NCBI GenBank assembly: GCA_964549615.1 | Contig: CAZJVP010000020.1 | Coordinates: forward strand, 192,001-256,000 | Direction: 5' to 3' | Length of the DNA stretch: 64,000 nucleotides | Source of the DNA: an uncultured Thermococci archaeon | GTDB lineage: Archaea; CAYQAE01; CAYVLA01 | Shown: positions 1 through 64,000 of the stretch, piece by piece | How the letters are laid out: each line of letters begins with the position of its first letter | Position numbering within the stretch: position 1 is the stretch's first letter | Notes under the pieces: generated by a model | What the model was told of the DNA's origin: nothing | Databases searched by the model: none | The model's input: the letters and a program-made list of their open reading frames with translations, nothing else | Program-made: the position numbers and the translations under genes

Positions 1-561
1 CCCAAGTTCCAGAAGATCCGGATGCTGGACCATTTTCTCTCCGCCTTCGATGCAAAGCCCGAGAGGATCGAGCAGAATTTCTGGCCCGAGACCTATCCCG
101 ACTCGCAGACCCTGATCCTAGACTACTCGGGCGCCCTCAAGGTAGGGATGACCGAGATCTCCCACCTCGTTCACCCGATCTACATATTCGTGCTCAAGGA
201 CGGGAAGATCACGGACTACTACGAGGGGATCGCGGACTACTTCCCAGAGAGGGAATGGCGAGAGTTCGGAGGGGACACGGTGAAGCCTGTGAGGGATCCC
301 AGGACTTCCGGCAGCGTGGAGTTTGGGCTGGACGAGAACAGGACAAAGTATGTGTCCTTGGGGGAGAAAAGGCTCATGCCGGAGCTGCACTCCGTTTACG
401 AACTCCCTCCATACGGCGAGCTGACGTTCACAAACGTCAAGAAGGACCAGAGGCTCACCGTCATGACCTTCGTCTCAGGCAGGGCCTTGGGCTTTGTCTC
501 CCAGAGGGAGATGATACGCGTTTACCTCAACGGCAAGCTTGAGATGATCCAGATCAACTAG
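1..561 (+). CDS. Hypothetical protein, 5'-partial (frame open from window start)
   Basis: The frame of ORF 22..561 has no stop back to base 1. Codon usage is gene-like (GC3-rich). No recognisable motif. Confidence 0.7.
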   Translation, partial: PKFQKIRMLDHFLSAFDAKPERIEQNFWPETYPDSQTLILDYSGALKVGMTEISHLVHPIYIFVLKDGKITDYYEGIADYFPEREWREFGGDTVKPVRDPRTSGSVEFGLDENRTKYVSLGEKRLMPELHSVYELPPYGELTFTNVKKDQRLTVMTFVSGRALGFVSQREMIRVYLNGKLEMIQIN

Positions 562-638
562 GCGCGAAACGGCAACCCGCTCCGGCTTTGCAAGCTTCTC
601 GGCAATGCCGCTAGATCCGCCTGCTGGTTGGTTCGTCG

Positions 639-1859
639 CTAGCGCGCTCGGGTGGTGCCGATCTCGCGATACAACTTCCTTTGCACCATGAGGGCCCAGA
701 CCACGACTCCACACGCCATTAGGGCGCCGGAAACGGCCAACCATTCGCTCACGTAGATCCACTGAAGGGCCCGATCTTTCAGCCTCAGGGCCTTGGACTC
801 CAAGTCCCTGATGGCTTTCAGAAGGGAGGCGAAATGGTCCAAGACCTCCTGATAGTTCTGCTCCAGGTACAATGCGTTGGCCTTCTCCCTCTCGCCTTCG
901 ACCAAGGACATCCCTTCTTCTATCGCAACCGAGCTTGCGCCGAACTTCTCGATGAACCCCATCATGTCACGCAGCAGGGCGACACGCTGAGCGTATTCGG
1001 AGAAGTAGTTCCTGATCAAGTGCATGATCTCCGGGTCGCTCGGCACGTCCGCGCCGCATGAGTAATACTCCAGGTTCAGAACGAAATCGTGCCAGTATCC
1101 CCATTCCTTCACCCACCTTTCGGAGTAATGGCCGTGAAGATCGCACGCGAAGATCACCGACGCGCCCTGGCCAAGGTCCCAGTACGCCAGGGCAGGATGC
1201 CCACTCTTCCCATCATCTGCAAGAAGGGTTGCTCCTTCTTTCTTCGTGAGCTTGTTCAGCGCGAGCAGCGGGGGCGCGGTCTTCCAAGGCAACGACCGCA
1301 TCAGGGGATCATCTTCTTCCAGGACCCTGACCATGATAGGACCCTCGACGAACTGGTTGGTGTGCACATAGACGGGAAGGACCTCCTGCTCGATCCTAGT
1401 CCCTTTCCATTCGCCCTTTTGGGCGCTCGCCCCGCCGAAACCTCTGTGGCCATTCGTCATCAGCAGGCCCAGACCCTGTTCGGTCACGGCGCGCGTGAAG
1501 TCGTTCTGCCACCTTGGGGTGATCATGGCGGCGTCGACGCCCGCCAGATGGACGAGGTCTTTGTTTGCGACAAGGTCGTCATAGCTCTTGGGCATGTACA
1601 GTCGCATGTACCTGGCGTTCTCCTCGTCCGTGTACCAGACCGTGATGATCGGGACCAGTGTGGCATCTATCTTGGGGTCGAGGAGGAGTATTCTACCGGG
1701 CGACGTCCCCCAGAAAGCGGTGCCTATGAAGAGGATCCTGAGCCTACCCGTGGCAGGGTCCTGTCGTGGCGTCCTGCCCGCACAGAAGGGAGAGCAGAAG
1801 AACAAAAGGAGGCAGACCGAAGCAACGAACCTGCGGTTTGACGAGCAGGGCCGGCTCAT
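639..1859 (-). CDS. Membrane-anchored secreted protein with a class I glutamine amidotransferase-like (DUF1355/ThuA-like) domain and C-terminal helical stalk plus TM anchor
   Basis: N-terminal hydrophobic signal (RRFVASVCLLLFFC); motifs GLGLLMTNG..GFGG, VLPV, P.LAYWDLGQG.SV.F; C-terminal TM helix followed by a basic tail. ATG 1859 preferred because the longer start overlaps cysS. Confidence 0.7.
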   Translation of the reverse strand: MSRPCSSNRRFVASVCLLLFFCSPFCAGRTPRQDPATGRLRILFIGTAFWGTSPGRILLLDPKIDATLVPIITVWYTDEENARYMRLYMPKSYDDLVANKDLVHLAGVDAAMITPRWQNDFTRAVTEQGLGLLMTNGHRGFGGASAQKGEWKGTRIEQEVLPVYVHTNQFVEGPIMVRVLEEDDPLMRSLPWKTAPPLLALNKLTKKEGATLLADDGKSGHPALAYWDLGQGASVIFACDLHGHYSERWVKEWGYWHDFVLNLEYYSCGADVPSDPEIMHLIRNYFSEYAQRVALLRDMMGFIEKFGASSVAIEEGMSLVEGEREKANALYLEQNYQEVLDHFASLLKAIRDLESKALRLKDRALQWIYVSEWLAVSGALMACGVVVWALMVQRKLYREIGTTRAR

Positions 1860-1879
1860 GGCTCCCGCATCCCGTTGCG

Positions 1880-3292
1880 TCAGTTGCACGTCCTCCATTT
1901 CGTGCCCCACTCGGTGTCCTCCAGGATCACTCCTTCATCGCGCAGCCTAGCACGAATTCTGTCGGCGGCCTCCCAGTTCTTCGACGCCCTCGCGGCCTCG
2001 CGTTCCCGGATCATCTCGGCCTGCCGGGGCGTCAGCGCTGCAGGTCTTGGGAACTGGAGGCCAAGTACCGCTGCGAACGACTCGAAGGCCTCCCTTGCTG
2101 CCTCCAGAACCGCGCGGTTCCTAGCCACAAGCAGGTACCGGTTCAGGCCCTTCGCGAGCTCGTGGAATGCCCCCAGCGCGAGCGGGCTGTTGAAGTCGTC
2201 ATCCATGGCCGCATCGAACCGTTGCCTGGCCTCCTGGATTTCCTTCAGGGCCGGCCGATCGAACGCGGTGCTTCGATCGTCCGATGTCTGTAAAGCGAAA
2301 AGCACGTTCTCGTAGGCATTCCTCAGCCTCTCGTAGTTGCTCCTCGCGTTCTCGGCGAACTCCTTGGTGTAGTCAAGGATCTTGCGGTAATGGGCGGAGG
2401 CGAACATGTACCTCACGACGCTGCTGGGATAGTCCTTTAGCACATCGTCCAGGGTGATGTAGTTCCCCAGGGACTTGCTCATCTTTTCACCGCCGACCGT
2501 GAGGTGTTCGCCGTGGACCCAGTATCTGACGAACTTCTTGCCCGTGTAGCATTCCGACTGCGCGATCTCGTTCTCGTGGTGGGGGAAGATCAGGTCGACG
2601 CCTCCGGTGTGTATGTCGATGGTGGGCCCGAGGTACTTCAGGGACAGAGCCGAGCACTCTATGTGCCAGCCGGGCCTCACCTTTCCCCATTTCGATTCGA
2701 AGAATATCCCCCTCGCAACCTCGGAGTCGGTCGATTTCTTTAGGAGCGCGAAGTCCTGCGGACTGTCCTTGCTGTACTCATCGACATCCACCCTCGCACC
2801 TGGCCTGATCCCAGCCAGATCGATCCGGGATAGCCTCCCGTAGCCGGGGAACGCAGATACGTCGAAGTACACGCTTCCGTCCCGCTCGTACGCGAACCCC
2901 TTCTTCTCCAGATTTTCAACGATCTCCAACATGAAATCGACGTTCTCCGTCGCACGCGGGTAGGCGTGAGCGGGTAGCACGTTCAGCTTGCGAAGCCCGT
3001 CGAAGAATATCTCCTCGTACTTGCGCGTGTAATCCTTAAGAGGGACACCGAGCTCGCCCGACCTCTTTATGGTCTTGTCGTCGATGTCGGTTATGTTCAT
3101 CACCTGCTTGACAGCGTACCCCCGGTACTCCAAGTAGCGGCGCACATTGTCGCTCATCACAAAGCTTCTATAGTTGCCGAGATGGGGCACATCGTAAACG
3201 GTGGGGCCGCAGCAATACATCCCGACGCGGCCTTCGTGCAGAGGGACGAAATCCTCCTTCTTCCTCGATTCCGTGTTGAAGATCCTGAGCAC
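1880..3292 (-). CDS. cysS: Cysteinyl-tRNA synthetase
   Basis: MYCCGPTVYD..HLGN (HIGH), NITDIDDK, PGWHIECS, DLIFPHHENE, KMSKSLGN, C-terminal ADRIR..L...GVILED. GTG 3292 is the likely start (ORF track 3319). Confidence 0.97.
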   Translation of the reverse strand: MLRIFNTESRKKEDFVPLHEGRVGMYCCGPTVYDVPHLGNYRSFVMSDNVRRYLEYRGYAVKQVMNITDIDDKTIKRSGELGVPLKDYTRKYEEIFFDGLRKLNVLPAHAYPRATENVDFMLEIVENLEKKGFAYERDGSVYFDVSAFPGYGRLSRIDLAGIRPGARVDVDEYSKDSPQDFALLKKSTDSEVARGIFFESKWGKVRPGWHIECSALSLKYLGPTIDIHTGGVDLIFPHHENEIAQSECYTGKKFVRYWVHGEHLTVGGEKMSKSLGNYITLDDVLKDYPSSVVRYMFASAHYRKILDYTKEFAENARSNYERLRNAYENVLFALQTSDDRSTAFDRPALKEIQEARQRFDAAMDDDFNSPLALGAFHELAKGLNRYLLVARNRAVLEAAREAFESFAAVLGLQFPRPAALTPRQAEMIREREAARASKNWEAADRIRARLRDEGVILEDTEWGTKWRTCN

Positions 3293-3979
3293 TAACACCC
3301 GCGCATCCCAAACGCACATTAAACTTTATGCGCAGATGATGGCAATTCACGGGATGTGATCCGGTTCCAACACGTGGCGGTCGGGGTCCGGATCATTCTT
3401 CTCTGGCCTCGACACGCCTGCCCGGATACGATGCTGCATATGGCAAACCCAAGCAGGCTAACGTTGACCGGGTTTTGGATTGCGAAGGTTGGAACCCGCT
3501 CACGTACGGGCTGGTCGCCCGTAGCATAAGCCAAGGTCCGGCGCCGACAATTCTCTGGATCCCGGGTAACAAGGGCCCGTTGATGTTGATTCTGCCCCTC
3601 TGTAGGCCTGGCGGCGAGAGGAAAGGAGCGATTGACGTGTTCGGGCATCCTAGCCTGTTAGGGCGCACGACCGGCGCAGCGGACTGCGACACCGTGGTGA
3701 CGAGCAAAGCGAAGCCGAAGGAGCTCAAGAGGATCGTATGGTACAACACTGTACAGCCGCACGCCCTTGCAGCCCACAATGACGACGTAATGCAATGCTG
3801 TGGCTTGACAAGCGCACTGGGAACAGTTCCGCGCTCAGACCTGGTTCCACCTCCTGTTCTTTCTCGGGGTCTGCGCAGCATTTTCACCTTGTCCCGAACC
3901 ACTTGAGGAAGAAGGAAAAGCAGCCGACCCTGCAGTTGGCTACGTCAGCTTTTTCAGGTTCCGGGCCTACCCAGCGCCG

Positions 3980-6775
3980 TTGTCCTTTTCCCTCAAGTTC
4001 GGCGCTGAGAACCTTGTAAAGAATAAGGGAAGGTCCCTCGCGGCGCTGGCCGGAAGCCTCCTAGCCGTAACTCTGATTGCAGGTGCCAACATTTCGGTCG
4101 ATGTTGCAACGAACAAGATCCTGCTCTTTGCCCTTGAGGACACACCGATCGACATGGTGGTCGGCTTCGCGGGCTCCAAAGAGCCCCATGACCTGTCCGG
4201 CACCCTCGAGGCCCTTTCTGGAATCGACGTGGCCGAGCCCGTCCTTTTGGCCAGACCCGTGATCATGGTAAACATGAGCGGAACCGTATCCCACAGCTCG
4301 GTCCGGCTCTTGGGCGTGAACCCAAGCTTCGGTCGCGTTGCTGACAGGCTCCTTGTCGATGTTCCGGAGTTCGACCTTGGGCCAGACGAGATGGTCGCCA
4401 CAAAAGGATTCCTGAGCATTCTAAGGAGCTTCGGGTTGATGGTTGGCCCGGGGGACAACCTGACACTGTACCTTCATAGACGCCCGGACGGGGCGACCGA
4501 ACCCGAATGGATGGCCCAGAACTTCCTGATTAAGGCCGCGGTCGAGCCTCGGGAGCAACGCTGGGGGAGCAGCTTCGGTGGGACGTACCTCTCCGACTGC
4601 GTTTTCATCAACAAGTCGCGAGCACGGGAGCTCATGGATGAGTTTGAGGCGAGCTTCTTCAACATCTTCCCTCCCACCGGCCCAGGGGTTCTGGACCGTG
4701 GCATCTTCACCATGCCTTCGGCCGCGGTCTATCTCGTCCTGCTGGACCGCCAGCAGATCGTCATTAAGACCGACGCCGAGGCCACCCGGAAGAACATCGA
4801 GTTTGTCGCAAACGACGTAGAGCTTGCCCTTGCAGACAATAACCCGTACGTGGAGACGCCGATCGTAAACGCGATCGATAGATATGCCGCCCAGCTTGAG
4901 CAGAGCAGGGCAGTCTTCCTCGTGGCGTCTCTGCCCGTCATAGCGCTCGGCATCTACCTAGCCATGATCGGCATCGATGTGGGATTCGGACGCAGAAGGG
5001 CCGAGATAGCCCTGCTTAAGTCGAGAGGGGCAAGCAAGAGGCAGATCTCGCTGCTTCTCTTCGCGGAGTCATCGATCTTGGGCGTCCTCGCCGGGGTGGT
5101 TGGCCTTCTGCTGGGGGCCCTCATCACCGGGTTCATCATCTTCCCCCTGCCCCAGAAGGCGATTTCACTGAGCTTGTCCGACATTACCCTGTTGGGCATC
5201 TCGCCGCTCACCATCTTGGTCTGCGTCATCCTTGGAGTTGCGATGATGGTGCTCGCCTCGCACAGGCCCATCAGGAGGATCAACCAGATCGACGTGATCG
5301 AGGCGCTGGGCAAGTACTCCGCAAGCTACGAGACGGAGGAGTACCGCAAAAAGACGGATATCATCCTCGTCCTCTTCCCCACGGCCGTCTACGGTGCGAT
5401 CCTGACGCTTCAGGGCGAGATAGGCAGGGGGCCGAGCCTCTTGCTTTTCCTGCTCTACATATTCCTGGCCATCGGCACCCTGACCCTTCCATTTACACCT
5501 TTCATGCTAATCCTCGGCGCTACCCGCATGCTCACGAGAGGAACAAATAGGACGTACGAACTAGTTTCCCGGGCGTTCAAGCCCCTCGTCGGGGCAATGC
5601 ATCCCCTCGTCGCCAAGAACCTTTCGCGGAATCCAAGGCGAACCTCCCGGGTCGCGGTGCTCATTGCACTCTCGTTGTCCTTCGGCACCTTCATCATGGT
5701 CTTCAGCTCGACCGAGCAAAGGCTCCAGGAATCCACCATCCTCTTCGAGGTGGGCTCGGATATCAAGATCACGAGCTCCCTGTCGCTTGATCACAGGTTA
5801 TTGCGAAGCATCGATGGGGTGGAGCTGACCAGCGAGATCTTCCAGGCCTCGGGACAAAGCCGGCTGGGAACCATCGCCGTCTACGCCCTCGACCCGCGCG
5901 ATTATGCTTCTTGCGTCCGGGAAAACTCGCTCTTCACGAGAAAGCTGGCCCACCTGCTCGACGAGTTGTCCACCGAGAGAGCCGGCGCACTGGTCCTCAA
6001 GACGAGGCGCGAGACCGAATGGAAGGAGGGCCAGGCGATATCCGTGCCGGTCGCAGCGGGCGGTGAGTCCAAGCAGGTCGACTTCCGGGTCCTCGGGTTC
6101 TTCGACTATGCACCGGGCGTGGAACAGACCCTGCACAAGGGACCTTGGGATGCACCTGCCTTGCTGGTGAGGACGGACTACCTGGCGGAAGAGCTTCCGA
6201 ACCTTCAGATCAGCGGCCAGTCAGCCATCCTGATCAAGAAGGCCAAGGACGCCAACTCATCCGCAATCGTCGACGCCATTCTCAAGTCCAACCCGGAGCT
6301 TGCGTCCTGGAACGTGAGAAGCGCGGAACAGATGCTCGCCGAGCGCGAGAGAGAACCGATGGTCACGGCGGTCTTCTCCTTCATGAAGCTCGAGTTCATC
6401 TTCACGATGGTCATGTCCACCTTCGGGTTGGGCCTGGTGATGTATATGGCCGCGACCGAGAGGCAGAACGAGGTGGCGGGACTGATGTCCCGCGGCGTGG
6501 CGAGCCGGCAGGTGATGAAGATCCTCGCTGCCGAAGCGTTCTCGATAGTGATCATAGGTTTTGCGATCGGAATTCCCGTCGGCGGGCTCGTCGTCTACGT
6601 CCTTCGAACGGTCATGAACAGGGCCATGGGAATCTCCATACCGGTGCCCTTCGTATTCCCAGGCGCCCTCTTCATCCTGCTCGGGTTGACGGCCGCGGCG
6701 CTCGGAGCGGCCTCACTCTTTAGCGCCATAAGGATCAGCCGAATAAAGCCAAGCGACGTACTGAGGGTGAGGTGA
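3980..6775 (+). CDS. FtsX/MacB-family ABC transporter permease (two FtsX domains)
   Basis: Two copies of the R..E.ALLKSRGAS..QI / ER.NEVAGLMSRG..SRQV motif, multiple TM segments, large extracytoplasmic loops; directly upstream of an ABC ATPase. Confidence 0.9.
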   Translation: MSFSLKFGAENLVKNKGRSLAALAGSLLAVTLIAGANISVDVATNKILLFALEDTPIDMVVGFAGSKEPHDLSGTLEALSGIDVAEPVLLARPVIMVNMSGTVSHSSVRLLGVNPSFGRVADRLLVDVPEFDLGPDEMVATKGFLSILRSFGLMVGPGDNLTLYLHRRPDGATEPEWMAQNFLIKAAVEPREQRWGSSFGGTYLSDCVFINKSRARELMDEFEASFFNIFPPTGPGVLDRGIFTMPSAAVYLVLLDRQQIVIKTDAEATRKNIEFVANDVELALADNNPYVETPIVNAIDRYAAQLEQSRAVFLVASLPVIALGIYLAMIGIDVGFGRRRAEIALLKSRGASKRQISLLLFAESSILGVLAGVVGLLLGALITGFIIFPLPQKAISLSLSDITLLGISPLTILVCVILGVAMMVLASHRPIRRINQIDVIEALGKYSASYETEEYRKKTDIILVLFPTAVYGAILTLQGEIGRGPSLLLFLLYIFLAIGTLTLPFTPFMLILGATRMLTRGTNRTYELVSRAFKPLVGAMHPLVAKNLSRNPRRTSRVAVLIALSLSFGTFIMVFSSTEQRLQESTILFEVGSDIKITSSLSLDHRLLRSIDGVELTSEIFQASGQSRLGTIAVYALDPRDYASCVRENSLFTRKLAHLLDELSTERAGALVLKTRRETEWKEGQAISVPVAAGGESKQVDFRVLGFFDYAPGVEQTLHKGPWDAPALLVRTDYLAEELPNLQISGQSAILIKKAKDANSSAIVDAILKSNPELASWNVRSAEQMLAEREREPMVTAVFSFMKLEFIFTMVMSTFGLGLVMYMAATERQNEVAGLMSRGVASRQVMKILAAEAFSIVIIGFAIGIPVGGLVVYVLRTVMNRAMGISIPVPFVFPGALFILLGLTAAALGAASLFSAIRISRIKPSDVLRVR

Positions 6776-6779
6776 GATC

Positions 6780-7595
6780 TTGTCCGCAAGGGGAGCGAAG
6801 ATCGTAGTCAAGGATCTGATGAAGGTCTACAAGACCGGGAAGTTGGAGGTCATCGCCCTGAGGGGCGTGAACATGGAGGTCCGTGACGGGGAGGTCCTAG
6901 CCGTGATGGGCCCATCTGGCTGCGGAAAGACGACCCTTTTGAACCTGATTGGCGGGCTCGACAGGCCCACGGCAGGCAGCATATGGGTGGACGGCACCCT
7001 CATCTCCGATCTGAGCGAGGACGAGCTCGTTCAGTACCGACGCGAGAAGGTCGGATTCGTCTTCCAGTTCTTCAACCTTGTCTCGTCCCTCACGGCCGAG
7101 GAGAACGTTGAGCTGCCAATGAGAACCGCCGGCAAACCGGCCCAATACCGAGACAGGAGGGTGAAAGAGCTACTGGAGGCGGTCGGGATGTCCGGGCGCA
7201 AGGACCACAAACCGGACGAACTCTCCGGCGGCGAGCAGCAGAGGGTGGCGATAGCGTGCGCGTTGGCGAACGACCCACCGATACTATTGGCGGACGAACC
7301 CACGGGCGAGCTGGACACCAAGACGGGATCGGAGATACTGGACCTATTCAAGACGCTGAAGGAGCAGTACGGAAAGACCGAGATCATCGTGACTCACGAC
7401 AGGCGTGTCGGCAGAATTGCTGATCGCGCCCTCAGGATCGAGGATGGATTGATAGTGGGTGAGGAGAGGCTCGATGCCTTGGCCTACAGGGGGAGGGAGG
7501 AGCTCGAGATGGAAAATGCCCGACTGCGCGAGCGTCTGGAATCGCTTTCCCGGATCCTCGGCAAAGCGGCTGAGGAATTAGGGAAAGGCCGCTAG
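6780..7595 (+). CDS. ABC transporter ATP-binding protein (LolD/MacB type)
   Basis: Walker A GPSGCGKT, Q-loop GFVFQFFNL, signature LSGGEQQRV, Walker B ILLADEPTGELD, H-loop VTHD. Confidence 0.96.
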   Translation: MSARGAKIVVKDLMKVYKTGKLEVIALRGVNMEVRDGEVLAVMGPSGCGKTTLLNLIGGLDRPTAGSIWVDGTLISDLSEDELVQYRREKVGFVFQFFNLVSSLTAEENVELPMRTAGKPAQYRDRRVKELLEAVGMSGRKDHKPDELSGGEQQRVAIACALANDPPILLADEPTGELDTKTGSEILDLFKTLKEQYGKTEIIVTHDRRVGRIADRALRIEDGLIVGEERLDALAYRGREELEMENARLRERLESLSRILGKAAEELGKGR

Positions 7596-7604
7596 ACCAT
7601 CCCC

Positions 7605-9263
7605 TTATTCCCAATCGTCTAGAACCGACGCACTGGCAACCGTCCTGACCAGCTCCGCCCCTTGGGGCAGGCCTCGGGGCCTGTAGTAAAGATCGTCCAT
7701 TCTCCTGATGAGCTCCTGGACGGAGGCAGACTTGACGAGAACGCGGATGCATCCCCCGAACCCTGCCCCGGTCAGTCCCGCGCCCAAGACGCCGGGGACC
7801 GATCTCGCTATCTCGACCATCTCGTCCAACTCGGGCGAGCTGCACCCGAAGCCGCCGGGCTGCAGGTGGAGAGCCGAGGCCGCGACCCTTTCTGGGTTCC
7901 CGCTCGCTGCATCGGCGATCAGCTTGTCCAGAAGCGCGTCTGACACCTCGTTGTTCCACCTGACCCACGCCCTCTTGGACGAATCGTAGCAGATCACCCT
8001 ATCCCCGTCGTGTTCCCGGTACATCAGCCTGCCGAGCTCTTCCATGTCGCCCGATCTGAGGATCTGCGGAAAGATTCTTCCGCGCTCGCACTCGGCTACA
8101 CCGAACATGGCGACGGCCCTGATCCGATAGCCCTCCTTGGGCTCCCCATGCGTGCGAAAGATCCGTTCCAGCTCGTCGCGGCTGTCTCGCAGTCTGTCCT
8201 TGATCTGCTGACGGGACGCTCGTTCGGGCAGGGCACGGAGGATGCGATAGATATCAGGAAGACTCAGCCGGATGGGATTTATGTCCCTCAGATGCTTGGT
8301 TCCCTCGACCAGGCTAGCCGGCAGGCCGAGGTCGCGCATCGCCTGCTTGGCAAGCATCAGAACCATGCTGTACGCCGCTATGGTCTGGTTGTAGGCATCC
8401 AGGACCGCCCCCGCCTTGTGCGCCTTCTTCATCGAGTCGCATATGACTATCGAGTACCCGTCCGGAATCGGAAGATACTCCTCAACCTGGAAGGGGAAGA
8501 ACCTGAGGTGGCAGATGGTCCCACGCCTGCAGAATAGCATTGCAGCGTGATCGCCCGCCCCGCCCCGGGTGCCTACGTACCATTCTGCCTCCCCACACAG
8601 GACCGCCAGCTCAGCACGATCCAACTTCAGCTGGTTCAAGGCCAAGGTCGCCAGCGCCGAGGAGACCACCATCGCGGAGGACGAGCTCAGGCCCGACGAC
8701 CTTGGTATGTTGCCGAAGAACATCAAGTCCATCCCGCACAATGCGGTATCCTTGAACCGGGCCTGCAACCTCAATACCGCCGCCTTCACATAGTTCGACC
8801 AGTCTCCCCGCGACTGCGACACCCTCTTGGCAACGCCCGGGGACTCTATGAACCGAACCCAATCCGACTCGTCCCCCTCGGAGAGCTCTTCAGCGATGGA
8901 AAACCTTCTCTCCGGGAAATCCCCGGACCTAACATCGCTCATGCGCACAAGGTCGCCCTCTGATCGGGCTCCGGCAAGCAGTATCTCCCTCGCATGCGTG
9001 ACGTAGTTCACACAGCCCCCCCTGTGCTCGACGTGCATCCCCATCAGGTTCACGCGGCACGGACATCTCACGAGGACGACCTGCCTGTCCCCTCCGTATC
9101 TTGCGGCGAAAGACCTAAGCAGGCTTGACATCGCGGCCTTCCTCTCAGCGACGAGCGTGAGATCGCCTCCGTAGATCTCTCGGAGAAGCCGATCCTTCTG
9201 GCCGCTCTCAAGAACCTTGATCCATTCGAATACAGGGCTCATGGCCCCTCTATCCATGCTCAT
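7605..9263 (-). CDS. GHMP-family sugar kinase, galactokinase-like
   Basis: PCRVNLMG.H, WSNYVK, IPRSSGLSSSSA (GHMP motif), GAGLTGAGFGGC. Confidence 0.88.
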   Translation of the reverse strand: MSMDRGAMSPVFEWIKVLESGQKDRLLREIYGGDLTLVAERKAAMSSLLRSFAARYGGDRQVVLVRCPCRVNLMGMHVEHRGGCVNYVTHAREILLAGARSEGDLVRMSDVRSGDFPERRFSIAEELSEGDESDWVRFIESPGVAKRVSQSRGDWSNYVKAAVLRLQARFKDTALCGMDLMFFGNIPRSSGLSSSSAMVVSSALATLALNQLKLDRAELAVLCGEAEWYVGTRGGAGDHAAMLFCRRGTICHLRFFPFQVEEYLPIPDGYSIVICDSMKKAHKAGAVLDAYNQTIAAYSMVLMLAKQAMRDLGLPASLVEGTKHLRDINPIRLSLPDIYRILRALPERASRQQIKDRLRDSRDELERIFRTHGEPKEGYRIRAVAMFGVAECERGRIFPQILRSGDMEELGRLMYREHDGDRVICYDSSKRAWVRWNNEVSDALLDKLIADAASGNPERVAASALHLQPGGFGCSSPELDEMVEIARSVPGVLGAGLTGAGFGGCIRVLVKSASVQELIRRMDDLYYRPRGLPQGAELVRTVASASVLDDWE

Positions 9264-9393
9264 GCACCGACCGTCCGGATCCAGACGCTAGGGCGCCAGA
9301 CGACGTCAGGCTTGACGCCCTTCGTATATATCTCCTACGCGGTTCGTGCCGGCACCGTGAGGCACGTATCTAGCTAGCCTTGGTCGTGGAAGA

Positions 9394-9400
9394 TTTAAGA
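9394..9400 (+). promoter_or_regulatory. Putative archaeal TATA box for mch
   Basis: TTTAAGA preceded by purines, about 28 nt upstream of ATG 9428 (leaderless-type spacing). Confidence 0.5.
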
Positions 9401-9427
9401 GATGCTAGCTTCGGATCGTCGCCTGAG

Positions 9428-10381
9428 ATGCCAGCCATCAGCATCAACCGGCTTTCCATGAGGACCGTCCAGACCCTCATCGACTCCCCCGAGATGTTCA
9501 ATGTCCAGATCACAAGACTATCGGACGGGTCGACCGTCATAGACGCCGGGATCGAAGCGGAGGGAGGCTACGAAGCCGGAAGGCTTGTGAGCGAGATCTG
9601 CATGGGGGGACTGGGTTCGGTTCAATTTTCCTTCACTGGGCCGATTGCCATCGAGTGCCCCTGGGTGGTCGTCTTCACCGATCATCCTCTCCTGTCCTGC
9701 ATGCTGTCGCAGATGGCCGGATGGTCGATCCGGACGAAGGGCTTCAGGGCGATGGGATCGGGGCCAGCAAGGGCTCTGGCCCAGGCGGAGGAGATCTACA
9801 GGCAATACCCCTACACAGACGGTCACTCCGAGGCCGTCATAGTCCTGGAGACATCCACCAAACCAGGGGAAACCGCCTCCGCTTGGATATCCGAGAGGTG
9901 CGGAGTAAGTCCCAAGAACCTCTACATGGTTGGGGCGCGAACCGCCAGCCTTGCGGGAACGGTGCAGGTATGCGCCCGAGTGGTCGAGACGGGAATGCAC
10001 AAGATGCACACCCTCGGAATCGATCTCGCGGGCATCCTAGCTGGACGGGGGACATGCCCGGTCCCACCCATCCTCCGGGACGACCTTGTCATGATGGGCC
10101 GGACCAACGATGCGATCCTTTACGGCGGCCGGGCAGACTACATCTTCGCTGACGCCTCCCGGTCACTTGCGCACCTGCAGTCCCTGCCGTCCTCGTCATC
10201 CTCTGACTACGGCAGACCTTTCGTCGAACTGCTCAAAGCTGCAGGATCAGATTTCTACAAGATCGATCCAGCGCTGTTCAGCCCGGCCGTCATGGGCATG
10301 GAGAACATGAAGTCTGGAAAATGCCTAAGCGCCGGAAGAATGGACATCGAGGTCCTCAAGAGGTCCTTCGGGCTGCCCTAG
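9428..10381 (+). CDS. mch: Methenyltetrahydromethanopterin cyclohydrolase
   Basis: IDAGIEAEGG.EAG....EICMGGLG, SQMAGW, AMGSGPARALA, TASLAGTVQV.ARVVETGMHK, MGRTNDAILYGG, PSSSS.DYGRPF, DFYKID..LFSPA. Confidence 0.95.
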   Translation: MPAISINRLSMRTVQTLIDSPEMFNVQITRLSDGSTVIDAGIEAEGGYEAGRLVSEICMGGLGSVQFSFTGPIAIECPWVVVFTDHPLLSCMLSQMAGWSIRTKGFRAMGSGPARALAQAEEIYRQYPYTDGHSEAVIVLETSTKPGETASAWISERCGVSPKNLYMVGARTASLAGTVQVCARVVETGMHKMHTLGIDLAGILAGRGTCPVPPILRDDLVMMGRTNDAILYGGRADYIFADASRSLAHLQSLPSSSSSDYGRPFVELLKAAGSDFYKIDPALFSPAVMGMENMKSGKCLSAGRMDIEVLKRSFGLP

Positions 10382-12018
10382 CCCAATGCCTTCTCAAGTC
10401 GGTCTGCCACCGTATCAGGTCCGAGTGCACAAACCAAAGGGCCCATTCTGGGTCCGTGGTCGGTGCCCAGCAGCAGCCTGTAAAGGATCTGGAAGAGCCT
10501 GGAAGGGCTCACCCCATGAAGCTCGGCTGCGGAGAACACCGACGACTGGATCGCATCAGGACCGGGACTGGTCTTGATGACGCGAGCTAGGTGGCGAAGG
10601 CTCGCCTTCTCCGGGTCGGTCAGCTTGGCAATGAATGCCCTGTCGGGCTCGCCGGCCGGCCGCAGGGCGAGCTCGGGCACGAACATGCGAACCCAGTTCC
10701 GGGCGTAGATCAACCTCTGCCTGATCTGCTCAACAGCCCTCTTCGAAGGACGGCCCTTGATCAGCTCGGTCCTCCGCAGTGCCTTGATCGCCTCTGACAT
10801 GGACTCCTCTGGATCGTAGACTTGGGCGATGAGCGAAGCGAGGGTCAGGTCGATGGTCGCCGGCCTCTCTTTCGGGGGACTTCGGAGCTGGGAGATGCGG
10901 TAAAGCCTGATCATGTGCGACCTCTCTCTTTCGTTCGAGGCATCGGCCTTGCCGTAGTAGACGTCCGCGTGTCCGTCGTAGTCGGCATAGAGCCTCGGCA
11001 ACTCCCGCCAGGAGAAGCTCCTGGTCTTCATCAGCTTCTTGTTGTACAGGAACCTGAGAAGCTCAGCCGGCGCGACCTTCAACCAGTCCGCCGGGTAAAC
11101 GACGTTGCCCAAGGATGCGCTCATCTTCCTGCCGTCTATCAGAAGATGCTCGTAGAAGAAAGGCGTCGGCATGGGGTAGTCAAAGATGCGCTCAGCTATC
11201 TCCCCGTTCACCCACCATGCACTCGTCGGAACCTCATACTCCTTTCCCCCGCCCTCGCAGCTCACCTTCCAAAGCGCCCATTCGCTCGCCCACTCCCCTT
11301 TCCAGAGGATCTTGCCCTTGTCGCGCAACGCATCCGCCCACCCCACGTAGCCGCATCCTTTGGCAACCGTCTTCTCGAACTGGTAGTCGCGGCATTCGTA
11401 CCTGATCCGCGAGCCGTCGATCTCCAAGACCTGAGGCGTTATCACCTTGCCGCACTCGGCACAGATGGGCTTCCATGGCGTCCACCCCGAAGAGAGGCTC
11501 GAATCCCTGTATTTCTCGAGGATCTCCCTGACCCGATCCCGATTGTCAAGGAGCTTCTTGATGTACCTGCGGAAGCTACCCCTGTCGTATTCCTGCGTGG
11601 TCGAATACCGACGGGCCTTGTTGACCACGAAGTCCTCCATCACTTCGAGGTACTCCGCCCGGTGGTGTTCCGCGTAGGAATCGTGACAGCCGGAGGGATC
11701 TGGAACCTCCGTCACCGGCTTTCCCAGGTACTCCTCGTATTCCTTGGGGACGCCTTCGGGGATGCTCCTAAGGGGATCCATATCCTCGCCGACCCAGATC
11801 ATGCGGGCCTTGGCACCGGCGTCGCGAAGCGCGGTCACGATGGAGTCCGCCCGGATGGTATCGCTCAACCGGCCTATGTGCAGGACGCCCGAAAGGGATG
11901 CCGAGGTCTTCACGACGAAGCATGTCCTCTTGGGAACGGGCTTGTCGACGAAGTGGTACTTCTTCCTCTCGCAGATCTCCCTTGCCTTCTGGTCGGCCCA
12001 GAACAGAGGCTCCGTCAT
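10378..12018 (-). CDS. lysS: Lysyl-tRNA synthetase, class I (archaeal type)
   Basis: FWAD N-terminus, SLSGVLHIG (HIGH), D.D.LR.IP, PDP.GCH.SYAEH, Zn-knuckle C..C, KMSASLGNV, GPRMG. Start ATG 12018 chosen because the 12072 start would overlap the tRNA gene. Confidence 0.96.
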   Translation of the reverse strand: MTEPLFWADQKAREICERKKYHFVDKPVPKRTCFVVKTSASLSGVLHIGRLSDTIRADSIVTALRDAGAKARMIWVGEDMDPLRSIPEGVPKEYEEYLGKPVTEVPDPSGCHDSYAEHHRAEYLEVMEDFVVNKARRYSTTQEYDRGSFRRYIKKLLDNRDRVREILEKYRDSSLSSGWTPWKPICAECGKVITPQVLEIDGSRIRYECRDYQFEKTVAKGCGYVGWADALRDKGKILWKGEWASEWALWKVSCEGGGKEYEVPTSAWWVNGEIAERIFDYPMPTPFFYEHLLIDGRKMSASLGNVVYPADWLKVAPAELLRFLYNKKLMKTRSFSWRELPRLYADYDGHADVYYGKADASNERERSHMIRLYRISQLRSPPKERPATIDLTLASLIAQVYDPEESMSEAIKALRRTELIKGRPSKRAVEQIRQRLIYARNWVRMFVPELALRPAGEPDRAFIAKLTDPEKASLRHLARVIKTSPGPDAIQSSVFSAAELHGVSPSRLFQILYRLLLGTDHGPRMGPLVCALGPDTVADRLEKALG

Positions 12019-12058
12019 GGATACACCGGAAAAATGAGCCGCGGATTCTAAAATGCCG

Positions 12059-12078
12059 TTCGCCCCGGCCACGCCGGT
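12059..12078 (-). other. tRNA-Met intron 4 (20 nt, acceptor-stem 3' strand, 68/69)
   Basis: Full hBHBh': GCC/GGC outer helix, CGCT/GGCG central 4 bp, bulges CC|A and AA|C, inner CCGGC/GCCGG. Removal yields TCCCGGC-A, which pairs with 5' GCCGGGG. Confidence 0.85.
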
Positions 12079-12101
12079 GGAGCGGGCTTCGAACCCGCGA
12101 C

Positions 12102-12118
12102 TTCCGTCTCTTCCGAGA
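12102..12118 (-). other. tRNA-Met intron 3 (17 nt, variable loop, about 45/46)
   Basis: TCTCGGAAGAGACGGAA with a CTC-GGAA-GAG hairpin. Relaxed central helix CCGG/ACGG, cuts AG|T and AA|G; removal restores the AGGTC variable loop. Exact register is ambiguous by a few nt. Confidence 0.75.
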
Positions 12119-12126
12119 CTCCGGAT

Positions 12127-12180
12127 GTCCCAGGGACATGGCCGGAGAACCTACGCTGGGTCCCGTGCCCTTAGGTCACC
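12127..12180 (-). other. tRNA-Met intron 2 (54 nt, canonical 37/38)
   Basis: Central helix CTCA/TGGG, bulges TA|G and AC|A; removal restores the CTCATAA anticodon loop. Confidence 0.9.
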
Positions 12181-12197
12181 TATGAGTCCGGCGCGCT

Positions 12198-12226
12198 CTC
12201 CGGTCGGGCCCCCTCGCGGGCCCGAT
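12198..12226 (-). other. tRNA-Met intron 1 (29 nt, D-loop, about 20a/21)
   Basis: Central helix CTGG/CCGG, bulges TG|A and AG|A, inner 8-bp hairpin TCGGGCCC/GGGCCCGA (relaxed BHB). Confidence 0.85.
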
Positions 12227-12280
12227 CACCAGCTGCGCCACCCCGGCAGTAGATTCGTTCCCAGAATCCTGAAAATGCCA

Positions 12281-12290
12281 TATAAATATA
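12281..12290. promoter_or_regulatory. TATA element between the divergent tRNA-Met and radical SAM genes
   Basis: TATAAATATA lies about 34 nt upstream of the tRNA 5' end (minus) and about 32 nt upstream of GTG 12322 (plus). Confidence 0.65.
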
Positions 12291-12321
12291 TCCGCCCTTA
12301 GGCCGGCCCCCGAGGTTCTGG

Positions 12322-13872
12322 GTGGGATCGCTTCTAAACGAGGTCGGCGGGTTCAGGAAGAGGAAGGCGCGGCTGAGGATCGCCCTCGTCTATCCCAACG
12401 CCTACGAGGTCGGCATGGCAAGCCTTGGCCTTCACACGGTCTACTCGCTGCTCAACAGCTACGAGGACGTCGCGTGCGAAAGGCTGTTCCTAGGAATGAC
12501 GACCACTATCGAGTCGGGCTCCCCCCTCTCGGCCTTCGATGTCGTAGGTTTCTCGCTCCAGTACGAGCTCGACTTCCTCAACATGGTCAGCATCCTGACT
12601 GCCTGCGGAATAGAGCCCCTCCGAAAAAGGCGCAGGAAGCCGACCCTGATCGCGGGCGGTCCCTGCTGCGTGAATCCGATCCCGCTCACTAGGATCGTCG
12701 ACCTCTTCGTGGTCGGAGACCTCGAGCCTGTGGCGGATCATCTGGTCGACGGCCTTCTTGCCAATAGGTCGCCGGCCGAGATCGCATCTCCGCACGGACT
12801 GTTCTCAAGCGAGCTGATGAATCGGTGCAAGGCGGCCAGGGCCATGGATCTGGATTCGATTCCAGCTCCGACGAACCAACCCCATCCAACGGCAGGCGGG
12901 TTCCGCCCGGCCCTAGGATCGACGTTCATGGTCGAGATCTCAAGGGGCTGCAACGTCCGGTGCAGGTTCTGCATGTACTCGCACTGCACTCAACCTAAGA
13001 GGGAGCGGTCGCTTAGGAGGATCCGTGAGATAGTGGACGAGGGGCTCGACGTGACCGGGCTGAAGAAGGTCTCGCTCGTCGGGGCACTCGTGACCGACCA
13101 CTCCGAGATCAAGGACATACTGGCCTATCTTGTCGATAAGGGCGTGTCGGTTTCCCTTCCGTCCATTCGGACGGACGAGGTGGACGACGAGATGCTTCAG
13201 CTCATTGCCCAACTCGGCGTCAGGACCATCACGGTGGCGCCCGAGGGCAGCCCGCACGTAAGGTCGATCCTCAAGAAGGACCTCGATGAGGATGCCTTGA
13301 GATACGTGACGGAAAGCGCGGCGGAGCATGGAGTCAGGAGGATAAGACTCTACTTCATAACCGGCGTGCCGGGCGAGACGAGGCAGGACCTAGAGTACGT
13401 GGTTGAGCTCTGCACCGGGTTGTCCAGGCGCTACAGGGGCAAAGGAGCCGTCACGGCCAGCGTGAATCCGCTCGTGCCGAAACCCCACACTCCCGCCCAG
13501 TTTCTCGCGATGGCCGATCCCAAGAGGATAGAGGAAAACTACAGATTCCTGAGAAAGGCCTTGCAACCGCGCGGGGTTGACCTCAAGCTGCAAAGCATGA
13601 AGGAGTCCGTCATTCAGACCTATCTCGCGCTGGGGCGGGAAGAAACTGGAGGAGTTCTCCTCAAAGCATCCCAGAGCGCCGCGGGACTCGCAGCGTGGAG
13701 GAGGATCGCTGAATCCGAAGGCGACCCACTGTCGAGGGTCTTCGAGGGCGTAGCCGCCACGCCCTGGGACGTGATCGACTCAGGCCTTCCGCGGAGCTAC
13801 CTTCGGAGACAGCACCGCGAGATGATCGCCGCACGCAATGCAACCGCTACCGCCTCAGGAAACCATTATTAG
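12322..13872 (+). CDS. Radical SAM protein with N-terminal B12-binding-like domain (TIGR03960-like), function unknown
   Basis: IALVYPN.YEVGMASLG, FDVVGFSLQYE, IAGGP, EISRGCNVRCRFC (CxxxCxxC), SLPSIR, TVAPEG, LYFITGVPGET, VPKPHTP.Q. Confidence 0.88.
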   Translation: MGSLLNEVGGFRKRKARLRIALVYPNAYEVGMASLGLHTVYSLLNSYEDVACERLFLGMTTTIESGSPLSAFDVVGFSLQYELDFLNMVSILTACGIEPLRKRRRKPTLIAGGPCCVNPIPLTRIVDLFVVGDLEPVADHLVDGLLANRSPAEIASPHGLFSSELMNRCKAARAMDLDSIPAPTNQPHPTAGGFRPALGSTFMVEISRGCNVRCRFCMYSHCTQPKRERSLRRIREIVDEGLDVTGLKKVSLVGALVTDHSEIKDILAYLVDKGVSVSLPSIRTDEVDDEMLQLIAQLGVRTITVAPEGSPHVRSILKKDLDEDALRYVTESAAEHGVRRIRLYFITGVPGETRQDLEYVVELCTGLSRRYRGKGAVTASVNPLVPKPHTPAQFLAMADPKRIEENYRFLRKALQPRGVDLKLQSMKESVIQTYLALGREETGGVLLKASQSAAGLAAWRRIAESEGDPLSRVFEGVAATPWDVIDSGLPRSYLRRQHREMIAARNATATASGNHY

Positions 13873-13906
13873 GGCTTGCCCGGTACGCCGCCGATGGAGA
13901 GCCGCA

Positions 13907-14596
13907 GTGTTCTGCCCTCGGTGTCGCGATAGGATCTCTGAGAACTGGAGCTTCTGCCCTCGCTGCGGGGCCCGCCTTCCATCCTCGGGAGCTCCCAGCG
14001 AAGACGTCCACTACTCGCCGCTGGCCGACCTCTTCAAGGACATAGAGAGACAGATGAGGGAGGTTCTCGGCCCGAACCTCTCGAAGGACATCGAATTCTT
14101 CGAACTGAGGCCCGACTTCATGAAGAGGAATCCCATCCTCAGGCCTGGGCAAGGATTCAGGATAAAGATCACCCGGGCAGGGGACGGGCCGCCGACGATC
14201 GACATCAAGGCCTTCGGCGATATCGACGAGAGGATCGCCGAGAAGATGAGGGAGAGCCTAAAGCCCCAGTCAAGCGAGTCCGCCCCTGAGGCTGAGACAC
14301 GGAAGGAGGAAGAGAGCCTCGCCATGGAGAGCAGCGAGGCAGCTGCCCGGGACGTCTCAGGATACGAGGAACCCCGGTGTACAACGAAGTGGACCGGCGA
14401 TCACCTCCTCGTCGACCTGGACCTCCCCGGCGTCACCAAGAGCGACGATGTGGAGGTAAGGAAGCTGGGGGAGAGCATCGAGGTCAGGGCCTTCGCGGGC
14501 GGCAAGGGATACTTCAAGATTCTGGGGATCCCGGCGGATGCGCAGCTTGTAAGCCGACGGTTCAGAAAGGGCAGGCTGTCGCTCAAGATAGGGTAG
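13907..14596 (+). CDS. Zinc-ribbon domain plus C-terminal Hsp20/alpha-crystallin-like protein
   Basis: CPRC....SENWSFCPRCGA N-terminus; C-terminal V.LDLPGV...DV.VR.L.ESIEVRA...K.YFKIL.IP. GTG 13907 is the likely start. Confidence 0.75.
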   Translation: MFCPRCRDRISENWSFCPRCGARLPSSGAPSEDVHYSPLADLFKDIERQMREVLGPNLSKDIEFFELRPDFMKRNPILRPGQGFRIKITRAGDGPPTIDIKAFGDIDERIAEKMRESLKPQSSESAPEAETRKEEESLAMESSEAAARDVSGYEEPRCTTKWTGDHLLVDLDLPGVTKSDDVEVRKLGESIEVRAFAGGKGYFKILGIPADAQLVSRRFRKGRLSLKIG

Positions 14597-14712
14597 GCAT
14601 TTTTCGACCAAGAGCAGGAAGGTCCCCGTGCACCGCCGGTCGGGTCCGAACCGTGCAAGGAAGACCGTTAACTTTGCGCGCGCGCAGGAAGCCGATGTCC
14701 GACCTCGAAACA

Positions 14713-14719
14713 CTTAAGA
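14713..14719 (+). promoter_or_regulatory. Putative TATA box for the initiator tRNA
   Basis: CTTAAGA preceded by GAAA (BRE-like), about 24 nt upstream of the tRNA. Confidence 0.55.
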
Positions 14720-14742
14720 GTTCTAGACGGGCTTCGAGGTAT

Positions 14743-14817
14743 AGCGAGGTGGGGCAGCCAGGAGTGCCCGACGGGCTCATAACCCGTAGGTCAGTGGTTC
14801 AAATCCACTCCTCGCTA
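14743..14817 (+). tRNA. Initiator tRNA-Met(CAT), intronless, no encoded CCA
   Basis: AGCGAGG/CCTCGCT acceptor stem with A1-U72, anticodon arm ACGGG CTCATAA CCCGT with three consecutive G-C pairs, GGTTCAAATCC T arm. Confidence 0.96.
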
Positions 14818-15139
14818 CTCCTTTCAAGGCGTCCGTCGGTTTTGGGCGTCTGCTGGTGAGGCAGCCGCGCGCTGCGTCCTACGAGGGCATCTTTATTGTC
14901 ATACAGAGTGGTTCGGCCCCTGTCCAGCACTCTCAGTGCCCTGTTCGCCTCAATCGCAGTGAGGCGCGGGTTCAAAGACAGCTACGACGTCAAAGGTTGG
15001 TCGAAAGATCCCTCGGTCTTCGAACCCTACCTCGAAGTCGAAGTCGGGGGAAAGGTTTATCAGAGCAGCGCCTACCCGCAAAGGGGTACTGAGCCAGAGG
15101 GCTCTTCCTCGGGCGGGATGCTCGTTCGGGTGGGATTCG

Positions 15140-18100
15140 GTGATGCGGGCGCCGACATTCCTCGCCTTGGTCCTGGTATCGCTTCTAAGCAGCCTATCCG
15201 CTGCAATCGCAGAGAACGCGATTACGGTGCCCGACGACTTCAGCACCATAGCTGAAGCAATAGCCGCCGCAACGCCGGGTCAGATTATACTCATTCAGCC
15301 AGGGGTCTACAATGAGAAGCTCTCAATCGATAAGGGAATAATGCTGCGCGGACTCAAGCCCGACGAGACTTTCATCTTTAGTAACGAAGAGCCGTGCACA
15401 ATCTGGATAGGTGCTGCCCATGTCGTCCTTTCTGGCGTTACGGTGATGAACTATAACGTGCGTACAAGGGGGGCCGTTCATGCCAACGGCTCGAAATACT
15501 GCACCATCACCGGCAATAGAATAATCGGCGGGCTCTATCTCACCTACTGCGACGATTGCAGAATCGAAGACAACAACATTCTTGCAGACCCATACCGCAG
15601 CACCGACGGCTTAGGCGTCATTCTGTGTCAACGCGTCACTATCCAAGGAAACACAGTCTCAGGCTTCGCGATCGGCTTGAACCTAGACCGTTCGGGTCTG
15701 TGCAAGCTCAGGCATAACCAGCTATGCGGCAACCGCCGCGGAATGTCGGTCAGAGCCATAAGCATCGACACCGCCCTTCACGATATCGACCGGACAAATG
15801 AGGTCGACGGCAAGCCGGTTTACTACTTCGTGAACGCTTGCAATCTTGTCATCGAACCCTCACATTTTCCCAAAATAGGGTACCTCGGCATAGTGGCCTC
15901 ACACAACGTTTTTGCCAGAGACCTGTCTATCACCGGGGCTGCTCAAGGAGTGCTGGTCGCGTTCTCGAGCAACGTCTTCTTGGACAATCTCACCTTGACG
16001 GACAATGATAACGGGCTGAACATGTTCTCCACCTCGGATTCCGAGATAAGGCGGAGTACCTTGAGCCGCAACAACATCGGCATCAACGCGATCCGGTCAG
16101 ACCGCATCACGGTTGTCGACAACAAGATTGGGCCGGGCGACGGCTGTGCAACGGGCCTTAACGTGCAAGCCGGAACGCTCTGGACGATCAGGCGCAACGT
16201 GATCATTGGGAACTACATGCAGATCCGAATGTATGACTGTAGGTATTTCGTCATAAGACAGAACACGGTTGCAAATGGTCTCCGAGGGCCCCCCTCGTGG
16301 AATCCAGGGTGTGGCATCGAACTCTGGTACAGCCAAGATAACAAGATCTGCCAGAACAACTGGATCGGGAATCCCGTACACGCAAGCATACCAGTCGGTT
16401 CGTATGCGAACACGTGGGATGACGGTTTGCTGGGGGGCGGCAACTTCTGGGATACCCACAAGGTCAAGGACGCAAACGGCGACGGATTCGGCGATACTCC
16501 TTATGTCATCGACCTGATGAACTCGGACAGATATCCGCTGATGAAATACTATGGTTGGGAGGACGTTGAGATCGATCTTTCACAAGCCTCAGACACGCGC
16601 TGCGATTTGAACTCGAGTCAGCTGGTCGCTTTTCACGCACGCTGGAAGCAGAGCGGCCTCGACCTTCAAGGCGGGACGATCTACGTGAATGGTACGCCGT
16701 ACAATACCAACAGCCTCGGCTGGCTGAGCTTCAGCTGCAAGTTCCCGGAATGCGGCAAGAGGTCGTGGAAGGTCACGTCAGTTGAATATGATGGTCCTAG
16801 GTCCTATGCGCAGATCGCCCCGAGTCCGTCGATCGTTTGGGATTCCGTCGACATCGAGCTGAGGGCAATAAAGGAGAGGTGCGACACGGGTTCACAGGGC
16901 CTGGCCTGGACGGCACGTTACCGATATGACCAGGCCCAGTTTGAGGGCCTCATAGTCCTCAACGACACCTGCGTACAAGATCAACCTGGCCGATATGGGT
17001 ACAAGGTTACGGAGGTGGTGGACGAGGCATATGGGCTGAGTGTATTCGAATCAAACGAGGTATCCGTTGTGTACGACAGGGTCAATCTGACACTTGTCCC
17101 TGTTGACGTGAGAGCCGACGTCGGAACGTTGGTCCCTGTCAAATGCAGAGGTACATACGAATATGATGGCTCGCCCTTCAACGGGACAGTTGGCTTCTTG
17201 CAGGTGCTAAGTTCGGACAGGGTAGGAGCCAAGGAATCAACTGCAGAATGGATCGTCGACCCACTGTACGGGCTTACGGCTTTTTGCTCAAATGCCGCAC
17301 TGGTCATCTTCGACAGGGTTAGGATCACTCTTTTCGACGACAGGATTGACGTGGGCAGCTGCACCCCCTTAGAGTGGAACGGATCATACGAATACGATGG
17401 ATCTCCTTTCAGGGGTGAGATTGAACTCAACGACAGTCCCGGATCTGACGAGGTTTGTCTCAAGAGATTCTGGGTGAAACGAATCAAGGATCCGCTTTAC
17501 AATCTGACGGCATTCACTTCGAATGAAGCGAGCGTCGTCTACGATCGGGTGATAATCAACCTTACCGTTTCCGATGACCACATAGATGTAGGACGGGCTG
17601 CCGACTTGAAGATTGCTGCCCGTTACGAGTTTGATGGTGCCGCCTTTGACGGCTTGGTCTTCTTGAACGACACCCGGATCGTCCTTGATGCCCCCGGCAG
17701 AAGGGCCTTCACCGCCTCGTCCATCACCGACTTCCTCTACGGCCTGAACGAATTCAAATCAAACGCCGCCGCCGTGACTTGGGACAGGGTCCGTGTTCTT
17801 CTATCCGTTGAGAGAGATCGCGTGGACGTTGGGACGGCCCCCGAAATTCTAGCGCACGCTGTGTATGAGTACGACCATTCGCCGATCTCGGGGTCGGTGA
17901 TACTCAACGACACCACACAGAAGCAACAGCTTGGCTTGTTCGCATACACGGTGCGGGAGGTGCGCGACGAGAAGTACGGGCTTTGCGAGTTCTCGGCGAA
18001 TTGCATCAGGGTGATCTATGACACCGTATTGCTCGACATGCTTATCTCAGACCCCAGGATCGACATCGGCACCTCGCCAAACATCACGGTCTCCGGAAGA

Positions 18101-19333
18101 TACGCGTACGACGACAGCCCCTTCGAAGGCAAGGTTCAGCTTAACGACACCCTTGCGCCAGTACACGAGATAGGGAAAAAAACTTACGGGGTCAAAGCAA
18201 TTGAAGATCCGAGGTATGGGCTTGCGACCTTCCGTTGCAATTCGGTGGACTGCGTATTCGACGAGGTGGAGATCGAGCTCAGCACCCCAAGGCATCGCAT
18301 CGATGTGGACGCGAACGCCCAGATAATCCCAGTCGCTCGCTATCAGTACGACAACACTAAGTTCTCTGGCTCCATCGTGTTGAACGACACCATCACTCGC
18401 TATCCCTATCCCTGCAAGAGGAGCTACACGGTAGCATCCATCGGAGACGCCCTGTATGGTCTCACAAAGTTCCGTTCGAACACAATTTCGGTCGTCTTCG
18501 ATCAGATCCAGGCGACGGTGACGGTGGAAGATCAGCGGATCGACGTAGGGTCGGAGGCTAATCTCACAGTTGCAGGAACGTACGCGTACGACGGATCGCC
18601 GTTCGTGGGATCGCTCCGCCTAAACGACACTCGCCTCTCCCAGGAAGAGGTTGGGAGGAGAGGATACACCGTCGCGTCCGTTAGAGACGATCTTTATGGC
18701 TTAGAGAGCTTCCGCTGCAACCAGGTCTACGTTATCTTCGATAAAGTGGGCATCATCCTTCAGGGACCTGCCCGCAGGGTCCAAGCAGGTAAGAATGCCA
18801 CAGTGGTTGCGCACGGAACATATTCCTACGACGGCCAGCCTTTCGTCGGATCGATCCACATCAACAAGCCGACCAAACAGGATTCGGTTGGCAAGATTTC
18901 CTACGGAGTCGAGGGCATCTCGGATGGCCTCTTTGGGCTCAGCATCTTCGATGCTAATCAGATCGAAGTTACCTTTGACTTGATAAGGGTGGAGCAAAGA
19001 CTATACTCGTGGATGCCGGGAAGGCTTAGGACAAGGGTGGAACTTCGGTATGAATCGGACATGTCCGCGGTCGAAGAGGCAAGGGTCACCGTCGGGCGGG
19101 TGCAGGCGATTAACTTGGGAATGGGCATCTACACGGCCCGCATCCCGGCTTGGAGTGCTGTTGTGAAGACCACCACGACCGTCGAACTTGACGGTTTCGA
19201 CCAAGTGGTTCTCGAAGTGAGAGCTGTAGCGGCCGGGACTATCGTCCTCATTGTCGTGCCCGTGCTCGTGGCAATCGTGGGAGGCCTCGCTCGTCTTCTG
19301 AAGGAGAGGAGGAGGACCCGGGAAAATCTCTGA
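15140..19333 (+). CDS. Large cell-surface protein: signal peptide, NosD/pectin-lyase-like beta-helix, about 10 tandem ~80-aa beta-rich repeats, C-terminal TM anchor
   Basis: ITVPDDFSTIAEAI..A..G..I.I.PGVYNE, PbH1-type N.I..N repeats, N.WD.G..GGNFW..D.NGDG.GDTPY.ID..N.DRYPL; C-terminal hydrophobic helix plus KERRR. Confidence 0.88.
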   Translation: MMRAPTFLALVLVSLLSSLSAAIAENAITVPDDFSTIAEAIAAATPGQIILIQPGVYNEKLSIDKGIMLRGLKPDETFIFSNEEPCTIWIGAAHVVLSGVTVMNYNVRTRGAVHANGSKYCTITGNRIIGGLYLTYCDDCRIEDNNILADPYRSTDGLGVILCQRVTIQGNTVSGFAIGLNLDRSGLCKLRHNQLCGNRRGMSVRAISIDTALHDIDRTNEVDGKPVYYFVNACNLVIEPSHFPKIGYLGIVASHNVFARDLSITGAAQGVLVAFSSNVFLDNLTLTDNDNGLNMFSTSDSEIRRSTLSRNNIGINAIRSDRITVVDNKIGPGDGCATGLNVQAGTLWTIRRNVIIGNYMQIRMYDCRYFVIRQNTVANGLRGPPSWNPGCGIELWYSQDNKICQNNWIGNPVHASIPVGSYANTWDDGLLGGGNFWDTHKVKDANGDGFGDTPYVIDLMNSDRYPLMKYYGWEDVEIDLSQASDTRCDLNSSQLVAFHARWKQSGLDLQGGTIYVNGTPYNTNSLGWLSFSCKFPECGKRSWKVTSVEYDGPRSYAQIAPSPSIVWDSVDIELRAIKERCDTGSQGLAWTARYRYDQAQFEGLIVLNDTCVQDQPGRYGYKVTEVVDEAYGLSVFESNEVSVVYDRVNLTLVPVDVRADVGTLVPVKCRGTYEYDGSPFNGTVGFLQVLSSDRVGAKESTAEWIVDPLYGLTAFCSNAALVIFDRVRITLFDDRIDVGSCTPLEWNGSYEYDGSPFRGEIELNDSPGSDEVCLKRFWVKRIKDPLYNLTAFTSNEASVVYDRVIINLTVSDDHIDVGRAADLKIAARYEFDGAAFDGLVFLNDTRIVLDAPGRRAFTASSITDFLYGLNEFKSNAAAVTWDRVRVLLSVERDRVDVGTAPEILAHAVYEYDHSPISGSVILNDTTQKQQLGLFAYTVREVRDEKYGLCEFSANCIRVIYDTVLLDMLISDPRIDIGTSPNITVSGRYAYDDSPFEGKVQLNDTLAPVHEIGKKTYGVKAIEDPRYGLATFRCNSVDCVFDEVEIELSTPRHRIDVDANAQIIPVARYQYDNTKFSGSIVLNDTITRYPYPCKRSYTVASIGDALYGLTKFRSNTISVVFDQIQATVTVEDQRIDVGSEANLTVAGTYAYDGSPFVGSLRLNDTRLSQEEVGRRGYTVASVRDDLYGLESFRCNQVYVIFDKVGIILQGPARRVQAGKNATVVAHGTYSYDGQPFVGSIHINKPTKQDSVGKISYGVEGISDGLFGLSIFDANQIEVTFDLIRVEQRLYSWMPGRLRTRVELRYESDMSAVEEARVTVGRVQAINLGMGIYTARIPAWSAVVKTTTTVELDGFDQVVLEVRAVAAGTIVLIVVPVLVAIVGGLARLLKERRRTRENL
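16560..18980 (+). repeat. Protein-level tandem repeat (~80 aa, about 10 copies)
   Basis: Consensus D.V.I.L....RIDVG......Y.YDGSPF.G...LNDT......Y.V..I.D.LYGL..F.SN...V.(F/Y) recurs through the C-terminal two-thirds of the ORF. Confidence 0.85.
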
Positions 19334-19357
19334 AACGCTCGCAATTCTGAAGAGCTG

Positions 19358-19600
19358 CTATCTTGACTTCAAAGACGCCTGTGAATCGACCCTGACAGGC
19401 TTGGAGCCGACCCTTGCGAGGGATTTGATAAGCTTCTCAGCTGGAAGCGGTCTAATTTCGACCGAAGGAAACTCTATGAATTGTACGCCGACGAGCTCCC
19501 TTCTAGCCTCGATCGCGCGCCCCGGAACCTCCGGAACGGATGCCACATAGGAATAACCCCTTGTCCTTCTGGACAACCACACTAGGTAGGTCTCACGCAC
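19358..19600 (-). pseudogene. Decayed hicB-hicA toxin-antitoxin remnant
   Basis: YVASVPEVPG and ELVGVQFIE resemble HicB; IRPLPAEKLIKSLARVG.KPVR resembles the HicA N-terminus. Both are fused, with internal deletions and a frameshift (VVVQKD in another frame). Confidence 0.55.
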
Positions 19601-19977
19601 CGTGGGTCATGGTGCTTGGCGATTCCAAGATAGTTTCCAGCGCACGGCGCACGTTTCGGGGAATCTTCCAGCAAGGAGCAGGCAGCCGTAGCACACCCGC
19701 TGCCAGAATACCTTGCTTGCCCCCGGACTAGGGTGCCTCGCGGCCAATCCAATATCGCATTCGAGATCTCACTGCCGAAATCCATCCATCAAAATCCCGC
19801 TAGATTAGCGACGCCGGCCTCCGCCTCATCACACAACCATATCAGGACTCAACACCCATGGCGCACCAAGCACCGCATGCCGGGGAGGAAACCGCCGATG
19901 CTGCTTGGCCCCTTGGAGCCGCCAAAGGAGACCATTTTTGACCACCAACAGTTGGCCAAGGACGAGGCGATCGGGCG

Positions 19978-21333
19978 TTGTCGCAACAGATTCCCCTAGG
20001 TGAAGCGGCCCTCGAGGTCATCCGGCAGGCGAAGAGCGAGGTCGACCCCAGGGTCCAGATATCCAAGAAGGAGTATCGACGCAGGTGGGAGATGGTCCAG
20101 CAGGCCATGCGGGACAGGGAGGTGGACCTGGCATACGCGTGCGGAAGCGAGTTGGACAGATCGGATGCCGCGTGGCTCGTGGGCGCATTCGACCCCATCA
20201 TCGAGCGCTACGGGGTGCTCGTCCCCTCGGAGGGACCGCCTGCGATACTTGCGGGGTCCGAGGGTGGCCACGTCATGGAGGAGGCGGCCGAGAGGTCCGG
20301 AGCAAGGATATACCTCCTCCGGGAGTTCCAGATATCGGATGAGGAGTATCGGCACGCGCAGTTCACAACCCTGGACGATGTCCTCTCCTGCCTGAACGCC
20401 GGTTCGGCGAAGAAGCTTGCCATCGTCTCAAGCCCGGATGTGCTGCCCTACTCTCAGTTCGAGATCTTCAGAAAGAGGTTTGGGGAGGGGGTCGTCTTCG
20501 ATCCGATCCTGCAGACGCTGAAATATGAGAAGAGCCTCCCTGAACTCCTGATATGCGGCCAGGCAAACATCATCGCCGACGCGGCGCTGCGGGCCATGCT
20601 TGCCTCCATCCAACCCGGGGTAAGCGAGCTTGAGGTAGCGGGGGTGGGCGATTTCGTGATGAAGGAGCTGGGGGCCGGAAGAACAGGCTTCCCCACAATC
20701 GTGACCGCTGGCGAGCGTAACTACACCGTCATCGGCCCGGCGACCAACAACAAGATCAGGAAGGGCGACATGATATCGTTGGGGGTCAGCCCCTGCTTCA
20801 ACGGGTACCACGGCGTTGTCAGGCGAACGGTCAAGGCAGGAGAGCTCACGAAGGAGGAGGACGAGTTCCTGAAGGCGGTGGAGGGCCTCTACCGCGTCGT
20901 GATGGACGCCACGATCGAGGCGGCAGGGCGTGACCTGCCCTCAAACCACATCGACCAGGCAGGCAAGGCTTACCTGTCAAAGCTCAAGCTTAGAACGATC
21001 TCGGGCAGTCTGGAGACCCCCATCGAGCCCTACACGTTCATCCACAACACGGGTTGCTCGGAGTGTCAGGAAGGTTACGGGGCGGTCACGCCGCACACGC
21101 AGGCCCCGCTTGGCCACAGGGTCGCCCTGATGATCGATGTCGCGCTGCTGGGCTTCAGGCGGAGGGGGGAGGCCCTCTTCCACGTGCCCTACGGAGTCGT
21201 CGAGGATGCCTTCTGGAAAATGGACAGCCGGGTTGGCGTCTACAACCGGCTCCCCCTCCGCGCCCAGGACCTGGTGGGCAATCTCTCCGACTACGAGGCG
21301 AACCCCTACCACTCCCCCGTCCCGGCCGGTTAG
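19978..21333 (+). CDS. M24 (creatinase/Xaa-Pro peptidase) family protein
   Basis: EY.RR...VQ.AM N-domain, KS..EL..A..IADAA, PGVSELEVA, IR.GDMI, NGY...RRT, H..G, VED. Confidence 0.8.
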   Translation: MSQQIPLGEAALEVIRQAKSEVDPRVQISKKEYRRRWEMVQQAMRDREVDLAYACGSELDRSDAAWLVGAFDPIIERYGVLVPSEGPPAILAGSEGGHVMEEAAERSGARIYLLREFQISDEEYRHAQFTTLDDVLSCLNAGSAKKLAIVSSPDVLPYSQFEIFRKRFGEGVVFDPILQTLKYEKSLPELLICGQANIIADAALRAMLASIQPGVSELEVAGVGDFVMKELGAGRTGFPTIVTAGERNYTVIGPATNNKIRKGDMISLGVSPCFNGYHGVVRRTVKAGELTKEEDEFLKAVEGLYRVVMDATIEAAGRDLPSNHIDQAGKAYLSKLKLRTISGSLETPIEPYTFIHNTGCSECQEGYGAVTPHTQAPLGHRVALMIDVALLGFRRRGEALFHVPYGVVEDAFWKMDSRVGVYNRLPLRAQDLVGNLSDYEANPYHSPVPAG

Positions 21334-22104
21334 CTAGACCAGCTCGTACGCATCGGGGCGGCGATCCGTGATGATGTGGTTGTGAGGGGTCACGCTCTTG
21401 TCGGCTGCCTCCGACGGATCGATCTCTACCACGCCCCACTCAACCCGGCGCCCTCCCGCAGACGCAAGCACCGTTCCTTTCGGGGAGATGATCTGGGACC
21501 TGCCGATGAAGCGTATGCCTCTCTCGTCCCCCACCCGGCTTGCAGTTACGATGAAGACTCGGTTCTCAATGGCCCGCGTGAAGGCGGCCTTCGGCCAGAA
21601 CGGCAGCACCAGGTTGGCCGGGTGGGCGATCACCTGCGCCCCCTTGAGCATGAGCGTCCGGCACGATTCGGGGAAGAACCAGTCAAAGCAGATCATCACC
21701 CCTACCGCGACGCGCCTGTAACGATGCACCGCGAACCGCGCGCCGGGCTCGAAAAGCGCCTTCTCCCTGCCGAAAAGGTGAACCTTGCGGTGAACCTCCA
21801 ACTTTGATGGGGTGATCAGCGCGGCCGAATTGTAGAACTTGCCCTCTGCCCTTTCTGCGAACCCAGCAACCGCGGCCATGCCCTTGGACTCGCACAGCAT
21901 CCGGAGCCTATCGATGGTGTATCCGCCTCGCGGCTGCTCTGCGACCACCTCCAGTTCCTGCCTGGTCAGGGCATAGCCGGTATTGAAGAGCTCCGGCAGG
22001 ACCACCAGGTCGGCGTCCAGACCGTCCAAGAGTGCGACTGCGTCCTCCACGTTTCGCTGGATCTGCATGATCCGCGGCCTGGTCTGAAGGTATCCTATCC
22101 TCAA
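21334..22104 (-). CDS. Carbon-nitrogen hydrolase (nitrilase superfamily)
   Basis: Glu-Lys-Cys triad: LVVLPELF, HRKVHLF, MICFDWFFPE; RAIENRVF. Confidence 0.93.
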   Translation of the reverse strand: MRIGYLQTRPRIMQIQRNVEDAVALLDGLDADLVVLPELFNTGYALTRQELEVVAEQPRGGYTIDRLRMLCESKGMAAVAGFAERAEGKFYNSAALITPSKLEVHRKVHLFGREKALFEPGARFAVHRYRRVAVGVMICFDWFFPESCRTLMLKGAQVIAHPANLVLPFWPKAAFTRAIENRVFIVTASRVGDERGIRFIGRSQIISPKGTVLASAGGRRVEWGVVEIDPSEAADKSVTPHNHIITDRRPDAYELV

Positions 22105-22207
22105 CGACGTTCACCGCCATCTAACTGAGCTGGCGCGACAGATAAACCCGGATCCCTCGACCCGGCTGCTCCGCCGACCCCGAAAACTGCCCTTGAGGGA
22201 CGCCAAT

Positions 22208-25051
22208 CTACCTCCAGACGATCCGGAGGCCCTCGACCCCGAGCGGCGTGCCGACGTAGCTGTCCGTCCACCCATGTGCATCCCGGAAGCTGTTGGGATT
22301 CACCCCTGTGAACTCGTCCTTCTTCCAGTGCCTCGGCCCAAGCAGGTTTCGCAGGCTATTGACCAATCGTATGGAGATCCGATTGACTCCCTTGGCGATA
22401 GCTTCGCCTGCATCGAGACGGTACTCCCGCCAGAAGACCTTGCCCAGTTCCTTGCCGTTGACGGCGAACTCCGAAACGATCGCGCCAAGCTCGTCGAACT
22501 CGATATAGGGCCTGCCGGCATGCGCTTGAATATCCACATCGGCCTCAAGCCGCATCGCCCCCGCGTAGAAGGGGTAGCCCGCCTTCCTCAGGTCGGATAA
22601 GTCCTCGCAGACGGGATCCTCGTCCTCAAGCAGGGGGATCCTTCGGCCGTCCACCCGCACCGCGAAGTCCCCGAGAAGGTACGCATCCTCGACGCTCAGG
22701 TCTGGGTCGTATCTAGCCCTGAGAACAACGACGTTCCTTCCGTGCACCACCCGACCGGAGATCGCCATTCTCTCGAAGCCCGGATCAAGCCACCAAAGGT
22801 GGGGGTCAAAATCCACCTTGCTCCCGTTCACGTAGACATCGAACCTGTGGCCGTCCTCGAGCACCAGATCCAACGACCCGGAATGCCTAGCCTCGAACTC
22901 ATATCGGACCTCGAACTCGTCGCCCGGGGAAAGCGAGCAGACCGCATCCTGGACCTGCCACACCGGCATCAGCCTGCTCCATCTCCCGCCCGGGACCCTC
23001 CACCGCGCGAAGTCCAACACGCACTGGTTGGGGCTTTCGCGCGATATCCTCCATCTCGCGCGGACGGGGGAAGCTGCAATGGGCTTTCCCATGGCGGCCC
23101 GGACGCCGCCTTCAGGCGATGCCTGCAGCCCCACGCCGAAGACGCGGCCCTCACCGCCAGCAAGGTCGATTACCGTCTTAGAGGGACATGACAACACACG
23201 GCCCGACGAGGTCTCAAGCTCCAAGACCTGCAGGTCAGTCCCGAAGTCGACCTCAAGCCGCATCGTCTCCTTGTAGTGCGTGTTCACAAGAAAGTAGATC
23301 TCGGCCCTTCCGATCCTCCTGCGGTGGATCAACAGGCGATCAAGAGGAGCCCCTGAAACCCAGGCGATGGATGGGGCACTCGAGAGGCTGGGCTTGATTG
23401 CAGAACAAACGGACGCTCTTTCGTTCTTCACCAAGGGAAGGGTTGACACGAAGGTGGCTAGCTCCGCGGATTCTTCCCCCTCGATCATGGAGGGTCGCTC
23501 CCCCACACAGATCACCGCGCCGCCGCCATCCGAGAACCGCTTAAGGAGCTCGAAGGTCGTCCTCTTCAGGCTGCCCATCGGGGGCAGTACGACGACCTTG
23601 TAGCGCGACTTCCCGACCGCAAGGACCCCGCCGCGTACGCTTGCATGCCTTGCCATGATGAACTCCTCCCCGTACTCGAAATCTATCTGGCTTGCCAGAA
23701 GGTGCTCGGTGACCGCCTTGAAGCCATCGAAGATACGCTCAACCCTGCTTGCGTCCGAGGGGCTGTACTCGCACCAAGCGCTGCCGATCGAGCTCAGCAC
23801 CAACACGTCGACGATCCTCCTCCCCTGGGAGAGAAGGTAGCTCAGCCTCGAGAAGTGATCCTCCACGAGCGAGTTGTAACCCCACCAGGGCTGGTGAGCC
23901 GAGAACGTAGGAGGGTAGTCCCTCTTCCTTGGGCCTCTCAGCGAGTAAAGCGAGAGGTGGTGGTTGAGGAAGTTTATGCCCAGCGCGTACTGCCAGTTCC
24001 CGATCCAGCGCCTGTCGTGGAAGCTTAAGCCCTGGCCAGCCACGCCGTAGGTCTCCGAAAGGGTCCTCTTCTTTCCAAGCTGCGATGCGACGGATGCCAC
24101 CTGCTTCTCCACCCACGGGTTGTGAAGGCCCCTCCCCAGGTGGTCGATGCCGGGGTAGTGCATGTACTCGTAGTGCTGCATGGCGCTGCCTACGCAGTGG
24201 ATCTGACCCAAAAAGGAGTCCTCCCACTCGTAGTGCCCCGTGTACTTGAGGCCGTTTTCCTCGCACCAGTCGTAGATCTGCTTGGAGTAGGCCTCTAGGA
24301 AGAGCCTGGTCACCGTGGAGAAGAAGTGGTACCGCACCTTCCTGTAAGGCCCAACATCGAAGAACAGGCTTGGCAGGTTGTCAAGGATCGAGTACCCATG
24401 ATCCTTCTCGAACTCGGCCGGCAGCCTGTCCGTCCAGGGGAGGGCCTTCAGACTGGAAAGGACGTGATGGGTAGCGTACTGGGGCTCGTCCGTGAAAACT
24501 CCAGGGATCGTCTTTCCGAACGCGCCTCCCACATGGACCTTGTAAAGCGCGTGAGTGGACTCCAGGAAGGCTTTGACGGCCTCTGGCTCCAACAGATCAG
24601 GCAGGCATCCCTGGTGCATGACCCTGACCGAGAAATGCCACCGCTGCATCCTTCCGCCAAGCGCGAGGCTTTCGGTTCGCAACGTCCCGGCGGGCGGCAG
24701 GCCCTCGGTCGCCTTTGAACACAGGAGGACCTTGGATCTGAAGCGAGGCCCGCGCTGCGAGACCTGGCCCCCGCCCTGGCCGCTCGGCCAGCCGTTCTCA
24801 TCGTAGATCCAGAATCGCCCTCCGAGTTCCCTGTACCTCTTAACGCAGGCGCGAACTAGGTTAAACCAGCGGTTTCCGAGATAGGGGGTGAGGAGCCCAA
24901 CCCTGGCATGGAAGAAAAGCCCGCCCCAGCCCTTCTCCAGAAAATCCTCCGCGACCTTGAGAAACCTTTCCTCCTCCAGATCATCGTTGACGGAGAGGAA
25001 TGGCACCGGCCTGTACTCAACGGGGGGATTCTTGAAATCCTCAATCCTCAT
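22208..25051 (-). CDS. Glycoside hydrolase, GH106 (alpha-L-rhamnosidase)-like
   Basis: FKNPP.EYRP.PF, H.R.GL.TPYL, WIYDE.GWPSG..GG, G.FTDEP, PGID.L, SE.YG, RKRD.PP, GYPFYAG C-terminal module. No signal peptide. Confidence 0.78.
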   Translation of the reverse strand: MRIEDFKNPPVEYRPVPFLSVNDDLEEERFLKVAEDFLEKGWGGLFFHARVGLLTPYLGNRWFNLVRACVKRYRELGGRFWIYDENGWPSGQGGGQVSQRGPRFRSKVLLCSKATEGLPPAGTLRTESLALGGRMQRWHFSVRVMHQGCLPDLLEPEAVKAFLESTHALYKVHVGGAFGKTIPGVFTDEPQYATHHVLSSLKALPWTDRLPAEFEKDHGYSILDNLPSLFFDVGPYRKVRYHFFSTVTRLFLEAYSKQIYDWCEENGLKYTGHYEWEDSFLGQIHCVGSAMQHYEYMHYPGIDHLGRGLHNPWVEKQVASVASQLGKKRTLSETYGVAGQGLSFHDRRWIGNWQYALGINFLNHHLSLYSLRGPRKRDYPPTFSAHQPWWGYNSLVEDHFSRLSYLLSQGRRIVDVLVLSSIGSAWCEYSPSDASRVERIFDGFKAVTEHLLASQIDFEYGEEFIMARHASVRGGVLAVGKSRYKVVVLPPMGSLKRTTFELLKRFSDGGGAVICVGERPSMIEGEESAELATFVSTLPLVKNERASVCSAIKPSLSSAPSIAWVSGAPLDRLLIHRRRIGRAEIYFLVNTHYKETMRLEVDFGTDLQVLELETSSGRVLSCPSKTVIDLAGGEGRVFGVGLQASPEGGVRAAMGKPIAASPVRARWRISRESPNQCVLDFARWRVPGGRWSRLMPVWQVQDAVCSLSPGDEFEVRYEFEARHSGSLDLVLEDGHRFDVYVNGSKVDFDPHLWWLDPGFERMAISGRVVHGRNVVVLRARYDPDLSVEDAYLLGDFAVRVDGRRIPLLEDEDPVCEDLSDLRKAGYPFYAGAMRLEADVDIQAHAGRPYIEFDELGAIVSEFAVNGKELGKVFWREYRLDAGEAIAKGVNRISIRLVNSLRNLLGPRHWKKDEFTGVNPNSFRDAHGWTDSYVGTPLGVEGLRIVWR

Positions 25052-25578
25052 GAAGACCCTCCCCGCGCAGACCTTTCAGGGCGCTGATAAATGGATGCAA
25101 CACCAGCATCCGTCCGGTCCATTGGAGCGCCCTGCGCCTCATTGGTCCCACCGCGGTCTCCGACGCCCCTTGAGGATGAAGGCCGGATGTGCGCTCGGTG
25201 CTACGTGTCCTTGACGACCAGCTCCCATTGCCAGTCTTCTATCGCTGTCCGGCACCGAGATCGAGAGGTACCTTATGCCCAGTAAGGATACTTCAGGTTG
25301 GCCGGCTCAGCTCCGACGCCGATCGACTCGCCCTTGAGGAAGCCTGTTCGGGTAGCCCGGGCAAGGAGGACTACGGGGGAACCAGCCAAAGCTTAAAGAT
25401 CCAGGCAGTTGGTTTTCACGCCTAAGGACGTATCCTTGGAGGGAAGCGCGTCCACTTCGGGCGCGTAGTCGCTTTGCCTCGGGCCTCAACCAATATTTAA
25501 AGCCGCAGCCGATGATCCCCAAGCAACGTCCTCGCATGGACGACGACGGAGACGAATAGTTCAGGGTGTATTGCGGCA

Positions 25579-25779
25579 ATGAGACTCAGCAAGATCGTCG
25601 TTTGGGAGTTTCTACTGGTCATCGCGTCCGTCCTGGTCTTCAGAAGCATCTGGACGCTACTGGACAGGATACCTGAGATGAACAGCGAGTCTGGGATATG
25701 GGCATCATTGATCGTAGGATCGTCAGTAACGTTCCTGGCGATCTACATGGTAAACAAGTGTGCCGAGCGTAAGGCCTAG
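25579..25779 (+). CDS. Small two-TM membrane protein
   Basis: 66 aa with two hydrophobic helices; an AT-rich TATTTAAA element lies upstream (about 25494). Confidence 0.65.
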   Translation: MRLSKIVVWEFLLVIASVLVFRSIWTLLDRIPEMNSESGIWASLIVGSSVTFLAIYMVNKCAERKA

Positions 25780-26479
25780 CGCGCAAGGCCAAGCGCTGCG
25801 TCTCCCCATGGGCGCGGAGCCCCGGTTCCCGCATGCGATGGACATCACCTTGCGCCGGGATGGCCTGTTCTTGTTGGAGAGGCGGGCGTCGTCTGAGAGG
25901 CGGCCCAGGATGGTGACCGCGTCCCGGACATCCGTGGGAGATATGCCATCGGTCACATGGTTTTCTGTCGGTGCCCGAGGGCTTGGCAAGCAGCTTGCTT
26001 CGGGGACCTGACCCCAAAAGCCAATTTGGCTTATGCACGGTCCGCGGGGTCCCAGGAGGGATACGGGCGATCATCGGGTATCTCCAACCCCGGGCCGTCG
26101 GAAGATCTCTCAAAGATTCAGATTCTTCAAAGCAACCCCCGCTTGGGTGGTCATCACATTCCCATGGGGTTCTGTCCGCCATCGATGGTTCTGGTGACCC
26201 GAGGGAAACCATCATCTTTCTTCCCACCACGCGATGTCGGTGAAAGCAGCCCTCATCGGTCTCCGCAGCGTTGCCATGCACATGGACCCTATGCCTACCG
26301 GCTGCGCAGAGTACGGGATCTGGCCCTGATCCCCTGTGTCCTTGCCGTCATCTCGGCGCCGGGCTACGCCAGGGGGAGAGCGAAATGACGTCAAGATGTC
26401 CTGCTCCCTTTTGGGCTCCATTCTGCCGACGATGTGCCTTTTCCCGGCTACTTCGCCGAGGACCGCAGCAGGCCGGACT

Positions 26480-26720
26480 CTACCAGGAGGGGAAGAAGAG
26501 GGTGGATCGCCTCCACTTCCCCGCGAACGGGCAGGTTCTCATGGAGAAGTTCGACATCTTCTTCGTCTGCGATCCAAGTTGGACCACTTCACAGGCGGGC
26601 AGTTCGGAGATCTTGATCGGGTCGGGGAGGGCGAAATGCCCGTCTCTCTGGTCCTTCGGCCCGTCGTACACCACCGTTGCATTCTCCCTACCGGGCGAAA
26701 GGCTGTCCGCATCGGAATAC
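26480..26720 (+). pseudogene. Decayed fragment of the GATase-like membrane protein family
   Basis: KKRVDRLHFPANGQVLMEKFDIFFVCDP aligns by eye with ARYMRLYMPKSYDDLVANKDLVHLAG of 639..1859. Flanking translation is non-protein-like. Confidence 0.35.
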
Positions 26721-26870
26721 ACCGTTCCCTACGATAGGCGGCACGCATTCCGCAAAGACAAGGACCCGGCCTTGAGCCCGTTCGTCCCACGTTCATCCCA
26801 CCAACGAAGCGGGACCACTCCACTCTCGGCACTCTCGGAAAACGATTATATGGCACAATGTGCGAGGAGG

Positions 26871-28076
26871 ATGTGGGTGAGCGGGTTGGGAAAGGTGCGA
26901 TCTACGACCCGGATGGCCTTGCTTTTGGCGGGGATTGGCTTGGCCTTCCTACTGGGTTTCGTCCTGGTGCCACGAGGCAAGGAGGCCCAGAGTCTTTCCG
27001 GGCAACAAGGGCTTGGCCTTGAACTGCGTGCCCGGATCGTGAGCAACATCTCGGATCCGTTCGGACCAGTGGTTGTGGAGCTGGTCTGCAAGAACGTTCG
27101 AGAATCAGAGAGCGTCGCGATCAGCCCTTTCCCGGAGTGGGGTTTCAACCCGATCTTCCTCGTGAGGGACCCCAAGGGCCAACTGTTCTGCTCGGTGAAC
27201 GATCGATATGGGCCGCCACCGACCCGCAGCGTGGTCTTGGGGCCGGGCCAGAACTTCTCCAAGCTCTTCAACCTGTCCGACCCGCCGTACCCCGGGCGAT
27301 GGGATGGGATCTCCAGCTTCGATATGTTCAGCCAAGCTGGCGAGTATCAGCTGACCGTGGTGTACCGGCCGTTTTACCACCTGTTCTTCATCAACAGAAC
27401 GATGGCCGATCTCACGATCAATACGAGTCTGACCTTCAATAGGCCCCGAAGGCTTAGGATCCTGCACCTTGGAACGTGCAACCTTTCGTTCCTCAGGCGG
27501 GATCTCGGCTCGGCCTTTCTAACCGAGGGCGGGCCAGGACCCTACCCGGCGATCGATGAGGCGATCCAGGCGTACGATCTCTTGATCTTGGACAACGTTC
27601 CTCCGGAGTGGGTGGGCGACTCCCAGGCACTCGGAAAGGCTGTGATGGAGCGCGGCCTAGATCTCGTTATCTTCGGTGGCCCTCTCTCCCTCGGCGGGAA
27701 CGGCAGTTACTCATCATGGAGCGAAAGCGGGCTTGGCGATCTTCTGCCGGTCGAATGCACGGGCTTCTATATGGAGATTCCTTCGGGGGCCCGACCCCTA
27801 CCCGTCCTGGGCGGGCAGCGAGACACGATATTCAGGGACCTTGACACGTCGAATCTGAATACAATACGCCACCTGAGCCCGTATGTCCCACGGCCGGGCG
27901 CGACGGTCTGGTCCGTCATCCAATGGGACGGACGAGCACCGGAGTACTTTCTGTGCTCTTGGCCAATTGGCAAGAGCCAAGTTATGGTGTGCGCCGCCCC
28001 TCTTGAGGAGATCCTCGCCTGGGCGAACGGCAGGCAACTGGTCGCTAGGATCGTTGAAGCAACGATACCGGATTGA
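26871..28076 (+). CDS. Membrane-anchored protein with an Ig-like region and a GATase-like (DUF1355) domain
   Basis: GAGGAGG before ATG 26871, N-terminal TM helix, RLRILHLG, YDLLILDNV, LVIFGGP.SLGG...SW.ES.L.DLLPV, W.IGK..V. Paralogous to 639..1859. Confidence 0.7.
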   Translation: MWVSGLGKVRSTTRMALLLAGIGLAFLLGFVLVPRGKEAQSLSGQQGLGLELRARIVSNISDPFGPVVVELVCKNVRESESVAISPFPEWGFNPIFLVRDPKGQLFCSVNDRYGPPPTRSVVLGPGQNFSKLFNLSDPPYPGRWDGISSFDMFSQAGEYQLTVVYRPFYHLFFINRTMADLTINTSLTFNRPRRLRILHLGTCNLSFLRRDLGSAFLTEGGPGPYPAIDEAIQAYDLLILDNVPPEWVGDSQALGKAVMERGLDLVIFGGPLSLGGNGSYSSWSESGLGDLLPVECTGFYMEIPSGARPLPVLGGQRDTIFRDLDTSNLNTIRHLSPYVPRPGATVWSVIQWDGRAPEYFLCSWPIGKSQVMVCAAPLEEILAWANGRQLVARIVEATIPD

Positions 28077-28334
28077 GGATCGCGATCATGAGGGTACGCC
28101 GGCCGAACTCATGCCCACACATAGGTGATCAACGGTTCCTAAACACACCGCATGCGTCGGGAGCTTTGAGGACGTCAACCCATATACTTGTCCGGCGATC
28201 GAAAACGAGGCTGCCAATGGGGCGAGGGAAAAACTCCTCAGCCAGGTCCGACGACGAATATCCCCGGTGCCATCCTCCCGACGTGCCCTGGAAGGACCCT
28301 TTCCTTTATTAGAGGGCCCTCTCGCCCCCAGCCT

Positions 28335-29243
28335 ATGCCTGTCAAATTTGCAAATCCCTTCACAGATGCAAAGGGCGGCTGGTTCAAGGGAAATCTGCAC
28401 AGCCACACGACGGAGTCCGACGGCAAGCTGACAAAGCACGATGTCGTCGAGTTCTATCGCTCAAACGGCTACCATTTCCTCTGCCTCACGGACCACGAGA
28501 AGATCTCGGACCCCGCGGGCCTTTCGAGCGACGGATTCCTCGTATTCACCGGCGTCGAGACCTCCCCCCAGCAATCCAGGCACCACATCGTCGGGATCGG
28601 GCTCCACGATCTTGGCCCCTTCCCCAAACAGGAAACGGCCCAAGCCACGGTGGACAAGCTCAGGTCGATGGGGGGCCTGGTCTTCATCGCCCATCCCTAC
28701 TGGTCGGCCCTCACCGACAGCGACGTCAGGGGACTGAGGGACATCATAGGGGTAGAGCTCTACAACACGGGATGCGAGGTGGAGATAGGCAGGGGATTCT
28801 CCACCGTCCACTGGGACAACCTTCTCGCCTCCGGCATGCCCTTGACCGGTCTGGCCGTGGACGATGCGCACAGATACACCGACGATGCGCCGGGCGGATG
28901 GGTCTGCGTGAGAGCGCCACGGTTGTCCGAGAAGTCCATACTGAGCTCGTTAGCGAAAGGCTACTTCTACGCCTCGACCGGCCCCGAGATCAGGGACATC
29001 CGCATCGAGGAGGATCTGATTAGGGTCGAGACCAGCCCTGTGGAGACGATCACCTTTCACACCTGCGGACCAAGGGGCAATAGCGTCCACCGCATCGGCG
29101 AGGGAATGCTTCACCACGCGGCGTTCCAAATCAAGCCAGAGCACTTCTACGTCAGGATCGAGTGCGTCGATGGCGGGGGACGGAGAGCATGGTCCAACCC
29201 GATCTACACCGATCAATTCAACTGCCTCGGTCCCCAAACCTAA
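28335..29243 (+). CDS. PHP-domain metallohydrolase (CehA/McbA-like)
   Basis: WFKGNLHSHTTESDG, LTDH, G.E, HI, IAHPYWS, G.E.YN, DDAH, G.FYASTGP, AWSNPI. Confidence 0.9.
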   Translation: MPVKFANPFTDAKGGWFKGNLHSHTTESDGKLTKHDVVEFYRSNGYHFLCLTDHEKISDPAGLSSDGFLVFTGVETSPQQSRHHIVGIGLHDLGPFPKQETAQATVDKLRSMGGLVFIAHPYWSALTDSDVRGLRDIIGVELYNTGCEVEIGRGFSTVHWDNLLASGMPLTGLAVDDAHRYTDDAPGGWVCVRAPRLSEKSILSSLAKGYFYASTGPEIRDIRIEEDLIRVETSPVETITFHTCGPRGNSVHRIGEGMLHHAAFQIKPEHFYVRIECVDGGGRRAWSNPIYTDQFNCLGPQT

Positions 29244-29278
29244 CGATTCCCCCAGCGGACTCAAGCGGCGGGGCCCGG

Positions 29279-29575
29279 CTATCCGGATCGGACCTCATCC
29301 GATGTGCGGGCCTGGGAGCCAACCTGCGAAGGGCGTTGGAGCGGTTTGACGCCTCTGGCCCGCTTGTCGATGGCCAGGAGCCCGCCCATCCCAAAGATCA
29401 TGATCGCGATGGCCGCTGCGGTGGCGTTCTCGCCGAAGAGAACTCCCAGGCACAAGGCGATCATGGTCGTTATCATGCAGAAGTTCCTCTGGGCCTTCCC
29501 GACGTTGAGCACTCTCAGAAGGATGTAGACGAACCCAGCTCCTGCGACGATGACGACCGCTGCAACGCCGATCAT
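29279..29575 (-). CDS. Small three-TM membrane protein
   Basis: Three hydrophobic segments from ATG 29575; start uncertain. Confidence 0.55.
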   Translation of the reverse strand: MIGVAAVVIVAGAGFVYILLRVLNVGKAQRNFCMITTMIALCLGVLFGENATAAAIAIMIFGMGGLLAIDKRARGVKPLQRPSQVGSQARTSDEVRSG

Positions 29576-29697
29576 TCGCTCACCACATCGCACAAGCCCC
29601 TGATAAGTCTCACGGGCAAAGGGTGGCCGAGCCCAAGGCTTCGCCGGGATTCTCCGGCCCTTTAACCCCGAGGTCTGAATCCGAACGGGCCCCATGG

Positions 29698-32600
29698 TTA
29701 CGCCAAATCCAGCATGATCGCGTCAACGTAGTAGAACCGGTTCTGCACCGGAAGCAGCTCACCGGCCTGTATGATATGGGTCCGAGCCTCCAGGATTAGT
29801 CCCTTCAGCCTGAAGGGATACGCCGGCGTCTCCGATCCGTCGTGTACCCACGGATGGAAACCCATCCTCTCGACCTGCGTCCCGCGCGGGGCGTGTGGGA
29901 GGGGAACTACAACGTACCGCCAGCCGTCGAAATCGATATAGCTGTCCGCGCGAACCGAGACCCACCGGGCGCCGGAGGCGTCCTCGAGACGGAACAGGAT
30001 CCTTCCCCAGGAGCTGTTTCCGCGTATCAGGGTTCCTAGGCCGGTGGCCGACTCAGGCACTAGGATCTCGGATCCCGTCCAGAGCAGTTGGGTGTAGGCG
30101 ATTTCCAGGGGATGGTGGGGCGAATCCTTGGGCACGCCAACCCGTAGGACCGCCCGTCCCCGCTTGGGCCAGCGGGTCGCAGAGAGACTTAGATCGACTC
30201 TGCGGTAGGGGACCGAGAGGGAAAGGCTCTCGAGCTCCTCCGCCGGCCGAGAGTCGACTTTCCAGCTGCGCAGGCTTTCGAAGCTCGCCAAGGTCCTTCG
30301 TCTTGATCTTCCCCCCTCGTGCCTCGGACAGCCCAAGGCAACGCTCACCACCCGTTCCACGCCCTCGAGATACACGGGGGAACTCGTCAGCTCGAGGCGG
30401 ATCCGCGAGCCCCTGAGCCGCGGCTTCCGTCGGTTGCCGAACATGTCTGTGACGGACGGGCTAGTTATGCCCTCGCACCGGACCGCCATTGGCCGTCGGC
30501 CCCGAATCGTCCAGAAGGCGTGAACGGGGCCGCCCGTCTTTCTCCTAAACCGCAAGGCATAGACGCTGCCTGACCGGGTTTGGATCGACCCGTCAAAGCT
30601 TGCCTGGTCGAGGGCCCTGGTCATGGTGGAGTACGCGCAGAAGCTCTCCCGTGGATTCAGCTCAGGCGGCCTGTGAAGAAGGCCGATTGGGCCGTAGTGG
30701 CTGTAGAAGTAGTCGTCCCCCGGGTCATAGAGTGAGGTGCACATGCCAAAGAAGACCACGCCTGACGCAAGGCCCAGTAGATGGGCGCGTACGTAGTAGT
30801 CGGCTTGCTCCCGCTCGGTAAGCCAGCCTGGTGCAACTGGCGCGTAGATCGCCTCGGTTAGGTAGAGGGGGAACTCCGCGTAGCCGTAGATCCGCTGCAG
30901 TGCCTTGAGCACGTAGATGCCCGAGAAAGGCGCATACAGGGGGCCAACCTGGCGTTCGGGCATCGATGTGAAGAGGTCGAAGTCCAGGCCGAAGGCGTCC
31001 AGGTACTCCTTCGGATAACCCCGTCTCATCATCGCCCCGATGAAGGGCGGGAACCCGTTACCGAAGATCAACTTGGCGCCGGGGAAATCCCTTCTGACGA
31101 GCTTGCTGTAGCCTATCCCGGAGCTCCAGCAGTTGTCCAGGCGTCTTTTCTCCTCCTCGTTGAGATCGAGGGGACTTCTTCCCAGCACCTCAGGGGGGAA
31201 TGACTGTCTGTGCCTGGCGCTCAAGTAGGTCTCCCAGAAGACCATCCAGGCATCCATCCGCGGCATCTCCCGCATCTTCGCGAGCATCTTTTCGGGATCC
31301 CCCGGCGTCTCGCAACAGGTGTTGGCGATGCAGCAGACGTTTCCGCAGTTGAGGCCGATCTTGTTGGCCTCAAGCACGGCGAGCCTCCTGGCGTTTTCCT
31401 CCGGGCCCTGGGATAGAAGGAAAACTGGTAACGTCCAGCGGACGCCCGCCATCCGCAGAAGCGGGGCGGCGGACTCGGGCGGCAGCCCGTTATGAACCTC
31501 GAAGAAACACCACATCCCGAAGGGCGAATCCCTGGTCGCTTTCCTCGTGTCCTTCGGCAGACAGGCGAACGACGTCCTGTGCTCCACCCACCTATCCTGG
31601 CCAGGACACCCAAGGCGAATGAGAAGTTCGAACTTGCCAAATACGGCCTGGGCTAGGTCCTTCACCAAAGCCACGTGCTGCAACGGCGCCAGCGCGAGAT
31701 CCTCGACGGTTTTGCGGACCCTGCCATAGGGATCCACAATCTGCAGCCCAAGCACTAGTCGTTGCCGCTTCTTGCGCTGGCTCTGGATATCGATCGTGAG
31801 CCTCGGCGCCTGCGGCTCTTCGAACACCGGCGCGATGCCGTCCCATCTCAGGGCCATCCTTGCAGGCGCGAGCTCCAAGGTCGCAGCGAAGATGTGGACT
31901 GAGCTTGGAGGCCCCGCCGGCCTGGGGAAGCTCTCGTCGTCGACGGCCACCTTCTTGGTCAGATCGATCTCCAAGTACTCCGTCCCGTCGTTGAGGAACT
32001 CGAAAAACTCTCCAGGGTTGAGGGGAACGCTTACCAGCCACAGCCTTCCCCATCTGCCGGATCCACGACCATGCTCAACCATCTTGCCCACGCGAAGTCC
32101 CCTCGCAGGGCTCCTAGCTTCGTCCCATCTGGGTGCGCGGAACTCCCATGTGCTTGCGTGGCCCCGACCGGTCTTGATCATGCGAACGGATCCCAGCGGA
32201 AGGTCGCCCTCGGTTGTGTCAGAAGCGCATATGAGATGAAGGCGGTCGTAGTGGGCGTTGGGAACCCGAAGGATTACGCGGCAGGGGTCAACCGACATCG
32301 CATCACAGTATACGTAGGGGAGCCTTCCACGGTAGGCGGTCCGCCCAAGGTCGATGTTGTCCGTGGAGCCATATCCCCACTCCGCATGGAACGGGATGCC
32401 CCGGCAGCGGATGATCCCACGAGCATGCAGACGGCCTGGCGGGAATGCGAATCCGTCCCCCAAGTCGCCAGGATGGATGGCCTTGGAATTTCCGTACGGG
32501 GTTATGTCCAGGGGAAGGAACCTCGACGCCGGCAGCGCGACCACCCGGGGGGATCTAAAGACCACGCCCCTGCTGAGGCCCAGGCAAAGGCTGGCTTTGC

Positions 32601-33096
32601 CTGCCTGCCTCTTGGCCTGCGCCACGAAACGACCCTGAATCCAAGCACCGATCCGGTCGGGCAGCACGTCCAGGGCGATCCTGATCCAGGTTGATGGCCA
32701 GCCGGGCGAAGTTTCGAACTCCTTCCGGTACTTCTCTCGTTCGGCGTCGGTTTGGGACCATGCGCCCACGTCAGGGCGGAATCGGAAGCTCAACGGCGTT
32801 TGCTGCCCGTTCGCTTCAGCAACGACGTCCAGCACTGCCTCGTCCCCGGGATTGCCCGAGATCCGCAGCCCACATCCGCAACAGATTAGTTCTGCAACCT
32901 GTCCCGGGTTTGCCAACCTGACTTCGACGATCGCGCGAAAAACGGACGGCCCATCCACTGGCACATCAAGGCGCAGATCCTCATCAACGTGCAAGGCGGA
33001 CTCGCTCGATGCCGCATCCCCCAGCCTGGTTACCTTCCCCGATCTGAGCCGCATCCCTTCCTGCAGATCCCGGAAAGGCTCCGTGGGGCTGATCAC
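29698..33096 (-). CDS. Large hypothetical multidomain protein with a probable glycoside-hydrolase-like TIM barrel and a C-terminal carbohydrate-binding-like module
   Basis: SPFGMW, L..AGVRW, FWE, LYLTE, EQADYYVR..L, GLL....NP..S..AY..M, L.LT.SPVYL, I.G..SWGR, IDFDGWRY. Confidence 0.65.
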   Translation of the reverse strand: MISPTEPFRDLQEGMRLRSGKVTRLGDAASSESALHVDEDLRLDVPVDGPSVFRAIVEVRLANPGQVAELICCGCGLRISGNPGDEAVLDVVAEANGQQTPLSFRFRPDVGAWSQTDAEREKYRKEFETSPGWPSTWIRIALDVLPDRIGAWIQGRFVAQAKRQAGKASLCLGLSRGVVFRSPRVVALPASRFLPLDITPYGNSKAIHPGDLGDGFAFPPGRLHARGIIRCRGIPFHAEWGYGSTDNIDLGRTAYRGRLPYVYCDAMSVDPCRVILRVPNAHYDRLHLICASDTTEGDLPLGSVRMIKTGRGHASTWEFRAPRWDEARSPARGLRVGKMVEHGRGSGRWGRLWLVSVPLNPGEFFEFLNDGTEYLEIDLTKKVAVDDESFPRPAGPPSSVHIFAATLELAPARMALRWDGIAPVFEEPQAPRLTIDIQSQRKKRQRLVLGLQIVDPYGRVRKTVEDLALAPLQHVALVKDLAQAVFGKFELLIRLGCPGQDRWVEHRTSFACLPKDTRKATRDSPFGMWCFFEVHNGLPPESAAPLLRMAGVRWTLPVFLLSQGPEENARRLAVLEANKIGLNCGNVCCIANTCCETPGDPEKMLAKMREMPRMDAWMVFWETYLSARHRQSFPPEVLGRSPLDLNEEEKRRLDNCWSSGIGYSKLVRRDFPGAKLIFGNGFPPFIGAMMRRGYPKEYLDAFGLDFDLFTSMPERQVGPLYAPFSGIYVLKALQRIYGYAEFPLYLTEAIYAPVAPGWLTEREQADYYVRAHLLGLASGVVFFGMCTSLYDPGDDYFYSHYGPIGLLHRPPELNPRESFCAYSTMTRALDQASFDGSIQTRSGSVYALRFRRKTGGPVHAFWTIRGRRPMAVRCEGITSPSVTDMFGNRRKPRLRGSRIRLELTSSPVYLEGVERVVSVALGCPRHEGGRSRRRTLASFESLRSWKVDSRPAEELESLSLSVPYRRVDLSLSATRWPKRGRAVLRVGVPKDSPHHPLEIAYTQLLWTGSEILVPESATGLGTLIRGNSSWGRILFRLEDASGARWVSVRADSYIDFDGWRYVVVPLPHAPRGTQVERMGFHPWVHDGSETPAYPFRLKGLILEARTHIIQAGELLPVQNRFYYVDAIMLDLA

Positions 33097-33232
33097 CGGC
33101 CGAATCGCATCAGCACGAGTATCGACTTCGGCGCCAACGGCCGGGCGAGTTTCTAGCTCTTTGTCAGGGCCAACGGAATCCGGCCGCGCCCAGCTGGAGA
33201 TGGATCTCTTCGACAGACCTGAGCCCCCTTCT

Positions 33233-34216
33233 TCAAATCACGGGGCCGGCACCGGTTGGTTTCGCCGACGACCCCTCACGGCGGCGGACCGCCTTCCCTG
33301 CCTCAAGACGTTCTATCGTTACCTTTGCCTCCTTCTCCGCCTGCCTCCGTGTGCTGGGATCGCAGAGCAGGGAGTACAGCTCGGGCCTTCTGCTCGCCCT
33401 CACGGCAAGAGACCTCTCGCACAGCCGACCGAAATGGAAGTTGGAGACCCTCTTCCGATCCAGATCGATGTCCCGGGTGAGGACCTCGACGTAGCGCGAT
33501 GCCTCCGCCAATATCATGCCGTCCGGCCCTATGATCCCGCTCCTGCCGATCATCATGCCGGGCATCCATGCCTCCTCATCCCCGACGCCGTAGCAGGCTG
33601 AGACGAGGTATGTCCCGGTGTCCACGGCCCTCGACCTGTACCGGATCTCCCAGTCCACCTCCCCCCAGCTTGACTGCACGTGGGGAAAGAAGATGATCTC
33701 GGCTCCCCGGAGCATCAGGCACAATGCCACCTCAGGGTACTCTATGTCCATGCATATCATGACGCCGACCTTGCCGAAATCCAGCTCGAAGACGGAGAGG
33801 TCTTCTCCTTGGACGATCCCTGCATCGGCCTCGGGAGCTGGAAGGTGGGTCTTGAAGTACGTGCCCACCCTCCTGCCCTCCCTGTCGATTATGAGGGCCA
33901 AGTTCCTCAGCTTGCCGTCTACCCGGCCGATCAGGGGGGCGATGATGTTCATGGAGTGCTTCCTTGCGATCCTACAGATCTCCTCTTCGAACGGCCCCGG
34001 AATGGGATCGGCGTACCTTGATAGGCCCTCCCTGTCAAAGGGCAGTCCAAGGACGTTGGCACTCTCGCCGTAGACTGCGACGTCGGAATGCCTCCTCCCG
34101 GCTATTTCGAGGTGTCGCACTATCGATCGCAGGTTCTCCTGCTTCTTCTCTTCCGGGGTCTTGCCCGAGGGCCTCGCCGGCAGCTGGATCGTGCTGATTC
34201 TGACAGGCCTGGGCAC
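33233..34216 (-). CDS. Carbon-nitrogen hydrolase (nitrilase superfamily)
   Basis: D...YGE, Y.KTHL, GKVGVMICMDIEYPE, GAEIIFFP, RSRA.D, GRSGIIGPDG. Confidence 0.88.
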   Translation of the reverse strand: MPRPVRISTIQLPARPSGKTPEEKKQENLRSIVRHLEIAGRRHSDVAVYGESANVLGLPFDREGLSRYADPIPGPFEEEICRIARKHSMNIIAPLIGRVDGKLRNLALIIDREGRRVGTYFKTHLPAPEADAGIVQGEDLSVFELDFGKVGVMICMDIEYPEVALCLMLRGAEIIFFPHVQSSWGEVDWEIRYRSRAVDTGTYLVSACYGVGDEEAWMPGMMIGRSGIIGPDGMILAEASRYVEVLTRDIDLDRKRVSNFHFGRLCERSLAVRASRRPELYSLLCDPSTRRQAEKEAKVTIERLEAGKAVRRREGSSAKPTGAGPVI

Positions 34217-34224
34217 GTAGCTCC

Positions 34225-35250
34225 CTACTCCTGCGGATGCACGACGGCCCTTATGACCTCGTTGGGCCTCTCTATGGCCAGCTTGATGGCCGTCTCAACG
34301 CCGGCCAGGGGATACCTCTGGGTTATGAGCGACTTCATGTCAACCAAGCCTCGGCTCATCAGCTTCAGGGAGGTCGGATAGTCGCGGCAGAACCCGAGTA
34401 TGCCGAGCAGGTCCATCTCCGACAGCGTGATCTTGGAAAGGTTTATTTCGTCCAGATCCCTGCCCGTGAAGCCTATCGGCATGAGCGTTGCCCCGCTTGA
34501 GGCAACCTCAACCATCTGCTTGATGGTCTCCGGTCTTCCCACGGCTTCCAGCACGAAGGGCGCCATCTCGCCCTTGGTTATCCTCCTCACGGCTTCAACC
34601 GTGTCTTCCTTCTTGGCATCGACGACATGGTCTGCGCCTAGCTTCTTGGCAAGGGCCAGCTTGCTGTCGACCAAGTCGGCTATCAGCACCTCGGCCCCCG
34701 ATGCCTTTGCGACCTGGAGGCACATCAGGCCTATTGCGCCGGCACCGAGTATCACCACGAAGTCGCCGACTCCGATCCCGCATCTTCTGATCGCATGGAC
34801 TCCGACCGAGAGGGGCTCGGTCAAGGCGGCCTCGTCGAACGAGACCCCGGGCGGCTTTGGATAGATGAAGCTGGCGTTCGCGAGGGCATACTGTGCAAAC
34901 GCCCCATCGACGTTGTGCCCGATCACCTTGACGTCGTTGCACACATTGTACCTTCCCGCCCTGCACCCCGGGCAGGACCCGCAGGCGTAGAAAAAGGTCT
35001 CGACCACGATCTGGTCCCCCGGATGCCACTTCGAGACCCCGGGCCCCACCTTCTCCACGGTGCCCGCGCACTCATGGCCCATGATGCGCGGGGGCTGGAT
35101 CATGGGGTGCTTGTTCAGATACCCCGAAACGTCCGACCGACAGACGGCCGTCGCCTCCACCTTCAGTAGGACCTGTCCGGCTTGCGGCTCCGGAACCGGT
35201 ACCTCCTTCAGCTCGAGCTTCTTGGGAGCAGTGAGGACCACCGCCCTCAT
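34225..35250 (-). CDS. Zinc-dependent alcohol/polyol dehydrogenase (MDR family)
   Basis: C.SD, GHE..G, structural Zn C..C..C.......C, EPL.VG.HA, GAGAIG. Confidence 0.93.
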   Translation of the reverse strand: MRAVVLTAPKKLELKEVPVPEPQAGQVLLKVEATAVCRSDVSGYLNKHPMIQPPRIMGHECAGTVEKVGPGVSKWHPGDQIVVETFFYACGSCPGCRAGRYNVCNDVKVIGHNVDGAFAQYALANASFIYPKPPGVSFDEAALTEPLSVGVHAIRRCGIGVGDFVVILGAGAIGLMCLQVAKASGAEVLIADLVDSKLALAKKLGADHVVDAKKEDTVEAVRRITKGEMAPFVLEAVGRPETIKQMVEVASSGATLMPIGFTGRDLDEINLSKITLSEMDLLGILGFCRDYPTSLKLMSRGLVDMKSLITQRYPLAGVETAIKLAIERPNEVIRAVVHPQE

Positions 35251-35404
35251 CTTGCCTTTCGTAGCCTACCCTCCGCAACCGCCTGCTACCGTTCGGCAGA
35301 AAAATCCATCGTCCTTTGGGATGATCCCGCGGAGCGCAACCGCTGGAGCTCGGATGGTCAAAGATATCAACTTCCTGCGGCAGGGTAGGAATGAGCGTGG
35401 ATGC

Positions 35405-36169
35405 GTGCTTCCCACCGTCAAGCTGGGCAAACATTCCGTGACAAGGCTGATAGTGGGGGGCAACCCGTTCAGCGGCAATTCGCACGTTAGCCGCGAACGG
35501 GACATAGAGATGAGGAACTACTACACCGTTGAGAAGATCAAGGAAACGCTCCGACAGTGCGAGAACGCGGGGATCAACGCCTGGCAGTCCCGGGGCGACA
35601 ACTTCATAACGCGCGTTCTGAACGAATATCGAATGGAGGGGGGAAGGCTGAAGTGGATAGCCCAGACGGCATCCGAGAGGCGAGACATCATCGCCAACAT
35701 CCACCAGATCGCTGAGTACGAGCCCATAGCGATCTACCACCACGGGACGCGGACGGATCAGCACTACAGGTCGGGCACCTTCGACGAGGTGGTCCGCTAT
35801 CTGGACGAGATCCGGAGCTTGGGGTTCGCGGTGGGGCTGGGCACCCACCTTCCAGAGGTCATCCTGCATTCGGAGGAAATGGGGCTGAACCCGGACTTCT
35901 ACATGTTCTCCTTCTACAACTTGACCGACCACGCAAGCCGCTATGACCCAGAGGACCGGACAAGGGCCTGCGAGGTCGTGAGGAAAGTCCGAAAGCCCTT
36001 CTTGGTCTTCAAGATAATGGCCGCCGGTCGAAACGACCCGGTCGAGGCCTTCGAATTCGCATTCCGCAACATCAAGCCGACGGACGCCGTCGTCGTGGGC
36101 ATGTACACCAAGCATCAGCCCGATCAGGTATACCAGAATGCGAGGATCGTTGCCTCGCTTGCCCAGTAG
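35405..36169 (+). CDS. Aldo/keto reductase-like TIM-barrel protein
   Basis: LPTVKLG...VTRLIVGGNPFSG.SH, YHHG, GLGTH.PE, FKIMAAGR..P..AF.FAF.NIKP.D.VVVGM. GTG 35405 is the likely start. Confidence 0.72.
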   Translation: MLPTVKLGKHSVTRLIVGGNPFSGNSHVSRERDIEMRNYYTVEKIKETLRQCENAGINAWQSRGDNFITRVLNEYRMEGGRLKWIAQTASERRDIIANIHQIAEYEPIAIYHHGTRTDQHYRSGTFDEVVRYLDEIRSLGFAVGLGTHLPEVILHSEEMGLNPDFYMFSFYNLTDHASRYDPEDRTRACEVVRKVRKPFLVFKIMAAGRNDPVEAFEFAFRNIKPTDAVVVGMYTKHQPDQVYQNARIVASLAQ

Positions 36170-36385
36170 GACGCACATCAAGTTGCGAAGTTCGGCCCGC
36201 AATCCGTGTAGGGCCATGTGAACGCAAGGCTTGGCCGCCCTTTCGATGCCCCTTGAAGGAAGAGCATCCCGGCGAAAAGCGCATGCTCCATCCCGTTCGA
36301 TGCGGCAGCCCTTGGGCGATCGAAACCGGCCGACGATGAGATTGGAAATATTGATAATAAGCGCCGCTGCCGGGTCCCGATCCAT

Positions 36386-37801
36386 TTGAAATCCGGAAGA
36401 CTGAATGGTACGGGCCGGGCCCCGAATACCGAGGGCGTCAAGACGCTTCTAGGCGATCCAAGGGGCGCCGTCATCCGGCTTGCCCTTCCGATGATCGTCG
36501 CGATGTCCGTCCAGACTTCGTACAACTTCGTCGATGCCATATGGGTCGCCGGGCTTGGTCCGGATGCGCTCGCGGCAGTGGGCTTCGTGTTCCCATTCTT
36601 CTTCATGGCCACCGCGCTGTCCGCCGGGCTTGGCATCGGCGGCGGCTCAGCGGTGTCCAGAAGGATCGGCGCCCGGGACAAGGAGGGCGCGGACAACGTT
36701 GCGGTTCACAGCATCGTCATCATGCTTCTGGTCTCGACCACTCTGACCGTGCCATTCATCCTTTTTGCCCGCACCATGTTCGTGGGGATCGGCGCGGGAA
36801 CGACGGCTGACATGGCGGTTTCCTACGCAAGGATCATATTCGGGGGAATCGTCATCATCTTCTTCAACAACATCGTCGGGGCGCTTTTGAGGGCCGAGGG
36901 TGACGCAAAGCGGTCGATGTACGCCATCGTATTGGGCGCTGGGACGAACGCCGTCCTTGACCCCATCTTCATCTACTCCATGGGGTTCGGCGTCGCGGGC
37001 GCTGCGTGGGCCACGGTCGTATCGATGGCGCTCACCTTCGCGCTCCTCTCCTTCTGGATCTTCGTAAGGAAGGACACGTACGTGTCCTTTCGGTTCCACC
37101 GCTTTCGCATCGACCGCTCCATACTAGCCGACATCTTGAGGGTGGGCATTCCGGCCTCGTTCATCCAGCTGGAGATGTCGTTCATGATGCTGATCATGAA
37201 CATCATAACGGTGAACGTCGGCGGCACCGACGGGGTAGCCATATTCGCAGGCGGGTGGAGGGTCGTAACGCTGGGCACGATGCCGCTGATGGGGATCTCG
37301 ACGGCGGTCGTGTCCATCTCGGGAGCTTCCTTCGGCGCCCGCGACTACAAGAAGCTCGATGCCGCGTACATGTACGCAATAAAGATCGGTTTGGTCATCG
37401 AAACCTCCATCGCGGTAGCCACCTTCGTCCTCGCACCGCAGATCACGGCGCTCTTCACGATGGCCGAGGAGGCGGGAAGGATTCGGGAAGGATTCGTGCT
37501 TTTCCTCAGGACGGCCTGCATCTTCTATCCCGGGGTCGCATTCGGCATGTTCTCTTCAGCAATGTTCCAAGGCATCGGACGCGGCGTCTACGCCCTGGTT
37601 GTGACGAGCCTGAGGACCCTCGCGCTCTCGCCCGTTCTGGCGACGGTCTTTGCGATCGTTCTGGGTGCGGGACTGCCGGGTGTATGGCGCGGCGTAGCAG
37701 CGGGGAATCTGACGGGATCCGCCATCGGCTACGCCTGGGCGAAGACCCACATCAGAGGGCTCATCAGGAGTTCCCGTCCCCTTCCCGAAGCTCAGCGGTA
37801 G
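36386..37801 (+). CDS. MATE family efflux transporter
   Basis: LALPMI..M.VQ..YN.VD.IWV.GLG..ALAA, LRAEGD.KR.M, N.VLDPIFI...G.GVAGAAWAT, GA..Y; about 12 TM. Confidence 0.95.
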   Translation: MKSGRLNGTGRAPNTEGVKTLLGDPRGAVIRLALPMIVAMSVQTSYNFVDAIWVAGLGPDALAAVGFVFPFFFMATALSAGLGIGGGSAVSRRIGARDKEGADNVAVHSIVIMLLVSTTLTVPFILFARTMFVGIGAGTTADMAVSYARIIFGGIVIIFFNNIVGALLRAEGDAKRSMYAIVLGAGTNAVLDPIFIYSMGFGVAGAAWATVVSMALTFALLSFWIFVRKDTYVSFRFHRFRIDRSILADILRVGIPASFIQLEMSFMMLIMNIITVNVGGTDGVAIFAGGWRVVTLGTMPLMGISTAVVSISGASFGARDYKKLDAAYMYAIKIGLVIETSIAVATFVLAPQITALFTMAEEAGRIREGFVLFLRTACIFYPGVAFGMFSSAMFQGIGRGVYALVVTSLRTLALSPVLATVFAIVLGAGLPGVWRGVAAGNLTGSAIGYAWAKTHIRGLIRSSRPLPEAQR

Positions 37802-39246
37802 CAGACTGCCACCGTACACCCGTCGTCGAACTCCGGCGGGAGCATGTAGCCCCAAGCCGAAGGACTCTCCTTCCTGCCGTCCACCTTCACCTCCGGCCGG
37901 GATCCGCCCTTCCAAGAAACCTCGAGGTAGAAGCGCTTCCCCGCATAGGTCAGGGGAGAAACCGTCCTCAGAGCGCCCATGCCTTCCAGCCGCATCGGGG
38001 CGATCAAGAGCCCTTCCGCACGGGGGCTCAGCCCGAGCACTCCCTCCACGAGGAGGGTGAAGATCGACCCGTAGTTGCCGATCTCAGGAGACCAGTCCTT
38101 GTTCGACGTTCCGTCGGGATAGATGTTGTTGTGGATCGTTCCCTCCTTCAGCTCATAGTCCACGATCGCTTTAAACATGCGCGTTGCCTTCCTGGTGTAG
38201 CCAGAACGCAGCCGCGCCACCGCTGCGTGTGCGCCCAGCGTCAGCCAGATGTCCCCGTCGGTGACGGTGTGGCCGTAGTTCATCCGCCGCGCCGCATTGC
38301 GGGGAAGGTAGTTGGTAAGCACAGGATAGGGCTCCTCTATTTCGGGATGCTCGTCCACGTAGGACCAGATCCTTGCTGACTGTTCAGGCGTGGCGACTTT
38401 CCAGAGAATGGAGAAGTAGTTCGCCGTGGACTCGAAGTAGGCTTCGCCGTAGATTCGACGGCCCGCGCCGTCGTTCCCGTGAAGGAAGTGGCCCTTTGGG
38501 TCCCACCAGAAGCCTCCCTCCCGGGCGTCGCGGCGGAACTGCGACCTGATCTCCTCGACGATCTCCCGGTATCGGTCTCGCATCCTCTTCCTCTTGAGCA
38601 GGGCCTCGACCTCCGAAAGAAGGTCGAGACACTGGACCATGCAGACGTTGTTGTTCGAGTTATCGGCATGCCAATTTGTATTCTCGGTCCAGTCGCCCTC
38701 GATCCCCGACTCGATGAGCGAAGGATTGTAGGCCGGCCTCAGGCTCTCGAGTATGAAGTCCGTGCTACGCTCGACCGCCTTGAGCTTCTCGGTTCTGAAC
38801 CACTTCCTGTCCCGGGTGTAGAGGAAGAACTCCAAGATCATCTTCGCCCAGCATATGATGTTGTCTAGGCAGTAGTCCTCCCCGTGCACGCCTCCGTATG
38901 TGCGGTACTCCACGCGCTTCTCCCCCTGCCTGTACCCGATCCTTCCATCGTCGTCGATGGGAACGCAGTGAGGAAGGAGGCCTGTCCCGGGTTCCGTATG
39001 GGAAAGTCCCTCGTCGAGGGTCTTCCTCATGATGTCGTGCACGGCAGCTCCCACCAGCGGTGTCATGTCATGTATGCCACACCAGGTGTTCCAGCCCCAT
39101 ATGCCGACCGGCTTCTTGCCCCTGGCCTCATCCACGTGAACCTCGCAGAAACGCCCTCGGTGGGTCAGGTGCTTGAGGAAGACGCTTTCGACCCTGCTCG
39201 GTATGTGGTCGAGCCACTTGACATCGGAGTCGAGGAAGGCTGACAT
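37792..39246 (-). CDS. Probable (alpha/alpha)6-barrel glycoside hydrolase (GH78/GH63/GH116-like)
   Basis: EFFLYT.D..W, GDW.E, N..M...L..L.E, I...F...FW, Y...G.IW, VEGVLGL.P...GL.I.P. No signal peptide. Confidence 0.6.
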   Translation of the reverse strand: MSAFLDSDVKWLDHIPSRVESVFLKHLTHRGRFCEVHVDEARGKKPVGIWGWNTWCGIHDMTPLVGAAVHDIMRKTLDEGLSHTEPGTGLLPHCVPIDDDGRIGYRQGEKRVEYRTYGGVHGEDYCLDNIICWAKMILEFFLYTRDRKWFRTEKLKAVERSTDFILESLRPAYNPSLIESGIEGDWTENTNWHADNSNNNVCMVQCLDLLSEVEALLKRKRMRDRYREIVEEIRSQFRRDAREGGFWWDPKGHFLHGNDGAGRRIYGEAYFESTANYFSILWKVATPEQSARIWSYVDEHPEIEEPYPVLTNYLPRNAARRMNYGHTVTDGDIWLTLGAHAAVARLRSGYTRKATRMFKAIVDYELKEGTIHNNIYPDGTSNKDWSPEIGNYGSIFTLLVEGVLGLSPRAEGLLIAPMRLEGMGALRTVSPLTYAGKRFYLEVSWKGGSRPEVKVDGRKESPSAWGYMLPPEFDDGCTVAVCYR

Positions 39247-39342
39247 GGTGACCGAGGCGGATCAGGACGGGTTCGGCAGATTAATGGTTCGAAGCCCGCC
39301 CCCATCGCAAATAAGACCCAGACCGCCCAAGCACCATGCCGG

Positions 39343-41322
39343 TTAAGTCCTGTGTGCGCCTAGGCGCCGGCGGATCCTAGGCAGAATGCACCCGAGCCCC
39401 ACGAAGGCCATCGACGCGACCGGGGCGGTCTCCGGGATCTGGGATTGGCACTCGGCAAGTTTCAGTCTAAGCTCCTCCGACAACCTCTCCAGCTCTTCCT
39501 TCTCAAGCTCCAGTCTCGCTGCACTCTGGTTGAGGTACGTGAGCTGGGAGCTCAAGAGCTCGATCTGCAACTGAAGGCTCAGCGTCAGGTTCACGTAGGT
39601 TGCGAGGCTATCCAGCAGGGCTGCGTTTTCCTGGGAAAGGGTCGATACCTGGTCGATGAGCTGCGACCTTTCCTGGCGCAGGTGGTCGATGGTTGCGGAG
39701 AGTTGCGCCCTTTCCGCCTCGAGCAGGCCGATCCTGGCCGACAGATTCAAGTTCTCGTCTAAGGCCTGGAATAGCAGCAAGGTCAGATCGACAACCCTGC
39801 CCTCAAGCTCCAAGATGCTTTGTTCAAGCCGCGCCACCTCCCTGCCCAGCCTCTCCAACTCCTCCTCGCACCAGGACGGAAGGATCGTGAAAAGTGCTTG
39901 GGCCGGCGTCGGGTCCTCAAGGCCTTTGTTATCGGTGGACTTGACCGAGAAGATGTGGCTTCCGGAGCTCAGGTTCTGATACGTCACGCTCGTGGCCGTC
40001 GTCGTCACCCATGGCGAGTCATCGAGGCGGTACTGGTAGGAGACGACGTAGCCGTCGACATCGCTTCCCTGCCAGATGAAGGTCGCGTCGCGCTGCCTCG
40101 TGGTCGCATTGGGTGCCACGACTATCAGGGTCTCGGGAGGACTGTTGATCAGGACCGTGAAATCGCAGTAGTCGGGGAGCGGATCCCAGATGCCGTCCTC
40201 GTCCTCGGCCGCGACCTGGAACCTGTGCGTTCCGTTGGACAGGCCCGTGAAGGTCTTGGTGGTCTCCACGGTGAAGACCCACGGCCCTGCGTCCATCCTG
40301 TAATGGTAGCCCGTGACCGATCCGTCGAGGTCGGACCCCGTCCAGGAGAAGCGCACCGTTGCGTTTTCAACCGTTGCCGGGGGCCGTTCGGTGATCCAGG
40401 TATCCGGAGCAATGGCGGCGTAGGGAGGATAGACGTAGAACGGTGGACTTGAATGCCTGTACAGCCCCACCTCGGCATCCACATAGTAGGGGTGCGTGTA
40501 GTTGGCCGGGAAGGTGGAGGAGTTCACAGGTATGGTGCTGCGTGCCTCCCACTTCCCATCCCCCACGTAGTAAACAGGAACGATGTAGGTCGCGATCGTG
40601 GTCCCGTCGGTCCTGTTCCAGCGCACCCGCGCGACCGACGATCCAGTGTCGTTGCCCGAGGGCTCGATCAGAACGATTGCGGTGAAAAAGGTCGAAGGTA
40701 TCGGGATGGGATCATCGACGAAGAAGGGGCTAGACCTGCCCAGTTGGTCCACGACCGAGATGGGGTCCCACCCGCCCGCAAACAGCTCGAAGAAGAGCCA
40801 AGGCACGTTCGGGTTGCCGTCGGGCCTGGTCCAGTTAGATCCGCCCGACAGCGTCCCGGTCAGGTTGATCCTCACCTGGTAGATCGCCGGAATGCCTTCG
40901 GGGTCGAAGGTCGCCACGAAGAGGTGGTAGGTATACTGACCAACCGTCTGTTTGCTGGAAAGGAAGATCGTGTGCGTCCAACAAGGCACCGATCCGGGAA
41001 AGAGATGGCCGGTGGAGTTGAAGCCGTTGGAGGCACTCACGTTCCTGTAGACGATGAAGGTCGCATTGACCCGGTCGCTCGGGTCGGCACTCCTGATCAC
41101 GTATGCGATGTTGACCTTGGAATGTCGGTAGGTCAGGTTCAGCTTGTTGCTAGCCGTGTCATTGTACTGGCCCCATGTGGATGCTGGGAAGCCGTCCTCT
41201 TTTATCCAGACCTTCTCGGGCTGGAGGTAGTCCGGGGGAAGCGGAGGGAGGGCCTGGGGAAAGGATCCCTGTTGGGCCAGCAAGGCGGTCAAGATGATGA
41301 CGAGGATCTTGCCGGTTCTCAC
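39343..41322 (-). CDS. Secreted surface protein: two Y_Y_Y/FN3-like domains, long coiled coil, PEF-CTERM-like anchor
   Basis: Signal peptide; two PDT.I...P..F.W.GSD.DG.V..Y.YR.D...W...L..G.H.F.V...D..G..DP.P repeats; heptad-rich ~140 aa; IPE-hydrophobic-RRR C-terminus; many N-x-S/T sites. Confidence 0.8.
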   Translation of the reverse strand: MRTGKILVIILTALLAQQGSFPQALPPLPPDYLQPEKVWIKEDGFPASTWGQYNDTASNKLNLTYRHSKVNIAYVIRSADPSDRVNATFIVYRNVSASNGFNSTGHLFPGSVPCWTHTIFLSSKQTVGQYTYHLFVATFDPEGIPAIYQVRINLTGTLSGGSNWTRPDGNPNVPWLFFELFAGGWDPISVVDQLGRSSPFFVDDPIPIPSTFFTAIVLIEPSGNDTGSSVARVRWNRTDGTTIATYIVPVYYVGDGKWEARSTIPVNSSTFPANYTHPYYVDAEVGLYRHSSPPFYVYPPYAAIAPDTWITERPPATVENATVRFSWTGSDLDGSVTGYHYRMDAGPWVFTVETTKTFTGLSNGTHRFQVAAEDEDGIWDPLPDYCDFTVLINSPPETLIVVAPNATTRQRDATFIWQGSDVDGYVVSYQYRLDDSPWVTTTATSVTYQNLSSGSHIFSVKSTDNKGLEDPTPAQALFTILPSWCEEELERLGREVARLEQSILELEGRVVDLTLLLFQALDENLNLSARIGLLEAERAQLSATIDHLRQERSQLIDQVSTLSQENAALLDSLATYVNLTLSLQLQIELLSSQLTYLNQSAARLELEKEELERLSEELRLKLAECQSQIPETAPVASMAFVGLGCILPRIRRRLGAHRT

Positions 41323-41489
41323 GTCCAGTCTACCCCTATATACGTACTTACCTCAGGCTTATAATCCTATGGCCGTCCACGGCCCTGGTCTGGCGAACGT
41401 CATAGCGACCACGCGGTTCCTCGAGGTCGAATCACCTCCCCGGGCGGGCGTGGGATCCATTTATCTCCGCTCCGCATGGCGGCGGGCCC

Positions 41490-44396
41490 ATGACCAGCTC
41501 AACGCCGCGAGCCAAGTGGAACCGCCAGCTTTCGCCCTATGCGATCATGGGAGACGTCAACTGTTGCGACCTGAAAGGAGATGGCCGGCTCCAGATCCTG
41601 GTCGCGACAAGCGATGACGGGTGCCTGCACTGCTTGAACGGAGATGGGAGCGATGCTTGGATCTTTCAGCCAAGGGGGGAAAGGCTTGCAAGCACGATCT
41701 CGGTCTGCGAGCCCGACGCCCGTGACCCGGCTAAGCTCGTGCTGGCCGCATCGAGAGCACGGTCTCTGTTTGCCCTCGAAGGCGATGGCAGGGTTAGGTG
41801 GTGCCGATCGCTGCCGGCCTTCTCCATCTTCGGCGGGCCGACCGCTGCGGGGCCCCCTGGCTCCCAGATGATACTCCTAGGCGGCGACGGGGGAAGGCTT
41901 TTCTGCCTGGACACCGAGGGTCGCCTGCTTTGGCTATACAGGGCGAAAGGCCCCATCCATCAGGGAGCCTCCGCCGGCGATGTCGATGGAAACGGCCGGA
42001 CCGAGATCTTCTTCGGAAGCCAAGACACCTACCTCTACAGCCTCCGCGACGACGGAAGCCTGAGGTGGAGGTACAAGACGCGCAGCATCGGGGATGGCAT
42101 CGCGTCGAGGCCCATGATGGGTGACATCGACCTCGACGGCAGGATAGAGGTCGTCTTCGGCTCCTGGGATCACCACGTCTACTGTCTAGAAGCCTTGACG
42201 GGCCAGCTCAGGTGGGAGAAGGAGCTCAAGGGACGGATCCGGAGCGGCCTGGCGATGGCCGACCTGGACCGCGATGGCAAGCAGGAGATCCTGGCGGGAG
42301 ACGTTTTCGGGCTGGCTTGTCTCGACAGCGAGGGGACGCCGATGTGGGAGTTCCGATCCCAGGGAGAGGAAATGGTCGTTGCCGTTCCTCCGGTGATTGG
42401 CGATGTGGATGGCGACGGGGAGCCTGATATCGTATTCGGCACGCAAAGCGGCTCCATCTACGCCCTCACCGGCGAAGGCAGGCTGATCTGGAGCATCCCG
42501 CTGGGCGAGGACCAGATCCAAGCAGCCCCACTTATTGCAGATGTGGATGGCGACGGATACCTAGAGGTCGTGTACGCAACGGCGATGGGGCGTGTTGTCT
42601 GCCTGGAAACTAGGGGGAGCCGTTACCCCTCCCCTCCCTGGCCCCAGGGGGGCAGGACCCCCAGCCTCAACCCCGTCCTGATCCCCGAAGGGGCCGGCCG
42701 GGCCAAGACGAGCACGCTTTGCCTTGGCGATCCGGTGACTGTTGAGCCTGCCTTCGACGGCGGGATCGCCCTTTCCCCCGAAAAGGAATCCGTAGGGAGG
42801 TCGGGAGTGAGGATATGGTGGGATGTGCGGCCCGAGCAGGCTAGCCTTAAGGAGGCGTCACCGGTCCATCTCTACATGGAATCCCCCGACCCGGATCGTC
42901 CGGTCAGGGGAGAGCTTGCCGTGACCATTGGCGGGAAGCGCCGCGCCGCCGTGCTGAGGGCGGCGGTTTCACCTCCCTCGGGCAGCCTTGTCGCGAGGGT
43001 TGGCCTGGGCGGACTTCCGCCCCGACTAGAGCGCTCTACGATTTCGGTGGAATACAAACCCATGACCGGCGATGGCGAGCGAGGGCCCGACCTAATCGTC
43101 AGACGCATCGCTAGGAGGGGGCTTCTTGCCAGAGCAAGGAAGCTCAGGAAGCAACTTGAGGAGCTTGACAGGAGGCCGAGGCAACCGTGGGAAGATCTGA
43201 CGAGAGCTCTCGTCTACAAATGTCTGGCGTACGCAGAGACGGATGCTAGGGGGCAGGACCTCGGGCGGGCGGATACCATGCTCTCGGAGCTCGAGGAACA
43301 GATAAGGCAGAGAGGGTACAGCTGGGATCCTCCCGCCAAGCCCCCGTCCCGCAGGGTGACCGTGGATGAGGAGGGCAGGGTTCTCGTCGATCGCAGACCC
43401 TTCTTCCCCCTGGGTCTGTACAACGTCAGCGAGGCTGAAGATGTCCGCAGATTGTCCGAGCTTGGCTTCAACACGATCTTCAACGCCGGAAGCGCGGATT
43501 TCCTGTCCGCATGCGATGACGCAAATATGATGGTCATCGGACACGGGCCGGGCGAGAACATACAGGACTTCTCAAGCCTGAGCAGGATACGAAAGTACAT
43601 GGAGGACCTGTACTGGCGGCCTTGCCTCCTCGCCTGGTACCTCGTCGACGAACCGTCCTTGAGGAACGTTCCGGTCGATGTGATCCGGAGGGCCAGCGAG
43701 CTTGTGAAAATGATCGACCCGCACCATCTGACCCTCATATGCGATGGCGCCCCGCACCGGAGCAAGCCCTACCAGGCCCTAGCCGACGTGGCTTCGCCGG
43801 CCTACTACCCGATATGGAAGCAGCACTCCGTCACGCTGGTAGCGCGGTGCGTGGACGAGACGGTTGCCTCGGTCAGGGCCGACCAACCAGTTTGGTTCGT
43901 GGTTCAGGCATGGACGTGGAGGAACATAAGGTTTCCAACGGTCCAAGAGGAGAGGTGCATGACCTATCTCGCCGTGATCCACGGTGCCAGGGGGATCTCG
44001 TGGTACGCATACAAGTACCCCGACAAGCAGGTGTTGATGTCTGTGTACGAGAACGCCCCTGAGCTTTGGCAAGAGATCCTCCGTGAGGTGAGAGAGCTTC
44101 GGGAGCTTGCGCCCGTGCTCATGGGGAGACGCCCTGAGGTGCACGTCGACGAGGACGGCCCAGCACGCGTCGACTGGTGCGTTGTGGAGAGGGACGACCA
44201 GGTTGTGTTGATGGTCTGCAACCCCACCAAGGTTCAGGTCACGCACGCCTTCGATGTCGGGGACATGGACGGCGTCGAGGTCCTCTGGGAGGGACGCTTC
44301 ATCGGCGATGTCCGCGGGGCCTTGCGGGACACCATTGGGCCCATGTCAGTTCGGATCTATCGCGGGAGAAGGCCGGGTGCCAGCGGCGTCACCTGA
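41490..44396 (+). CDS. PQQ-like/FG-GAP beta-propeller fused to a glycoside-hydrolase-like TIM barrel
   Basis: Repeated GD.DGDG..EI.FGS.D..YCL...G...W units; C-terminal PFFPLGLY, LGFNT, LLAWYLVDEP, DP.H, PVW.V.Q, YLA.IHGARG..WY. Confidence 0.75.
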   Translation: MTSSTPRAKWNRQLSPYAIMGDVNCCDLKGDGRLQILVATSDDGCLHCLNGDGSDAWIFQPRGERLASTISVCEPDARDPAKLVLAASRARSLFALEGDGRVRWCRSLPAFSIFGGPTAAGPPGSQMILLGGDGGRLFCLDTEGRLLWLYRAKGPIHQGASAGDVDGNGRTEIFFGSQDTYLYSLRDDGSLRWRYKTRSIGDGIASRPMMGDIDLDGRIEVVFGSWDHHVYCLEALTGQLRWEKELKGRIRSGLAMADLDRDGKQEILAGDVFGLACLDSEGTPMWEFRSQGEEMVVAVPPVIGDVDGDGEPDIVFGTQSGSIYALTGEGRLIWSIPLGEDQIQAAPLIADVDGDGYLEVVYATAMGRVVCLETRGSRYPSPPWPQGGRTPSLNPVLIPEGAGRAKTSTLCLGDPVTVEPAFDGGIALSPEKESVGRSGVRIWWDVRPEQASLKEASPVHLYMESPDPDRPVRGELAVTIGGKRRAAVLRAAVSPPSGSLVARVGLGGLPPRLERSTISVEYKPMTGDGERGPDLIVRRIARRGLLARARKLRKQLEELDRRPRQPWEDLTRALVYKCLAYAETDARGQDLGRADTMLSELEEQIRQRGYSWDPPAKPPSRRVTVDEEGRVLVDRRPFFPLGLYNVSEAEDVRRLSELGFNTIFNAGSADFLSACDDANMMVIGHGPGENIQDFSSLSRIRKYMEDLYWRPCLLAWYLVDEPSLRNVPVDVIRRASELVKMIDPHHLTLICDGAPHRSKPYQALADVASPAYYPIWKQHSVTLVARCVDETVASVRADQPVWFVVQAWTWRNIRFPTVQEERCMTYLAVIHGARGISWYAYKYPDKQVLMSVYENAPELWQEILREVRELRELAPVLMGRRPEVHVDEDGPARVDWCVVERDDQVVLMVCNPTKVQVTHAFDVGDMDGVEVLWEGRFIGDVRGALRDTIGPMSVRIYRGRRPGASGVT

Positions 44397-47300
44397 CCCT
44401 CTTGTACTCCGTCCTGCCCATATAGAAGAGCTTCGCGTACGCCCAGAAGCTGACGCTTCTCTCTGCCCGGTTGCGGAGTCTGAACTCCAAGACCTGGAAC
44501 GACTTGGGTGGGATGTGGAACGCCTGAACAGGAGGGGTCATCTCGGCGATGGAGTAGTCCCCGACCTCATTTCGGGCCCAGAGCTCAGGGGGCACGATCA
44601 GAGCGACTCCTCCGTCGACCCGCTCGTTGTAGGGGTTCTCGATTCTTACGGCAACGCGGTCGTCCTGGTGGAAGACCGACCACGTGACTGCCCTTTCGAT
44701 CTGGACTTTGAGGACATCCTGGTAGACCGACCCACCCCCGGTGTAGGTCAGCTTGCTCTGCTCACCGACCTCGATGACGTCCTCGTAGGTCTGCCCATCG
44801 TGAGTAATCCTGGCCCTGAACAATCCAGTTCTCCTCAATCCCGAGAAGGATAGAACGACATCGTACGATCTGTGGCTAAGCGGGGGGAGATCATACCAGA
44901 TCGTCTCGGGCTCAACACGCCAGCCGGCAGGAGCCTCCATGACGATGCGACCCGATATGGGGCGGTCGACGTAGTTGTTGACGAGGCTCACCGCAAGCCG
45001 GTTGATCGTCGTGCCTCTCCCCCCCGCCTCCGTGATGGGAGACCCCTGGATGGAAAGAGCGACCGCCTGGTAACCGATGGGAGCGGGTCCTAGGTTCTCC
45101 TTCCAATATCGCGTGTATATCGGCTGAACGGCCTCGACCACTTCCGGCCCGACAGCCGCGGGCGCAGCCGGGGCAACGAGCTTGACCTCGAAGGTCTCAA
45201 CCGAGAACGGCTCAAAGGATGCCGCGAACGAGTTGCCTCGTGCGTCCAGAGAGGCCTGTCGGTTCTCCAAGAGGTCGGTCCTCCACGCACCCTCCACCGG
45301 AAGCCACACCTTGAACACCGAATCCACCCGCTTTCCTTCCGCCTCATAAGCCCTGATGACCACTCCCTTGGATGGATCGGAGGCTCGGGCTTGGAAGGCT
45401 GCAACCGGATTCCCCACCGGCTTGCACGCCGTGACCACAACGTTTTCGGATGAGACCTCCAAGAACGAATGCACGGGCGGCAGGGACCCCTTGTGTGGGC
45501 TCGCCTGACAGCAAAACAGTGGGACGTTGTACTCCCATCCCAGCCGGTAGGAACCCGCCTCCCGCCAGCTACCAGCATGAGGATAGAGCGCATACTGGAA
45601 AACGTGGTCCTTCCTTTCCGGGATGAATTCCTCCTCGAGATGCACCCTTGACCAGTTTGAGGTGTGGGTCAAAAAGAGGGACATCGTTCCCTCAGGCTCG
45701 ACCGTGTTCGCCATGTTCCCCCTGTTCAGAACCGTGAGGCCATAGTCCTCAACCTTGACGGGACCCAGATGATTGGCGTGCTGGGGTATGATCAAGTCGC
45801 CTGACCGCAGCCCGTCGACGAGGAAATCGATGGCCTTCTCCAACTGCTGGGAATCGCTGGCCTCCACGATGAGCACCGGCACGGCGTTCCACCCCGGCGG
45901 GACGTTGCGGTCGGCGACGACGAGGAAGTCGAAGCCCAGCCTCTGCACCCTATCGGTGAAGCCCTCAAGCGTGGGCTTGTCAAGGCCACGCAACAGCGAG
46001 ATGGAATAGGAATTGTTCGCCCCGACGCCGACGGAGATCCTAAAGTTAGTGTTTGGGAGGTCTTCGTTCATGGATCGGGCTTCCGTGGAGTCCGCATGGA
46101 CCAGCTTCGTCCTCCTCGGGGCGTCATCGTCATCAAACCACGGGGTCGTGAGCACCCCCCTATTGGCGAGCGCGCGCTGGAGGCGGGCGGATAGAATCTG
46201 CACCTCCTTGGAGTGCGGCGTCACGAGTAGAACAGACCCCAGGGGACAGGACGAGACGGTGCGGGCCTCGTAGTCGACGAACCTGATCTTCGTCGTGGAG
46301 CCCAGATCGAAGAAGTTCTGGGACGAATGTATGACGCAGTCCGAGTACGCGTCGCCCCGCCATGTCTTGTAGTCGAATTGCTTCCTTCCCCTGTGTTTGA
46401 CGATCGCGCCGAACCTTTCCTCGTAGGTCGGCACGGAACCCGCGATGTCCGTCGGAAATAGGGCGACGAAGAGGTCGTCCTTTCCGCGGTAGTCCCTTAT
46501 CTCGGTCCTGAAATCTATCATCTTCAGGCCCTTCCTCAGGACTATCTCGCGGACGACCTCGCAATGCTCTCCGACCCTTCCCGTCACACGGATCCTGGAC
46601 GTTGGGCCGCATTCCTGCACGCTGACGTCGACCGGGAAGCGGTCAGAGAACATCATCTCGCCGGTCGTGTAGAGCTCCCACGAGGGCTCGTTCCGATCGC
46701 CCTTCTCCTTCAGGATGGCAATCTCATTTGCCAGATGGGGGCTCGCAGGGGGAACGACCTCCTTGCCAGTTTCCTTGTCGAGAATGCTTCGAATCCCACC
46801 TCCCCTGTTCGGGTCAACGGTGAGCTTGTAGAACTCGTTCTCGATGCTCAGCTCCCCTCCTTTCGCCGCCCATCTGGGCAACGATCGCCTGTCCAACGGC
46901 CGTACCTGGTACGTCGCATACCCCATCGACGGGATGTCCTGCGCAACGAACTCGATCTCGGCCGACCGTATACCCTTTTCATCCTCCTCGGTACTCAGAA
47001 CGCAAAACGGCTGCTCCCTGCCCTTCGGGTCTAGGAGGGCGAAGGATGCCACGGGCTTCTGGAAGGTGATCCTGGCCTTTGCCACGCTTGTCCTAGTCCA
47101 GTTCAGTGCGTTGAAGACCATAAGTGGCGTTCCCTCGCAAGCAGACAGATCAGCCTTGGAGGCAATGTGATCGAGTGCACGCGCGATGCACTGGTGGATC
47201 AGCCCGAGGGCTTCCCTGTATCCCTGAAGCATATCCAGGTAGGACTTGTCGCAGGAGGTGCCGGTTATGGCATCGTGGTGAGAATTGAAGAGCAACTGCC

Positions 47301-49104
47301 TCCATGCCTTGTCCAAGGCGAGATCGGGATAGGGCGCCCCAAGGAGCGAGGCCCATGTGCAAAATGACTCGGCACCGTACAGGCCAACCTCGCCCAGCCT
47401 GTTGGCTATCTTGAGCTCGATCCTCGATTGAGAGGTCCCGATGTGGTACTGGCTGGCGTCCCGGGAAGTAACTGGAACGAGCGCGCCGCGGGACTCGTCC
47501 TTGAGGACATCATCGAAGAACTCGGCGGGGTCCCCAACCTCGATGCGAGGCAAGAGCGACTTGAGCTCCTCGGTCCGTCCCAGGATCCACGGCGTGGGGG
47601 ATTTGAAGTCGTTGCAGTCCATCCTCAGGTCCGTGTGGTGTCCGAGGGATTCCATCTCCGAGAGGCCTGCGTATGCCCTCCCCCTCATCTCATCAAGGTT
47701 GGATGTGGTGAATCCGTAGTCGACCCGGCGATGGATCAGCGTGGTGCCGTCCAGAGACATGTGTCTGAATACGGCGGGGAAGCCCTTCACGGTCTTCGAC
47801 CAGATCACGCCGATGTTGCCCGACTTCTTGAGGATCTGGGAAAGCTGGACGATGTGGCCGAACACATCCCAAGGGTGGTAGACCCTCGGGCTAGCACCGA
47901 AAAGAGAGCTCGCGAACAACCTGCCGTAGAGGATGTTGCGTATGAGCTGCTCGCCCGATATGTTCTTCTCGTTGGGCTCGTTGTAGGAACCGCCTAGGAT
48001 GACCCTTCCCTGCCTGACGAGGCTCATCAGATAGTCGCGATCGCCGGGGTGGAAATCCAGGTACGGCTTCAGGTAGTCCAGCTCGTGGAAGATGACCTTG
48101 AATCCGGGGTCGGCCCTGCAGAAGTTGAGGTACTGGGCCACATTATGCAGCGACACGTCGTTGTACATCGATTGCGTGTTGGTCCATATGGGGTCGCAGT
48201 GAAACCCGACGCCGACATGGACGGTCGCGTCCGCAACCGGCACTGCGGGAACCTCGAGCTCACTGGACAACGTGCAGCGATCTTCGCCCGCCACCACCTC
48301 GAGGCCGACACGGGCCTTACCCACCTTCCACGCCATGGGAAGACCGAGCAGCACGCTCTTCGTCTCACCTGCCCTCACGATCTCGATCGATCTTGAGATC
48401 TCAGAACCAAGCTCCTCAGAACTCAGCAGGGTCGCGACGTCGGATACGTCTAGGCCCGAAAAGTTCGCGAGCGCGAACTCCAACTCCAGTTCCGGCCTCG
48501 CCGTAGTTCCGCGAAAGTACCCGGTCGCCCTCGGTGCCGTGACGCCGATCCCGCTCGACCCCACGAGCTTGGCCCTCCTGAAAGAACAGGATGCGCCCCA
48601 AGCGGCTCCGCGCCTAGCACTACCCAGAACCTTGAGAAGGAGGAGGTTTCGGCCGGGCTTCAGCGGGATCTGAACCAAACCTCTATCGGGCGACGCGACC
48701 CTGTGATTGACTATCAGGCGTCCCACCATCTGGGGCTTGAAGTCGCAGACGAACCACTCATCCGTCGAACTGACCAGATAGGTCGCCGCGTACGCGATGC
48801 CGTGACTTGCCTCCGGAAACAGCGAAGCGAAATCGATCTTTGAGGAGATTGCATCCAGGATGTCCCAGACCGTCTCCTTCCCGGGCAGAGCCTCTGACCG
48901 ATACGTCATGCCAGGGAAGGGTCGGATGAAAAGCTCGCCCCCGATGGGATCCGAGTCGGGCACCTCGAACCTGCCCATACGAAAGAGCCTGTAGGCCTCC
49001 GCCTCATCGCCGGCTGGGAAAGGCCCACAGACTAGCCAATGGGGGATGAAGCCTAGCTTCTCCACGGCCTTAGACGGGACGTCGCGAAACTGGTTTGCGC
49101 TCAT
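44389..49104 (-). CDS. GH38 alpha-mannosidase-like multidomain protein
   Basis: FHCDPIW (HxD Zn ligands), GG.YNEP....SGE.LIRN..YG, WDVFGH (nucleophile Asp), AW..LLFN.HHDAITGT, FN.L.W.R, ENEFY....D...G.I.S..DK. Confidence 0.85.
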   Translation of the reverse strand: MSANQFRDVPSKAVEKLGFIPHWLVCGPFPAGDEAEAYRLFRMGRFEVPDSDPIGGELFIRPFPGMTYRSEALPGKETVWDILDAISSKIDFASLFPEASHGIAYAATYLVSSTDEWFVCDFKPQMVGRLIVNHRVASPDRGLVQIPLKPGRNLLLLKVLGSARRGAAWGASCSFRRAKLVGSSGIGVTAPRATGYFRGTTARPELELEFALANFSGLDVSDVATLLSSEELGSEISRSIEIVRAGETKSVLLGLPMAWKVGKARVGLEVVAGEDRCTLSSELEVPAVPVADATVHVGVGFHCDPIWTNTQSMYNDVSLHNVAQYLNFCRADPGFKVIFHELDYLKPYLDFHPGDRDYLMSLVRQGRVILGGSYNEPNEKNISGEQLIRNILYGRLFASSLFGASPRVYHPWDVFGHIVQLSQILKKSGNIGVIWSKTVKGFPAVFRHMSLDGTTLIHRRVDYGFTTSNLDEMRGRAYAGLSEMESLGHHTDLRMDCNDFKSPTPWILGRTEELKSLLPRIEVGDPAEFFDDVLKDESRGALVPVTSRDASQYHIGTSQSRIELKIANRLGEVGLYGAESFCTWASLLGAPYPDLALDKAWRQLLFNSHHDAITGTSCDKSYLDMLQGYREALGLIHQCIARALDHIASKADLSACEGTPLMVFNALNWTRTSVAKARITFQKPVASFALLDPKGREQPFCVLSTEEDEKGIRSAEIEFVAQDIPSMGYATYQVRPLDRRSLPRWAAKGGELSIENEFYKLTVDPNRGGGIRSILDKETGKEVVPPASPHLANEIAILKEKGDRNEPSWELYTTGEMMFSDRFPVDVSVQECGPTSRIRVTGRVGEHCEVVREIVLRKGLKMIDFRTEIRDYRGKDDLFVALFPTDIAGSVPTYEERFGAIVKHRGRKQFDYKTWRGDAYSDCVIHSSQNFFDLGSTTKIRFVDYEARTVSSCPLGSVLLVTPHSKEVQILSARLQRALANRGVLTTPWFDDDDAPRRTKLVHADSTEARSMNEDLPNTNFRISVGVGANNSYSISLLRGLDKPTLEGFTDRVQRLGFDFLVVADRNVPPGWNAVPVLIVEASDSQQLEKAIDFLVDGLRSGDLIIPQHANHLGPVKVEDYGLTVLNRGNMANTVEPEGTMSLFLTHTSNWSRVHLEEEFIPERKDHVFQYALYPHAGSWREAGSYRLGWEYNVPLFCCQASPHKGSLPPVHSFLEVSSENVVVTACKPVGNPVAAFQARASDPSKGVVIRAYEAEGKRVDSVFKVWLPVEGAWRTDLLENRQASLDARGNSFAASFEPFSVETFEVKLVAPAAPAAVGPEVVEAVQPIYTRYWKENLGPAPIGYQAVALSIQGSPITEAGGRGTTINRLAVSLVNNYVDRPISGRIVMEAPAGWRVEPETIWYDLPPLSHRSYDVVLSFSGLRRTGLFRARITHDGQTYEDVIEVGEQSKLTYTGGGSVYQDVLKVQIERAVTWSVFHQDDRVAVRIENPYNERVDGGVALIVPPELWARNEVGDYSIAEMTPPVQAFHIPPKSFQVLEFRLRNRAERSVSFWAYAKLFYMGRTEYKRVR

Positions 49105-49212
49105 GGTTACCGCCGAACTCGACCGAGCACCGCGAATGCCGCATATAAAATGTAACCGCCTGCCGGGCCAACATTTTTACTCTGGCCACCGAGGCCCCCT
49201 AGCGGAATGCAC

Positions 49213-50067
49213 ATGATCAGGCTGGGCCTCTGTGGGACAAACAACTCGCACTCGGTCGTCTTCTCAAGGCTAGTCAACGATCCTAACCTTCCCGCACATG
49301 AAAAGGTTGAAGGTGCTAGGATGGTCGCATTCTTCGCCTACGATGACGAGAACGTCGCCAAGCTCAAGGAGCTCAACGTGAGCGCCCAAGTCAAGAGCAA
49401 GGAGGAACTCATCCACCTGGTCGACGGCGTCCTCTGCGTCACCAGGGATGGCTCCAAGCATCTTGAGGAGGCCACGCCGTTCCTTGAAGCCGGGGTCCCC
49501 ACCTTCATCGACAAGCCTCTTGCGACCTCTCTTGAGGACGCTAGGAAGATCGTTGCGATCGCCCGCAGGACCGGCACCCCGCTGATGTCCTGCTCGTCCC
49601 TCCGCTTTGCGCCCGAGATCACGAGCCATGAAGCCCGGCTCAAGGAGATAGCGCCACTCAGAGCGGGAACCGTCACCGGGATGGGAGAGACTATCTTCTA
49701 TGGCGTACACGCCGCTGAGATGATGAGCGCCGTATTCGGATCCGGGATGGATTACGTTGTGAACGTTGGAACGGAGGGCCACGACATCGGCACTGTCCAG
49801 TACGCCGACGGCAAGACAGTGTCTCTCCAGATAATCAGGGACGCGAAGGTGGATTTCCGGGTCATTGCGCACGGCGAGAAGGGCAGAGAGGAGATCGTCG
49901 TTTCAAGCACCCTTTACTATCCCGAGACGCTGAGGAGGGTCGTCGAGTTCGTCAAGACGGGGGAGAGCCCTGTGGATCCGAAAGACACGCTTGAGATCAT
50001 CGCATGCCTGAACGGCCTGGTGAAGAGCCGCGAGACCGGGACCCGGATCCGGCTGGCGGACCTTTAG
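49213..50067 (+). CDS. Gfo/Idh/MocA family oxidoreductase
   Basis: IRLG..G..NSH, H...A.PFL.AG.P.FIDKPLA, S.SSLRF, YGVH..EM. Confidence 0.88.
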   Translation: MIRLGLCGTNNSHSVVFSRLVNDPNLPAHEKVEGARMVAFFAYDDENVAKLKELNVSAQVKSKEELIHLVDGVLCVTRDGSKHLEEATPFLEAGVPTFIDKPLATSLEDARKIVAIARRTGTPLMSCSSLRFAPEITSHEARLKEIAPLRAGTVTGMGETIFYGVHAAEMMSAVFGSGMDYVVNVGTEGHDIGTVQYADGKTVSLQIIRDAKVDFRVIAHGEKGREEIVVSSTLYYPETLRRVVEFVKTGESPVDPKDTLEIIACLNGLVKSRETGTRIRLADL

Positions 50068-50084
50068 CACTGGGGTGGGCGACG

Positions 50085-51041
50085 TTGGACAGGATTCGGC
50101 TTGCGCTGATAGGCGCGGGGGGCATGGCAAACGCGGTGCACTATCCCTCGCTTGCCGAGTTCCCGGACGTGGAAATGGCGGGCCTGTGCGATCTTGTCGA
50201 GGAGAGACTGAACGCGACGGCCGATCGGTTCAACATACAGGCAAGATACCGGGACTACAGGAAGATGATAGAGGATATCAAACCTGACGCGGCCTACATC
50301 CTGATGCCTCCCCATCAACTGTATGACCTGGCGGTGTACTGCCTCTCCAAAGGCATTCACCTCTTCATAGAGAAGCCGCCGGGCATCACGAGCTACCAGA
50401 CAAAGAGGCTCTCAAAGCATGCAAGGTCGCACGGATGCCTAACCATGGTCGGGTTCAATCGGAGGTACATTCCCCTCATGACTAGGGTCAAGGAGATGGC
50501 CGAGCAGAAGGGTCCCATACTCCAAGCGGTTGCAAGTTTCTACAAGAACATGGTGGGAGCTCCCCCATACTATGATGGCGCAGTGGACCTGCTCACATGC
50601 GACGTGATCCATGCGGTCGATGCCCTGAGGTGGATGTGCGGTGAGGCAAGCAGAATCGCGAGCCACATACGGGCACTGAACGCCGACTACGAGAACAGCT
50701 TCAACGCCCTGATCAAATTCGAGTCCGGCGCCTCCGGCGTCCTGCTCAGCAACTGGACGGGCGGAGCCCGGGTGCACACCTTCGAGATGCATTCCATCCG
50801 CTTCTCGGCATTCATAGATCCAAACACCAAGGCCAGGATTTTCGACGACTCCGACCAGGCGATCGAGATAAGGGCCCAGGACGCCGCAGGATCGGATTCG
50901 TTCCACAAGGTCTATGGCTTCTCCGCAGAGAACAGACACTTCATAGATTGCGTGAGGAACGGCAAAGAGCCGATGACAAGCTTCGAGGACGCGGCCAAGA
51001 CCATGGAACTCATCGACCGAATTAACGCTTCAAGGATCTAA
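50085..51041 (+). CDS. Gfo/Idh/MocA family oxidoreductase
   Basis: IGAGGMA..VH.PSL, FIEKPP, VGFNRRY, D.IHAVD, E..HFIDC. TTG 50085 follows a GGGGTGG SD-like motif. Confidence 0.92.
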   Translation: MDRIRLALIGAGGMANAVHYPSLAEFPDVEMAGLCDLVEERLNATADRFNIQARYRDYRKMIEDIKPDAAYILMPPHQLYDLAVYCLSKGIHLFIEKPPGITSYQTKRLSKHARSHGCLTMVGFNRRYIPLMTRVKEMAEQKGPILQAVASFYKNMVGAPPYYDGAVDLLTCDVIHAVDALRWMCGEASRIASHIRALNADYENSFNALIKFESGASGVLLSNWTGGARVHTFEMHSIRFSAFIDPNTKARIFDDSDQAIEIRAQDAAGSDSFHKVYGFSAENRHFIDCVRNGKEPMTSFEDAAKTMELIDRINASRI

Positions 51042-51175
51042 GAACCCTTGCAGGGGCGACTTGGCGGACAGACGGGGCGGCGCCTAGGGTCTTCGCATCT
51101 CGACACCTGCGCGTGCCTCGTTGTTCGTGATTCCTGCGCAACCGAGATAAATGGCGTTGAGAAAGAGGCCCGTAC

Positions 51176-52234
51176 ATGAGAATCTGCATAGTGAACCCGT
51201 TCTTCCACCCTTACATCGGAGGGATCGAGGAACACATACGCGCCATCGGAACGAGGCTCTCCAAACGCGACGAGGTCCACGTAATCACGAGCCTCTTGCC
51301 CGGAACCCAGGCCTTCGAAGTAGTGGACGGAATGCAGGTCCACAGGCTGCCTTCGCTCTTCCTAAAGATATATACGCCGCCTGCCACTGCCACATGGGGG
51401 GTTGGGAAACGCATAGCCGACATTTCCCCCGACATCTTGCATGCCCACCACAGGTGGTCCCCGGAATATGCAAGGGCGGTGAGGGGCTTCGTAGGGAAGA
51501 TCCCCATTGTGCTGACATGGCACAACGATTTCGGCGAGGGCGTTGGATGGCAGCGACCGTTCAGCCTCTTGAACGACGTGCTCTTCAGGCAGTACCTTGC
51601 GCGGAGATGCGCAAGGATAATCTGCATCAGCGAGTACGTACGCGGTAGGCTCATCGAGAGGGGAATCCGGGCGGAACTGCTGCGCGTCATCCACAACGGC
51701 GTGGAAATCCAACCATACTCAGATCTCGAGGAAGACTTCGTCCTCTATGTGGGTCGGTTGGTTCAGACAAAGGGATTGGATGTGCTGGCGAAGGCCATGA
51801 AGGGGGTTCGCTCGACACTAGTCGTATGCGGCAAAGGGCCGTCGTCCCACATCCTAAAGGGACTGCCAAACGTGAAGCTGGCGGGCCACGTCGCCGAAGA
51901 GGAAAAACACAAACTCCTGGCAAGATGCAAGTTCCTTGTCCTCCCGTCCAGAATCGAGTCCTTCGGGTTGGTCCTCCTGGAGGCCATGGCTCACGGAAAG
52001 CCCGTGGTGGCAACGAGGGTTGGCGGCGTTCCGGAGGTTGTGGGTGACGCAGGGATCCTAGTGGAGCCAGGGGATTCGCGTCAGCTAAGGGATGCGATGA
52101 ACTCCCTTCTTTCCGACGATGGGCTGCGCCGCGAGCTGGGCAAAAAAGCTTGGGCTCGCGCCAGCATCTTTTCCTGGGACAGGACGGCCTCGGAAGTGTT
52201 GGAAGTATACCGGGAGGTCCTCATGTCCCGCTAG
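51176..52234 (+). CDS. Glycosyltransferase family 4
   Basis: P.IGGIE, VIHNGV, YVGRL...KG, LPS..ESFGLVLLEAMA.GKPVVAT..GG.PEVV. Confidence 0.95.
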   Translation: MRICIVNPFFHPYIGGIEEHIRAIGTRLSKRDEVHVITSLLPGTQAFEVVDGMQVHRLPSLFLKIYTPPATATWGVGKRIADISPDILHAHHRWSPEYARAVRGFVGKIPIVLTWHNDFGEGVGWQRPFSLLNDVLFRQYLARRCARIICISEYVRGRLIERGIRAELLRVIHNGVEIQPYSDLEEDFVLYVGRLVQTKGLDVLAKAMKGVRSTLVVCGKGPSSHILKGLPNVKLAGHVAEEEKHKLLARCKFLVLPSRIESFGLVLLEAMAHGKPVVATRVGGVPEVVGDAGILVEPGDSRQLRDAMNSLLSDDGLRRELGKKAWARASIFSWDRTASEVLEVYREVLMSR

Positions 52235-53342
52235 GGCCACTCCCCCCTCGCTCAAGGAGGGACAGATAGAGGGCCTTCCATTCCTCCGCAATCCTTCCCT
52301 GCGAGAACTGCTCCGCCTTCCGGCGCGCACTCGCGCCCATCCTCTCCCGAAGGTTCTTGTCGCCGAGGAGATTCAAGACACACCGGGCCAGGTCCTCCGC
52401 ATTTCCCGGCCGGAACTTCAGACCGTCAACACCGTTCGTGATCACATCCCTGAGGCCGCCTGCGTCGGCACCGACAACCGGCTTTGCGCAGGCCATCGCC
52501 TCGAGGGCCACAAGTCCCTGCGTCTCGGTGTCCGAAGGGATCACGAAGATATCGCAACCCCTGTACGCATCGACCAGGTCTGGGAGCTCGAGATAGTGAT
52601 CGAAACGGAAGTTGCCGTTCAGCCCTTTCCTTCGGACCATGCTTCGGTAGAGTTCTTCCTGGACGCCACTCCCGACCACCCTGAATGTCGACCCGGGATA
52701 CTCCTTCAGAATCAGAGGCGCGGCATCGATCAGGATCTCAACCTTCTTCTCCCTGCCGAGACGGCCCACGTAGAGGATCACCGGATCGTGGTTCGGGGGC
52801 CTGTCTTGGGGGCTGAAGAACTCCGTGTTGAGGGAGTTCGATATTACGCGGACATCCCTCAACCTTCTGGCGAGGAGGATGTCGCGCATTGAGGCTGAAG
52901 GCGTAGTCACCACCGTGCAACGCCTGTAGAAGCAACTCACGTACCTCCACGCCAGCCCCCTGAGCAGCCCGCCCAGGTCGCCATAGACGTAATGTGTGTA
53001 CTCCGGCACCAGCGTGTGAAAGGTCCCGACGATTGGGAGCATCAGCCTCTTGGCCGCAGACACCGCGGCCAACCCGAGCGTGAACGGGGTGTGGACGTGA
53101 ACTAGGTCTATGCCCTCCTCGATGAATATCTGGCCCATCGTTCTCGGGCCCACCAAGGCGACCCTGTAGTCCGGATAGGGCTGAAACGTCAATGATCGAA
53201 AGCCCCGTGCACTCTTGGCATCGGTGGGTGCAAAGATCCTGACCTCGTGGTCCTTGCCCACCTCCTCCGCGATGGCGTCCACGGAGCTGACGACGCCGTT
53301 GACCTGCGGATGGTAAGTGTCGGTGATCAAGGCCACTTTCAA
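52221..53342 (-). CDS. Glycosyltransferase family 4 (diacylglycerol glucosyltransferase-like subgroup)
   Basis: TDTY.PQVNGV, H.HTPF.LG, TFHT, YVGRL..EK, PS.TETQGLV.LEAMA..KPVV. Confidence 0.93.
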   Translation of the reverse strand: MKVALITDTYHPQVNGVVSSVDAIAEEVGKDHEVRIFAPTDAKSARGFRSLTFQPYPDYRVALVGPRTMGQIFIEEGIDLVHVHTPFTLGLAAVSAAKRLMLPIVGTFHTLVPEYTHYVYGDLGGLLRGLAWRYVSCFYRRCTVVTTPSASMRDILLARRLRDVRVISNSLNTEFFSPQDRPPNHDPVILYVGRLGREKKVEILIDAAPLILKEYPGSTFRVVGSGVQEELYRSMVRRKGLNGNFRFDHYLELPDLVDAYRGCDIFVIPSDTETQGLVALEAMACAKPVVGADAGGLRDVITNGVDGLKFRPGNAEDLARCVLNLLGDKNLRERMGASARRKAEQFSQGRIAEEWKALYLSLLERGGSGPSGT

Positions 53343-53628
53343 CCTGTCAGGCCCCTAGACGTCTGCGCGCGAGCGCCCGGACAAGGAGGCTCCGAACGCC
53401 CGAAGTTCTATGCGAATCCAGATCGTTCGGTCGTCCTAGGAAAAGACCAGGAGGTGTTGATAATGTTATCGCATGGCGCCTGGGGCCGTCTTGGCGTGCT
53501 CCACGCCGGATCGGCCAAGCGACGCCATGCCTTTCGCCCCAAGCCCGGACAAGATCAGGGATGCCGCAAGATGAATGTTGGAGCAATACTTATAACCCGC
53601 TTGCCGGGGGTACGACAAAGGTGTTTCG

Positions 53629-54726
53629 GTGCCTCCTTCGGCCCGCATAGATCCTGTCCGCACCGGGATACTCGTCCTAGCTGGCGCGTCCCTAGTCGTG
53701 CTGCTAGTGCTCTGCATCGGCGGCCGGGCTGCGCTCCAGAACATCCTGAGGATGAAGCCGGGCCTCTTCCTGGTCGCCCTCGGCCTGCAGATCGCCCACA
53801 CGGCCCTTTGGGCCCTGCGATGGTCGCTGATCATCCGCGCCCAGGGACAGAAGGTGCCAAGGGAGATCCTGGGCATAACATTCTCGGGTGCCTTCTTCAA
53901 CAACATAACGCCCGTGGCCAAGAGCGGAGGGGAGCCGGTGCGAGCCTACCTGTTGGGGAAGATGAACCACACGACCCCGGAGGAGGGGATGGCTAGCGTG
54001 GTGGTCGACCGCATCTTCGACATGGCGCCCTTCGTGATAATATGCCTCATCACCTTTGCCCTCATATTCGTGTCCCATCTTGCTGCGAACCTGTTCCTCC
54101 TCACGTTGATCCTCCTTGGGCTCATCGCCTCGGGCGTGCTCTCGGTCGTCTTGACCCTTGCTTGCCTCCGTAAAGAGGCAGGGCTCAGGATTGTCCTTTT
54201 CTTCTTTGACAAGCTCAAGCCCATACTCAGACGGTTCGGCCCCGTGGAAGAGCTGAGGAGCCGGCTGGAAAAAGCACTGGGAAGGTTCTACCTCGGCGTC
54301 AAGACCATCTCCGAGAACAGGCGGCTCCTCCTAGCAAGCATGCTGATCTCCCTCCTGCTCTGGCTCATCATCATCCTCAGGCTGAAGACGGTGTTCGCCT
54401 CGCTGGGATCGGAGCAGAGCCTCCTTGTCATCAACGTCGTTTCAGTCGGTGCCGTGTTCGTCGAGTTCCTTCCCCTCCTTCCCGGAGGGCTGGTCTCGAC
54501 GGAGGCGACCATGATCGCGCTCTTCATAGGCCTTGGGGTGCACAAGGACCTTTCCACCTCAGCAGTTCTGCTCGACCGCGTGATATCATACTGGGCCGTG
54601 ACGATCATCGGGGCTGCTACGACCTTTTACTTCGGCCTCAGGCAGGGCCTTCGATGGGAGGCAAACGCCACAAACGATGATGGCCAGAAGACGGATCGCG
54701 AGCCCGATGGTGAGCGTTCCATCTGA
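53629..54726 (+). CDS. UPF0104 / lysylphosphatidylglycerol synthase TM-like flippase
   Basis: ALRW..I, G.FFNNITP....GGEP.R.YL, VVDRIFD, LPGGL..E, LDR.ISYW. Confidence 0.88.
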   Translation: MPPSARIDPVRTGILVLAGASLVVLLVLCIGGRAALQNILRMKPGLFLVALGLQIAHTALWALRWSLIIRAQGQKVPREILGITFSGAFFNNITPVAKSGGEPVRAYLLGKMNHTTPEEGMASVVVDRIFDMAPFVIICLITFALIFVSHLAANLFLLTLILLGLIASGVLSVVLTLACLRKEAGLRIVLFFFDKLKPILRRFGPVEELRSRLEKALGRFYLGVKTISENRRLLLASMLISLLLWLIIILRLKTVFASLGSEQSLLVINVVSVGAVFVEFLPLLPGGLVSTEATMIALFIGLGVHKDLSTSAVLLDRVISYWAVTIIGAATTFYFGLRQGLRWEANATNDDGQKTDREPDGERSI

Positions 54727-54876
54727 GTTCGACTTCGTCCCGCCTCGCTATGCTGAAACCTCGGCTCTTCCTGCGGCAACCACCCTCGATGGAGTCTTTC
54801 CCCAAAAAGGCCTTTAAAATCCGCATCGCCCGGTCGGGCATATCGTGATGTAGTTTTCCACCAACGATGGCATTGG

Positions 54877-55311
54877 ATGACCTGGAGGGCCCCCGAACAC
54901 TGGAGACGTACGCTGGTTGCCTACCTTGTGGCCTTCAGCTTATGCGTCCCGTGGTACCTCGCCCAGAGAAAGGAGAAGGTCCAGCCCTCCGTATCGGGGT
55001 TGGTGATCGAGGTCGTCGACGGTGATACCATCGAGGTCTCAGGCCTGGGAACGGTGAGACTCGTGGGCATCAACACGCCCGAAAAGGGGCAGCCAGGATA
55101 CCAAGAGGCCCTGGAGTTCGTCAGGAGCAACTATCTGGGGAAGACGGTCCTAGTCGACGTCGACGACGAGTCGCCCAGGGATCCCTATGGCAGGATCCTG
55201 GGAGTCGTGTACTTCAACGGCACAAACGTCAATGCCCAACTGTTGCGCTGCGGGCTCGCCAAGATCCTCTATCTTCCCCCCTCCGAGTTTGACCCCAGTT
55301 CTTGGCAGTGA
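54877..55311 (+). CDS. Thermonuclease (SNase) family protein with N-terminal TM/signal
   Basis: V..VVDGDTI, VRLVGINTPE, D.YGR.L..VY, N..L...GLA. Confidence 0.92.
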   Translation: MTWRAPEHWRRTLVAYLVAFSLCVPWYLAQRKEKVQPSVSGLVIEVVDGDTIEVSGLGTVRLVGINTPEKGQPGYQEALEFVRSNYLGKTVLVDVDDESPRDPYGRILGVVYFNGTNVNAQLLRCGLAKILYLPPSEFDPSSWQ

Positions 55312-55586
55312 GGCCCTGCGCTTCCGGGTCAGGGCACAGTTGGTTCTTGATTAGCAGGACGGAATCAAGGCCCGGCCAGAGTGGACTCGAGACTGGCATG
55401 CCGCTCAACGCCCTACCCAATTCCAGCATCGAGGGGGCGCCCGACCCGCGGGGCCAAGCGCGCAGAGTACCGCAACCAGGCACCACAGCTAATAGCATCT
55501 CCGTCCCCCACCCAGAGGGAATCTGGTGCGTACCTTGTCCGGAGAGAGCCTGACGTGAGAAACTGGGTCGGCATAGGCAGCCGGCC

Positions 55587-56006
55587 TCAGGCATGGACAG
55601 ACGAGGTGACCGGATCCACGACCTTGATGGACGGAATCCTTCTGAAGGTTCTGTCATGAGTCATTATCGTGTCGACGTCTGACAGTTTCATCGCCGCCAG
55701 GATGGTGCTATCTCGGCCGCCGATGCCCATATCAGCGTACTCGACCAGAAACCCCAAGGCGAGCTCTAGCATCTCCATGTCGAACTCCACGATTTTCATC
55801 GTCTCGAGGTTCTTCAAGTACCCGATGAACGCCCAGAACTCCGCCTTGGCAAGCCCCCGGAAGAAGTGAGCAACCTCCATCAGGACCGTAGTGGTTGTGA
55901 CAGCACCAGAACCGATCTCTGCCTCGAGGGCGCCGGCCACCTGGCCGTGTTCTGGGAGGCGGGTATCGAAGTAGTATATCCAGATGTTGGTATCGACGAG
56001 CATCAT
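55587..56006 (-). CDS. vapC: VapC-family PIN-domain toxin
   Basis: LVDTNI, EV.H, GRDS.I.A, I.THD..F; all four acidic active-site positions present. Confidence 0.9.
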   Translation of the reverse strand: MMLVDTNIWIYYFDTRLPEHGQVAGALEAEIGSGAVTTTTVLMEVAHFFRGLAKAEFWAFIGYLKNLETMKIVEFDMEMLELALGFLVEYADMGIGGRDSTILAAMKLSDVDTIMTHDRTFRRIPSIKVVDPVTSSVHA

Positions 56007-56025
56007 CTGGGCTCCCAGATCCTCT

Positions 56026-56241
56026 TCAGTTCAAGGGGTCCACCTTCGGGATGGCGGAGCCTTCCTTGATGCACCCCTTCATCTTCTCCATGAACTCTTC
56101 TGGCTTGACCGGCGGTGTCACAATGATGCTGTTTCCTTGGAGGTAGAGCCTGACCCTCTTTCCGGCCTCAAGACCCAACGTCTCTCGGAATGCCTTTGGC
56201 AGCATGATCCTGCCTTTTGAGTCCAGGGTCGCTTCCCACAT
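56026..56241 (-). CDS. AbrB/MazE/SpoVT-family antitoxin (apparently C-terminally frameshifted)
   Basis: ATLDSKGRI.LPK..RE.LGL..G..V; lies immediately upstream of vapC. Confidence 0.85.
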   Translation of the reverse strand: MWEATLDSKGRIMLPKAFRETLGLEAGKRVRLYLQGNSIIVTPPVKPEEFMEKMKGCIKEGSAIPKVDPLN

Positions 56242-56269
56242 TCTCCCACCGATTCCCACTAGGTGGGAA
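56234..56269. promoter_or_regulatory. Putative antitoxin operator: palindrome TTCCCAC-TAG-GTGGGAA plus TCCCAC repeats at 10-bp spacing
   Basis: Palindrome at 56253-56269; TCCCAC at 56234, 56244 and 56254, overlapping the antitoxin start. Confidence 0.6.
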
Positions 56270-56805
56270 GGACTCGTGAACATTACCCTTGCGTTGGTGG
56301 AATCTTTGAAGAGTGCTGAGAGGCCTCGTGCTCCTCGTCTGTGTCCTAGTTGAACATCGTGTAGGTTAGGCCCTAGTGAGGGCAAGAAGACAGCAAGCGG
56401 AATGCTGCCCAAACCTTTCCTAGAGTCCCTCCGCCGCTCAAATGCACGCCTTCTGGTATCCTCGTCAGAGCCCCTTTTTTGCACCCGCGAAACATCGTTG
56501 GGTATGAGAGGACTCCGTGGGCAGCTCTACACGATGACCAAGGGAGGGTAGCCAGAGGCCCTGGGTCAGGATGCTGACAAGCCCTTGAGTCAGAGAAGAC
56601 GTTCATTCGTTATCGGACCGAGACTCAATCTCCTCTATGCTTGGAAGCTTCGATCCCAGCCCTTGAGGGGCCTTGATCGGATCTTCAGGGATTCCCACGA
56701 GCTCGCCAACCGCACTCCTCCGAACGTGCTTTTGGCAAATGGTGGAGTCTAGATGACCGCTGGACCTTCATGGAGAGCGTCTAGCAGCGTGGTCCAGTGC
56801 CCTTG

Positions 56806-57384
56806 CTACAGGATCTTCAGAAGTCTCAGCCCGAATATTATTGAGAACTCGGAGAAACCCCAGGCCCCGATGGTCTCGGGTATGGCCGCCCCCAAATGCG
56901 GGATCTTCCCGACGAGCGTCGCGGAGACCAGCCCCAGCGAAATAACGGCGAGAAGAAGGACCCCCCATGGACGCGTTGGCTGCTTCAGAAGCTGGTCGAA
57001 AGCGACTATCAGGATGCCGAAGGTGGAAAGCGTGAAGAATGCCATGGACACCGCGTTGTGGGGAGATGTTCCCCCCGGGAAGACCCCGACGAGAATCAGG
57101 CTAAAGAACCCCGCAACGAAGACGAGAATGCCAATGATCCCTATCTTTCCGTTGACCAGCCGTGGCACCCCGAAGGAGAACAGTATCCCCATCGACCCTG
57201 TCAGCACCATGCCGACGTTGTAAACGATGTGATGCGGGGTCTTCAGGGCCCCAAGGTAGCTCAATGCATAGTCGGGGAAGTTGAACTCCGGGTGCATCAT
57301 GATCGCGGCGCCGATGAAGATGAGCGCCACTACAGGCGCCAGGATTCCGCAAAGGCCGAAGAGCTTGATCCAGATCTCCTGCAA
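56806..57384 (-). CDS. DUF998-family membrane protein
   Basis: P.F.....ALS.LG, .N.G....G, L.GVFP, PH..VS..FF, AIPE; about 6 TM. Confidence 0.78.
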   Translation of the reverse strand: MQEIWIKLFGLCGILAPVVALIFIGAAIMMHPEFNFPDYALSYLGALKTPHHIVYNVGMVLTGSMGILFSFGVPRLVNGKIGIIGILVFVAGFFSLILVGVFPGGTSPHNAVSMAFFTLSTFGILIVAFDQLLKQPTRPWGVLLLAVISLGLVSATLVGKIPHLGAAIPETIGAWGFSEFSIIFGLRLLKIL

Positions 57385-57574
57385 CCGCTATCTCCTCCCC
57401 TTCACGGCAGCGTTCCCTGTGGATAAAGGCTTCGTCGCCCGAGTTAGCCTTGATGGTCCGTCGTTCTCCAGCACACATAAGACCATTTCGAGCTGGGGGG
57501 CTGGGGTTAAGGGCTGCCTTTGTTCTGAAGGTGGAGAGGAAAGACATTTTCCCCACCCGGGCCAACGAGCAACG

Positions 57575-58696
57575 ATGCCCATGAAGATAACCGATCTGGA
57601 ACTAACGCACGTCATGCCACGATGGCTCTTTCTGAAGATACACACCGACGGGGGCGTAACCGGTTACGGCGAGCCGATCCTGGAGGGAAAGGCCCGCAGC
57701 GTCGAGGCCGCCGTCAAGGAGTTCTTCCCGTATCTGAAGGGAAAGGATCCGACAAGGATCGAGCACCATTGGCAGGCGATGTATCGCTGGAGCTTTTACA
57801 GGGGCGGCCCCATCATCATGAGCGCCATAAGCGGGATTGAGCAGGCGCTTTGGGACATCCTTGGAAAACACCTGGACCAACCAGTGTACAATTTGCTGGG
57901 CGGGCCCGTCAGGGACAGGATCAAGGTCTATGCCGGGATCGGGGGCGACAGCCCCGAAGCCTGCGCCGAGAACGCCCTGAGCCGGATACGAGATGGCTAT
58001 CAAGGACTCAAGATGGCCCCGTTCGAGGCAACGAGGATCGTCGATACACCGCACGCCGTTAAGGCTGCGGCCGAGAAGGTGAGAGCCGTACGGGAAGCAG
58101 TTGGAGACGCTGTGGACATCGGCATCGACTGCCACGGCAGGCTCAGCCCGGCAATGGCCAGGATGGCCGCAAAGGCCCTTGAGCCCTACTCACCCATGTT
58201 CCTTGAGGAGCCCTGCCTGCCCGAGAACGTTAAGGCGATGGCCGGCATAGCGCGCTCAACCTCCATACCCATCGCGACGGGCGAGAGACTGTACACTAGA
58301 TGGGGGTTCAGGGAGGTCCTCGAGAGGCAGGCCGCCTCGATACTTCAGCCCGACCTATCCCACGCCGGCGGGATACTGGAGTGCCGCGAGATCGCGTCGA
58401 TGGCAGAGGTCTACTACGCGGGCATTGCTCCCCACTGCCCCCTCGGGCCGATCGCTTTGGCCGCATCGCTGCAGCTTGACGCCTGCACGCCCAACTTCCT
58501 GATACAGGAAATCGGATCGTTGGGCGACGGGTACTTGGTAGAGCCCTTCAAGGTGACGGAGGGCTACATCGACGTGCCGAAAGGACCGGGGCTGGGGATC
58601 GAGCTTGATGAGAGTGCCGTCAAGGGCAAGGTCTATCCGGGGGACTGGCAGAACCCGCGGCTGATCCACGAAGACGGGTCGGTTGCCGACTGGTGA
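57575..58696 (+). CDS. dgoD: Galactonate dehydratase (enolase superfamily)
   Basis: PRWLFLKI.TD.G..G.GEP..EG, FYRGGPI.MSAISGIEQALWDI.GK, DCHGRLSP, EEP, ATGERL, QPDLSHAGGI, APHCPLGPI, DGSVADW. Confidence 0.9.
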   Translation: MPMKITDLELTHVMPRWLFLKIHTDGGVTGYGEPILEGKARSVEAAVKEFFPYLKGKDPTRIEHHWQAMYRWSFYRGGPIIMSAISGIEQALWDILGKHLDQPVYNLLGGPVRDRIKVYAGIGGDSPEACAENALSRIRDGYQGLKMAPFEATRIVDTPHAVKAAAEKVRAVREAVGDAVDIGIDCHGRLSPAMARMAAKALEPYSPMFLEEPCLPENVKAMAGIARSTSIPIATGERLYTRWGFREVLERQAASILQPDLSHAGGILECREIASMAEVYYAGIAPHCPLGPIALAASLQLDACTPNFLIQEIGSLGDGYLVEPFKVTEGYIDVPKGPGLGIELDESAVKGKVYPGDWQNPRLIHEDGSVADW

Positions 58697-58807
58697 TCGG
58701 GCGATGCTGGTTCCGCGTCAACGACCTTCTTGCCAGCGTCCGGCGTCGGGGCCTCGGCGGGCAAGAGTGACTGGCGAGCCATGCAAACAAGGAAAAAGGA
58801 TGAGAAG

Positions 58808-59923
58808 ATGTTGTATCGCGAATACGGAAAGACGCGCATAAGGCTGTCGGCACTGGGCTTCGGGTGCATGCGTTTCCCGATGCGCGGGGGCAACGTCAAC
58901 AGGGAACAGACAAGGAGGGTGCTCCACCGCGCCATCGACCTTGGGGTCAACTTCTTCGACACGGCCGTCATGTACTGCAACGGCCAGAGCGAGGAGGCCC
59001 TTGGGGAAGCGATCAAGGACAGGCGAGATGAACTGTACCTATCGACCAAGAACCCCTATAAGGGGGACGACCCGACGCAGTGGCGCAAGTGCCTGGACCA
59101 ATCGCTGAAACGGCTCGCCGTCGACCACATCGACTTCTACCATTTCCACGATCTCAAGCTCCAAGAGTACGAACGACACCTTCTGCCGCACGGGTCGATT
59201 GACGAGGCGATCAAGGCCAAGGAAGAGGGGCTGATCGACCACATCTGTTTCTCCTCGCACGACGAGCCGATGAACATAATGCGCCTGATCGACACCGGCC
59301 TCTTCGAGGGAATCCTCGTCCAGTACAACTTCCTTGATCGACACAACGAGGAAGCGATTGCGCACGCCCACGAAAAAGGCCTTGGAGTTACGATAATGGG
59401 GACCGTCGGCGGGGGCAGGCTGGTACCCCTGGGAGAAAGGGCGAGGCCGGAGAAGAGCCGACAGACGATCCCGGATCTGGCGATACGTTTCGTCCTCTCA
59501 AATCCAGCCGTCACCGTCGCGCTGTCCGGGATGGGAACGACGAGGATGGTTGAGGAGAACGTTGCCTCAGCAAGCAGGCCCGAGCCCCTCAGCCCGGAGG
59601 AGAACGGCCGAATACTTGAGCTAGCCAGCCAGACCAAACCGCTTCGAGGCCTGTATTGCACTGGCTGCAACTACTGTATGCCCTGTCCCTCCGGCGTCGA
59701 CATTCCGGCCAACTTCTCCGCTTACAACCTGGCAAGGGTCTGGGGTCTCAAGGAGATGGCCAAAGCTAGGTACAGGGCGCTCGGCAGGAGAAGGAGGGAT
59801 GGCAAACCCGCGCCGGCTTGGGCCGAGGCCTGCATAGAGTGCGGCACCTGCGAGGGGAAGTGTCCCCAGGATCTGCCCATCGCCGAGAAGCTGAAGCAGG
59901 TGACAGCCGATCTGTCCAGCTGA
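58808..59923 (+). CDS. Aldo/keto reductase with C-terminal 4Fe-4S dicluster domain
   Basis: LSALGFGCMRFP, GVNFFDTA..Y, LSTK, DHIDFYHFH, FSSH, CTGCNYCMPCP, CIECG.CE.KCPQ. Confidence 0.9.
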   Translation: MLYREYGKTRIRLSALGFGCMRFPMRGGNVNREQTRRVLHRAIDLGVNFFDTAVMYCNGQSEEALGEAIKDRRDELYLSTKNPYKGDDPTQWRKCLDQSLKRLAVDHIDFYHFHDLKLQEYERHLLPHGSIDEAIKAKEEGLIDHICFSSHDEPMNIMRLIDTGLFEGILVQYNFLDRHNEEAIAHAHEKGLGVTIMGTVGGGRLVPLGERARPEKSRQTIPDLAIRFVLSNPAVTVALSGMGTTRMVEENVASASRPEPLSPEENGRILELASQTKPLRGLYCTGCNYCMPCPSGVDIPANFSAYNLARVWGLKEMAKARYRALGRRRRDGKPAPAWAEACIECGTCEGKCPQDLPIAEKLKQVTADLSS

Positions 59924-60098
59924 CGGACCAGCCTCCCCGGAGCCGTCTCAAAATCCAGTGGCGAACAGAAGATCGGGATGCTCAAGACCGGCGCCGCGAG
60001 GCTCTGACGGGCGGCAATATATTTGAGGCCGTTGGATCGATGGTGGCAGGCATCTCGTTGCCCAGCAGCCCAGTGCGGTGTAGATCGGTGAGGCCTCT

Positions 60099-60884
60099 TT
60101 GGAGATCATCGTCTGCGTGAAACAGGTTCCTGAGACGACCGAGGTCCAGATAGACCCGGTCAAGGGCACCCTGATCCGCGAGGGGGTGGCTGCGACCATC
60201 AACCCCTTCGACCTGTACGCCGTAGAGGAAGCCCTCAGGCTCAAGGAGAGATACGGCGGGTCAGTCACTGCCATAAGCATGGGACCCCCGCAGGCCCAGT
60301 CGGCACTCAGGGATGTGATCGCCCTTGGGTGCGACAGGGCTGTGCTCCTTTCCGATCCGCTCTTTGCGGGCTCGGACACCCTTGCAACATCATATGCACT
60401 GGCCTGCGGCATAAGGAAGATGGGATCCTACGACCTCATCATCTGCGGGCTGAAGACCACCGACGGAGACACAGGGCAGGTCGGTCCTGGTTTGGCAGAG
60501 GAGCTCGGGATCCCTAGCGTGTGCTACGTTCGTCGGATCGTGGAGCTCGGTGACGGTTACATGGTTGTCGAAAGGACCTTGGACGATTTGTACGAGACGG
60601 TTCACACACCGATTCCCTGCCTCATCACCGTGACGAAGGAGATAAACAACCCGCGCCTTGCATCCCTCAAGGGCAAGCTGGCAGCCAGGAAGGCCGAGAT
60701 ACCAACCTGGAAGCCCCAGGACATCGGGGCCGACCCGAAGAGGCTGGGATCCGCCGGATCGCCAACATGGGTCGTCAAGGTCTTCCACCCCTCCACCCGG
60801 AGGGCGACCGAGATGCTGGAGGGCGGACCGCAATCGCAGGCCGAGCAGTTGATTGCGAAGCTTAGGCAGCGCCATGTGCTGTAG
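60099..60884 (+). CDS. etfB: Electron transfer flavoprotein subunit beta
   Basis: IIVCVKQVP, INPFD.YA.EEA, SMGPPQA, FAGSDT.AT, GDTGQVGP, PR, GSPT.V. Confidence 0.95.
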   Translation: MEIIVCVKQVPETTEVQIDPVKGTLIREGVAATINPFDLYAVEEALRLKERYGGSVTAISMGPPQAQSALRDVIALGCDRAVLLSDPLFAGSDTLATSYALACGIRKMGSYDLIICGLKTTDGDTGQVGPGLAEELGIPSVCYVRRIVELGDGYMVVERTLDDLYETVHTPIPCLITVTKEINNPRLASLKGKLAARKAEIPTWKPQDIGADPKRLGSAGSPTWVVKVFHPSTRRATEMLEGGPQSQAEQLIAKLRQRHVL

Positions 60885-60891
60885 AAGGACG

Positions 60892-62085
<1,194 letters not shown>

Positions 62086-62089
62086 TCAG

Positions 62090-63490
62090 TTGGTGGAGTA
62101 CTCAAAAGTCACCGAGGAGATCTTGGAGGAGCTCCGTCACATCGTGGGTGCACCGAACGTTGCCACGGACGCCGACAGCCTCCGCAAGTACTCGCACGAC
62201 GAAACCCCGCTGACATCCGGATCGCCGCCGGAGGTTGTCGTGAAGCCCGGCAGCACGCAAGAGGTCGCCGGCATCCTGGCTCTGGCTAACGGCCGCAACA
62301 TCCCCGTCACATTCAGGGGCCAGGGCACGGGGCTTTCCTGCGGGGCGGTCCCGCTCTTCGGCGGAATCGTGGTGAGCTTCGAGCGGATGAACAAGATCCT
62401 GGAAATCGACGAAGAGAACTTGATGGCGGTCCTGGAGGCGGGCGTGGTGCTGCTTGACTTCCGCCAGGAGGTGGAGAAGAGAGGACTCTTCTACCCCGCA
62501 GATCCCGGCGAGAGGACCTCATCCATAGGGGGCAATGTCGCGACGAACGCGGGGGGAATGAACGGAGTGAGGTACGGCAAGACCAGGGACTACGTCCTGG
62601 GCCTTGAGGTCGTGCTGCCCTCCGGCCGCATCATGATGCTCGGGGGCAAGACGGTGAAAAGGTCCATGGGCTACGAACTGATGCACCTCATCATCGGCTC
62701 GGAGGGCACGCTCGCGGCGGTCACGAAGGTAATCGTGAAGCTGATCAAGCTGCCCAAGATCTTCATGACCCTCTACGTCCCGTTCAACGACCTTCAAAGC
62801 GCGGTCACGTCCGTCTGCGAGATCCTGCGAAGCCGGATCACCCCGACCGCAGTGGAGTTCGTAGAGCGGGATGCCATACTCCTGGCAGAACAGTACCTTG
62901 AGAAGACTATGCCCCATCACGACTCCGATGCCTACCTCATCATGAGGATAGAGGGGGACAAGGAGGACGACCTTTACGCAGAGGCCGAGGCAATCTCCAA
63001 CATCTGTACCAAGAACAACGCCGTCGATGTTCTTGTGGCTGATACTCCCGACAGCCAGGCCAAGATCTGGGACATCAGGAGCCAGTTCTACGAGGCCGTC
63101 GTGAAGGCCCGTGTGGCTGAGCTGGTGGACGCGGCCGTCCCGCCCGCCAGGATCGCCCAGTTCATGAGGGCCGTGAAGGAGATCTCGAAGAAGCGCGGAA
63201 TGAGGATCATCGGCTACGGCCACGCGGGCGACGGGAACATACACCTCCATCCTCTGAAGGACGATCTCAGCCAAGAGCGATGGCAGCAGCTGCTTCCAGA
63301 GGTGATGAGGGACATCTACCGCACCGCGGTCAGCTTCGGAGGAACCGTCTCTGGCGAGCACGGCATAGGATCGGCCAAGAAACCCTACATGTCGATCGCC
63401 GTAGGTGAGACCCAGATGACGCTGATGAGGGAGATCAAGAGGCTCTTCGACCCCAACAACATACTCAACCCTGGCAAGATCTTCGATTAG
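62090..63490 (+). CDS. FAD-linked 2-hydroxyacid dehydrogenase (GlcD/LctD family)
   Basis: RGQGTGL..G..P, DPG....IGGN.ATNAGG, GSEGTL, GHAGDGN.H, SGEHGIG..K, FDP.NILNPGKIF. Confidence 0.92.
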   Translation: MVEYSKVTEEILEELRHIVGAPNVATDADSLRKYSHDETPLTSGSPPEVVVKPGSTQEVAGILALANGRNIPVTFRGQGTGLSCGAVPLFGGIVVSFERMNKILEIDEENLMAVLEAGVVLLDFRQEVEKRGLFYPADPGERTSSIGGNVATNAGGMNGVRYGKTRDYVLGLEVVLPSGRIMMLGGKTVKRSMGYELMHLIIGSEGTLAAVTKVIVKLIKLPKIFMTLYVPFNDLQSAVTSVCEILRSRITPTAVEFVERDAILLAEQYLEKTMPHHDSDAYLIMRIEGDKEDDLYAEAEAISNICTKNNAVDVLVADTPDSQAKIWDIRSQFYEAVVKARVAELVDAAVPPARIAQFMRAVKEISKKRGMRIIGYGHAGDGNIHLHPLKDDLSQERWQQLLPEVMRDIYRTAVSFGGTVSGEHGIGSAKKPYMSIAVGETQMTLMREIKRLFDPNNILNPGKIFD

Positions 63491-63576
63491 CCCGACCGGC
63501 TGCTCGTCCTACGCCTGGAACAAAGTAATGTCGTGAACCCGAGCTACCCTGCCACGAGAAGCAGCTGGGATAGGCT

Positions 63577-63925
63577 ATGGTTGACGAGCTAGATGTTCGG
63601 AGTTTCGGGGCAACTGGCGACGCCACCACGGACGATACGGCAGCAGGCGCTGGATCAGGCCGGAAGCAGGGGCGGCGCCGTGGAGAAGGCGGCAGGTCGC
63701 TACTTGGTGGGAGGAAGCTTGAGTATACCGTCCGGCGTCGCTTTAGTGGGCGTCGCGCGCGCGGCTCTGCATCGAGCCGCTCATTGGCACCCTCGTGTGC
63801 GCGACGGGCGGCCACGACGACGAGCAGGCACCAGCCCTCTTCGAGATCAACGACTCATCCACCGTGCAGGGCTTGACGGTATTCTATCCTGATCAGAGGC
63901 CCGATGACATCCACGCCTACCCGGC
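63577..63925 (+). pseudogene. Frameshifted pectate-lyase-3/GH55-like beta-helix gene remnant
   Basis: DVRSFGATGD.TTDDT (first frame), QALD.AG..GG.V....GRYL....L.IPSGV.L.G (second frame), GT...T.G......F.....STV.GLT.FYP.Q....I..YP (third frame). Frameshifts near 63643 and 63785. Confidence 0.72.
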
Positions 63926-64000
63926 ATCCGGAGCGTGTACGGGTGCGTGCTGCGTCGCGGCATCATGGTGGACGCGACGACGGACATAGGCAGAATCAAG

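What the first reader, a model, noticed from the sequence alone, without database searches (positions are those of the whole stretch)
12054..12247. tRNA-Met gene carrying four BHB introns
Seen: the minus strand reads GCCGGGGTGGCGCAGCTGGTG[29]AGCGCGCCGGACTCATA[54]ATCCGGAG[17]GTCGCGGGTTCGAAGCCCGCTCC[20]CGGCA. Removing the four inserts gives a 74-nt cloverleaf with all stems paired, a CAT anticodon, and the GCCGGGG/AGGTC/TTCGAA features typical of archaeal elongator tRNA-Met. Each insert has BHB or relaxed-BHB junctions with cuts after the second bulge nucleotide. A TATA box lies upstream and a T-run downstream. Known: archaeal EndA cleaves BHB motifs, and multi-intron tRNAs occur in Thermoproteales such as Thermofilum; the examples I recall have at most three introns. 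Inference: a quadruple-intron tRNA in which 120 of 194 nt are intron, probably missed or called a pseudogene by standard annotators.
Basis: partly seen in the sequence, partly recalled or inferred. Interest (0 to 1): 0.93.

Follow-up and report, generated by a model that had tools for sequence, protein, structure and literature searches.

The report
Four-intron elongator tRNA-Met gene
This is a real archaeal methionine tRNA gene cut into five pieces by four short introns, apparently the organism's only elongator copy, which shows that a little-known archaeal lineage has tRNA genes as fragmented as the most extreme cases known.

Summary
The minus strand 12247-12054 reads as exons of 21/17/8/23/5 nt separated by inserts of 29/54/17/20 nt. 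The joined 74-mer is a perfect tRNA-Met(CAT) cloverleaf. Neither ARAGORN nor Rfam sees the unspliced gene.

It is not chance:
- The joined product aligns without gaps to intron-free or one-intron tRNA-Met genes of distant archaea.
- The sister-family gene is continuous at three of the four sites.
- Three related genomes keep all four inserts. Their exons are 70-72 of 74 identical, while the inserts diverge.
- The BHB helices carry compensatory changes.

The introns sit at about 20a/21, 37/38, 45/46 and 68/69. Three have strict BHB motifs and one a relaxed motif.

No other elongator tRNA-Met was found in the genome. The genome encodes an epsilon-type three-unit EndA, a second two-unit EndA and RtcB.

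The host is not Thermoproteales. It belongs to a phylum with five species genomes in the collection. No RNA data exist, so splicing is inferred.

Peer-reviewed papers give three introns as the maximum. A 2026 preprint reports up to five in Asgard archaea. This is therefore a new member of a known kind.

The parts
12278..12290 (-). TATA-like promoter box, centred about 38 nt upstream of tRNA position 1
   Evidence: Read. The core of this box is invariant in all four family genomes in alignment A1. Its promoter function is inferred.
12227..12247 (-). Exon 1 (21 nt): acceptor 5' strand, positions 8-9, D-stem 5' strand and most of the D-loop
   Evidence: Identical to relatives at 19/21, 18/21 and 18/21 bases, with the D-loop carrying five of the changes and acceptor position 7 (G to A in G002) carrying one.
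12198..12226 (-). Intron 1 (29 nt) in the D-loop, about 20a/21. HBh'-type BHB: central helix CTGG/CCGG plus an 8-bp intron hairpin.
   Evidence: One search gives H 4/4 and h' 8. The local minimum-energy fold equals the BHB at -22.6 kcal/mol. Six of the 8 hairpin pairs and one central-helix pair change on both sides among the four genomes. A 27-nt alternative register exists.
12181..12197 (-). Exon 2 (17 nt): A21, D-stem 3' strand, G26, anticodon stem 5' strand and loop up to A37, including the CAT anticodon
   Evidence: Identical at 17/17 bases in all three relatives.
12127..12180 (-). Intron 2 (54 nt) at the canonical 37/38 site. BHB central helix CTCA/TGGG, with the anticodon stem as the outer helix.
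   Evidence: One search gives H 4/4 and h 5. The T.G pair becomes T-A in G003. Identity to relatives is 50/54, 46/55 and 37/54. The BHB-containing fold lies 5.7 kcal/mol above the local optimum.
12119..12126 (-). Exon 3 (8 nt): A38, anticodon stem 3' strand, A44, G45
   Evidence: Identical at 8/8 bases in all relatives.
12102..12118 (-). Intron 3 (17 nt) in the variable loop, 45/46. Relaxed BHB: 3 of 4 central pairs, one G.A, and a 3-bp hairpin whose 4-nt loop differs in every genome.
   Evidence: One search gives H 3/4 and h' 3. The G.A is invariant in 4 of 4 genomes, and the three central pairs and three hairpin pairs are kept in all. The BHB-compatible fold lies 0.5 kcal/mol above the local optimum.
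12079..12101 (-). Exon 4 (23 nt): G46-C48, the whole T-arm, and acceptor 3' strand positions 66-68
   Evidence: Identity to relatives is 23/23, 22/23 and 23/23.
12059..12078 (-). Intron 4 (20 nt) in the acceptor 3' strand, 68/69. Full hBHBh' motif.
   Evidence: One search gives H 4/4, h' 5 and h 3. The local minimum-energy fold equals the BHB at -14.7 kcal/mol. The hairpin loop varies in length among genomes and one pair changes on both sides.
12054..12058 (-). Exon 5 (5 nt): acceptor positions 69-72 and discriminator A73. CCA is not encoded.
   Evidence: Identical at 5/5 bases in all relatives.
12030..12053 (-). Two T-runs (12053-12050 and 12034-12030), the likely transcription stop, just before the class I lysyl-tRNA synthetase start codon at 12018
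   Evidence: Read. Terminator function is inferred.

Best explanation
The locus is the functional, and apparently the only, elongator tRNA-Met gene of this archaeon.

Proposed pathway:
1. It is transcribed from its own TATA-box promoter as a precursor of about 200 nt.
2. Each of the four inserts folds with its flanking exon bases into a bulge-helix-bulge motif (three strict, one relaxed).
3. The archaeal splicing endonuclease EndA cuts in both bulges. The genome's epsilon-type three-unit enzyme is the most likely agent, because its solved homologue cuts relaxed motifs at non-canonical sites. A second two-unit EndA may help.
4. RtcB joins the five exons into a 74-nt tRNA, and CCA is added afterwards.

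The central helices of introns 3 and 4 use bases that belong to the anticodon stem, T-stem and acceptor stem of the mature tRNA. So the precursor must pass through alternative folds, and splicing is probably ordered, with introns 3 and 4 removed before the final cloverleaf forms.

Three of the introns (D-loop, 45/46, 68/69) were most parsimoniously gained in the ancestor of this family and have been kept since.

Shown here: the anatomy, the conservation, the homology, and the presence of the enzymes. Inferred: transcription, cleavage, ligation, order of splicing, and which EndA acts.
For: 1. The joined exons give a 74-nt cloverleaf with 21 of 21 stem pairs and the CAT anticodon. My solver scores it 16/16 on the acceptor, D and anticodon stems and 9/9 on conserved bases.
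2. With introns limited to 75 nt, none of 27 other unassigned T-arm-like sites in the genome reaches 15 pairs: 18 give no solution and 9 give 13-14 pairs.
3. Motif-free homology. The product aligns without gaps at 62/74 to an intron-free tRNA-Met of G035. It shares the 9-nt D-loop and 5-nt variable loop with one-intron tRNA-Met genes of G006 and G030. A heterologous tRNA-Thr reference also forces four gaps at about the same places.
4. The sister-family genome G004 has the same gene (116 nt) with introns only at about 30/31 and 37/38. It is continuous at the other three sites.
5. G001, G002 and G003 keep all four introns at the same sites. Exons are 72/74, 70/74 and 71/74 identical; introns are 102/121, 91/122 and 78/128.
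6. On the BHB helices, 95.1% of 144 cells pair and 8 pairs change on both sides. None of 500 shuffles reaches this, and slid controls pair at 27-45%. The cloverleaf pairs in 84 of 84 cells.
7. The genome holds three CAT tRNAs. One is an initiator (window 14743-14818, with A1:T72 and GGG/CCC in the anticodon stem). One has the acceptor stem of tRNA-Ile(GAT) (C79). The third is this gene. G010 shows the same triad, and its GCCGGGG-type member carries a 37/38 intron.
8. No second copy was found by short-word BLAST or by an intron-tolerant genome-wide scan.
9. The enzymes are present. A 403-aa EndA matches the solved ARMAN-2 epsilon-type enzyme 4FZ2 over its full length (E 2e-73). A 393-aa two-unit EndA is also present, as is RtcB. 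The epsilon2 enzyme was shown in vitro to cut strict and relaxed motifs (passages read).
10. Interrupted genes are the norm in this genome: 32 of 43 located tRNA genes have at least one intron.
Against: - No RNA data. Transcription, cutting and joining are all unobserved.
- Free-energy folding of the whole precursor, and of every partly spliced form, gives the central helices of introns 2 and 4 a pairing probability near 0. Forcing all four motifs together costs 22.6 kcal/mol relative to the optimum.
- The central helix of intron 3 has only 3 standard pairs.
- The exon stems show no covariation, because the exons barely vary.
- The comparative support comes from only four related genomes, which are not independent.
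- My relaxed search also produces 16/16-pair pseudo-solutions at 2 of 27 unrelated sites when introns up to 140 nt are allowed. Cloverleaf plus relaxed BHB alone would therefore not be proof.
- The assembly has 104 contigs, so another tRNA-Met copy in a gap cannot be excluded.
- tRNAscan-SE and SPLITS could not be run.
Confidence: 0.9

Rival explanations
1. Same gene, but intron 1 is 27 nt rather than 29 nt. The cuts fall one base further in on each side, giving a mature tRNA of 76 nt with an 11-nt D-loop.
For: My solver finds this register with a 4/4 central helix and a 7-bp intron helix, scoring equal on stems. By hand on alignment A1, it also gives four central pairs in G002 and G003.
Against: In G001 this register has only 3 of 4 central pairs, whereas the 29-nt register has 4 of 4 in all four genomes. 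The 29-nt register gives the same 9-nt D-loop as tRNA-Met of G035, G006 and G030.
Confidence: 0.08
2. The product is tRNA-Ile2, with the CAU anticodon modified to read AUA, and the CAT tRNA on contig C79 is the elongator tRNA-Met.
For: The anticodon alone cannot separate the two. ARAGORN labels both as Met. No isotype-specific model could be run.
Against: The C79 gene has the same acceptor stem as tRNA-Ile(GAT) and an intron at the same place after mature base 44. It matches tRNA-Ile(GAT) at 60 positions, whereas this locus matches it at 52. In G010 the CAT tRNA that shares its first 7 bases with tRNA-Ile(GAT) is a different gene from the GCCGGGG-type one. My recollection that GCCGGGG-type acceptors mark archaeal elongator Met comes from no call.
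Confidence: 0.05
3. It is a decaying or non-functional tRNA relic, or a chance cloverleaf, and the working tRNA-Met lies elsewhere.
For: There is no expression evidence. The assembly is in 104 contigs. Relaxed searches yield chance cloverleaves elsewhere.
Against: Exons are almost invariant while introns diverge across three genera. Compensatory changes preserve the splicing helices. The promoter box is conserved. No other elongator tRNA-Met was found in a genome rated 99.46% complete. The product aligns without gaps to real tRNA-Met genes.
Confidence: 0.03

Closest known systems
Multiple-intron tRNA genes of Thermoproteales (for example Pyrobaculum calidifontis)
   Same: Several short introns per tRNA gene at canonical and non-canonical positions. 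Each forms a strict or relaxed BHB motif removed by a broad-specificity EndA. Neighbouring motifs sometimes form only after another intron is removed (passages of PMC8450103 and PMC4033280 read).
   Different: Those reviews give three as the maximum per gene; this gene has four. The enzyme there is the (alpha-beta)2 heterotetramer. Here it is an epsilon-type three-unit protein plus a two-unit one. The lineage is unrelated.
[quoted passage not shown]
   Same: Most tRNA genes are interrupted, many have several introns, and many introns are hidden from standard annotators and lie in the D-arm. Up to five intervening sequences occur in one gene (passages of bioRxiv 10.64898/2026.10.13.758758 read; passages of PMC11291895 read).
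   Different: This is a different phylum, with five species genomes in the collection. The Asgard EndA is described as a two-paralogue (alpha-beta)2 type, not epsilon type. The Asgard counts come from a census by comparison. Per-gene tables are in supplements that I could not open.
Disrupted tRNA genes and the epsilon2 EndA of Candidatus Micrarchaeum acidiphilum (ARMAN-2)
   Same: A single-polypeptide three-unit EndA. The protein here aligns with the solved ARMAN-2 enzyme over residues 29-403 of 403. It occurs with a high share of interrupted tRNA genes at non-canonical sites. The ARMAN-2 enzyme cuts strict and relaxed BHB motifs in vitro.
   Different: In the passages read, ARMAN-2 has 56% of genes disrupted and the example shown has two introns. 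Here 32 of 43 genes are interrupted and one gene has four introns. This genome also keeps a second, two-unit EndA.
Three-intron nuclear tRNA-Ile(UAU) of the red alga Cyanidioschyzon merolae
   Same: BHB introns in the D-arm, at 37/38 and in the T-arm of one gene. Splicing was experimentally ordered, with the outer introns removed before the 37/38 intron (passages of PMC3728597 read). I infer the same kind of order here.
   Different: It is a eukaryotic nuclear gene with three introns rather than four, and its splicing was shown experimentally.

Membership tests
Archaeal EndA-spliced (BHB) tRNA intron | [quoted passage not shown] | tested here: met
   Introns 1, 2 and 4 have 4 of 4 central pairs with correct 3-nt bulges. 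Intron 3 has 3 of 4 plus a G.A, which makes it relaxed class.
Archaeal EndA-spliced (BHB) tRNA intron | Removal restores a canonical cloverleaf collinear with uninterrupted homologues | tested here: met
   ARAGORN calls the joined product a tRNA. It aligns without gaps at 62/74 to an intron-free tRNA-Met. G004 is continuous at three of the sites.
Archaeal EndA-spliced (BHB) tRNA intron | Splicing endonuclease and RtcB-type ligase are encoded by the organism | tested here: met
   Two EndA genes and RtcB at E 1.8e-182.
Archaeal EndA-spliced (BHB) tRNA intron | The intron is actually excised in RNA (junction reads, circular introns) | not testable with these tools
   No RNA run holds the locus.
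Archaeal EndA-spliced (BHB) tRNA intron | The motif is the thermodynamically favoured fold of the precursor | tested here: inconclusive
   Locally favoured for introns 1 and 4, near-optimal for intron 3, and 5.7 kcal/mol worse for intron 2. In the whole precursor only introns 1 and 3 show appreciable pairing probability.
Elongator tRNA-Met | CAT anticodon without the initiator marks (A1:U72 and three G-C pairs closing the anticodon stem) | tested here: met
   It has G1-C72, and an A-T pair closes the anticodon stem. The initiator is a separate gene at 14743-14818. The list of initiator marks is recalled, not from a call.
Elongator tRNA-Met | It is distinct from tRNA-Ile2(CAU) | tested here: inconclusive
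   This is argued by elimination. The C79 CAT tRNA shares its acceptor stem and intron site with tRNA-Ile(GAT), and G010 shows the same triad. No isotype model or modification data were available.
Epsilon2-type (three-unit) EndA | One polypeptide of about 390-400 aa with two catalytic-type units and a structural unit, alignable end to end with the ARMAN-2 enzyme | tested here: met
   403 aa. E 2e-73 to PDB 4FZ2 over query residues 29-403 and chain residues 22-387. Pfam finds two endonuclease and two N-domain stretches.
Epsilon2-type (three-unit) EndA | Homodimer that cuts relaxed BHB motifs at non-canonical positions | not tested
   Known for ARMAN-2 only. No assay or complex prediction was done here.

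The most novel reading that the evidence does not exclude
This small phylum is a third, independent hot-spot of tRNA-intron accumulation, beside Thermoproteales and two Asgard classes. It is served by an epsilon-type EndA otherwise known from ARMAN/Micrarchaeota.

Its single elongator tRNA-Met gene acquired three extra introns in the family ancestor. The gene can mature only through an obligatory order of cuts, because the splicing helices of introns 3 and 4 exclude the anticodon, T and acceptor stems. On this reading, translation elongation at every AUG codon depends on four consecutive splicing events.
Probability: 0.5. Interest if true: 0.65.

Novelty: new member of a known kind. Interest (0 to 1): 0.55.

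Why it matters
If the gene is spliced as predicted, every internal methionine codon of this organism is read by a tRNA that needs four endonuclease-ligase rounds to mature. That is one more than the maximum given in peer-reviewed reviews.

It also widens the known distribution of extreme tRNA-gene fragmentation to a lineage outside Crenarchaeota and Asgard. It ties that fragmentation to the rare epsilon-type endonuclease.

There is a practical consequence. At least 8 of 43 tRNA genes here escape standard finders. Automated annotations of such genomes will therefore report missing tRNAs and may misjudge completeness or decoding capacity.

The locus is a compact natural substrate for testing how EndA handles competing folds and the order of splicing.

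Tried and rejected
RNA evidence. The look-up of sequencing runs listed no RNA holder. It listed one metatranscriptome of the same study with next to none of the sampled words. Laying that run gave 0 contigs on the stretch. This says nothing about expression.

Whole-precursor folding. I tried to predict a splicing order from pairing probabilities at 37 and 70 C for all 15 partly spliced states. Introns 2 and 4 never exceed 0.04, so nearest-neighbour folding cannot rank the steps. I dropped the attempt and base the order only on which helices exclude each other.

Bacterial-type promoter and terminator scan. It found nothing. The scan does not model archaeal signals, so I ignored the result.

Rfam at permissive threshold on 401 nt. 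It gave three sub-threshold chance hits (Y RNA-like, a microRNA, a frameshift element) and no tRNA hit.

C/D-box guide in intron 2. Reading by eye, I saw no C or D box.

Intron paralogues elsewhere in the genome. In the BLAST the only own-genome hits outside the locus were T-arm matches and 19-nt matches at E 0.39 or worse. There is no sign of mobile intron families.

The idea that the epsilon EndA explains the intron load. The sister genome G004 shows only one EndA hit, in an open frame of about 190 aa. Yet it has only 28 Rfam tRNA hits, 21 of them longer than 80 nt and 18 longer than 88 nt. Its tRNA-Met carries a non-canonical intron. I therefore do not claim that the enzyme type caused the burst.

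First solver runs. With introns up to 140 nt, chance solutions appear, so that setting was abandoned for inference.

Missing tRNAs. A genome-wide intron-tolerant scan for Asn and a third Ala tRNA found nothing above background.

Census limits. Four of the 43 spliced products in the census were not recognised by ARAGORN (C52, C32, C81, C76), so their intron counts are approximate.

Full report
THE SEQUENCE. Cutting it by coordinates gives exons of 21, 17, 8, 23 and 5 nt and inserts of 29, 54, 17 and 20 nt, so 120 of 194 nt are insert. ARAGORN calls the joined 74-mer tRNA-Met(CAT) with all stems paired (one G-T in the acceptor stem). It finds 0 genes in the unspliced 301-nt stretch, even with its intron option. 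The standard finders miss the locus throughout:
- ARAGORN on the window reports only the tRNA at 14743-14818.
- Rfam at gathering threshold reports the same single tRNA.
- Rfam's tRNA model over the whole genome gives 35 matches, none here.
- A permissive Rfam search of 401 nt around the locus gives no tRNA hit even at E up to 10.

In standard tRNA numbering (my own assignment from the cloverleaf) the inserts lie at 20a/21 (D-loop), 37/38 (canonical), 45/46 (variable loop) and 68/69 (acceptor 3' strand). A TATA-like box at 12290-12278 and T-runs at 12053-12050 and 12034-12030 flank the gene. A class I lysyl-tRNA synthetase ORF starts at 12018.

SPLICING MOTIFS. I used the usual definition: four exon bases upstream of the 5' bulge pair with four intron bases upstream of the 3' bulge, the bulges are 3 nt, and the cut falls after the second bulge base. 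My solver gives:
- Intron 1: central helix 4/4, intron helix 8 bp.
- Intron 2: 4/4, with the 5-bp anticodon stem as the outer helix.
- Intron 3: 3/4 plus a G.A, intron helix 3 bp.
- Intron 4: 4/4, intron helix 5 bp, exon helix 3 bp.

Local folding agrees. For introns 1 and 4 the BHB is the optimum itself (-22.6 and -14.7 kcal/mol). For intron 3 it lies within 0.5 kcal/mol of the optimum, and for intron 2 it is 5.7 kcal/mol worse. Whole-precursor folding does not favour the motifs of introns 2 and 4 in any splicing state. I record that as evidence against, although nearest-neighbour models are known to handle such bulged motifs poorly. Intron 1 has a second possible register of 27 nt.

IS IT CHANCE? 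The question needed a real test, because my own relaxed search finds spurious answers. With introns up to 140 nt and up to five per gene, it produces 16/16-pair pseudo-cloverleaves at 2 of 27 unrelated T-arm-like sites. With introns of 75 nt or less, this locus scores 16/16 pairs and 9/9 conserved bases. Of the 27 other sites, 18 then give no solution and 9 give 13-14 pairs.

The decisive evidence does not depend on the motif:
- The joined product aligns without a single gap, 62/74 identical, to an intron-free tRNA-Met(CAT) of the distant genome G035. It has the same D-loop and variable-loop lengths as one-intron tRNA-Met genes of G006 and G030.
- A spliced alignment that knows nothing about BHB motifs, using a tRNA-Thr of G010 as reference, also needs four long gaps at about the same places.
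- In the 667-nt test window, 1,050 start/length combinations pass my BHB rule. I estimate that as about 1.3% of roughly 80,000 combinations. All four homology-defined boundaries pass.

RELATIVES. The collection holds five species genomes for this phylum: four in the window's family and one in a sister family. All three family relatives carry the locus at 86, 80 and 74% identity over the 261-nt query, next to the same synthetase gene. All four inserts sit at the same sites. Exons are 72/74, 70/74 and 71/74 identical, while the inserts are 102/121, 91/122 and 78/128. The exon changes lie in the D-loop, at position 7 and at T-loop position 60.

On the BHB helices, 95.1% of 144 cells pair and 8 pairs change on both sides. 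These comprise six in the intron 1 hairpin, one in its central helix where a D-loop base and an intron base change together, and one in the intron 4 hairpin. None of 500 shuffles reaches these values, and slid controls pair at 27-45%. With four related genomes this is supportive, not a statistic. The cloverleaf pairs in 84 of 84 cells but shows no covariation.

The sister-family genome G004 has a 116-nt tRNA-Met with two introns, at about 30/31 and 37/38. It is uninterrupted at the D-loop, 45/46 and 68/69 sites. Together with the outgroups, this makes gain of three introns in the family ancestor the most parsimonious reading.

WHICH tRNA? The genome has three CAT tRNAs:
- The one at window 14743-14818 has A1:T72 and GGG/CCC closing the anticodon stem, which marks it as the initiator.
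- The one on C79 shares its acceptor stem and its intron site with tRNA-Ile(GAT), so it is most likely tRNA-Ile2.
- This gene is the third.

G010 shows the same triad. Its GCCGGGG-type member, which carries a canonical intron, is separate from its Ile-like one.

Short-word BLAST of the joined product finds only this locus's own exons below E 0.01. An intron-tolerant scan of the whole genome with the G035 tRNA-Met ranks the C79 gene first (1.16 per base) and this locus second (1.10). Ordinary tRNAs follow at 1.05 or less. So no second elongator tRNA-Met was found in a genome rated 99.46% complete, though the assembly is in 104 contigs.

ENZYMES.
- The genome encodes a 403-aa EndA that matches the solved three-unit epsilon-type enzyme of ARMAN-2 (PDB 4FZ2) over its whole length at E 2e-73.
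- It also encodes a 393-aa two-unit EndA. Its C-terminal unit is closest to the catalytic subunit of a solved tRNA-splicing endonuclease (PDB 3P1Z chain B), which I recall, from no call here, as the Aeropyrum pernix enzyme.
- RtcB is present.
- Both EndA genes occur in all four family genomes.
- Passages of PMC3239211 read show that the ARMAN-2 enzyme cuts strict and relaxed motifs at non-canonical sites.
- G004 shows only one small EndA hit but also looks heavily interrupted. I therefore do not claim that the enzyme type caused the intron load.

GENOME CONTEXT. I made a motif-free spliced alignment against 44 compact tRNAs of G010. True loci score 0.94 or more per base and false ones 0.73-0.86; one located locus, C81, scored only 0.77 and stays unresolved. 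This locates 43 tRNA genes: 11 without introns, 19 with one, 9 with two, 3 with three (both tRNA-Gln and tRNA-Pro-TGG) and this one with four. ARAGORN recognises 39 of the 43 spliced products. Eight genes are invisible to Rfam. Asn, Ala-GGC and either Trp or Arg-CCT were not located. More fragmented genes may therefore remain hidden, and four may not be the maximum for this genome.

LITERATURE.
- Passages read in PMC8450103 and PMC4033280 state that archaeal tRNA genes contain up to three introns.
- Passages of PMC11291895 report that 92-95% of tRNA genes in three Asgard genomes are interrupted and that over half have multiple introns.
- Passages of bioRxiv 10.64898/2026.10.13.758758 report up to five intervening sequences in a single Asgard gene.
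- Searches found no paper describing multi-intron tRNAs in Hadarchaeota-labelled or similar lineages.

VERDICT. The gene is very probably functional (0.9). It is the most interrupted tRNA gene found in this genome. It exceeds the peer-reviewed maximum but not the recent preprint's, and it sits in a lineage and enzyme context not yet described for this phenomenon. It is a new member of a known kind, of moderate interest (0.55).

Noticed in passing
window 14743-14818 (+): An intron-free initiator tRNA-Met lies 2.5 kb from the four-intron elongator gene, on the other strand. It has A1:T72 and GGG/CCC closing the anticodon stem.
   Followed up: partly
own genome: C78:30057-30178(+), C88:77580-77691(-), C88:26922-27062(-), C48:29522-29666(-), C51:46993-47118(-), C75:12828-12961(-), C76:22638-22746(-): Seven more tRNA genes are missed by the Rfam tRNA model: His, Pro-CGG, Ser-GCT, Gln-TTG, Pro-TGG, Gln-CTG and Gly-GCC. 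They carry 2-3 introns each. Overall 32 of 43 located tRNA genes are interrupted.
   Followed up: partly
own genome, not located: No gene was found for tRNA-Asn(GTT) or tRNA-Ala(GGC). The locus C79:2834-2924 can be spliced to read either Trp(CCA) or Arg(CCT), so one of those is also missing. The missing genes may be even more fragmented, split, or in assembly gaps.
   Followed up: partly
own genome C90:41466-42674(-) and C88 (L078:1456-2637, minus strand): There are two splicing-endonuclease genes. One is an epsilon-type three-unit protein like that of ARMAN-2. The other is a two-unit protein with an acidic N-terminal extension. Both are kept in all four family genomes. Full-length epsilon-type relatives at 35-40% identity occur in two small genomes, G014 and G037.
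   Followed up: partly
L082:585-700 (-), G004: The tRNA-Met of the AT-rich sister-family genome has two introns. One is at about 30/31 with a 4-bp BHB central helix. Yet only one small EndA hit was found in that genome.
   Followed up: partly
window 12127-12180 (-): The 54-nt canonical intron is more conserved (50/54 and 46/55 identical in G001 and G002) than intron 1 (20/29 and 17/29). It has internal hairpins. I saw no C/D box. The reason for its conservation is unknown.
   Followed up: no
window 15140-19333 (+): A 1,397-aa ORF with a signal-like N-terminus, a C-terminal hydrophobic segment and about ten repeats of a roughly 80-residue unit. It is probably a surface protein.
   Followed up: no
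own genome, 27 T-arm-like sites: A method warning. A search that allows five relaxed-BHB introns of up to 140 nt builds perfect-looking cloverleaves at 2 of 27 unrelated sites. Cloverleaf plus relaxed BHB is therefore not sufficient evidence for a multi-intron tRNA.
   Followed up: yes

Follow-up and report, generated by a model that had tools for sequence, protein, structure and literature searches.

A predicted BHB intron within the acceptor-stem 3' strand of an archaeal elongator tRNA-Met gene, with a second case in tRNA-Asp

Can a tRNA gene be functional when the strand that closes its acceptor stem is interrupted only five nucleotides before the mature 3' end? This question is raised by a 20 nt segment (positions 12059–12078, minus strand) in a 64,000 nt stretch of DNA from an uncultured Thermococci archaeon of a hot spring, the whole of which is referred to here as the window. 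According to the original prediction, the segment is an intron at tRNA position 68/69 that carries a full hBHBh' motif. We confirm it as a BHB intron within the acceptor end of a tRNA-Met gene, while the splicing itself is what we infer from sequence and its comparison. Positions 12247–12054 very probably represent the genome's single elongator tRNA-Met(CAU) gene, with four protein-spliced introns, the one at 68/69 being removed by way of its BHB motif, EndA and RtcB.

The gene occupies 194 nt on the minus strand and consists of five exons (74 nt) and four introns (120 nt); conservation is given for the four orthologs found in its family, which are described below. Exon 1 (12227–12247) covers tRNA positions 1–20a, that is, the acceptor 5' strand GCCGGGG, U8, G9, the D-stem 5' strand and most of the D-loop. 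Intron 1 (12198–12226, 29 nt) lies in the D-loop at 20a/21 and has an 8 bp inner stem and a central helix (H) of CTGG/CCGG, which is completely paired (4/4) in all four orthologs, including a compensatory replacement by GCGG/CCGC in G003, even though 21 of the 30 columns of this intron are variable. Exon 2 (12181–12197; positions 21–37, none of 17 columns variable) contains the D-stem 3' strand, G26, the anticodon stem 5' strand and C32–A37 with the anticodon CAU. It is followed by intron 2 (12127–12180, 54 nt) at the canonical position 37/38, where H is formed by CUCA (32–35) with UGGG and the 3' bulge is ACA; in all four orthologs H is fully paired and the outer helix (h) has 5 bp, and three of the four have a weak inner helix of 1 bp. 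Exon 3 (12119–12126; positions 38–45, none of 8 columns variable) is separated by the 17 nt intron 3 (12102–12118, at 45/46) from exon 4 (12079–12101; positions 46–68), which holds G46–C48, the T-arm GCGGG-UUCGAAG-CCCGC and U66 C67 C68, and in which a single column of 23, T-loop position 60, is variable. Intron 4 (12059–12078) then interrupts the acceptor-stem 3' strand at 68/69. The last exon (12054–12058) is indeed, as had been predicted, only the 5 nt CGGCA (C69 G70 G71 C72 A73); it has no encoded CCA, is invariant in all five columns and pairs with G1–G4 in every ortholog.

Upstream of G1, at a distance of 33 nt, lies an A/T-rich box, GATATATTTATATG (12279–12292, minus strand), which is invariant in the four orthologs while its flanks vary, and which by its position and composition is a putative promoter element (archaeal TATA/BRE). 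On the other side, a TTTT run (12050–12053, minus strand) directly follows A73 and may be a terminator in this genome only, as it is not conserved at that place in the other three orthologs. The start of a class I lysyl-tRNA synthetase gene is found at 12018, 36 nt past A73. A pairing between leader and trailer was also considered and was dropped on reading the sequences, as it is not conserved.

The string on which the prediction of the 68/69 intron was founded is present on the minus strand, and it has the layout of the canonical archaeal motif, with outer helix, central helix, bulge and inner helix on the 5' side and the same elements in reverse order on the 3' side. The outer helix is formed by GCC (12087–12085) and GGC (12057–12055), and the 4 bp central helix by CGCT (12084–12081) and GGCG (12064–12061), one U.G pair included. 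Both bulges have 3 nt (CCA, 12080–12078; AAC, 12060–12058), and the inner hairpin (h') pairs CCGGC (12077–12073) with GCCGG (12069–12065) around the loop GTG. The motif as a whole (12055–12087, minus strand) thus uses T-loop base 60, T-stem bases 61–65, U66 and the last exon. Cuts after the second base of each bulge would excise 12078–12059 (20 nt) and join T66 C67 C68 to C69 G70 G71 C72 A73, which restores a seven-nucleotide strand that pairs in 7 of 7 positions with G1–G7 (12247–12241), followed by the discriminator A73, just as the original prediction had it. Only a single combination of site and length restores the acceptor stem, which, as read from the sequence, is broken when either cut is moved by one base. 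An equally good motif, meaning an H paired in 4/4 positions, an h' of at least 5 bp and an h of at least 3 bp, is expected by chance at a rate of about 1e-5 (29 of 3,000,000 random pairs of site and length drawn from the same genome). When all four introns are removed in silico, ARAGORN recognises the product as a tRNA-Met in which the seven acceptor pairs 1:72 to 7:66 are all formed, its model extending the stem by a fortuitous pair of A73 with the base that precedes G1.

That the cuts really fall in the predicted places does not follow from the motif as such. For intron 3, we set the boundaries by homology, so that they leave the variable loop AGGUC, which occurs as AGGTC in the homologous tRNA-Met genes L192 and L200; the tRNA-Met gene of the sister-family genome G004 likewise has a 5 nt variable loop. 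The perfect BHB motif at this intron is one base wider on each side (12119–12101) and would leave three variable-loop bases, and H is paired in 3/4 positions in the 17 nt version and in 4/4 positions in the 19 nt version. A perfect BHB motif is therefore no proof of the cut sites, and in this lineage the true cuts can deviate from the motif. One may accordingly ask whether the 68/69 segment is removed at sites other than those predicted, for example by relaxed-motif cuts one base away, or entirely without EndA, for example by another nuclease with subsequent repair. We regard this as very unlikely. Unlike at 45/46, motif and homology agree on the boundaries at 68/69, and only the predicted cuts yield a 7 bp stem identical to that of uninterrupted homologs. 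The cut rule, after the second bulge base, also serves intron 2, where excision gives the expected anticodon loop CUCAUAA.

The uninterrupted homologs come from two sources. In G004, the tRNA-Met gene is interrupted by introns at other places and has a continuous 3' end (CCCGC-CCCCGGC-A). In addition, a metagenome pattern search in which the intron was not assumed gave at least 119 matches at no fewer than 118 loci. Among the matches listed, two carry the insertion and are identical there to the window, two others (L192 and L200) are archaeal-type tRNA-Met genes with an intron at 37/38, and the remaining ones are other tRNAs. Both L192 and L200 have the 5' strand GCCGGGG and a continuous CCCGC-TCCCGGC-A, exactly the spliced product predicted for the interrupted gene. 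A scan of genome contigs with a gapped pattern gave at least 120 stretches, and the 80 of these that were listed are all from bacterial records and were taken for chance matches.

Within the phylum, five species genomes were compared, four of them from the intron-bearing family and one (G004) from the sister family. A DNA search of 41 genomes gave full-length matches to the tRNA-Met gene only in the genome itself and in three others of the same family, G001, G002 and G003 (90%, 83% and 75% identity, respectively), and no match in G004. The original prediction had proposed a search of related genomes for tRNAs whose 3' acceptor strand is broken by a BHB hairpin. The motif of intron 4 is intact at the same place in all four family genomes, and a second tRNA gene, to which we return below, shows the same kind of interruption. 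In the order of the genome itself, G001, G002 and G003, intron 4 has 20, 21, 21 and 27 nt, h has 3, 3, 2 and 3 bp and h' has 5, 5, 5 and 8 bp, the inner stem being extended in G003, while H is paired in 4/4 positions throughout. Standard pairs occupy 47 of the 48 pair cells of the motif, compared with 29–50% when the partner is slid by 1–3 columns; the corresponding shuffle control of pair counts is uninformative with only four related sequences, 247 of 500 shuffles reaching the observed values. The fifth pair of the inner stem (C-G, U.G, U-A and U-A) is the sole pair with a two-sided change.

Exons and introns differ clearly in their divergence: 6 of the 74 columns in exons are variable, compared with 59 of the 129 in introns (Fisher p = 8e-9, for columns that are not independent). 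The variable exon columns are position 7, four D-loop positions and T-loop position 60. Intron 4 by itself is variable in 13 of 27 columns, compared with 1 of 28 in its two flanking exons, a qualitative comparison given the four sequences. After excision, the acceptor stem is paired in 28 of 28 cells in the four genomes, including G002, where G7.U66 is replaced by A7-U66. Contigs from four other DNA runs of hot springs or sediments have nine differences from the window in this gene, all nine in introns 1–3; they contain no joints, and no differences in the exons or in 12059–12078. Among the sequencing runs listed, none is recorded as RNA.

These comparisons bear on the possibility that the 20 bases are simply retained in the mature tRNA, either with the intron-like copy CACCGGC serving as the acceptor 3' strand or with the hairpin forming an extra arm that protrudes from the acceptor stem. 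In favour of such a tRNA, ARAGORN still reports a tRNA-Met when only the other three introns are removed, and the unspliced RNA has a stable fold of T-arm and hairpin. That model, however, starts one base upstream, has two internal mismatches and accommodates two extra bases. Retention would moreover make positions 72 and 73 variable (C/T and G/A), which in homologous tRNA-Met genes are kept as C72 and A73, it would place A7 of G002 opposite C rather than U, and it leaves the invariant GGCG and AA, which belong to the central helix and the bulge, unexplained. We consider retention highly unlikely.

It is extremely unlikely that the locus is a pseudogene in decay whose motif is left over as a remnant or has formed by chance. 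Standard tRNA finders do miss the gene, as might be expected of a pseudogene, but across three genera its exons hardly vary while the introns diverge, the upstream box GATATATTTATATG is conserved, such a motif is expected by chance as rarely as stated above, and the gene is the only candidate for an elongator tRNA-Met in a genome that is 99.46% complete.

The last point requires some explanation, as ARAGORN and Rfam, applied to the window, do not call the tRNA-Met(CAU) gene and each report only a tRNA at 14743–14818. A permissive Rfam search of 11900–12400 yielded four unrelated weak matches only. In the whole genome, ARAGORN finds two other tRNAs with the anticodon CAU, the one at 14743–14818 of the window and one at C79:44439–44537. 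The pair A1:U72 and three G-C pairs adjoining the anticodon loop are textbook marks of initiator tRNAs, and the features by which tRNA-Ile2 is distinguished are likewise textbook ones. The tRNA at 14743–14818 has both initiator marks and is, by its sequence, initiator-like, while the one at C79 has the same acceptor stem as tRNA-Ile(GAU) and is, on the same grounds, tRNA-Ile2-like. BLAST searches of the genome with the tRNA-Met genes of L192 and G004 gave no further candidate, two 14 nt matches resembling coding sequence. The spliced form of the interrupted gene fits an elongator tRNA-Met, having CAU in the loop CUCAUAA, A73 and an acceptor end like those of L192, L200 and G004. Since the other CAU tRNAs differ, the BLAST searches found nothing else and the genome is nearly complete, the interrupted gene is the sole candidate for the elongator tRNA-Met. 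Standard annotation with ARAGORN and Rfam, which miss or mis-model this gene, makes a genome that is 99% complete appear to be without an elongator tRNA-Met.

Folding energies, taken alone, do not single out the motif and do not support the BHB conformer. The 51 nt local fold is unremarkable compared with shuffles (z = -0.20) and favours T-arm plus inner hairpin. At 37 C, the BHB conformer is less stable than T-arm plus hairpin by 1.3 kcal/mol (-16.2 vs -17.5 kcal/mol), and at 75 C the two are about equal (-4.9 vs -4.7). The whole-gene minimum-energy fold contains a different structure, a 13 bp helix between the 37/38 intron (12147–12135) and the 68/69 intron (12075–12063), which, if functional, could mask the last intron until the anticodon intron has been excised and so impose an order on splicing. 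This fold has a z value of -2.67, and the two segments pair in 41 of 52 cells of the four-genome alignment, compared with 24–49% when slid. Nevertheless, the best duplex is no better than that of shuffled sequences in any of the four genomes (z = -1.08, -0.75, +0.38 and +1.03), contiguous pairing falls, on our reading of the alignment, to about 6, 4 and 5–7 bp in G001, G002 and G003, and both segments are GC-rich with CCGG palindromes. We have rejected this helix as a functional element and see very little chance of its having a role.

The BHB fold and the T-stem and acceptor stem are mutually exclusive, since the motif takes up base 60, bases 61–65, U66 and the last exon, and removal of the 68/69 intron by BHB splicing may be envisaged as follows. 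The transcript would start shortly upstream of G1 and continue into a trailer, or perhaps extend into the gene for the class I lysyl-tRNA synthetase. The precursor would then fold in its 3' region into the BHB structure, in which bases 60–62 pair with 70–72 (outer helix) and bases 63–66 with the GGCG of the intron (central helix), and the intron hairpin forms the inner helix; this fold would displace T-stem and acceptor stem and would thus be a transient alternative conformer. EndA would cut both bulges, in each case after the second of the three bases, RtcB would ligate C68 to C69, and the ligated RNA would refold into the cloverleaf. Trimming of the ends and addition of CCA would take place only after ligation. 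As the minihelix of acceptor stem and T-arm is absent before ligation, we reasonably infer that splicing comes ahead of 5' and 3' trimming and of CCA addition.

The enzymes that such a scheme would need are encoded in the genome. There are two EndA genes, their proteins carrying PF01974/PF02778 domains (393 aa at C88 and 403 aa at C90), and one RtcB gene (PF01139, at C30, E = 1.8e-182). The 393 aa EndA has two units, the catalytic one being closest to the 186 aa chains 3p1z_B and 3ajv_B. For the 403 aa EndA (G000:C90), an alignment with PDB 4fz2 spans the full length of the protein (E = 2e-73), and we take 4fz2 to be the three-unit (epsilon-type) splicing endonuclease of ARMAN-2. Given this presumed identity of 4fz2, the 403 aa protein resembles the ARMAN-2 enzyme; the present genome has the two-unit EndA in addition. 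In PMC3239211, the ARMAN-2 endonuclease is described as cleaving strict as well as relaxed motifs at non-canonical positions.

The tRNA-Met gene is apparently not the only one of its kind in this genome. A strict scan for interrupted acceptor strands gave three loci, which are the tRNA-Met gene and one each at C84 and C30, the one at C84 being false, as it is an ordinary tRNA-Leu with an encoded CCA. A relaxed scan, which covered 729 T-arm-like sites, produced 106 rows that are mostly evident noise, and among these, to judge from the sequences listed, only tRNA-Met and a tRNA-Asp(GUC) look like tRNA genes in need of an excision. In the tRNA-Asp gene (G000:C78, minus strand, G1 at 1074), a 31 nt insertion (982–952) is found at 70/71, after C66–G70 (CCGGG), so that only G71 C72 G73 follow and the last exon has 3 nt. 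This locus has the lowest Rfam score listed and is mis-modelled by ARAGORN. The insertion is present in all four family genomes, and its motif is paired in 61 of 64 cells, compared with 39–52% when slid. H is paired in 4/4 positions in two of the genomes and in 3/4 in the other two, and in the 10 bp inner stem several changes are one-sided and one is two-sided. Excision restores an acceptor stem in which all 28 cells are paired. The tRNA-Asp of G004 has an uninterrupted end (TCGGGGC-G-CCA). In both genes, the exon bases of the motif are T-stem bases (63–66 in tRNA-Met, 65–68 in tRNA-Asp) plus the last exon. The occurrence in tRNA-Met at 68/69 and, independently, in tRNA-Asp at 70/71 makes predicted introns in the acceptor 3' strand a recurrent trait of the family. 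The statements of the original prediction about the sequence of the tRNA-Met gene all hold, and the comparative data agree with its reading as an intron.

The mechanism of splicing is that of the known BHB system. PMC4090602 and PMC3239211 describe non-canonical BHB introns in archaeal tRNA genes for Thermoproteales, ARMAN-2 and Nitrososphaeria ('Thaumarchaeota'), and the introns reported here resemble these in their 3-4-3 hBHBh' signal, in the enzyme families involved, in the presence of several introns per gene and in the refolding of the exons. The positions named in the text of PMC4090602 are 20/21, 22/23, 25/26, 29/30, 30/31, 45/46, 53/54, 56/57 and 59/60; neither 68/69 nor 70/71 appears in this list, which is that of the running text and ends in 'etc.'. 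Unlike those named, the intron at 68/69 lies in the acceptor 3' strand, 5 nt from the mature end. A literature search for introns in the acceptor, of a kind that cannot match positions written as 'x/y', returned only PMC3400036, which deals with permuted tRNA of algae.

A close parallel, known from some tRNAs of Thermoproteales, is the 3/4 intron of the acceptor 5' strand, which PMC4090602, citing Sugahara 2008, calls an 'extreme case'. It likewise interrupts the acceptor stem, leaves a terminal micro-exon and allows no acceptor helix before ligation. The present introns are its mirror image, with the micro-exon (5 nt in tRNA-Met, 3 nt in tRNA-Asp) at the 3' end, so that tRNase Z and CCA addition would have to wait.

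Regarding the number of introns, earlier reviews give a maximum of three per tRNA gene (PMC4033280; PMC3239211). Two reports (bioRxiv 10.64898/2026.10.13.758758; PMC11291895) describe lineages in which the majority of tRNA genes contain intervening sequences, as many as five in a single gene; standard software misses many of these, and they are enriched at canonical BHB boundaries. In contrast to those lineages, as characterised there, the present genome belongs to a different and very small phylum. The position 68/69 is very unusual, and four introns in one gene are unusual outside the Asgard group. Protein-spliced introns in the acceptor 3' strand, at 68/69 in tRNA-Met (last exon 5 nt) and at 70/71 in tRNA-Asp (last exon 3 nt), might form a class that has not been described before, a proposal that we make tentatively and hold to be somewhat less probable than its opposite.

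Some consequences concern annotation. The tRNA-Met as well as the tRNA-Asp gene was either overlooked or wrongly modelled by ARAGORN and Rfam, and censuses of introns that do not include positions beyond 65 will undercount.

If the two genes are spliced as predicted, the BHB system of Archaea can cope with introns that lie as little as three bases before the mature 3' end, and an essential tRNA depends on a fold of its precursor that destroys T-arm and acceptor stem. The precursor would first have to adopt a fold that is not that of a tRNA, and RtcB would ligate a micro-exon that is either free or still joined to a long trailer or to a downstream mRNA; the ligation of an exon of 3 or 5 nt by RtcB is a substrate question raised by both genes. 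RNase P, tRNase Z and the CCA-adding enzyme would act only after splicing, and the maturation of these tRNAs would follow an obligatory order in place of the usual freedom.

A second insertion close to the 3' end of a tRNA was found in the gene for tRNA-Asp(GUC), located on the minus strand of contig C78 of the same genome (949-1074, corresponding to positions 100-225 of extracted locus L268), where 31 nt flanked by a bulge-helix-bulge (BHB) splicing motif lie at position 70/71, leaving a last exon of only 3 nt (GCG). This insertion is kept in all four genomes of the family, and the sister family is without it in tRNA-Asp. The same gene carries a further insertion in its D-loop.

For the variable-loop intron of the elongator tRNA-Met (window 12101-12119), a perfect BHB motif defines 19 nt, whereas the homology-based intron comprises 17 nt and has three of the four pairs of the central helix, the boundaries of the two versions being offset by one base on each side. 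Excision of the 19 nt would leave a variable loop of 3 nt.

The elongator gene is flanked by a divergent radical SAM gene (12322-13872, plus strand) and by a class I lysyl-tRNA synthetase gene on its own, minus, strand (10378-12018), which starts 36 nt past A73. In a mechanical ORF list the synthetase frame is prolonged to a GTG at 12072, within the 68/69 intron, a codon unlikely to be the real start. An uninterrupted initiator-like tRNA-Met (14743-14818, plus strand), with A1:U72 and three G-C pairs adjoining the anticodon loop, is found at a distance of 2.5 kb from the elongator gene with its four introns. Elsewhere in the genome, a tRNA-Ile2-like (CAU) gene (C79:44439-44537) and tRNA-Ile(GAU) (C51:38060-38157) have insertions in the variable region, to the boundaries of which no strict BHB motif could be fitted by hand.

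The genome encodes two splicing-endonuclease paralogs, both on minus strands: one of 403 aa (contig C90; L022:1195-2406), similar over its full length to PDB 4fz2, which we take to be of the three-unit type, and one of 393 aa and the two-unit type (C88; L021:1456-2637). The co-occurrence of two architectures may be of interest.

The genome is 99.46% complete, yet Rfam yielded just 35 tRNA matches and ARAGORN just 26 genes; 27 of the 35 Rfam matches exceed 76 nt. Within this small phylum, the majority of tRNA genes are probably interrupted, with several still unannotated.
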